NCBI GenBank assembly: GCA_964247135.1
Contig: CAXTTL010000142.1
Coordinates: forward strand, 1 to 12,400
Direction of reading: 5' to 3'
From: an uncultured Deinococcales bacterium
GTDB lineage: Bacteria > Deinococcota > Deinococci > Deinococcales > JAAFIG01
DNA: 12,400 nt
Part shown: positions 1 to 12,400 of the stretch, in pieces
Layout of the letters: each line of letters opens with the position of its first letter
Numbering within the stretch: the first letter of the stretch is position 1
Made by a program: the position numbers and the translations under genes
The notes under the pieces: generated by a model
Databases searched by the model: none
Told to the model about the DNA's origin: nothing
Seen by the model: the letters and a program-made list of their open reading frames with translations, nothing else

Positions 1-1
1 C

Positions 2-457
2 GAGGTGATTGCCATTGACCCCGACGCGCCCAAACCCACTCGAGCCAGGTGGTTTGAACTCGACAACGCGCACCTGCTCGAGCAACCCAAACTGATTCAT
101 TGGGTTGTACGCACAGAAAACCTCGAGTTAGCCGTTCAAGAATATCCGCAACACGGACGAATTCTCGAGGCGTCGCGCGGCAATTTAAACTGGCGGATTG
201 CCGTACCAGACGACGGTCACCTCAATTTTGAAGGTTTGATTCCGACGCTTATTGCCTGGCGCGGCATTCATCCGACATCGCAACTCGAGTCACAGGGCTG
301 CGAATTCATAAAACTCCAAGGCTCTCATCCAGAGCCAGCAGCCGTGAACCACACACTCGAGCAACTTGGAGCGCAAACTTTGCTCGAGGTTTCACAGGCG
401 CCAAAAGCCAAACTGAGAGCCATCATTCAAACGCCACACGGCAGGGTTGAGTTGTGA
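2..457 (+). CDS. VOC/glyoxalase-like domain protein, 5'-truncated by the window edge
   Basis: Frame is open from position 2 (GAG GTG ATT). The motifs EVIAIDP..P...RWF.LD, L.HWVVRT, RG.L.WRI.VP.DG and P.LI.W are typical of Glyoxalase_3-type VOC proteins. Confidence 0.75.
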   Translation, partial: EVIAIDPDAPKPTRARWFELDNAHLLEQPKLIHWVVRTENLELAVQEYPQHGRILEASRGNLNWRIAVPDDGHLNFEGLIPTLIAWRGIHPTSQLESQGCEFIKLQGSHPEPAAVNHTLEQLGAQTLLEVSQAPKAKLRAIIQTPHGRVEL

Positions 458-516
458 CCCACGGCTTAGAAAAGTGTTAAACTGGGTCGCAGTTAAAATC
501 AAAGAGGTTAATTCGA

Positions 517-608
517 CTCCTGCGAGGGTTTGAACCTCAGAATTCCGAACAACGGCATCTGAGTTTTCAACAACAGGGGGTTTTATGAATTCATTCAAAT
601 CCAGGAGG
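517..608 (+). promoter_or_regulatory. Structured leader upstream of preT containing the SD (AGGAGG 603-608) and a potential anti-SD
   Basis: CTCAGA 536-541 pairs with TCTGAG 558-563. The arm 517-534 is complementary both to 566-579 and to 594-607, which includes the SD. Confidence 0.35.
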
Positions 609-615
609 GACACCC

Positions 616-1950
616 GTGGCACTTAACCCGAGCGACCTCGAGCCTCACGTTTTACAGCAAAACTTTCACGAACTGATGCCCGCCTTATCCAGCCGCGAAG
701 CCGTGATCGAAGCCACGCGCTGCCTGTTTTGTTACGACGCGCCCTGCACCCACGCCTGTCCAACGCACATCGACATTCCCAGATTCATCAAAAAAATCAG
801 CACCGAAAATACCCTCGGCGCAGCCAAAACCATCCTCGAGAGTAACTTTTTGGGCAGCACCTGTGCTCGGGTTTGCCCCGTCGAAGAACTCTGCGAGGGC
901 GCGTGCGTGCTCGGCAGCGACCACAAACCCATCGAAATTGGGCGCTTGCAACGTTACGCCACCGATTATGTGATGGACAAGAAAATAGACGTGTTCAAAG
1001 CTGGAAAACCGAGCGGTAAAAAAATCGCCGTGATTGGTGCAGGACCGGCAGGTTTAAGTTGTGCCGCCGAACTCGCCAAACTCGGTCATGCCGTCACCGT
1101 TCTCGAGAAAAAACCGCTCGCAGGCGGCTTGAGCACCTACGGCATCGTGGTTTTCCGCGAACCCGTCGAAGTCAGTCTGGCGGAAGTTGACATGGTCAAA
1201 CGTCTCGGTGTAATTGTCCAAAACAACGTCACAGTCGGCACAGATATCAGTCTTGAAGAACTGAACTCGAGTTACGATGCAGTATTTTTAGGGACTGGAC
1301 TCGGTAACGTCCCGAACCTCGAGATTCCAGGCGAAGACTTGGACGGTGTGGTGGACGGCATCGAATTTATTGAACGCACCAAAACCGATGACTTAGCCAG
1401 CATCAAAGTTGGGCAAAAAGTTGTCGTGATTGGCGCGGGAAATACCGCCATCGACGCCGCCACCATCGCCCGCAGGCTCGGCGCTCACGTCACCATGATC
1501 TACCGACGAACCAAAACTGAAATGACCGCCTACAATTTCGAGTTTGAATTTGCTAAACTCGAGGGCATTGAATACCGCTTTTTAACCGCGCCTGTCAGCA
1601 TCAAAGGCTCGGGTTTTGTTGAAGGACTCGAATGCACCGCCATGCAACTCGGCGCTCCAGACTCGAGCGGCAGACCACGCCCCGAACCCATCCCAAACAG
1701 CAATTTTGTGCTCGAGTGCGACATGGTGATCAAAGCCATTGGACAAGAAAAACAAACCAACCTCGCCCAAGAACTCGGCTTAACCCTCGAGAAAGGTTAT
1801 ATCGTCGTCAACAATCAAAACCAAACCAGCCACCCTCGAGTTTACGCTGGCGGCGACTGTGTGCGGTTAAAAGGCGATGCGAGTACGGTCATGGCAGTGC
1901 AAGACGGCAAAATTGCCGCAAAGAGTATCCATTTGAGCCTCCAGCATTAA
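616..1950 (+). CDS. preT: Dihydropyrimidine dehydrogenase subunit PreT/PydX (GltD-like FAD/NAD(P)H Fe-S flavoprotein)
   Basis: EA.RCLFC.DAPC...CP and CARVCP....CE..C Fe-S motifs, two Rossmann motifs (GAGPAG, GAGNTAID), C-terminal YAGGD. GTG start with AGGAGG SD; adjacent to preA and hydA. Confidence 0.9.
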   Translation: MALNPSDLEPHVLQQNFHELMPALSSREAVIEATRCLFCYDAPCTHACPTHIDIPRFIKKISTENTLGAAKTILESNFLGSTCARVCPVEELCEGACVLGSDHKPIEIGRLQRYATDYVMDKKIDVFKAGKPSGKKIAVIGAGPAGLSCAAELAKLGHAVTVLEKKPLAGGLSTYGIVVFREPVEVSLAEVDMVKRLGVIVQNNVTVGTDISLEELNSSYDAVFLGTGLGNVPNLEIPGEDLDGVVDGIEFIERTKTDDLASIKVGQKVVVIGAGNTAIDAATIARRLGAHVTMIYRRTKTEMTAYNFEFEFAKLEGIEYRFLTAPVSIKGSGFVEGLECTAMQLGAPDSSGRPRPEPIPNSNFVLECDMVIKAIGQEKQTNLAQELGLTLEKGYIVVNNQNQTSHPRVYAGGDCVRLKGDASTVMAVQDGKIAAKSIHLSLQH

Positions 1951-1956
1951 GCCGTG

Positions 1957-1992
1957 CTCCCTCTCCGCTGGTGGGAGAGGGTTGGAGAGAGG
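1957..1992 (+). repeat. REP-like palindromic repeat, copy A (hairpin plus G-rich tail)
   Basis: CTCCCTCTCCGCTGGTGGGAGAGGGTTGGAGAGAGG; stem CCCTCTCC 1959-1966 / GGAGAGGG 1974-1981. Confidence 0.9.
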
Positions 1993-2008
1993 AGGAATGC
2001 CAGTGATT

Positions 2009-2338
2009 TCACTCCAACATCGCCAATCGAACCCTCTCGAGCACCCCCTCGAGATTCTCGAGGATTTCATAATTCCAAAATCGCATCACCCGAAACCCTT
2101 GAGACTTAAGCCAGGCATCCCGAATTTTGTCGTATTCGCTTCCCGCATGATGATTTCCGTCGGCTTCAATAATGATTTTATGCTCGAAACACACAAAATC
2201 GACAATGTAACGCCCAAGCGGTTGTTGTCTTTTGATTTTCACGCCAAAATTGTTCCTGCGCAGATGTTTCCACAATACTGCTTCGGCAGCCGTCATGTTG
2301 GAACGCATTCGTTTGGCTCGAGTGAGAAGTATATCCAC
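2009..2338 (-). CDS. DUF559 / Vsr-like PD-(D/E)xK endonuclease
   Basis: RA+.MR.NMT.AE..LW..LR, KIKRQ.P.G.YIVDF.C.E.K.IIE.DG..H and RD..L...G+.V.RFWN are hallmark DUF559 motifs. Start codon (GTG) is uncertain, with no clear SD. Confidence 0.88.
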   Translation of the reverse strand: MDILLTRAKRMRSNMTAAEAVLWKHLRRNNFGVKIKRQQPLGRYIVDFVCFEHKIIIEADGNHHAGSEYDKIRDAWLKSQGFRVMRFWNYEILENLEGVLERVRLAMLE

Positions 2339-2386
2339 CAGTCTTTTTTAGCACATGCTGCTCGAGAATTGCGTGCTTTTGCGCCC

Positions 2387-2422
2387 CCTCTCCCCGACCC
2401 TCTCCCACCGGCGGAGAGGGAG
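2387..2422 (-). repeat. REP-like palindromic repeat, copy B (inverted relative to A)
   Basis: Reverse complement is CTCCCTCTCCGCCGGTGGGAGAGGGTCGGGGAGAGG, 3 mismatches to copy A over 36 nt. Confidence 0.9.
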
Positions 2423-2440
2423 AATTGCTTTAGGTGATGT

Positions 2441-3817
2441 ATGGCTGATTTATCGATTGATTTTTGTGGCATCAAATCCCCGAATCCTTTCTGGCTTGCC
2501 AGTGCGCCGCCAACCAATTCTGGGCATCAAATTCATAAAGCTTTTGAGGCGGGTTGGGGAGGTGCGGTTTGGAAGACGATTGGTGCGCCTGTGTTGAACG
2601 TCTCGAACCGTTACGGCACAGTCAAATACAACGGGCAAATTATTGGGCTGAACAACGTCGAACTAATCTCGGATCGTCCGCTCGAGATCAATTTACGTGA
2701 AATCGCGGAAATCAAAAAATTGTGGTCTGACCGTGCCGTCATCGTATCCGCAATGGTGGAGAGCACTCGAGAAGCTTGGAAGGACATCATTCAGCAGATC
2801 GAGGATACTGGCGCGGATGGCATCGAACTCAATTACGGTTGTCCGCACGGCATGTCTGAACGCGGCATGGGCGCAGCGGTAGGGCAAGTCCCCGAATACT
2901 GCCAGCAAATCACCAGTTGGGTCACAGAATTCTCGAGCCTGCCTGTGATCGTGAAACTTACGCCGAACGTCACAGACATCACCTATCCTGCTCGAGCGGC
3001 GGTGGCGGGTGGCGCGAATGCGCTTAGTTTAATCAACACCATCAACAGCATTGTCGGCGTGAATCTGGACACTTTCGAGTTAAGCCCGAACATTGGTGGA
3101 AAAGGCGGACACGGTGGTTATGCGGGTCCTGCGGTCAAACCGATTGCGCTGCATTTGCTTTCGCAAGTTGCTTTGGTGCAAGAGGTCGCTCGAGCCAAAA
3201 TGCCAATTTCGGGCATGGGCGGCATCATGAATTGGAAAGATGCCGCCGAATTTTTGCTGCTTGGCGCTTCGAGTTTGCAAATTTGCACGGCTGCCATGTT
3301 GTACGGTTATCGCGTTGTCGAGGACATGATTGACGGGCTTTCCAACTGGCTCGACGAAAAAGGCATCGCAAGCGTCAACGAAATCATCGGCGCGAGTTTG
3401 CCGCGCATTTCAGATTTTGGGGATTTCGATTTGGGCTTTAAAACGGTCGCCAGAATCAACCAAGATTCCTGTATTCAGTGTGATCTGTGCTATATCGCCT
3501 GCAACGACACCGAACACCAGTGCATTGATTTGTACCGTGATGGTGCGCTCGTCGCGGCAGGACATGATGCTCGAGACAATGGTAAGCACATGGCAACCTC
3601 GAGCCGTCCATTTCCGGTCATCCGTGAATCCGATTGTGTGGGTTGCGATTTATGCCATAACGTTTGCCCAGTGCAAGGCTGCATCGAAATGGTGCAAGTC
3701 CCCAGTGGACGCGAAGGCACGACTTGGCGACAACTCTCGAGCGAACGCCCTGAAGTCACGCAAGATTGGGCGGCGATGAAAGCGTACCGCGCCGAAATTG
3801 GTTTGGACATTCACTGA
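2441..3817 (+). CDS. preA: NAD-dependent dihydropyrimidine dehydrogenase subunit PreA/PydA
   Basis: NPFWLASAPPT, GGAVWKT, NVELISDR, catalytic ELNYGCPH, VKLTPN, INT, and two C-terminal CxxCxxC ferredoxin motifs. SD AGGTGA. Confidence 0.95.
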   Translation: MADLSIDFCGIKSPNPFWLASAPPTNSGHQIHKAFEAGWGGAVWKTIGAPVLNVSNRYGTVKYNGQIIGLNNVELISDRPLEINLREIAEIKKLWSDRAVIVSAMVESTREAWKDIIQQIEDTGADGIELNYGCPHGMSERGMGAAVGQVPEYCQQITSWVTEFSSLPVIVKLTPNVTDITYPARAAVAGGANALSLINTINSIVGVNLDTFELSPNIGGKGGHGGYAGPAVKPIALHLLSQVALVQEVARAKMPISGMGGIMNWKDAAEFLLLGASSLQICTAAMLYGYRVVEDMIDGLSNWLDEKGIASVNEIIGASLPRISDFGDFDLGFKTVARINQDSCIQCDLCYIACNDTEHQCIDLYRDGALVAAGHDARDNGKHMATSSRPFPVIRESDCVGCDLCHNVCPVQGCIEMVQVPSGREGTTWRQLSSERPEVTQDWAAMKAYRAEIGLDIH

Positions 3818-3861
3818 TCCCGAGCAGTCATTTTTTGTAGACTTGGTGAAAGGAGGAATCC

Positions 3862-4428
3862 ATGACCGCAACGCTTGAAAACGTGAACCTCGAGCCACAT
3901 CGTTTTACCGTGCAGGAATACCAACGAATCTTTGAGTCAGGCATTTTGCCAAGCGATCAACGCAACCAATTGATTCGAGGGGAGATTTACTTTATGGCGG
4001 CAATGGGCGCAGCACACTACAAGGCGATTCGGGTTCTGACAAAATTACTTCATCAAAAGTATTCTGATCTTTGTGATGTTGTGCCTCAAGCGCCGATTGT
4101 GGTTTGGGATGACTCCGAACCCGAGCCAGATTTTGCCCTGATACGCAGTGATTTTGCTGGCGGCATTCCCGAAGCGACAGACGTTTTGCTGGCAATCGAA
4201 GTCAGTGATTCCACACTCAAATTTGATCGCGAGAAAAAACTACCCGAATACGCTCGCTCGAGCATTCCTGAAGTCTGGATTTTCAATCTAGCAGAAGCAC
4301 AACTCGAGGTGTACCGCGAACCGAGTGGTGAACAGTTTTTGCAATTGCAAATTTTAAAACCCGAACGTGAAGTGTCGGCATTGTTCGCGCCAGAAGTCAA
4401 ACTCGAGTGGTGGAAGGTACTGGTGTAA
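3862..4428 (+). CDS. Uma2 family (DUF820) putative endonuclease
   Basis: HRFTV.EY..., LI.GEI..M...G..H, SEPEPD, LL.IEVSDS+L..DR..K...YA...IPEVWI. SD AAGGAGG. Confidence 0.9.
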   Translation: MTATLENVNLEPHRFTVQEYQRIFESGILPSDQRNQLIRGEIYFMAAMGAAHYKAIRVLTKLLHQKYSDLCDVVPQAPIVVWDDSEPEPDFALIRSDFAGGIPEATDVLLAIEVSDSTLKFDREKKLPEYARSSIPEVWIFNLAEAQLEVYREPSGEQFLQLQILKPEREVSALFAPEVKLEWWKVLV

Positions 4429-4608
4429 ATGACTTCGGAAATTGATATTGAACAAACCAAAGAATTGAATGACTTGCTTGCCAAACTAAAATCCTTACCT
4501 CGAGCGTGGCGTTTGGAAATCGTTGCTGCCCTCGAGAATTATTCATTTTATGAAAAATTGGGCGTTCCAGAGAATACTGATATTTTCCAAGTCGAGAATT
4601 TTGATTGA
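4429..4608 (+). CDS. Small acidic 59-aa protein, not in the ORF track
   Basis: ATG immediately follows the Uma2 TAA: MTSEIDIEQTKELNDLLAKLKSLPRAWRLEIVAALENYSFYEKLGVPENTDIFQVENFD*. It fills the gap before hydA. Confidence 0.6.
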   Translation: MTSEIDIEQTKELNDLLAKLKSLPRAWRLEIVAALENYSFYEKLGVPENTDIFQVENFD

Positions 4609-4642
4609 AAGTTGAATTGTTGAATTGAAAGCGAGGCTCAGA

Positions 4643-6022
4643 ATGTCATTGCTCATCAAAAACGGCGAGATCATCACGGCAGACTCGAGGTACGTGGCAG
4701 ATATTTTTGTCGAAAACGAAACGATCACCCGCATTGGGGTCAACCTCGAGACTCCAGCCAATACTGAAGTTATTGATGCCACTGGAAAGTATGTTTTCCC
4801 AGGTTTTATCGACCCGCACGTTCACGTGTACTTACCGTTCATGGCGACCTTTGCAAAAGACACCCACGAAACCGCGTCAAAAGCCGCCGTCATCGGTGGC
4901 ACGACCACGTTTATCGAAATGTGCTGCCCCAACCGCACCGAGGACGCGCTCGAGGGTTACAACCTCTGGAAGTCCAAAGCGGCGGGTCACAGCGCTTGCG
5001 ATTACAGTTTTCACATGTCGGTCACAAAGTTTGATGACAACACCGAAAAACAACTTCGTGAAATCGTGAAAGACGGCATCTCGAGCTTCAAGATTTTTTT
5101 ATCGTACAAAAACTTTTTTGGCGTGGACGACGGTGAAATGTTTAAAACCATGACGCTTGCCAAAGAATTGGGTGTGATCGTGACCGCGCACTGCGAGAAC
5201 GCCGAATTGGTCGGGCAACTGCAAGCCAAACTTTTAGCGGAAGGCAAGACTGGACCCGAATATCATGAAACCTCGAGACCCGAAAGTGTCGAAGCCGAAG
5301 GCACGAACCGTTTTGCGACCTTCCTCGAGACGACGGGCGCGACGGGTTACGTGGTGCATCTTTCGTGTCAGCCAGCCTTGAAAGCGGCGACAGCAGCAAA
5401 ATCTCGAGGTGTGCCGATTTACATCGAATCGGTGCTGCCGCATTTTATTTTGGATAAAACCTATGCCGAACGCCCAAACCATGAAGGCGCAAAGTTTGTG
5501 ATGTCACCGCCACTGCGCGATAAACGCAACCAGAAACCACTCTGGGATGCACTCGAGCAAGGATTTATTGACACGGTTGGCACGGATCACTGCCCGTTTG
5601 ATGTGGCACAAAAAGCCTTGGGTGTCGGGGATTTCACCAAAATTCCCAACGGCATTCCCGCCATCGAAGACCGCGTGAACGTGCTATACACCTACGGCGT
5701 TTCTCGCGGAAACTTGGACATTCACCGTTTTGTGGATGCTGCCAGTACCAAAAGTGCCAAACTGTTTGGCTTGTTCCCGCGCAAAGGGACGATTGCGGTT
5801 GGTTCGGATGCCGACCTTGTGATTTACGACCCGAATTATCGCGGGGTGATCTCGAGCAAAACCCAGACCGTCAACAACGATTACAACGGTTTTGAAGGCA
5901 TGGAAATTGACGGCAAACCCAGCGTTGTGACCGTGCGAGGACAGGTTCAAGTGCTTGATGGAAAATTTGTTGGAAACTCGAGCATGGGCGAGTTTTTGCG
6001 TCGCAAGCCACAACATTTTTAG
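4643..6022 (+). CDS. hydA: Dihydropyrimidinase / D-hydantoinase
   Basis: LLIKNG.I, PGFIDPHVH (HxH), GGTT, SSFK (carbamylated Lys), AHCEN, VVHLS, MSPPLR, GTDHCPF, KG.IAVGSDAD. ATG at 4643 has a GAGG SD. Confidence 0.95.
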   Translation: MSLLIKNGEIITADSRYVADIFVENETITRIGVNLETPANTEVIDATGKYVFPGFIDPHVHVYLPFMATFAKDTHETASKAAVIGGTTTFIEMCCPNRTEDALEGYNLWKSKAAGHSACDYSFHMSVTKFDDNTEKQLREIVKDGISSFKIFLSYKNFFGVDDGEMFKTMTLAKELGVIVTAHCENAELVGQLQAKLLAEGKTGPEYHETSRPESVEAEGTNRFATFLETTGATGYVVHLSCQPALKAATAAKSRGVPIYIESVLPHFILDKTYAERPNHEGAKFVMSPPLRDKRNQKPLWDALEQGFIDTVGTDHCPFDVAQKALGVGDFTKIPNGIPAIEDRVNVLYTYGVSRGNLDIHRFVDAASTKSAKLFGLFPRKGTIAVGSDADLVIYDPNYRGVISSKTQTVNNDYNGFEGMEIDGKPSVVTVRGQVQVLDGKFVGNSSMGEFLRRKPQHF

Positions 6023-6023
6023 T

Positions 6024-6467
6024 ATGAAAGCTGAATTAAAAAGCAACAATTTCACGATCTCGACCGATCAAACCCGTTTTGACCTTGAGTTGATTCACAG
6101 CGTTCTGACCAAACTTCCTTGGGCTGAAGGCGTGACGCTCGAGGTGGTGAAACACGCGATGCAGCATTCGTTGGCGTTTGGGATTTTTGAAGGAACTTCC
6201 CAAATTGGCTATGCTCGAGTCGTCACCGATTTCACGCGCACAGCTTGGCTTGCCGACGTTTTTATTCTCAATTCGCATCGTGGGCAGGGTTTGGGAAAGT
6301 ATTTTGTCAAAACCATTCTCGAGCATCCGCGTTTACAGACCGTCAAATGGTTGCTCACCACAGACGACGCCCAAGATTTGTATCGGCAATTTGGTTTTTC
6401 AGAACTTGATCCAAGCAAGTTTATGATTCGCCAACCGAACAAACATTTTAACGAAGCCGTAAAATAA
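6024..6467 (+). CDS. GNAT family N-acetyltransferase
   Basis: ISTD...D...IH..L, QIGYARVVTD, LADVFI...HRGQGLGK (acetyl-CoA motif A), L.T.DA..LY..FGF. ATG lies 1 nt after the hydA stop. Confidence 0.88.
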   Translation: MKAELKSNNFTISTDQTRFDLELIHSVLTKLPWAEGVTLEVVKHAMQHSLAFGIFEGTSQIGYARVVTDFTRTAWLADVFILNSHRGQGLGKYFVKTILEHPRLQTVKWLLTTDDAQDLYRQFGFSELDPSKFMIRQPNKHFNEAVK

Positions 6468-6482
6468 CGCTCGAGGTTAAAA

Positions 6483-7295
6483 GTGACGAATGCAATTTCC
6501 CCGCTCGTAAGTGTTAACGATGTCAGCATGATCTACCGAACTCGAGCACCGAATGGCGAAGCATTGGAAACCGTCGCCCTGAAAAATGCGAACCTCGAGA
6601 TTGGGCAGGGCGAATTTATTTCGTTGATCGGTCCGAGCGGTTGCGGCAAAACCACGTTGCTGCGCTTGCTGGCAGATTTGATTCAACCCAGCACTGGCAG
6701 CATTGGCATCGGTGGCAAAACCCCTCAGCAAGCTCGAGAAGCCAGAGCGTATGGTTATGTTTTTCAAGCGCCCGCTTTGTTCGATTGGCGCAACGTCATG
6801 GGCAACGTCATGTTGCCACTCGAGATTATGGGGTATAACCTTCAGGACCGCAAAGCCCGAGCCGAGAAAATGCTGGCGCTGGTTGGTCTCGAGAAATTCT
6901 CGAAGAATTTTCCGTGGCAACTTTCGGGCGGAATGCAGCAACGGGTCAGCATCGCTCGAGCGCTTGCTTTCGAGCCGCAATTGCTGTTCATGGACGAACC
7001 CTTCGGCGCTCTTGACGAGATCACCCGCGAGAATTTAAACCTCGAGCTTCTCAGGCTTTGGCGCGAAACAGGCAAAACCATTATTTTCGTGACCCACAGC
7101 ATTCCCGAAGCAGTGTTTCTTTCAACTCGAGTTGTGGTCATGACCCCGCGCCCAGGCAAAATTGAGAAAATCATCAACGTTGACTTGCCACACCCACGCG
7201 ATTTTGACACTCGAGAATCCCCGCGTTTCTTCGAGATTGCCACCGAAATCCGTGAATCTTTGCGTCACGGTCATGGTTACGAGGGACATGAATGA
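6483..7295 (+). CDS. ABC transporter ATP-binding protein (NitT/TauT family, probable pyrimidine uptake)
   Basis: Walker A GPSGCGKT, signature LSGGMQQR, Walker B LLFMDEPF, H-loop FVTH. Substrate is inferred from context. Confidence 0.93.
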   Translation: MTNAISPLVSVNDVSMIYRTRAPNGEALETVALKNANLEIGQGEFISLIGPSGCGKTTLLRLLADLIQPSTGSIGIGGKTPQQAREARAYGYVFQAPALFDWRNVMGNVMLPLEIMGYNLQDRKARAEKMLALVGLEKFSKNFPWQLSGGMQQRVSIARALAFEPQLLFMDEPFGALDEITRENLNLELLRLWRETGKTIIFVTHSIPEAVFLSTRVVVMTPRPGKIEKIINVDLPHPRDFDTRESPRFFEIATEIRESLRHGHGYEGHE

Positions 7296-7361
7296 TAATG
7301 GATAGTTTTCTAAATCTATGTGCGACTTGCCATTACTTCATCCGATCTAGACTTCAATTTA

Positions 7362-7403
7362 GCTCCCTTCTCCTGATGTTGGGAGAAGGGTTGGGGATGA
7401 GGG
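7362..7403 (+). repeat. Solo REP-like palindromic repeat, copy C (variant)
   Basis: GCTCCCTTCTCCTGATGTTGGGAGAAGGGTTGGGGATGAGGG; stem CCCTTCTCC 7365-7373 / GGAGAAGGG 7382-7390, followed by the same type of G-rich tail. Confidence 0.85.
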
Positions 7404-7410
7404 TAGACTG

Positions 7411-8271
7411 ATGACACGTCCAAGCAACCTTGTGCCGATGCTGGTGGTTGGTGTGGTTTTGATCGCCCTGTACTTTCCGATCATGCTGCTGGCAAATTAT
7501 CCCGCCGCCGCCCGTTCCATCGCTCGAGGTGCGGTCTTGGATTGCAAAACCGCGCTCGAGTGCAGTTTCAACATGCGCAGCCCCATCATTCCCGCCCCAG
7601 CGCAATTGTTCAAAGGTTTCTCGAGTTTGTATTTCCCGCCAACTTCAGAAACCAGCGTGCCATATAACGCGTTTTTCACTGGACTCGAGACACTTTCTGG
7701 TTTGGCGCTCGCTTCAGTGGTCGGACTGGGCTTGGCGGTGCTTCTGGTGGCTTCTCGAGCTTTTGAACGCGCCTTGCTGCCGTGGTTGGTTGCATCGCAA
7801 ACCGTGCCGATCATTGCGATTGCGCCCATGCTTGCCGTGTTGCTCGGGCAGTACGGCGTTGAAGGTTGGATTCCAAAAGCCATCATCGCGGCGTACATTG
7901 CGTTTTTCCCAATTGCGATTGGTGTGTCAAAAGGCTTGCGCTCGCCCGATCCAATTCAAGTTGACCTCATGAAAACCTACAACGCTGGCAGCCTGCAAAC
8001 TTTTTCCAAACTGCGCTTTCCCTCGAGCATCCCATACTTGTTTACGGCGTTTAAAGTTTCTGTCACGGCTGCACTTATCGGTGCAATTATTTCCGAATCC
8101 ACTACCATTTCGGGCGCAGGTTTGGGCAAGATGCTGTCCGAAAATTCTCGAGCTTCCGATGCTGTGGGCTTGTGGTTGGTCATGATTGGCAGCGCTATTT
8201 TGGGTATTTTGCTGGTCAGTATGGTGGGTTGGCTCGAGCGGGCGGTGACGCCGTGGCAACGAAACCATTAA
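7411..8271 (+). CDS. ABC transporter permease (NitT/TauT family)
   Basis: Multiple hydrophobic segments; IIPAP, SQTVPIIAIAP, FFP.....KGL.S.D....DLM.TY.A....F.KLR.P.S.PYLF (EAA-like region). Confidence 0.9.
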   Translation: MTRPSNLVPMLVVGVVLIALYFPIMLLANYPAAARSIARGAVLDCKTALECSFNMRSPIIPAPAQLFKGFSSLYFPPTSETSVPYNAFFTGLETLSGLALASVVGLGLAVLLVASRAFERALLPWLVASQTVPIIAIAPMLAVLLGQYGVEGWIPKAIIAAYIAFFPIAIGVSKGLRSPDPIQVDLMKTYNAGSLQTFSKLRFPSSIPYLFTAFKVSVTAALIGAIISESTTISGAGLGKMLSENSRASDAVGLWLVMIGSAILGILLVSMVGWLERAVTPWQRNH

Positions 8272-9254
8272 ACATTTTGTGGTTTGGTGCGGCTGGCGTT
8301 TTCATATCTTTGCTTGGAATGATTTTGATTATTGTCAACCACTGGAACTCGAGCGATGCCTGGTCTGGCTTGAGTGTGGCTTTAAGCTGCCTCTTGGCGT
8401 TGTTTGGTCTTCTAAGCGTTGGCGGAGTCTCGAGCGGCGTTGTCAGCCTTCTGAGCGCCCCTCGAGCCAAAGATAGAACGGGTTTTGACCTTGGACTTTC
8501 AATCATTTCCTTGCTTCCTGCCATTTTGCTGGCGGTGGTCGCCGTGGTCTTGGTCGAAGCTTTAATTCACGCCTTCCAAATCCCCGTCGCACAAATCCCA
8601 GCCCCAACCGCCGTGATTCAAAAATTCCTCGAGTCACGTCAAGTCTTGTGGCGCGACACCCAAACCACATTGCTTGAGGCTGGAGTCGGTTATGTCATCG
8701 GCGCAAGCTTGGGAATTTTGGTGGCAATTCTCGTCTCGAGATACCAATTTCTGAACAAGGGTTTGATGCCTTACGCCACCATTTTCTCGAGTATTCCAAT
8801 TGTTGCCCTCGCGCCCGTGATCGTGAAAGCCGCAGGACTCGAGTGGGGATCAAAAGCCGCCGTCGTTGCCATCACGATTTTCTTTCCCGTGCTGGTGAAT
8901 ACGGCAAGGGGTTTGCTCGAGGTGAACCCTTTAACGATTGACCTTATGCGCTCTTATGCGGCTCACCCAAGAAGGGTGTTCTTGGATTTACGGATTCCCA
9001 ATGCGTTGCCTTACATTTTTAACGCCCTGAAAATCAGCACCACCCTGGCTTTGATCGGTGCAATCGTTGCAGAATTTTTCGGTTCGACGGGTTCTGGTTT
9101 GGGATTCAGAATTCTGGTCGAAACGGGTCAAGCCAGTTTTGACAGCGTGTGGGCTGCCATCAACATCGCGTCGTTTTTAGGCATTATGTTTTACAACCTT
9201 GCCGCGTTGCTCGAGCGACGGGTGACGGGATGGCATGTGTCTTTTCGGGAGTAA
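8253..9254 (+). CDS. ABC transporter permease (NitT/TauT family) with extra N-terminal membrane segments
   Basis: IPAP, IPIVALAP, FFPVLVNT..GL, LM.SYAA....F..LRIPNALPYIF, GAIVAEF. GTG at 8253 chosen because it has GGTGA upstream and only a short overlap with the previous gene. Confidence 0.88.
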   Translation: MATKPLNILWFGAAGVFISLLGMILIIVNHWNSSDAWSGLSVALSCLLALFGLLSVGGVSSGVVSLLSAPRAKDRTGFDLGLSIISLLPAILLAVVAVVLVEALIHAFQIPVAQIPAPTAVIQKFLESRQVLWRDTQTTLLEAGVGYVIGASLGILVAILVSRYQFLNKGLMPYATIFSSIPIVALAPVIVKAAGLEWGSKAAVVAITIFFPVLVNTARGLLEVNPLTIDLMRSYAAHPRRVFLDLRIPNALPYIFNALKISTTLALIGAIVAEFFGSTGSGLGFRILVETGQASFDSVWAAINIASFLGIMFYNLAALLERRVTGWHVSFRE

Positions 9255-9263
9255 AGATTCTTC

Positions 9264-9272
9264 TGCTACAAT
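9264..9272 (+). promoter_or_regulatory. Possible extended -10 promoter (TGcTACAAT) for the DUF4258 pair
   Basis: TG-n-TACAAT about 20 nt upstream of GTG 9293, with a GAGG SD at 9284-9287. Confidence 0.4.
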
Positions 9273-9292
9273 TTACGAAACTCGAGGAAATC

Positions 9293-9622
9293 GTGCAGCA
9301 AAAAGCCTTTGACTTTTCGACAACAGAAATTCTTGACTGGGAGTTGAAAAACATTGATAATGCACTTCTGCGCGAAGAAATCCGCATTACCAAACACGCC
9401 CAACTTGCTGCCCAAGAGGACAATGTTTCCTTTGTTCAACTTTTTGAAGCCATTCTTGTCGGCATTCTTGTCGGCATTCCCGTCAGCAAAGACCTGCCAG
9501 ACAATAAACTGAATCGAATTCCTGGAATTAACTACGAGCACAAAATCAAGGACGGACGTTGGATTCGCATCAAAGTCGCATGGCTCGAGGGGTACGCAGT
9601 CATTACCGTGTACCAAATCTGA
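9293..9622 (+). CDS. DUF4258-like protein (putative RelE/MqsR-fold toxin)
   Basis: IRITKHA near the N-terminus and a C-terminal VITVY are typical of DUF4258. Followed by a YgiT-like gene. Start inferred from the SD. Confidence 0.65.
   Translation: MQQKAFDFSTTEILDWELKNIDNALLREEIRITKHAQLAAQEDNVSFVQLFEAILVGILVGIPVSKDLPDNKLNRIPGINYEHKIKDGRWIRIKVAWLEGYAVITVYQI
9451..9479 (+). repeat. Perfect 12-bp in-frame tandem duplication
   Basis: CATTCTTGTCGG x2 plus CATTC, encoding ILVG-ILVG-IP. Confidence 0.9.
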
Positions 9623-9630
9623 GGAGTAGC

Positions 9631-9852
9631 ATGAACACGATCTTAAATGAGACTCGAGTGACCTACACATACACCAACAAAAACGGTGCGACGGTTATCA
9701 TCAAAAATGTTCCTGCGAAGTTTTTAAAAGACGAATTTGGCAACGAGCACGAAACCTATGCGTTTGGTGTGGCGATGCGCCTTGAAGAACTGTGCAACCG
9801 AGCGTTTGAAATAGACTCGAGCGACGGTGTGATGCACGAACTCGAGTTTTGA
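9631..9852 (+). CDS. YgiT/MqsA zinc-ribbon-like protein lacking the CxxC pairs (putative antitoxin)
   Basis: TRVTYTY...G.TVIIKNVPA resembles YgiT-type domains. GAGGAG SD; directly downstream of the DUF4258-like gene. Confidence 0.6.
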   Translation: MNTILNETRVTYTYTNKNGATVIIKNVPAKFLKDEFGNEHETYAFGVAMRLEELCNRAFEIDSSDGVMHELEF

Positions 9853-9872
9853 AGTTTTACAAAACCCAAAAT
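9816..9872 (+). repeat. 57-bp direct repeat, copy 1
   Basis: CTCGAGCGACGGTGTGATGCACGAACTCGAGTTTTGAAGTTTTACAAAACCCAAAAT; identical to 10828-10884 at 52/57 positions. Confidence 0.92.
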
Positions 9873-10282
9873 TACCGTAATTCTGCTCGAATATTTCTTC
9901 CAGCTTTCCGTGGTTTTAAGGTCACAATCACATCAAACCCCAATGCCCCAGCCTGTTCAACCAAAGACCGAACCTCGAGATTGGCGTCTTCCTGTTCGCG
10001 TTGATGCACCCGTCCTCGAGAGACACTTAAATTCTGACTGACTTCCGCCAGCGTTTGACCACGTTCCGCTCGAGCGAGTGAAAGGAGTTTTCCAACGCTT
10101 CTGACCGTCACTTCGGTCTGAACTGTATTTTGAATGTCTGCGGCAGTCCAATTTTTGGCTTTGGTTTTTCGATTTGTTTTGAGAATACCCGTCTCGAGTT
10201 CTTCTGGACTGATTTCTTCCAGAAGTGCTTTCAATTCCGGTCCGATTTCACCTTGAAGCTCGAGGTTTTTTGCTTTTTTCAT
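9872..10282 (-). CDS. XRE/HTH transcriptional regulator, HigA-like antitoxin
   Basis: VG.LL..AR.ERGQT.AEV...L.VSRGRV.Q.E....NL.V.SL...A.ALG..V.V helix-turn-helix. ATGA overlap with the upstream toxin stop; GGGAGG SD. Confidence 0.8.
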   Translation of the reverse strand: MKKAKNLELQGEIGPELKALLEEISPEELETGILKTNRKTKAKNWTAADIQNTVQTEVTVRSVGKLLSLARAERGQTLAEVSQNLSVSRGRVHQREQEDANLEVRSLVEQAGALGFDVIVTLKPRKAGRNIRAELR

Positions 10283-10668
10283 GATTCCTCCCTAAAGATT
10301 TGTTTTCCAGCTTTGTACGCTCGGAAAATAGTAGCGACCTCTTCAAGTTTGTTGGCGTTGGGTTTGTCGTCTGGTTTGATCTCGGCATTTATGCAAAATG
10401 CCATGTCGTCAGCAATAAACAAATACACCCGCACACCACCTTTGATTCCACCTCGAGATCGGGTTTTGAGTTCCCAGAACGGCAGTCCAATCAGTTTTTT
10501 GAGGTATCGGCTGGAAAAGTCGTTTTGGTGAAAATCACTGAGCATTTCGATACTGGCATCAACGGCGTTCTGGTGTCCTGTTTCGGCGAACTCGAGCAGG
10601 TTTTCGATCAAGAGCGGATGTTGAGCGTTCAAGCGTGATGGAAGGTGTGGGAGACGGAGAACGATCAT
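10279..10668 (-). CDS. RelE/HigB-like (Gp49-type) toxin
   Basis: YLKKL.G.PFWELK......GGVRVY.F.......NAEIK matches the RelE/ParE-superfamily pattern. Toxin-before-HTH gene order. ATG 10668 sits just downstream of a promoter. Confidence 0.7.
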   Translation of the reverse strand: MIVLRLPHLPSRLNAQHPLLIENLLEFAETGHQNAVDASIEMLSDFHQNDFSSRYLKKLIGLPFWELKTRSRGGIKGGVRVYLFIADDMAFCINAEIKPDDKPNANKLEEVATIFRAYKAGKQIFREES

Positions 10669-10675
10669 TGGGGAT

Positions 10676-10707
10676 AGGCTAATGCCCTTTTTAAAACTTG
10701 TCAAGTT
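10676..10707 (-). promoter_or_regulatory. Sigma70-type promoter with an overlapping palindromic operator
   Basis: Minus strand TTGACA (10704-10699), 17-nt spacer, TAGCCT (10681-10676). Palindrome AACTTG-T-CAAGTT at 10695-10707 overlaps the -35. Confidence 0.7.
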
Positions 10708-10827
10708 AAAGCTATACAAAAACCAGAGCAAACTTCGAGCCGTACCAGGGTTTATGGCGTTTGGCTGTGGGGTACATGCAGCGTTACGAGCAAGCGAATC
10801 AACTTGATGTGTTTCCAGAATAGGAAG

Positions 10828-10884
10828 CTCGAGCGACGGGGCGATACACGAACTCGAGTTTTGAAGTTCTGCAAAACCCAAAAT
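10828..10884 (+). repeat. 57-bp direct repeat, copy 2 (orphan 3' end of the YgiT-like gene)
   Basis: CTCGAGCGACGGGGCGATACACGAACTCGAGTTTTGAAGTTCTGCAAAACCCAAAAT; reads SSDGAIHELEF* versus SSDGVMHELEF* in copy 1. Confidence 0.92.
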
Positions 10885-10919
10885 CAGAATTGTGTTTCTC
10901 GAGAGTTAAGTCTAGAATT

Positions 10920-11534
10920 TTATAGTTCGAGCAACTGCCAACGCTGCGCCGTGTTGATAATTCGTGTTTCACGCAAGACAGCCTCACCAGCCGCTTCATG
11001 AACATGCCCGCAAACAAAAAGCTTGGGTTGCTTCTCGCGGATGTATGAAACCGCGTATCTCGAGCCAATTCGTTTTCCAGATTTTGTTCGGTCAACATAA
11101 CCAAATGGTGGACTGTGCGAGATCACCACATCCACGTAAGGAAAATCCCACACGGCAGCTTCTTCGTCTTCATCAATCGTCATGTGCTGCCAGGAAAGCA
11201 GCATTTCAGGGCTGTCATACGCTGGAGTCAGGGCAACACCGTGAAACGTTATGCCGCTCGAGTGTTGCCATGTAACGCCATCAATTGGTGTGACACCCCA
11301 ACGATTCCAACGGTGATTGTCAAAACCAAGATCGTGATTGCCATGAAGGGCTAAAACGGTTGGGTATTTTTCTCGAGTACCCGCAATAAAATTCTCGAGC
11401 AACTTGAATTCGGCGGCTGTGTGACGGTATCCAAGGTCTGTCCAGTCGCCAGCGTGAATGAAAATATCGGCTTCTGGTAGAGACTCGAGATTTGGGAATT
11501 TATTGTGATGGTCGGAGGTAATTAACACCTTCAA
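10920..11534 (-). CDS. Calcineurin-like metallophosphoesterase
   Basis: SDHH, AGD, GNHD, SHSPP and CGHVHE motifs. TTG start with GGAGGT SD at 11546-11541. Confidence 0.9.
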   Translation of the reverse strand: MKVLITSDHHNKFPNLESLPEADIFIHAGDWTDLGYRHTAAEFKLLENFIAGTREKYPTVLALHGNHDLGFDNHRWNRWGVTPIDGVTWQHSSGITFHGVALTPAYDSPEMLLSWQHMTIDEDEEAAVWDFPYVDVVISHSPPFGYVDRTKSGKRIGSRYAVSYIREKQPKLFVCGHVHEAAGEAVLRETRIINTAQRWQLLEL

Positions 11535-11694
11535 TTGTCCACCTCCAACTACGCGAGCTTTTTAAGGATCAAAGTATTACTTTTTGATTTTGAGATGCAA
11601 TGAATTCAATCATGCAATTCCCGCATATATCGCCCGACAACCATGAATGGCGAAACACGACGCACTGGTGCAATGGATTTTAAAATAGCTGGAC

Positions 11695-12081
11695 CTAAGT
11701 CTTTACCTTCCGAATGTTCAAAATCCTTAAAAGCATGAAACTGCCATCTAAATGACGAATTTCTTCAACAACATCACAAACAAACCAAGTACCCGAATTC
11801 GGATTCCAATCACTTCTAACATGCGTGTTTGGATCACTAAGTAATTGGTCAAATCCGTGCCTGACAACATGAACACGAAATTGTACTGTTCCAGCGAGAT
11901 TAGTGTCTTCAGTTTTGTTCATCGTGTTATACAAATATAGCCACAGTTCAGTGTCGCTTTTTTGTGGGAGAGTGCTTACTTGTTTATCGAATGGGAATGC
12001 AATTAAGTTTTTTCCAGTCCCCTTCCATTCTTCCAAGAGTTCGGGAAACCAGTCAGGTATTGTGGGGTACATATAACTCAT
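11695..12081 (-). CDS. Hypothetical protein, possibly frameshifted (alternative end at 11606)
   Basis: 128-aa ORF with AGGAG SD and an upstream promoter. A -1 frame continues from about 11731 to a TGA at 11606. Confidence 0.6.
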   Translation of the reverse strand: MSYMYPTIPDWFPELLEEWKGTGKNLIAFPFDKQVSTLPQKSDTELWLYLYNTMNKTEDTNLAGTVQFRVHVVRHGFDQLLSDPNTHVRSDWNPNSGTWFVCDVVEEIRHLDGSFMLLRILNIRKVKT

Positions 12082-12122
12082 AGGTACTCCTTTTGAGGTT
12101 TTAATCTTTCACCTCAAGACAA

Positions 12123-12151
12123 AGCGTATCACTACTTATAACATTCGTCAA
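12123..12151 (-). promoter_or_regulatory. Sigma70-type promoter for the hypothetical gene
   Basis: Minus strand TTGACG (12151-12146), 17-nt spacer ending in TGn, TACGCT (12128-12123). Confidence 0.5.
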
Positions 12152-12233
12152 TTCCATCTTAAACATATGTATGGGCGACTAAGCAACTATGTTTACATTT
12201 TGCAGTTGACTTTTACGAAAACAAGTTGCGAGT

Positions 12234-12400
12234 TTAAGTGTTATCAAGAAGCGTTTTAGCTCGTTTTCTACGATCTGCGGGGATTTTTTCCAGATTCAGT
12301 ATTGACTCAGTAAGATCGTCTGGAATTACTAACCATGTACTTAAACCCCTGGACTGCGGATTACCCAAAGGTGTTTCTTCAGTTCCATTCCAGCGCAAAA
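12234..12400 (-). CDS. 3' end of a hypothetical protein entering from beyond the window
   Basis: Open frame LRWNGTEETPLGNPQSRGLSTWLVIPDDLTESILNLEKIPADRRKRAKTLLDNT*, protein-like, with stop at 12236-12234. Confidence 0.65.
   Translation of the reverse strand, partial: LRWNGTEETPLGNPQSRGLSTWLVIPDDLTESILNLEKIPADRRKRAKTLLDNT

Follow-up and report, generated by a model that had tools for sequence, protein, structure and literature searches.

Why should one short palindrome, CTCGAG, recur throughout the genes and spacers of a 12,400-nt stretch of DNA (the window) from an uncultured Deinococcales bacterium? The preliminary description had put the number of sites at about 96, some 30-fold above chance, on both strands and in all three frames. 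Our count gave exactly 96, against a mean of 2.41 in 200 dinucleotide-preserving shuffles, none of which (0/200) reached 96 (largest shuffle count, 7), and the excess of about 40-fold lies slightly above the earlier figure. The sites span positions 39..11489 (first 39-44, last 11484-11489), with a mean spacing of about 120 bases inside that span and a window density of 7.7 per kb.

CTCGAG in the window, the genome, and the family

Eighty-four of the 96 sites fall in 12 of the 13 listed open reading frames (ORFs), which lie on both strands, and the per-gene tallies for phases 0/1/2 total 42/22/21, one site in a permease overlap being counted twice. On the plus strand, the 3' part of a Glyoxalase_3-like gene (2..457; 7 sites, phases 6/1/0) is followed by a PreT-like oxidoreductase gene encoding Fer4_20 and Pyr_redox_2 domains (616..1950; 10 sites, 7/1/2), a 151-aa ORF without a Pfam match (1982..2437; 5 sites, 3/1/1), a PreA-like dihydropyrimidine dehydrogenase gene (DHO_dh plus 4Fe-4S; 2441..3817; 8 sites, 1/4/3), a Uma2-family putative endonuclease gene (3862..4428; 4 sites, 3/0/1), and a hydantoinase/dihydropyrimidinase gene (4625..6022; 10 sites, 4/1/5). 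Genes for an ABC transporter ATPase (6483..7295; 9 sites, 4/5/0) and two ABC permeases (7411..8271; 8 sites, 3/3/2; and 8172..9254; 10 sites, 4/2/4) come next, the permease genes sharing one site where they overlap. The minus strand carries a gene for a Sigma-70 region-4 protein (9872..10282; 5 sites, 3/2/0), a 200-aa ORF without a Pfam match (10279..10881; 4 sites, 2/1/1), and a metallophosphoesterase gene (10920..11534; 5 sites, 2/1/2). The remaining 12 sites (4499..10903) lie in the 2,142 nt outside the listed ORFs and start at 4499, 4531, 6138, 6214, 6318, 6470, 9281, 9584, 9653, 9816, 9841, and 10898.

The excess is not a peculiarity of this locus, nor is it an assembly artefact, two of the concerns that the preliminary description had raised. 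CTCGAG is the commonest hexamer of the 5.09-Mb source assembly, where it occurs 33,925 times (6.7 per kb, about 1 per 150 bases) against 1,371 expected by composition, an approximately 25-fold excess. The assembly is fragmented (386 contigs, the longest 116 kb), and every contig carries 2.6-11.3 sites per kb. All 19 species-level genomes of the GTDB family, one of them a single contig, carry 4.3-6.8 sites per kb, and the excess is also present in named metagenome-assembled genomes from other projects. CTCGAG is thus a highly iterated palindrome (HIP) of a whole bacterial family, exceeding the genome-wide enrichment of at least about 15-fold by which HIPs are recognized, and the force behind it predates the split of the family's five genera. 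It acts more weakly in the Meiothermus/Calidithermus group, named members of which show a weaker, likewise frame-independent excess. In the Thermus-like genus, no CTCGAG-specific excess was seen in 27 genomes, CTCGAG and its counterpart GAGCTC each occurring about once per kb, and the word is not enriched in Deinococcus-like (f3) genomes. We found no published report of a CTCGAG excess in this clade; the weaker Meiothermus/Calidithermus form and its absence from Thermus-like genomes are new.

Spacing of the sites is near-exponential (coefficient of variation, 0.96), with no sign of selection for evenness. Long gaps are not lacking (95th percentile, 406 bases versus 444 expected; 99.9th, 1,262 versus 1,024), and no hot spots or oriC-type clusters were found. 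Flank preferences are weak and alike within and between genes (A at -3, 0.36/0.43; G at -1, 0.39/0.35). Existing sites are preserved by the force: pairwise comparison with four congeners (40-74 sites each) showed 77-90% of window sites retained, versus 41-47% of all hexamers, so that CTCGAG persists about twice as often as the average hexamer. In the hydantoinase gene, every one of the 10 sites was retained in 4 to 13 of 13 family loci. The preliminary description had proposed that orthologues be compared for sites gained by nonsynonymous change. Relative to outgroup orthologues, about 6 of the 10 hydantoinase sites are attainable synonymously and 3 or 4 need an amino acid change, among them LA to LE at 5552, ISA to ISS at 5851, and ERG/EKG to NSS at 5977.

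A force acting on DNA rather than on codons or peptides

The simplest explanation would be that CTCGAG is a by-product of codon usage or of a favored Leu-Glu peptide. In its favor, 61% of coding sites lie in the CTC-GAG frame, and GC-rich relatives such as the Thermus-like genus favor CTC and GAG codons. Here, however, Leu is written CTC in only 24% of cases and Glu is written GAG in 46%. The reverse dipeptide EL is not enriched (observed/expected [O/E], 1.01; 9,799 occurrences), in contrast to LE (O/E, 2.37; 23,009 occurrences), 76.8% of LE pairs are encoded as CTCGAG, and GAGCTC occurs 0 times in the genome, from which nearly all other GC-containing palindromes have likewise been purged. Synonymous-codon shuffling left 3,116/325/582 sites in phases 0/1/2, compared with the 17,662/4,506/6,683 observed, an excess of 5.7-, 13.9-, and 11.5-fold, respectively, and a synonymously possible site is realized with odds 26, 35, and 24 times expectation in phases 0, 1, and 2. 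Site density is in fact highest between genes (7.47 per kb versus 6.53 per kb in coding DNA). Nor does the excess vanish under a dicodon-preserving null, one of the refuting conditions named in the preliminary description: although circularity makes this null uninformative for CTC-GAG in frame, its expectation was exceeded 1.8- to 1.9-fold in both other frames. These results bear out the doubt, voiced at the outset, that protein coding could account for the word, and they refute the by-product explanation, to which we give practically no credence.

Overall, a weak directional force at the DNA level favors the full hexamer over its alternatives by about e^3.3, or 25- to 35-fold in odds, and does so equally strongly in the three reading frames and in noncoding DNA. 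It overrides codon choice and has enriched proteins in Leu-Glu and Ser-Ser pairs. The force is specific for the exact word: sites and one-off variants number 33,925:22,412 versus 1,371:24,184 expected (a ratio raised about 27-fold), the nine one-off variant pairs being jointly near expectation although individual pairs range from 0.08 to 1.74 in O/E, and TCGA outside CTCGAG is at expectation (20,685 versus 19,771). This exactness argues against a pure mutational or repair bias of the replication and repair machinery, with neither reader nor function. Such a bias would act on all resident DNA, including phage-like DNA, would build up with residence time (as in the site-poor islands described below), and could differ in strength between genera, but no polymerase or repair system biased toward a 6-base palindrome is known to us, and we hold this explanation to be highly improbable.

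Candidate readers of the word

Accessory islands (TraG/TraC, DDE transposase, STAND NTPase, and subtilases) carry only 1-2 sites per kb, versus 6.7 genome-wide; sites are thus sparser in accessory DNA, which appears to have been acquired. The CRISPR arrays of 8 family genomes yielded 112 unique spacers with 27 sites in 3,339 hexamer windows (8.1 per kb), against an expectation of 0.91, and the DNA that enters these cells and is sampled therefore carries the word. Three of the 112 spacers nearly match chromosomal genes of family members (AhpC/TSA, a PAS/GAF sensor, and a rhamnosidase), and some IMG/VR viral contigs, a biased sample, show a frame-independent excess. The site-poor islands and site-rich spacers are, together with the absence of a DNA methyltransferase common to the six family genomes compared (see below), further new features of this clade.

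The reading we prefer, at a probability of roughly one in three, is that CTCGAG is a putative tag of kin DNA that accumulates through biased uptake or recombination. The word would be recognized in double-stranded form as DNA is taken up or subsequently recombined, site-richer fragments would be taken up or integrated more often, and CTCGAG would spread by molecular drive, like the uptake sequences of Neisseria and Haemophilus and as proposed for HIP1, with no dependence on a dedicated, conserved methyltransferase. Uptake sequences reportedly accumulate by molecular drive, a view attributed to Maughan, Wilson and Redfield in 2010. A frequency of one site per 150 bases would follow because a 6-base tag discriminates only through density. 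The spacers, the islands, and the Thermus-like genus without a specific excess all fit this reading, as do homologues of ComEC (768-aa frame) and DprA (368 aa), even though both are also found in bacteria not known to be transformable. Variable methylase repertoires and purged palindromes are in keeping with lineages that have long exchanged DNA despite restriction barriers, and recent work argues that HIP1 itself acts as an uptake sequence (PMC13756078). On the other side, a palindromic target is more suggestive of a symmetric enzyme such as those of restriction-modification systems, known uptake sequences are nonpalindromic words of 9-12 bases at about 1 per kb, and the near-random spacing gives no hint of selection for evenness. 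Uptake drive does not readily explain the excess in viral contigs where phages are lytic; family phages and plasmids could have gained CTCGAG in some other way and so have made the spacers site-rich, only three of which trace to chromosomal genes. More tentatively still, the family, its mobile elements, and, in weaker form, cultured Meiothermus relatives may write a 6-base “kin watermark” into all of their DNA, with a nonmethylase reader serving uptake, recombination, or self-recognition. If so, CTCGAG pressure would have rewritten some 13,000 dipeptides of the proteome, no denser uptake-like or self-marking signal would be known, and HIPs would have arisen a second time, independently, in strains amenable to genetic tests.

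Among the alternatives, the model of Elhai, in which a resident methyltransferase modifies CTCGAG and methyl-directed repair or recombination fixes mismatches toward the site, draws on the fact that a 6-base palindrome is a typical type II methylase target. Alternate cyanobacterial HIPs accompany cognate methylases (PMC4390886), Nocardia is reported to have an orphan CTCGAG methylase and motif clusters near dnaA (PMC4752239), and the effect of HIP1 on transformation is described as methylation dependent (PMC13756078). We clustered 67 methyltransferase-like ORFs (five Pfam families) from six family genomes, 57-94% complete, into orthologous groups. Every cluster in this five-family search was confined to 3 or fewer of the 6, one 94%-complete genome shared none, the single-contig genome G011 had no PF01555 match, and G008 had no PF00145 match. 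Repertoires differ greatly between genomes, and the orphan-looking 349-aa methylase of the source genome is present in only 5 of 18 relatives. Of 151 genomes across the phylum, 4 gave a match to the XhoI-family nuclease (PF04555), whereas the source genome gave none, and no orthologue of the methylase beside this nuclease was encoded by any of the 19 family genomes: the best family match scored 63.8 bits over residues 230-315, and G011, G003, and G015 gave no match at all. With oriC-type clusters also lacking, we regard methylation-linked accumulation as rather unlikely. Of the HIP1-like system envisaged in the preliminary description, the genome-wide, frame-independent, conserved DNA-level word is upheld, but the orphan CTCGAG methyltransferase with a repair drive finds no support in these clusters. 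The transformation signal that the same description offered as an alternative is the reading favored here.

A Chi-like self mark, through which CTCGAG would attenuate a processive AddAB-like nuclease or a defense system fed by one, so that dense sites shield the cell's own DNA and selection drives invaders to imitate the pattern, would account for captured DNA as site-rich as the host and for viral contigs with an excess in all frames, and a small additive advantage per site (S of about 3.3) suits a probabilistic signal. Families f1, f2, f4, and f5 encode AddAB-like pairs (PDDEXK_1 ORFs of about 900-1,000 aa), and a search of 2 genomes of the Deinococcus-like (f3) group, in which CTCGAG is unenriched, turned up none; the source genome has a candidate 989-aa PDDEXK_1 ORF, and adjacent pairs are present in relatives. 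This phyletic contrast amounts to a single branch, however, Thermus-like genomes have the pair without the excess, none of the 41 genomes searched across the order yielded RecC, and known Chi sequences are asymmetric, read on one strand, and only few-fold enriched. On balance a Chi-like role seems doubtful. Ordinary selection for the binding word of a nucleoid or chromosome-organizing protein, the interpretation that Xu, Lawrence and Durand gave to the conservation and periodicity of HIP1 (PMC5861425), agrees with conservation well above background and with flank preferences shared by genes and spacers. Near-exponential spacing in which long gaps are not lacking and the absence of hot spots speak against it, captured foreign DNA at host site density is not predicted by a role in chromosome structure, and we consider it improbable.

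Comparison with known systems

XhoI/PaeR7I-type restriction-modification systems recognize CTCGAG too, and their nuclease family exists in the phylum, but such systems are expected to deplete their own site, which is abundant here, and the source genome lacks a detectable PF04555 nuclease with an adjacent methylase, just as the family lacks an orthologue of the partner methylase. The orphan methyltransferase of Nocardia (Blow et al. 2016, PMC4752239) uses the same hexamer outside restriction; there the motif clusters near dnaA and goes with a conserved orphan methylase, whereas here the sites show no clustering and no conserved methylase was found. With Chi (RecBCD/AddAB), CTCGAG has in common that a short enriched word would mark the cell's own DNA and that a candidate AddAB-like pair is present, yet CTCGAG is its own reverse complement rather than a strand-oriented word.

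The DUS of Neisseriaceae and the USS of Pasteurellaceae are uptake sequences (PMC6561018). Like CTCGAG, they show a lineage-wide excess, vary in density between genera, extend into coding sequences, where they affect the encoded peptides, and are sparser in recently acquired islands than in the core, in hosts with competence gene homologues. They are longer (about 9-12 bases), asymmetric, and, at about 1 per kb, some six times less dense than CTCGAG, a form that the present word does not share; their uptake bias has been shown, whereas for CTCGAG it is a prediction of the kin-tag reading.

The closest likeness is to HIP1 (GCGATCGC) and the alternate HIPs, which are GC-rich palindromes, enriched tens-fold, and present in all frames and in spacers (Elhai 2015, PMC4390886; Xu, Lawrence and Durand 2018, PMC5861425; Rodriguez-Cruz et al. 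2026, PMC13756078). HIPs and CTCGAG alike occupy noncoding DNA as well as every coding frame, are not explained by codon use, are conserved beyond background, recur in a CRISPR repeat, and belong to genomes in which many other palindromes are avoided. HIP1 has DmtA and DmtC; no conserved cognate methylase was found for CTCGAG, nor, as judged by orthology (specificity not being readable from sequence), a word-specific methyltransferase wherever the word is frequent. HIP1 has 8 bases and CTCGAG 6, the hosts are cyanobacteria in one case and Deinococcota in the other, and CTCGAG reaches 6.7 per kb versus the approximately 1 per kb quoted for HIPs in PMC4390886. Unlike HIP1, CTCGAG has also rewritten the proteome to a measurable extent, as the LE excess attests.

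CTCGAG in the window, the genome and the phylum

The window holds exactly 96 copies of CTCGAG (the XhoI/PaeR7I recognition sequence), the first at positions 39-44 and the last at 11484-11489, in agreement with the hand count of about 96 in the preliminary description; dinucleotide-preserving shuffles of the window gave a mean of 2.41, and none of 200 reached 96. The sites occupy 12 of the 13 ORFs on both strands, and the per-gene sums for reading-frame phases 0, 1 and 2 (phase 0 being CTC-GAG, Leu-Glu) are 42, 22 and 21 (a site shared by two overlapping ORFs enters these sums twice), bearing out the claimed occurrence on both strands and in all three frames. A further 12 sites lie outside the listed ORFs. 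The gene content is ordinary. PreT-like and PreA-like dehydrogenases, a hydantoinase and an ABC transporter form an apparent reductive pyrimidine/hydantoin degradation cluster (616-9254), the order of which is kept in congeners except for variable inserts upstream of the hydantoinase gene. The remaining genes include one for a Uma2-family (PF05685) putative endonuclease (3862-4428, forward strand), located between the PreA-like and hydantoinase genes, and those for a sigma-70 region-4 protein and a metallophosphoesterase; an Rfam search of the window gave no match. The last 911 bases (11490-12400) contain no CTCGAG, against about 6 expected at genome density, have a GC content of only 39%, carry a 128-aa ORF on the reverse strand (11695-12081) that gave no match in a Pfam search, and may belong to the margin of an acquired island.

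The window corresponds to contig C142 of the source genome, G000 (5.09 Mb in 386 contigs, GC 52.7%, 84% complete), where no hexamer is more frequent than CTCGAG: it has 33,925 copies, or 6.66 per kb, and composition predicts 1,371. Density ranges from 2.6 to 11.3 per kb across all contigs, and the lowest 4-kb stretch of the assembly still has 5 sites; the lack of site-free contigs is weak evidence, because k-mer-based binning would drop contigs without the word. There are no hot spots in G000, and origin-linked clusters were rejected, since the densest stretch, 10 sites in 400 bases, is no outlier. Predicted tRNAs (n=66) carry about 2 sites per kb; a search for 23S rRNA found none in the assembly. 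Words of the window were present, at 6-9%, in only three freshwater runs.

The same abundance is found in all 19 species-level genomes of the GTDB family, representing five genera, with 12,028-35,442 copies per genome (4.3-6.8 per kb, from rounded genome sizes), and one of these genomes is a single contig. Relatives found through the hydantoinase are Deinococcales-labelled metagenome-assembled genomes from several projects, and their loci carry 4.4-9.2 sites per kb. The enrichment is therefore neither confined to this locus, being present on every G000 contig and in every family genome, nor an assembly artefact, two possibilities that the preliminary description had raised.

Beyond the family, we scanned 150 further genomes of the phylum. 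A Deinococcus-like genus (g7, 77 genomes) has 26-1,010 copies per genome. In a Thermus-like genus (g9, 27 genomes), CTCGAG (1,455-2,803) is about as frequent as the comparison palindrome GAGCTC (1,113-2,680), and so there is no specific excess. Three genera (g13, g18 and g19) have 1.4-3.4 CTCGAG per kb and few GAGCTC, and we equate them with the Meiothermus/Calidithermus group on the sole basis that these densities match those of named Meiothermus and Calidithermus loci (1.0-3.1 per kb); loci of Deinococcus pimensis and acidobacteria have 0-0.3 per kb. In the named Meiothermus/Calidithermus loci (148 kb), the phase counts are 174/33/27 against 64/6.1/7.7 after shuffling, with 1.88 sites per kb between genes, compared with 23/5/1 against 23/4.1/5.9 and 0.06 per kb between genes in the acidobacterial control loci. 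The excess is thus independent of frame in this group too, and a weaker form of the phenomenon therefore exists in culturable organisms. Expansion of the Uma2 family was considered as a correlate and rejected, because the number of copies does not follow CTCGAG density across the order: there are 24 hits in G000 and 6-40 per family genome, g9 combines 10-16 copies with no CTCGAG excess, and Uma2 genes are lacking from one g13 genome that has 1.4 sites per kb.

A weak, additive advantage of the exact hexamer

ORFs called de novo in G000 (4,302, covering 87% of the DNA) contain 17,662, 4,506 and 6,683 sites in phases 0, 1 and 2, and the density outside ORFs is 7.47 per kb versus 6.53 inside. Shuffling synonymous codons within genes leaves 3,116, 325 and 582 sites, corresponding to excesses of 5.7-, 13.9- and 11.5-fold, and shuffling codon order yields 1,215, 189 and 313. 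Of the positions at which the protein permits CTCGAG, 76.8%, 43.3% and 47.0% actually have it, with odds ratios of 26, 35 and 24. A dicodon-preserving null, which had been named beforehand as a refuting test, is circular for CTC-GAG; in both of the other phases the excess persists, with 2,471 and 3,564 sites expected against the 4,506 and 6,683 observed. The nine pairs of one-off variants of CTCGAG sum to 22,412 against 24,184 expected, and the ratio of the site to its neighbours is therefore about 27 times neutral, again the magnitude given by the odds ratios and equivalent to a per-site scaled advantage of about 3.3. TCGA copies that are not part of CTCGAG are near expectation (20,685 versus 19,771). 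The flanks of each half-site show a weak preference for A at -3 and G at -1, the same in genes and between them, and do not cooperate across the site: GCTCGAGC has 4,225 copies, where flanks independent of each other would give about 5,050 by arithmetic. Spacing of sites in G000 is near-exponential (CV 0.96), with gaps under 20 bases under-represented and a gap of 6 never seen, because it would create GAGCTC.

Sites are also well maintained. Four congeners with 85-88% DNA identity to the window retain 58 of 74, 49 of 62, 51 of 66 and 36 of 40 of its sites, compared with only 41-47% identity for hexamers in general. Of 13 family loci, between 4 and 13 retain any given hydantoinase site. The effect extends to proteins, Leu-Glu having an observed/expected ratio of 2.37 in the G000 proteome (23,009 pairs), Glu-Leu one of 1.01 (9,799 pairs) and Ser-Ser one of 1.62. 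The alignment of hydantoinase orthologues that the preliminary description had called for gave a divided answer on nonsynonymous origin: an amino-acid change was required for three or four of the 10 sites, and about 6 lie at peptides already compatible in outgroup orthologues (n=67). CTCGAG thus provides a clear example of pressure at the DNA level remodelling protein sequences.

The sparsest stretches of G000 are sharply bounded islands with 1-2 sites per kb, encoding a STAND-type NTPase, subtilases, an HD/TPR protein, an MFS transporter, a DDE transposase, TraG/TraC-like transfer proteins and a sugar-uptake cluster, which suggests that accessory or acquired DNA has yet to catch up in CTCGAG density. 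Among these islands, L147 (contig C75:13000-19420), L149 (C17:18000-26000) and L146 (C238), which include TraG/TraC-like conjugation proteins, a 1,419-aa STAND-NTPase-like protein and a DDE transposase adjoining two large ORFs of 810 and 780 aa, are likely to be acquired mobile or defence DNA. Overall, these analyses show that the exact duplex hexamer carries a weak, additive advantage at the DNA level, and that this advantage has been at work for as long as the family has existed, and for less time or with less force on accessory DNA.

Purged palindromes and candidate methylases

Nearly all other GC-containing 6-base palindromes have been purged from G000. The counts of GAGCTC (0), GGGCCC (1), CGGCCG (3), AGGCCT (4), CGTACG (5) and GGATCC (7) compare with expectations of about 1,400-1,700 each; GGCC, with 24,474 copies expected, has 380, and the observed/expected ratio of CTAG is 0.07. 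This purge contrasts with the handful of methylases in each genome, which differ between genomes. Avoidance of GAGCTC can be separated from the CTCGAG excess, because one family genome, G008, combines 568 GAGCTC with 4.3 CTCGAG per kb.

The preliminary description proposed, as one example, an orphan CTCGAG methyltransferase, and our searches gave this idea no support. G000 encodes MmeI-type enzymes, two C5 methylases, HsdM, a 1,502-aa Eco57I-like frame, and N6/N4 methylases, one adjoining an MvaI/BcnI nuclease and another a NotI-like nuclease. One orphan-looking N6/N4 methylase (349 aa, contig C36) was rejected as the driver, since only 5 of 18 relatives have a homologue. We searched five family genomes (91-94% complete, including the single-contig one) with PF01555, PF07669, PF00145, PF02086 and PF02384; when 67 methylase-like ORFs from six genomes were clustered at 40% identity or more over 60% of their length, no cluster spanned more than three of the six. 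HsdM-like proteins of about 500 aa in five genomes were set aside, having mutual identities of only 27-32% (68% for one pair), as were two D12-class groups, each in only three genomes. A profile search for the XhoI nuclease family found no match in G000 and matches in 4 of 151 phylum genomes, one copy broken (in G031, where the gene is interrupted by stops). In the three intact systems, L337 (G021:C1:73699-77256), L335 and L336, the nuclease gene is convergent with an N6/N4 methylase gene, and the methylases (340-354 aa) are about 70% identical. These genomes, from another family of the order, still have 0.7-1.8 CTCGAG per kb, and so the site is not purged there. Against the 19 family genomes, the 340-aa XhoI-linked methylase gave only partial matches (at most 63.8 bits), with none in three. 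Searches of these enzyme families thus revealed no cognate methylase conserved across the family, a feature that characterises the highly iterated palindromes (HIPs) of Elhai; an unrecognised or non-orthologous enzyme might still methylate CTCGAG. The main texts searched on the Meiothermus ruber methylome, the motif list of which is in supplements, do not name CTCGAG. A RecBCD-Chi system was rejected, RecC being found in none of 41 genomes.

Incoming DNA and a possible kin tag

G000 has a CRISPR array of 16-17 repeats on contig C221 (about 6962-8137; also C9:61-168), and the 37-base repeat contains CTCGAG at positions 10-15. At least seven further genomes of the family have repeats of this type, with CTCGAG kept in every variant, much as HIP1, the highly iterated palindrome of cyanobacteria, sits in a Synechocystis CRISPR repeat (accessible text of PMC6604393). 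Eight family genomes together yielded 112 unique spacers (3,899 nt, 3,339 hexamer windows), 25 of which contain at least one CTCGAG. Their 27 sites correspond to a density of 8.1 per kb, where 0.91 would be expected (Poisson P about 3e-30); captured DNA therefore bears CTCGAG at host density. In the first 90 spacers, 22 sites are distributed 8, 3, 3, 4 and 4 along spacer fifths, a mild excess in the first. One spacer of G000's own array matches 35 of 37 bases within a G000 AhpC/TSA-family redoxin gene (C25:927-961, adjoining an FtsW/RodA gene) and was taken from self or close kin; for another, three family genomes have a match (89-96%) in a PAS/GAF sensor gene, and a third partly matches a rhamnosidase gene. 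Some captured DNA is therefore kin or self chromosome. A TerL ATPase search for prophages found none in the 19 family genomes, and four 26-base spacer cores had no exact match in viral_contigs.

Our favoured reading, to which we give roughly one chance in three, is that CTCGAG marks kin DNA, the tag being read when DNA is taken up or recombined. Several observations favour this reading: cultured members of the phylum can be transformed naturally, G000 has ComEC and DprA, the captured DNA is rich in sites and comes in part from kin, and restriction repertoires vary while other palindromes are purged. In addition, Thermus, the one genus for which uptake without sequence preference is reported (available part of PMC6561018), also lacks a CTCGAG excess. 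CTCGAG might instead be a self-mark or reflect an intracellular bias, which would better fit the frame-independent excess in some viral contigs, a sample biased by its selection for clustered sites. Among the matches listed, the viral_contigs with three clustered sites were all GC-rich, the densest having a GC content of 0.58-0.71, and none had the composition of the family; some GC-rich IMG/VR contigs among them (L204, L184, L163, L172 and L174) have 3-4.4 CTCGAG per kb, in excess in all frames and between genes (in L204, phases 23/11/3 versus 13/0.8/0.6 after shuffling). Known uptake words are longer than CTCGAG and asymmetric, and its shortness and palindromic form count against a kin tag. 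The kin-tag reading does agree with the current proposal that HIP1 is an uptake sequence, as put forward in the accessible text of PMC13756078.

The literature searched contained no report of CTCGAG as such a word in Deinococcota and no paper in which it occurs together with "highly iterated palindrome", and it is absent from the available part of Elhai 2015 (PMC4390886). A k-mer spectrum as skewed as this will have practical consequences in these organisms for binning, gene calling and codon models, and for deciding which restriction enzymes to use. To our knowledge, HIP1 has been without an explanation for thirty years, and the phenomenon has been thought to be limited to cyanobacteria. CTCGAG is a second case, independent of the first, of higher density and in a different phylum, making the phenomenon a general one. 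Unlike the cyanobacterial case, its analysis is not confounded by a conserved methylase, none having been found, and it offers a graded series that cyanobacteria lack, from no excess in Thermus-like genomes through about 3 per kb in Meiothermus/Calidithermus-like genomes to about 6.7 in the family of G000, in which the members of intermediate density are culturable and the roles of uptake, methylation and repair are directly testable.

Follow-up and report, generated by a model that had tools for sequence, protein, structure and literature searches.

A DUF559 gene framed by inverted triplex-class repeat modules as a candidate autonomous partner of dispersed solo modules in Deinococcales

Repeats of the BoxC/PIT/TMECO class have been known since the 1990s, and we know of no function, origin or mobilising enzyme for them. 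The DUF559 domain is very widespread and has a solved structure, and to our knowledge its members have no established nuclease activity and no established binding or cleavage site. In REPtrons (REPIN-RAYT systems), inverted hairpin repeats stand on both sides of an enzyme gene that is single-copy, inherited vertically and subject to purifying selection, and many solo copies of these repeats occupy intergenic positions. For the TMECO motif of E. coli, triplex formation was shown in vitro, and the accessible part of the corresponding report describes this motif as a mark of unstable loci, near which transposases, integrases or their remnants were never seen (PMC4666352).

In the current work, a 12,400-nt window (the whole stretch of DNA that was analysed) was studied, which belongs to contig C142 of a 5.09-Mb genome in 386 contigs (named G000). 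At positions 1945 to 2440, between the stop codon of a preT-like gene and the start codon of a preA-like gene, this window contains an inserted segment of ≈0.5 kb that is missing at the empty sites of relatives. Our preferred reading, to which we assign a probability of roughly 60%, is that this segment represents a cassette, composed of a gene for a Vsr-fold DUF559 protein and two inverted modules of the triplex class, and that it belongs to a widespread class of cassettes, this class being the likely autonomous partner of modules found as solo copies. Both the repeat class and the protein family are already known, the new part being their recurrent pairing as one cassette; in the literature on DUF559, YcjD and BoxC/PIT/TMECO triplex repeats, supplements aside, no description of such a cassette was found.

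The gene within this segment (positions 2009 to 2338, minus strand) starts with GTG, is antisense to the operon and specifies a predicted nuclease of 109 aa with the Vsr-type PD-(D/E)xK fold, which matches PF04480 (DUF559) at profile positions 5 to 105 of 109 (E 2.1e-38, 131 bits with a cut-off of 20.6). Its neighbour at 616 to 1950 carries the Fer4_20 and Pyr_redox_2 domains of a preT-like protein and its neighbour at 2441 to 3817 the DHO_dh and 4Fe-4S domains of a preA-like protein, and these domain matches bear out the placement of a 109-aa DUF559 gene antisense between preT and preA that was given in the initial annotation. A Uma2 nuclease gene, a dihydropyrimidinase-type amidohydrolase gene and an ABC transporter are located after preA. 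No transposase, recombinase or DNA methyltransferase domain was detected among the 13 window ORFs scanned, and no target-site duplication was seen at the cassette, as had already been remarked for the duplication and for transposases.

The left arm (1957 to 1995, plus strand) consists of a C-arm (1959-1966), a loop (1967-1973), a G-arm (1974-1981), a TT spacer and a G-rich tail (1984-1995) facing the gene. The right arm (2384 to 2422, minus strand) presents, in minus strand order, a C-arm, a loop, a G-arm (GGGAGAGGG), a spacer and a tail (GGGGAGAGGGGG), this tail being the exact mirror of its G-arm. A G-rich tail is located on the gene side in each of the two arms. Both arms fold to an 8-bp hairpin, CCCTCTCC/GGAGAGGG (-8.2 and -10.6 kcal/mol as DNA), and together they form the longest among the 95 inverted pairs of the window (1949-1995 and 2384-2430; 47 nt, 85% complementary, 388 nt apart), in which the 36-nt core at 1957-1992 is identical at 33 of 36 positions to the reverse complement of 2387-2422. 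When arms are scored as matches minus 2 per mismatch, these 33 matches and 3 mismatches yield a score of 27, to be compared with a median of 9, a 99th percentile of 13 and a maximum of 14 for a null of 1493 pairs of random 300-nt windows, taken from the same genome and spaced as gene flanks. The 36-bp inverted repeats with a hairpin and an inward-facing G-rich tail, reported before from inspection, are thereby well outside the random range. In this genome, two positions of the left-arm tail are A where the right arm and the orthologues have G, and this degenerate tail has lost its mirror symmetry; in the orthologues of genomes G001 and G003 this third block is intact.

A 5' leader (2339 to 2383, minus strand; orthologue identity 0.79) separates the start codon of the DUF559 gene from the right arm and holds a short AGCAC...GTGCT palindrome surrounding CTCGAG. 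The right junction (2423 to 2440, plus strand) includes the stretch AGGTGATGT just 5' of the ATG of preA and is kept in the remnant found in genome G004 (see below). At filled sites (L013, L014, L015, L017 and L019), AGGTGATGT stands in place of the GGGGGGAAA-type stretch of empty sites (L009-L012), and the stretch preceding preA is a putative ribosome-binding site in either form.

A repeat profile made from eight copies of the module retrieved 104 copies from the 5.09 Mb of this genome (nhmmer, E≤1e-3), 91 of these with a tail. A strict regular expression (stem CCCT[CT]TCC, 8 loci) had given the impression of a rare repeat, which was discarded as the profile gave ≈100 copies and a stem longer by one base. 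Nearly all copies in the genome, including the solo copy at 7362-7403, are of the subtype with a CCCTTCTC(C/T) stem. This abundant CCCTTCTCC subtype, present in ≈100 copies, flanks the cassettes on contigs C61 and C252, whereas the arms in the window carry the CCCTCTCC stem and the window cassette is without a further DNA match in the genome. The solo copy pointed out in the initial annotation as a relative of the arms is real, and it belongs to this different subtype rather than being offspring of the cassette.

In 73 copies of this genome that conform to a rigid pattern, a variable stem pair covaries with a tail base, the combination being C/G/G in 36 copies, T/A/A in 32 and discordant in 5. 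Across phyla, 119 modules follow an antiparallel mirror rule in which G stands over G and either A or T over A, one mismatch being tolerated; in a control with permuted tails, 25 modules on average and 37 at most complied. The rule extends to asymmetric stems, such as GGGGGAAGG with tail GGATGGGGG. Considering that A-to-T changes in the tail leave it unable to pair with the C-arm, the tail appears to represent a third strand rather than an alternative partner in the hairpin. By this sequence rule, the repeat fits the BoxC/PIT/TMECO class of intrastrand triplexes. The TMECO pattern, given in the accessible part of its description as C-arm(9) N3-6 G-arm(9) N3 G-arm(9) with one stem mismatch allowed (PMC4666352), is matched by the minus strand of the right arm, whose single mismatch falls at the end of its C-arm. 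The candidate assignment of the arms to RAYT-type REPs was rejected: this genome holds one RAYT gene (on contig C249), which is flanked by a different hairpin, and three weaker matches to Y1 transposases, and no module of the genome was found within 2.3 kb of any of these four matches. From the earlier proposal of a REPtron-like element with a non-RAYT enzyme, the anatomy and the non-HUH gene are thus retained, and the repeat is reassigned from the REPs to the BoxC/PIT/TMECO class.

Three of the four DUF559 genes of this genome (on C142, C61 and C252) have an inverted module 20-78 nt from each end. Pairs of modules less than 2 kb apart number only six genome-wide, of which three enclose these DUF559 genes (gaps of 379-406 nt), two, with gaps of 99 and 116 nt, are short and gene-less, and the last is a chance mixed-subtype pair around pgk. 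The suggestion that the hairpin-plus-tail motif might be enriched at the flanks of DUF559 genes is hence upheld within this genome, in which the enrichment is strong. The fourth gene (C290), a close paralogue of the C252 gene, is without arms.

At the level of the order, PF04480 matches were found at 84 places in 26 of 41 genomes. A set of 70 small stand-alone loci was tested, for which flanks were set from the core match and of which 65 were testable, the flanks of five being too short; a cross-phylum set of 80 loci was reduced to 73 by removing three Deinococcales orthologues and four loci with short flanks. Inverted repeats in the flanks scored above the null maximum in 32 of the 65 order loci, and 55 of the 73 cross-phylum loci beat the same threshold, with the reservations that both sets include orthologues and kin and do not represent independent events, and that the cross-phylum sample favours the clade of the window protein, which alone served as query. 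In a control with mismatched flanks, 54 of 292 pairs scored above 14, this control not being a clean null since arms are similar across phyla. Using a strict detector, tails facing inward on both sides were found at 20 of 71 cross-phylum loci and tails facing outward on both sides at none (0/71), which makes the layout seen in the window typical for its clade; the two other cassettes of this genome (C61 and C252) have outward tails.

A tree of 67 DUF559 proteins contains one 21-member clade, all of family f1, which is entirely without arms, and several further clades that are mostly arm-flanked, each with its own arm type. Three arm types are found together in genome G012, and likewise three in G024. 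As several arm types may coexist in one genome, arm type tracks the nuclease clade and not the host, and the anticipated correspondence between repeat variants and DUF559 clades was in this way recovered from the tree and the comparison of arms. The C252 clade comprises multiple recent paralogues per genome. Beside arm-less DUF559 genes (11 flanking ORFs at 6 loci) no methyltransferase was found, and an AAA_15 ATPase was found in two instances. The DUF559 gene of E. coli K-12, ycjD, is followed at a distance of ≈170 nt by a canonical BoxC/TMECO; a degenerate hairpin is located at the stop codon of the gene, and between this hairpin and the BoxC the 3' end of ycjD is partially duplicated. The ycjD stretch was detected at ≥80% coverage in 3375 of 5426 complete E. 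coli genomes, and, according to the accessible part of a 2026 report, ycjD occupies the place of the eefRABCD operon, which was lost at least twice (PMC12817139).

The window protein retains 15 of 15 residues that are invariant over 15 diverse DUF559 members (itself included), among them D47, E58, D60 and H64, the putative catalytic residues by analogy with Vsr. It resembles PDB entry 3HRL, deposited merely as 'endonuclease-like protein', with an E value of 2.8e-26 and roughly half of the residues identical. For the window gene, dN/dS ranges from 0.05 to 0.11 at dS of 0.56-1.11 (four orthologues), and the mean pairwise identity among the four orthologues is 0.88 for the left arm and 0.92 for the right arm versus 0.73 for third positions of the ORF. 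The gene is under purifying selection and the arms are conserved. Together with the retained invariant residues, this identifies the window cassette as a long-resident unit that is maintained by selection, being neither a recent arrival nor a decaying relic. RAYT genes display a similar pattern of long residence and maintenance by selection, and purifying selection under vertical descent fits a gene useful to the host as well as a RAYT-like partner. A profile search against 3R3P (I-Bth0305I) gave a weak match only (E 0.0089), and VSR, DUF559 and 3R3P are placed in one PD-(D/E)xK subgroup in the accessible part of a published classification (PMC3424549).

The congeners G001, G002 and G003 carry an orthologous cassette segment of 489-495 nt at the preT|preA junction, with 84-87% DNA identity, and all four orthologues are in the same orientation. 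This site is empty in G005, with 14 nt between the genes, and in G008, G006, G010, G009, G014, G015 and G017, which belong to other genera (14-38 nt). In G004, the outer half of the right hairpin and the right junction are left, this half-arm being a deletion remnant. Considering the filled, empty and remnant sites, gene and arms were gained jointly and can be lost jointly. Empty preT-preA sites, which had been expected to reveal the ends of the element, are thus available in relatives, where gene and arms share the same presence or absence, and they do not define clean ends: filled and empty alleles have different sequences at the junction, and neither clean ends nor a target-site duplication were found at preT|preA or at C61. 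G001 lacks the C61 cassette, the indel exceeding the cassette by ≈110 bp. In G003, the C252 cassette has the opposite orientation to that in G000 relative to both of its flanks, with breakpoints located within the arms, and synteny at this point breaks in G002 and G005.

The preT|preA junction is also occupied in more distant genomes. At this position, G007 harbours a cassette related to the window's clade, in which the arms are composite and the tails face outward. A different DUF559 clade (99/99 support) is present in G011 and in three to four genomes of genus g5, the site being empty in four other g5 genomes. Forcing the nine junction copies to be monophyletic costs 30.2 log-likelihood units (AU p 0.027), for a group that was defined by location but after inspection of the tree and in which two rows are long-branched. 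From the two clades and the AU test it follows that preT|preA has probably been colonised at least twice, or that alleles have been exchanged. Solo modules are likewise polymorphic. The insertion at positions 7296 to 7410 (plus strand, 115 bp), which contains a module of the abundant subtype at ≈7362-7406, is present in G000 and G003 and absent from G001, G002, G004 and G005; it is placed at an ATGA overlap (in relatives the stop of an ABC ATPase gene and the start of a permease gene) and has ATGA at both ends, and only the ≈45-nt module within these 115 bp recurs in the genome. In a survey of sequencing runs, no RNA data set was listed, and the best DNA data sets contained at most 0.16 of the sampled words, as contigs only. 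G005 contains many modules and its cognate gene in fragments only, and G007 contains at least seven modules of the window subtype, none of its DUF559 genes being flanked by that simple form.

By analogy with the relation of RAYTs to REPs, the cassette class is the likely autonomous partner of solo triplex modules. That the DUF559 protein, a predicted nuclease, drives the spread of the modules is a tentative proposal, which we deem plausible and still somewhat short of an even chance. In our preferred reading, the cassette is a single evolutionary unit that entered the translationally coupled preT|preA junction in an ancestor of four to five congeners and has thereafter been inherited vertically, with selection keeping both the gene and the arms. 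In the proposed mechanism, the protein would bind the folded or sequence-defined module and nick at or beside it, and another copy of the module would then serve host recombination or template-switch repair. Modules would thereby be spread and homogenised, the gene being carried along if both arms are used, and inversion from arm to arm would represent a by-product. A wider version, which we hold to be possible and rather doubtful, is that DUF559 proteins such as YcjD and 3HRL are the missing enzyme partner of BoxC/PIT/TMECO repeats, acting together with host repair as structure-recognising Vsr-fold nickases that spread, homogenise and invert modules, and that they define a multi-phylum class of mobile elements which is neither HUH nor DDE.

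Several observations limit what may be attributed to the cassette. In this genome the window's cassette is a resident without progeny, the ≈100 solo modules matching the arms of other DUF559 cassettes, and since its own arm subtype has no solo copy it shows no sign of mobilising anything here. A hydrolytic PD-(D/E)xK enzyme cannot perform strand transfer alone. This, together with the lack of clean ends or a duplication, the arm-less clades, the modules without an intact cognate gene and the missing solo progeny, argues against a simple transposon. Also counting against our preferred reading are the arm-less clade of 21 rows and the C290 gene, the decay of the left tail, and the mismatch between modules and genes in G005 and G007.

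An alternative that we consider improbable regards DUF559 as an enzyme of host repair (a Vsr-like nickase of mismatches or structures), near which modules gather for reasons other than mobility, either as regulatory or binding sites of its own or as recombination-prone DNA that brackets small genes acquired horizontally. Its appeal derives from the dN/dS of 0.05-0.11 at dS of 0.56-1.1 under vertical descent in four species, from the arm-less and apparently vertical DUF559 clade in the same family, from the lack of solo progeny of the window cassette and from Caulobacter VsrA, a DUF559 protein which, in the accessible part of the report, acts in a Vsr-like manner and is tied to a cytosine methyltransferase (PMC12907096). 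The 13 scanned window ORFs, however, include no DNA methyltransferase domain, and a repair role for the enzyme is difficult to combine with the presence or absence of whole cassettes among congeners, with two clades at one junction and with the multiple recent paralogues per genome of the C252 clade; an arm type that tracks the nuclease clade and not the host genome, and an association that persists across phyla, weigh in the same direction.

Two further readings are both very unlikely in our judgement, the second slightly the more so. The arms might form an invertible switch, in which recombination from one arm to the other would turn over the gene or the intergenic DNA in a programmed manner and so control DUF559 or its neighbouring operon, and repeats at other places would be unrelated copies; the C252 cassette, inverted between G000 and G003 with breakpoints in the arms, would suit this model, as would the enrichment of DUF559 among predicted inversion targets in Table 1 of a report accessible in part (PMC9881135). 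Yet all four preT|preA orthologues have one orientation, no recombinase domain is present in the 13 scanned window ORFs, and inversion leaves the ≈100 solo modules, the mirror tail and the presence/absence polymorphism unexplained. Alternatively, the modules might be REP-like and moved by RAYT or another enzyme, with DUF559 genes as passengers caught between two insertions, a model for which the genome offers a RAYT gene with three weaker Y1 matches as well as solo modules that insert independently of DUF559 genes. The RAYT gene, though, has a different hairpin at its flanks, and the Y1 matches are more than 2.3 kb from modules, versus 20-78 nt for three DUF559 genes; moreover, double insertion by chance at 3 of 4 genes and at 55 of 73 distant homologues is very unlikely, and the subtype to which both arms of the window belong is absent from the rest of the genome.

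The recurrent pairing may give the long-unexplained triplex repeats an enzyme partner, and the cassette provides both DUF559 and BoxC/PIT/TMECO with a concrete hypothesis that is testable using oligonucleotides and a 12-kDa protein. If true, it would explain the scoring of DUF559 genes as inversion targets, their gain and loss between close strains, E. coli ycjD included, and the large differences in triplex module number between relatives.

Among known systems, TIR transposons and MITEs share inverted arms with the cassette, which differs from them in having no duplication and no transposase in the 13 scanned ORFs. Caulobacter VsrA has the same fold and a DUF559 domain and is a DNA-damaging endonuclease in vivo; in the accessible part of its description, Vsr and VsrA are associated with cytosine methylation and with T:G mismatches, and no framing by repeats is reported (PMC12907096), whereas no methyltransferase is located nearby here. 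The Vsr-like EDxHD homing endonucleases, such as I-Bth0305I (PDB 3R3P; PMC2677866), belong to the same PD-(D/E)xK subgroup (PMC3424549). A free-standing selfish nuclease gene between or within conserved genes, presence or absence at a fixed site and recurrence at that site are features that the cassette has in common with them. Their similarity to DUF559 is weak and they have neither flanking inverted repeats nor a population of solo repeats; unlike homing endonuclease genes, the gene described here is without an intron or intein and is under purifying selection after fixation. The resemblance to a REPtron lies in a gene framed by inverted hairpin repeats, with the difference that the window's own subtype has no dispersed copies in the genome, that the framed gene encodes a PF04480 protein of the Vsr-type PD-(D/E)xK fold and not an HUH Y1 transposase (PF01797), and that the repeats possess a triplex-type mirror tail. 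With BoxC/PIT/TMECO repeats, as described in the accessible part of the corresponding paper (PMC4666352), the modules share a C-rich arm, a short loop, a G-rich arm, a 2-3-nt spacer and a mirroring G-rich block, and also the many copies per genome, a copy number that varies between relatives and the unstable loci. The modules differ from them in their stem variants (CCCTTCTCC and CCCTCTCC) and in composite forms with a nested hairpin. The same accessible part of that paper treats the repeats as orphans, with counts for Proteobacteria (PMC4666352), whereas here they occur as inverted pairs around a gene, in Deinococcales and in other phyla.

The module (a hairpin with a G-rich mirror tail) also occurs without a DUF559 gene, and the solo copy in the window (insertion 7296-7410) is located exactly at the ATGA stop/start overlap of the genes for an ABC ATPase and its associated permease, with both the stop and the start signal being preserved despite the insertion. 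The counterpart of this solo module in the congener G003 (locus L188) carries a nested 35-nt hairpin in its loop, and a composite module of this kind recurs in the genome from which the window derives. This same genome furthermore contains two gene-less inverted module pairs with outward-facing tails, separated by a gap of 116 nt on contig C54 (11123-11336) and of 99 nt on contig C21 (6383-6559), which could represent either what is left of former cassettes or independent doublets. In the congener G002, a 6.7-kb contig (C28; L074) was observed to encompass one intact DUF559 gene of the type present on contig C252 of the window's genome, as well as six or more fragmentary copies of this gene and its arms, an arrangement resembling a group of decayed cassettes.

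A 21-row clade of the DUF559 tree (L056-L085) is devoid of arms, is restricted to family f1 in the tree of relatives, and is apparently vertically inherited; the window's genome, which is 84% complete, yielded no representative of it. At two of its loci (L058 and L060) the arm-less gene is followed by an AAA_15 ATPase gene. No methyltransferase was detected next to the arm-less genes among 11 flanking ORFs at six loci. Family f1 is the home of this clade and also the family that exhibits an excess of the sequence CTCGAG, which occurs 33,925 times in the 5.09-Mb genome (approximately 27-fold the expectation) and 96 times within the window. Across the sampled loci of relatives, its density amounts to 3.8-8.2 per kb in each of the 17 f1 genomes sampled, 1.4-1.9 per kb in family f2 and 0-0.4 per kb in families f3 and f4. 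We wondered whether the arm-less f1 protein acts as a Vsr-type repair enzyme and skews repair in favour of CTCGAG.

The preT-preA operon that hosts the DUF559 cassette contains a second small nuclease gene, which belongs to the Uma2 family (PF05685) and is positioned between preA and an amidohydrolase gene (3862-4428). It was found after preA in G002, G003, G005 and G008, and was not found within 785 nt after preA in G004, G007 and G010. Elsewhere in the window, a 57-nt direct repeat (91% identity; 9816-9872 and 10828-10884) coincides with the ends of two neighbouring minus-strand ORFs, one of which matches sigma-70 region 4.

In Escherichia coli K-12 (locus L107, 1351040-1351830; also L194), a BoxC/TMECO module is located approximately 170 nt downstream of the DUF559 gene ycjD, the 3' end of which is partially duplicated at this locus. 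The ycjD stretch is absent from approximately 38% of complete E. coli genomes, its place being taken by the eefRABCD efflux operon, the loss of which at the ycjD site is reported to have occurred at least twice (PMC12817139).
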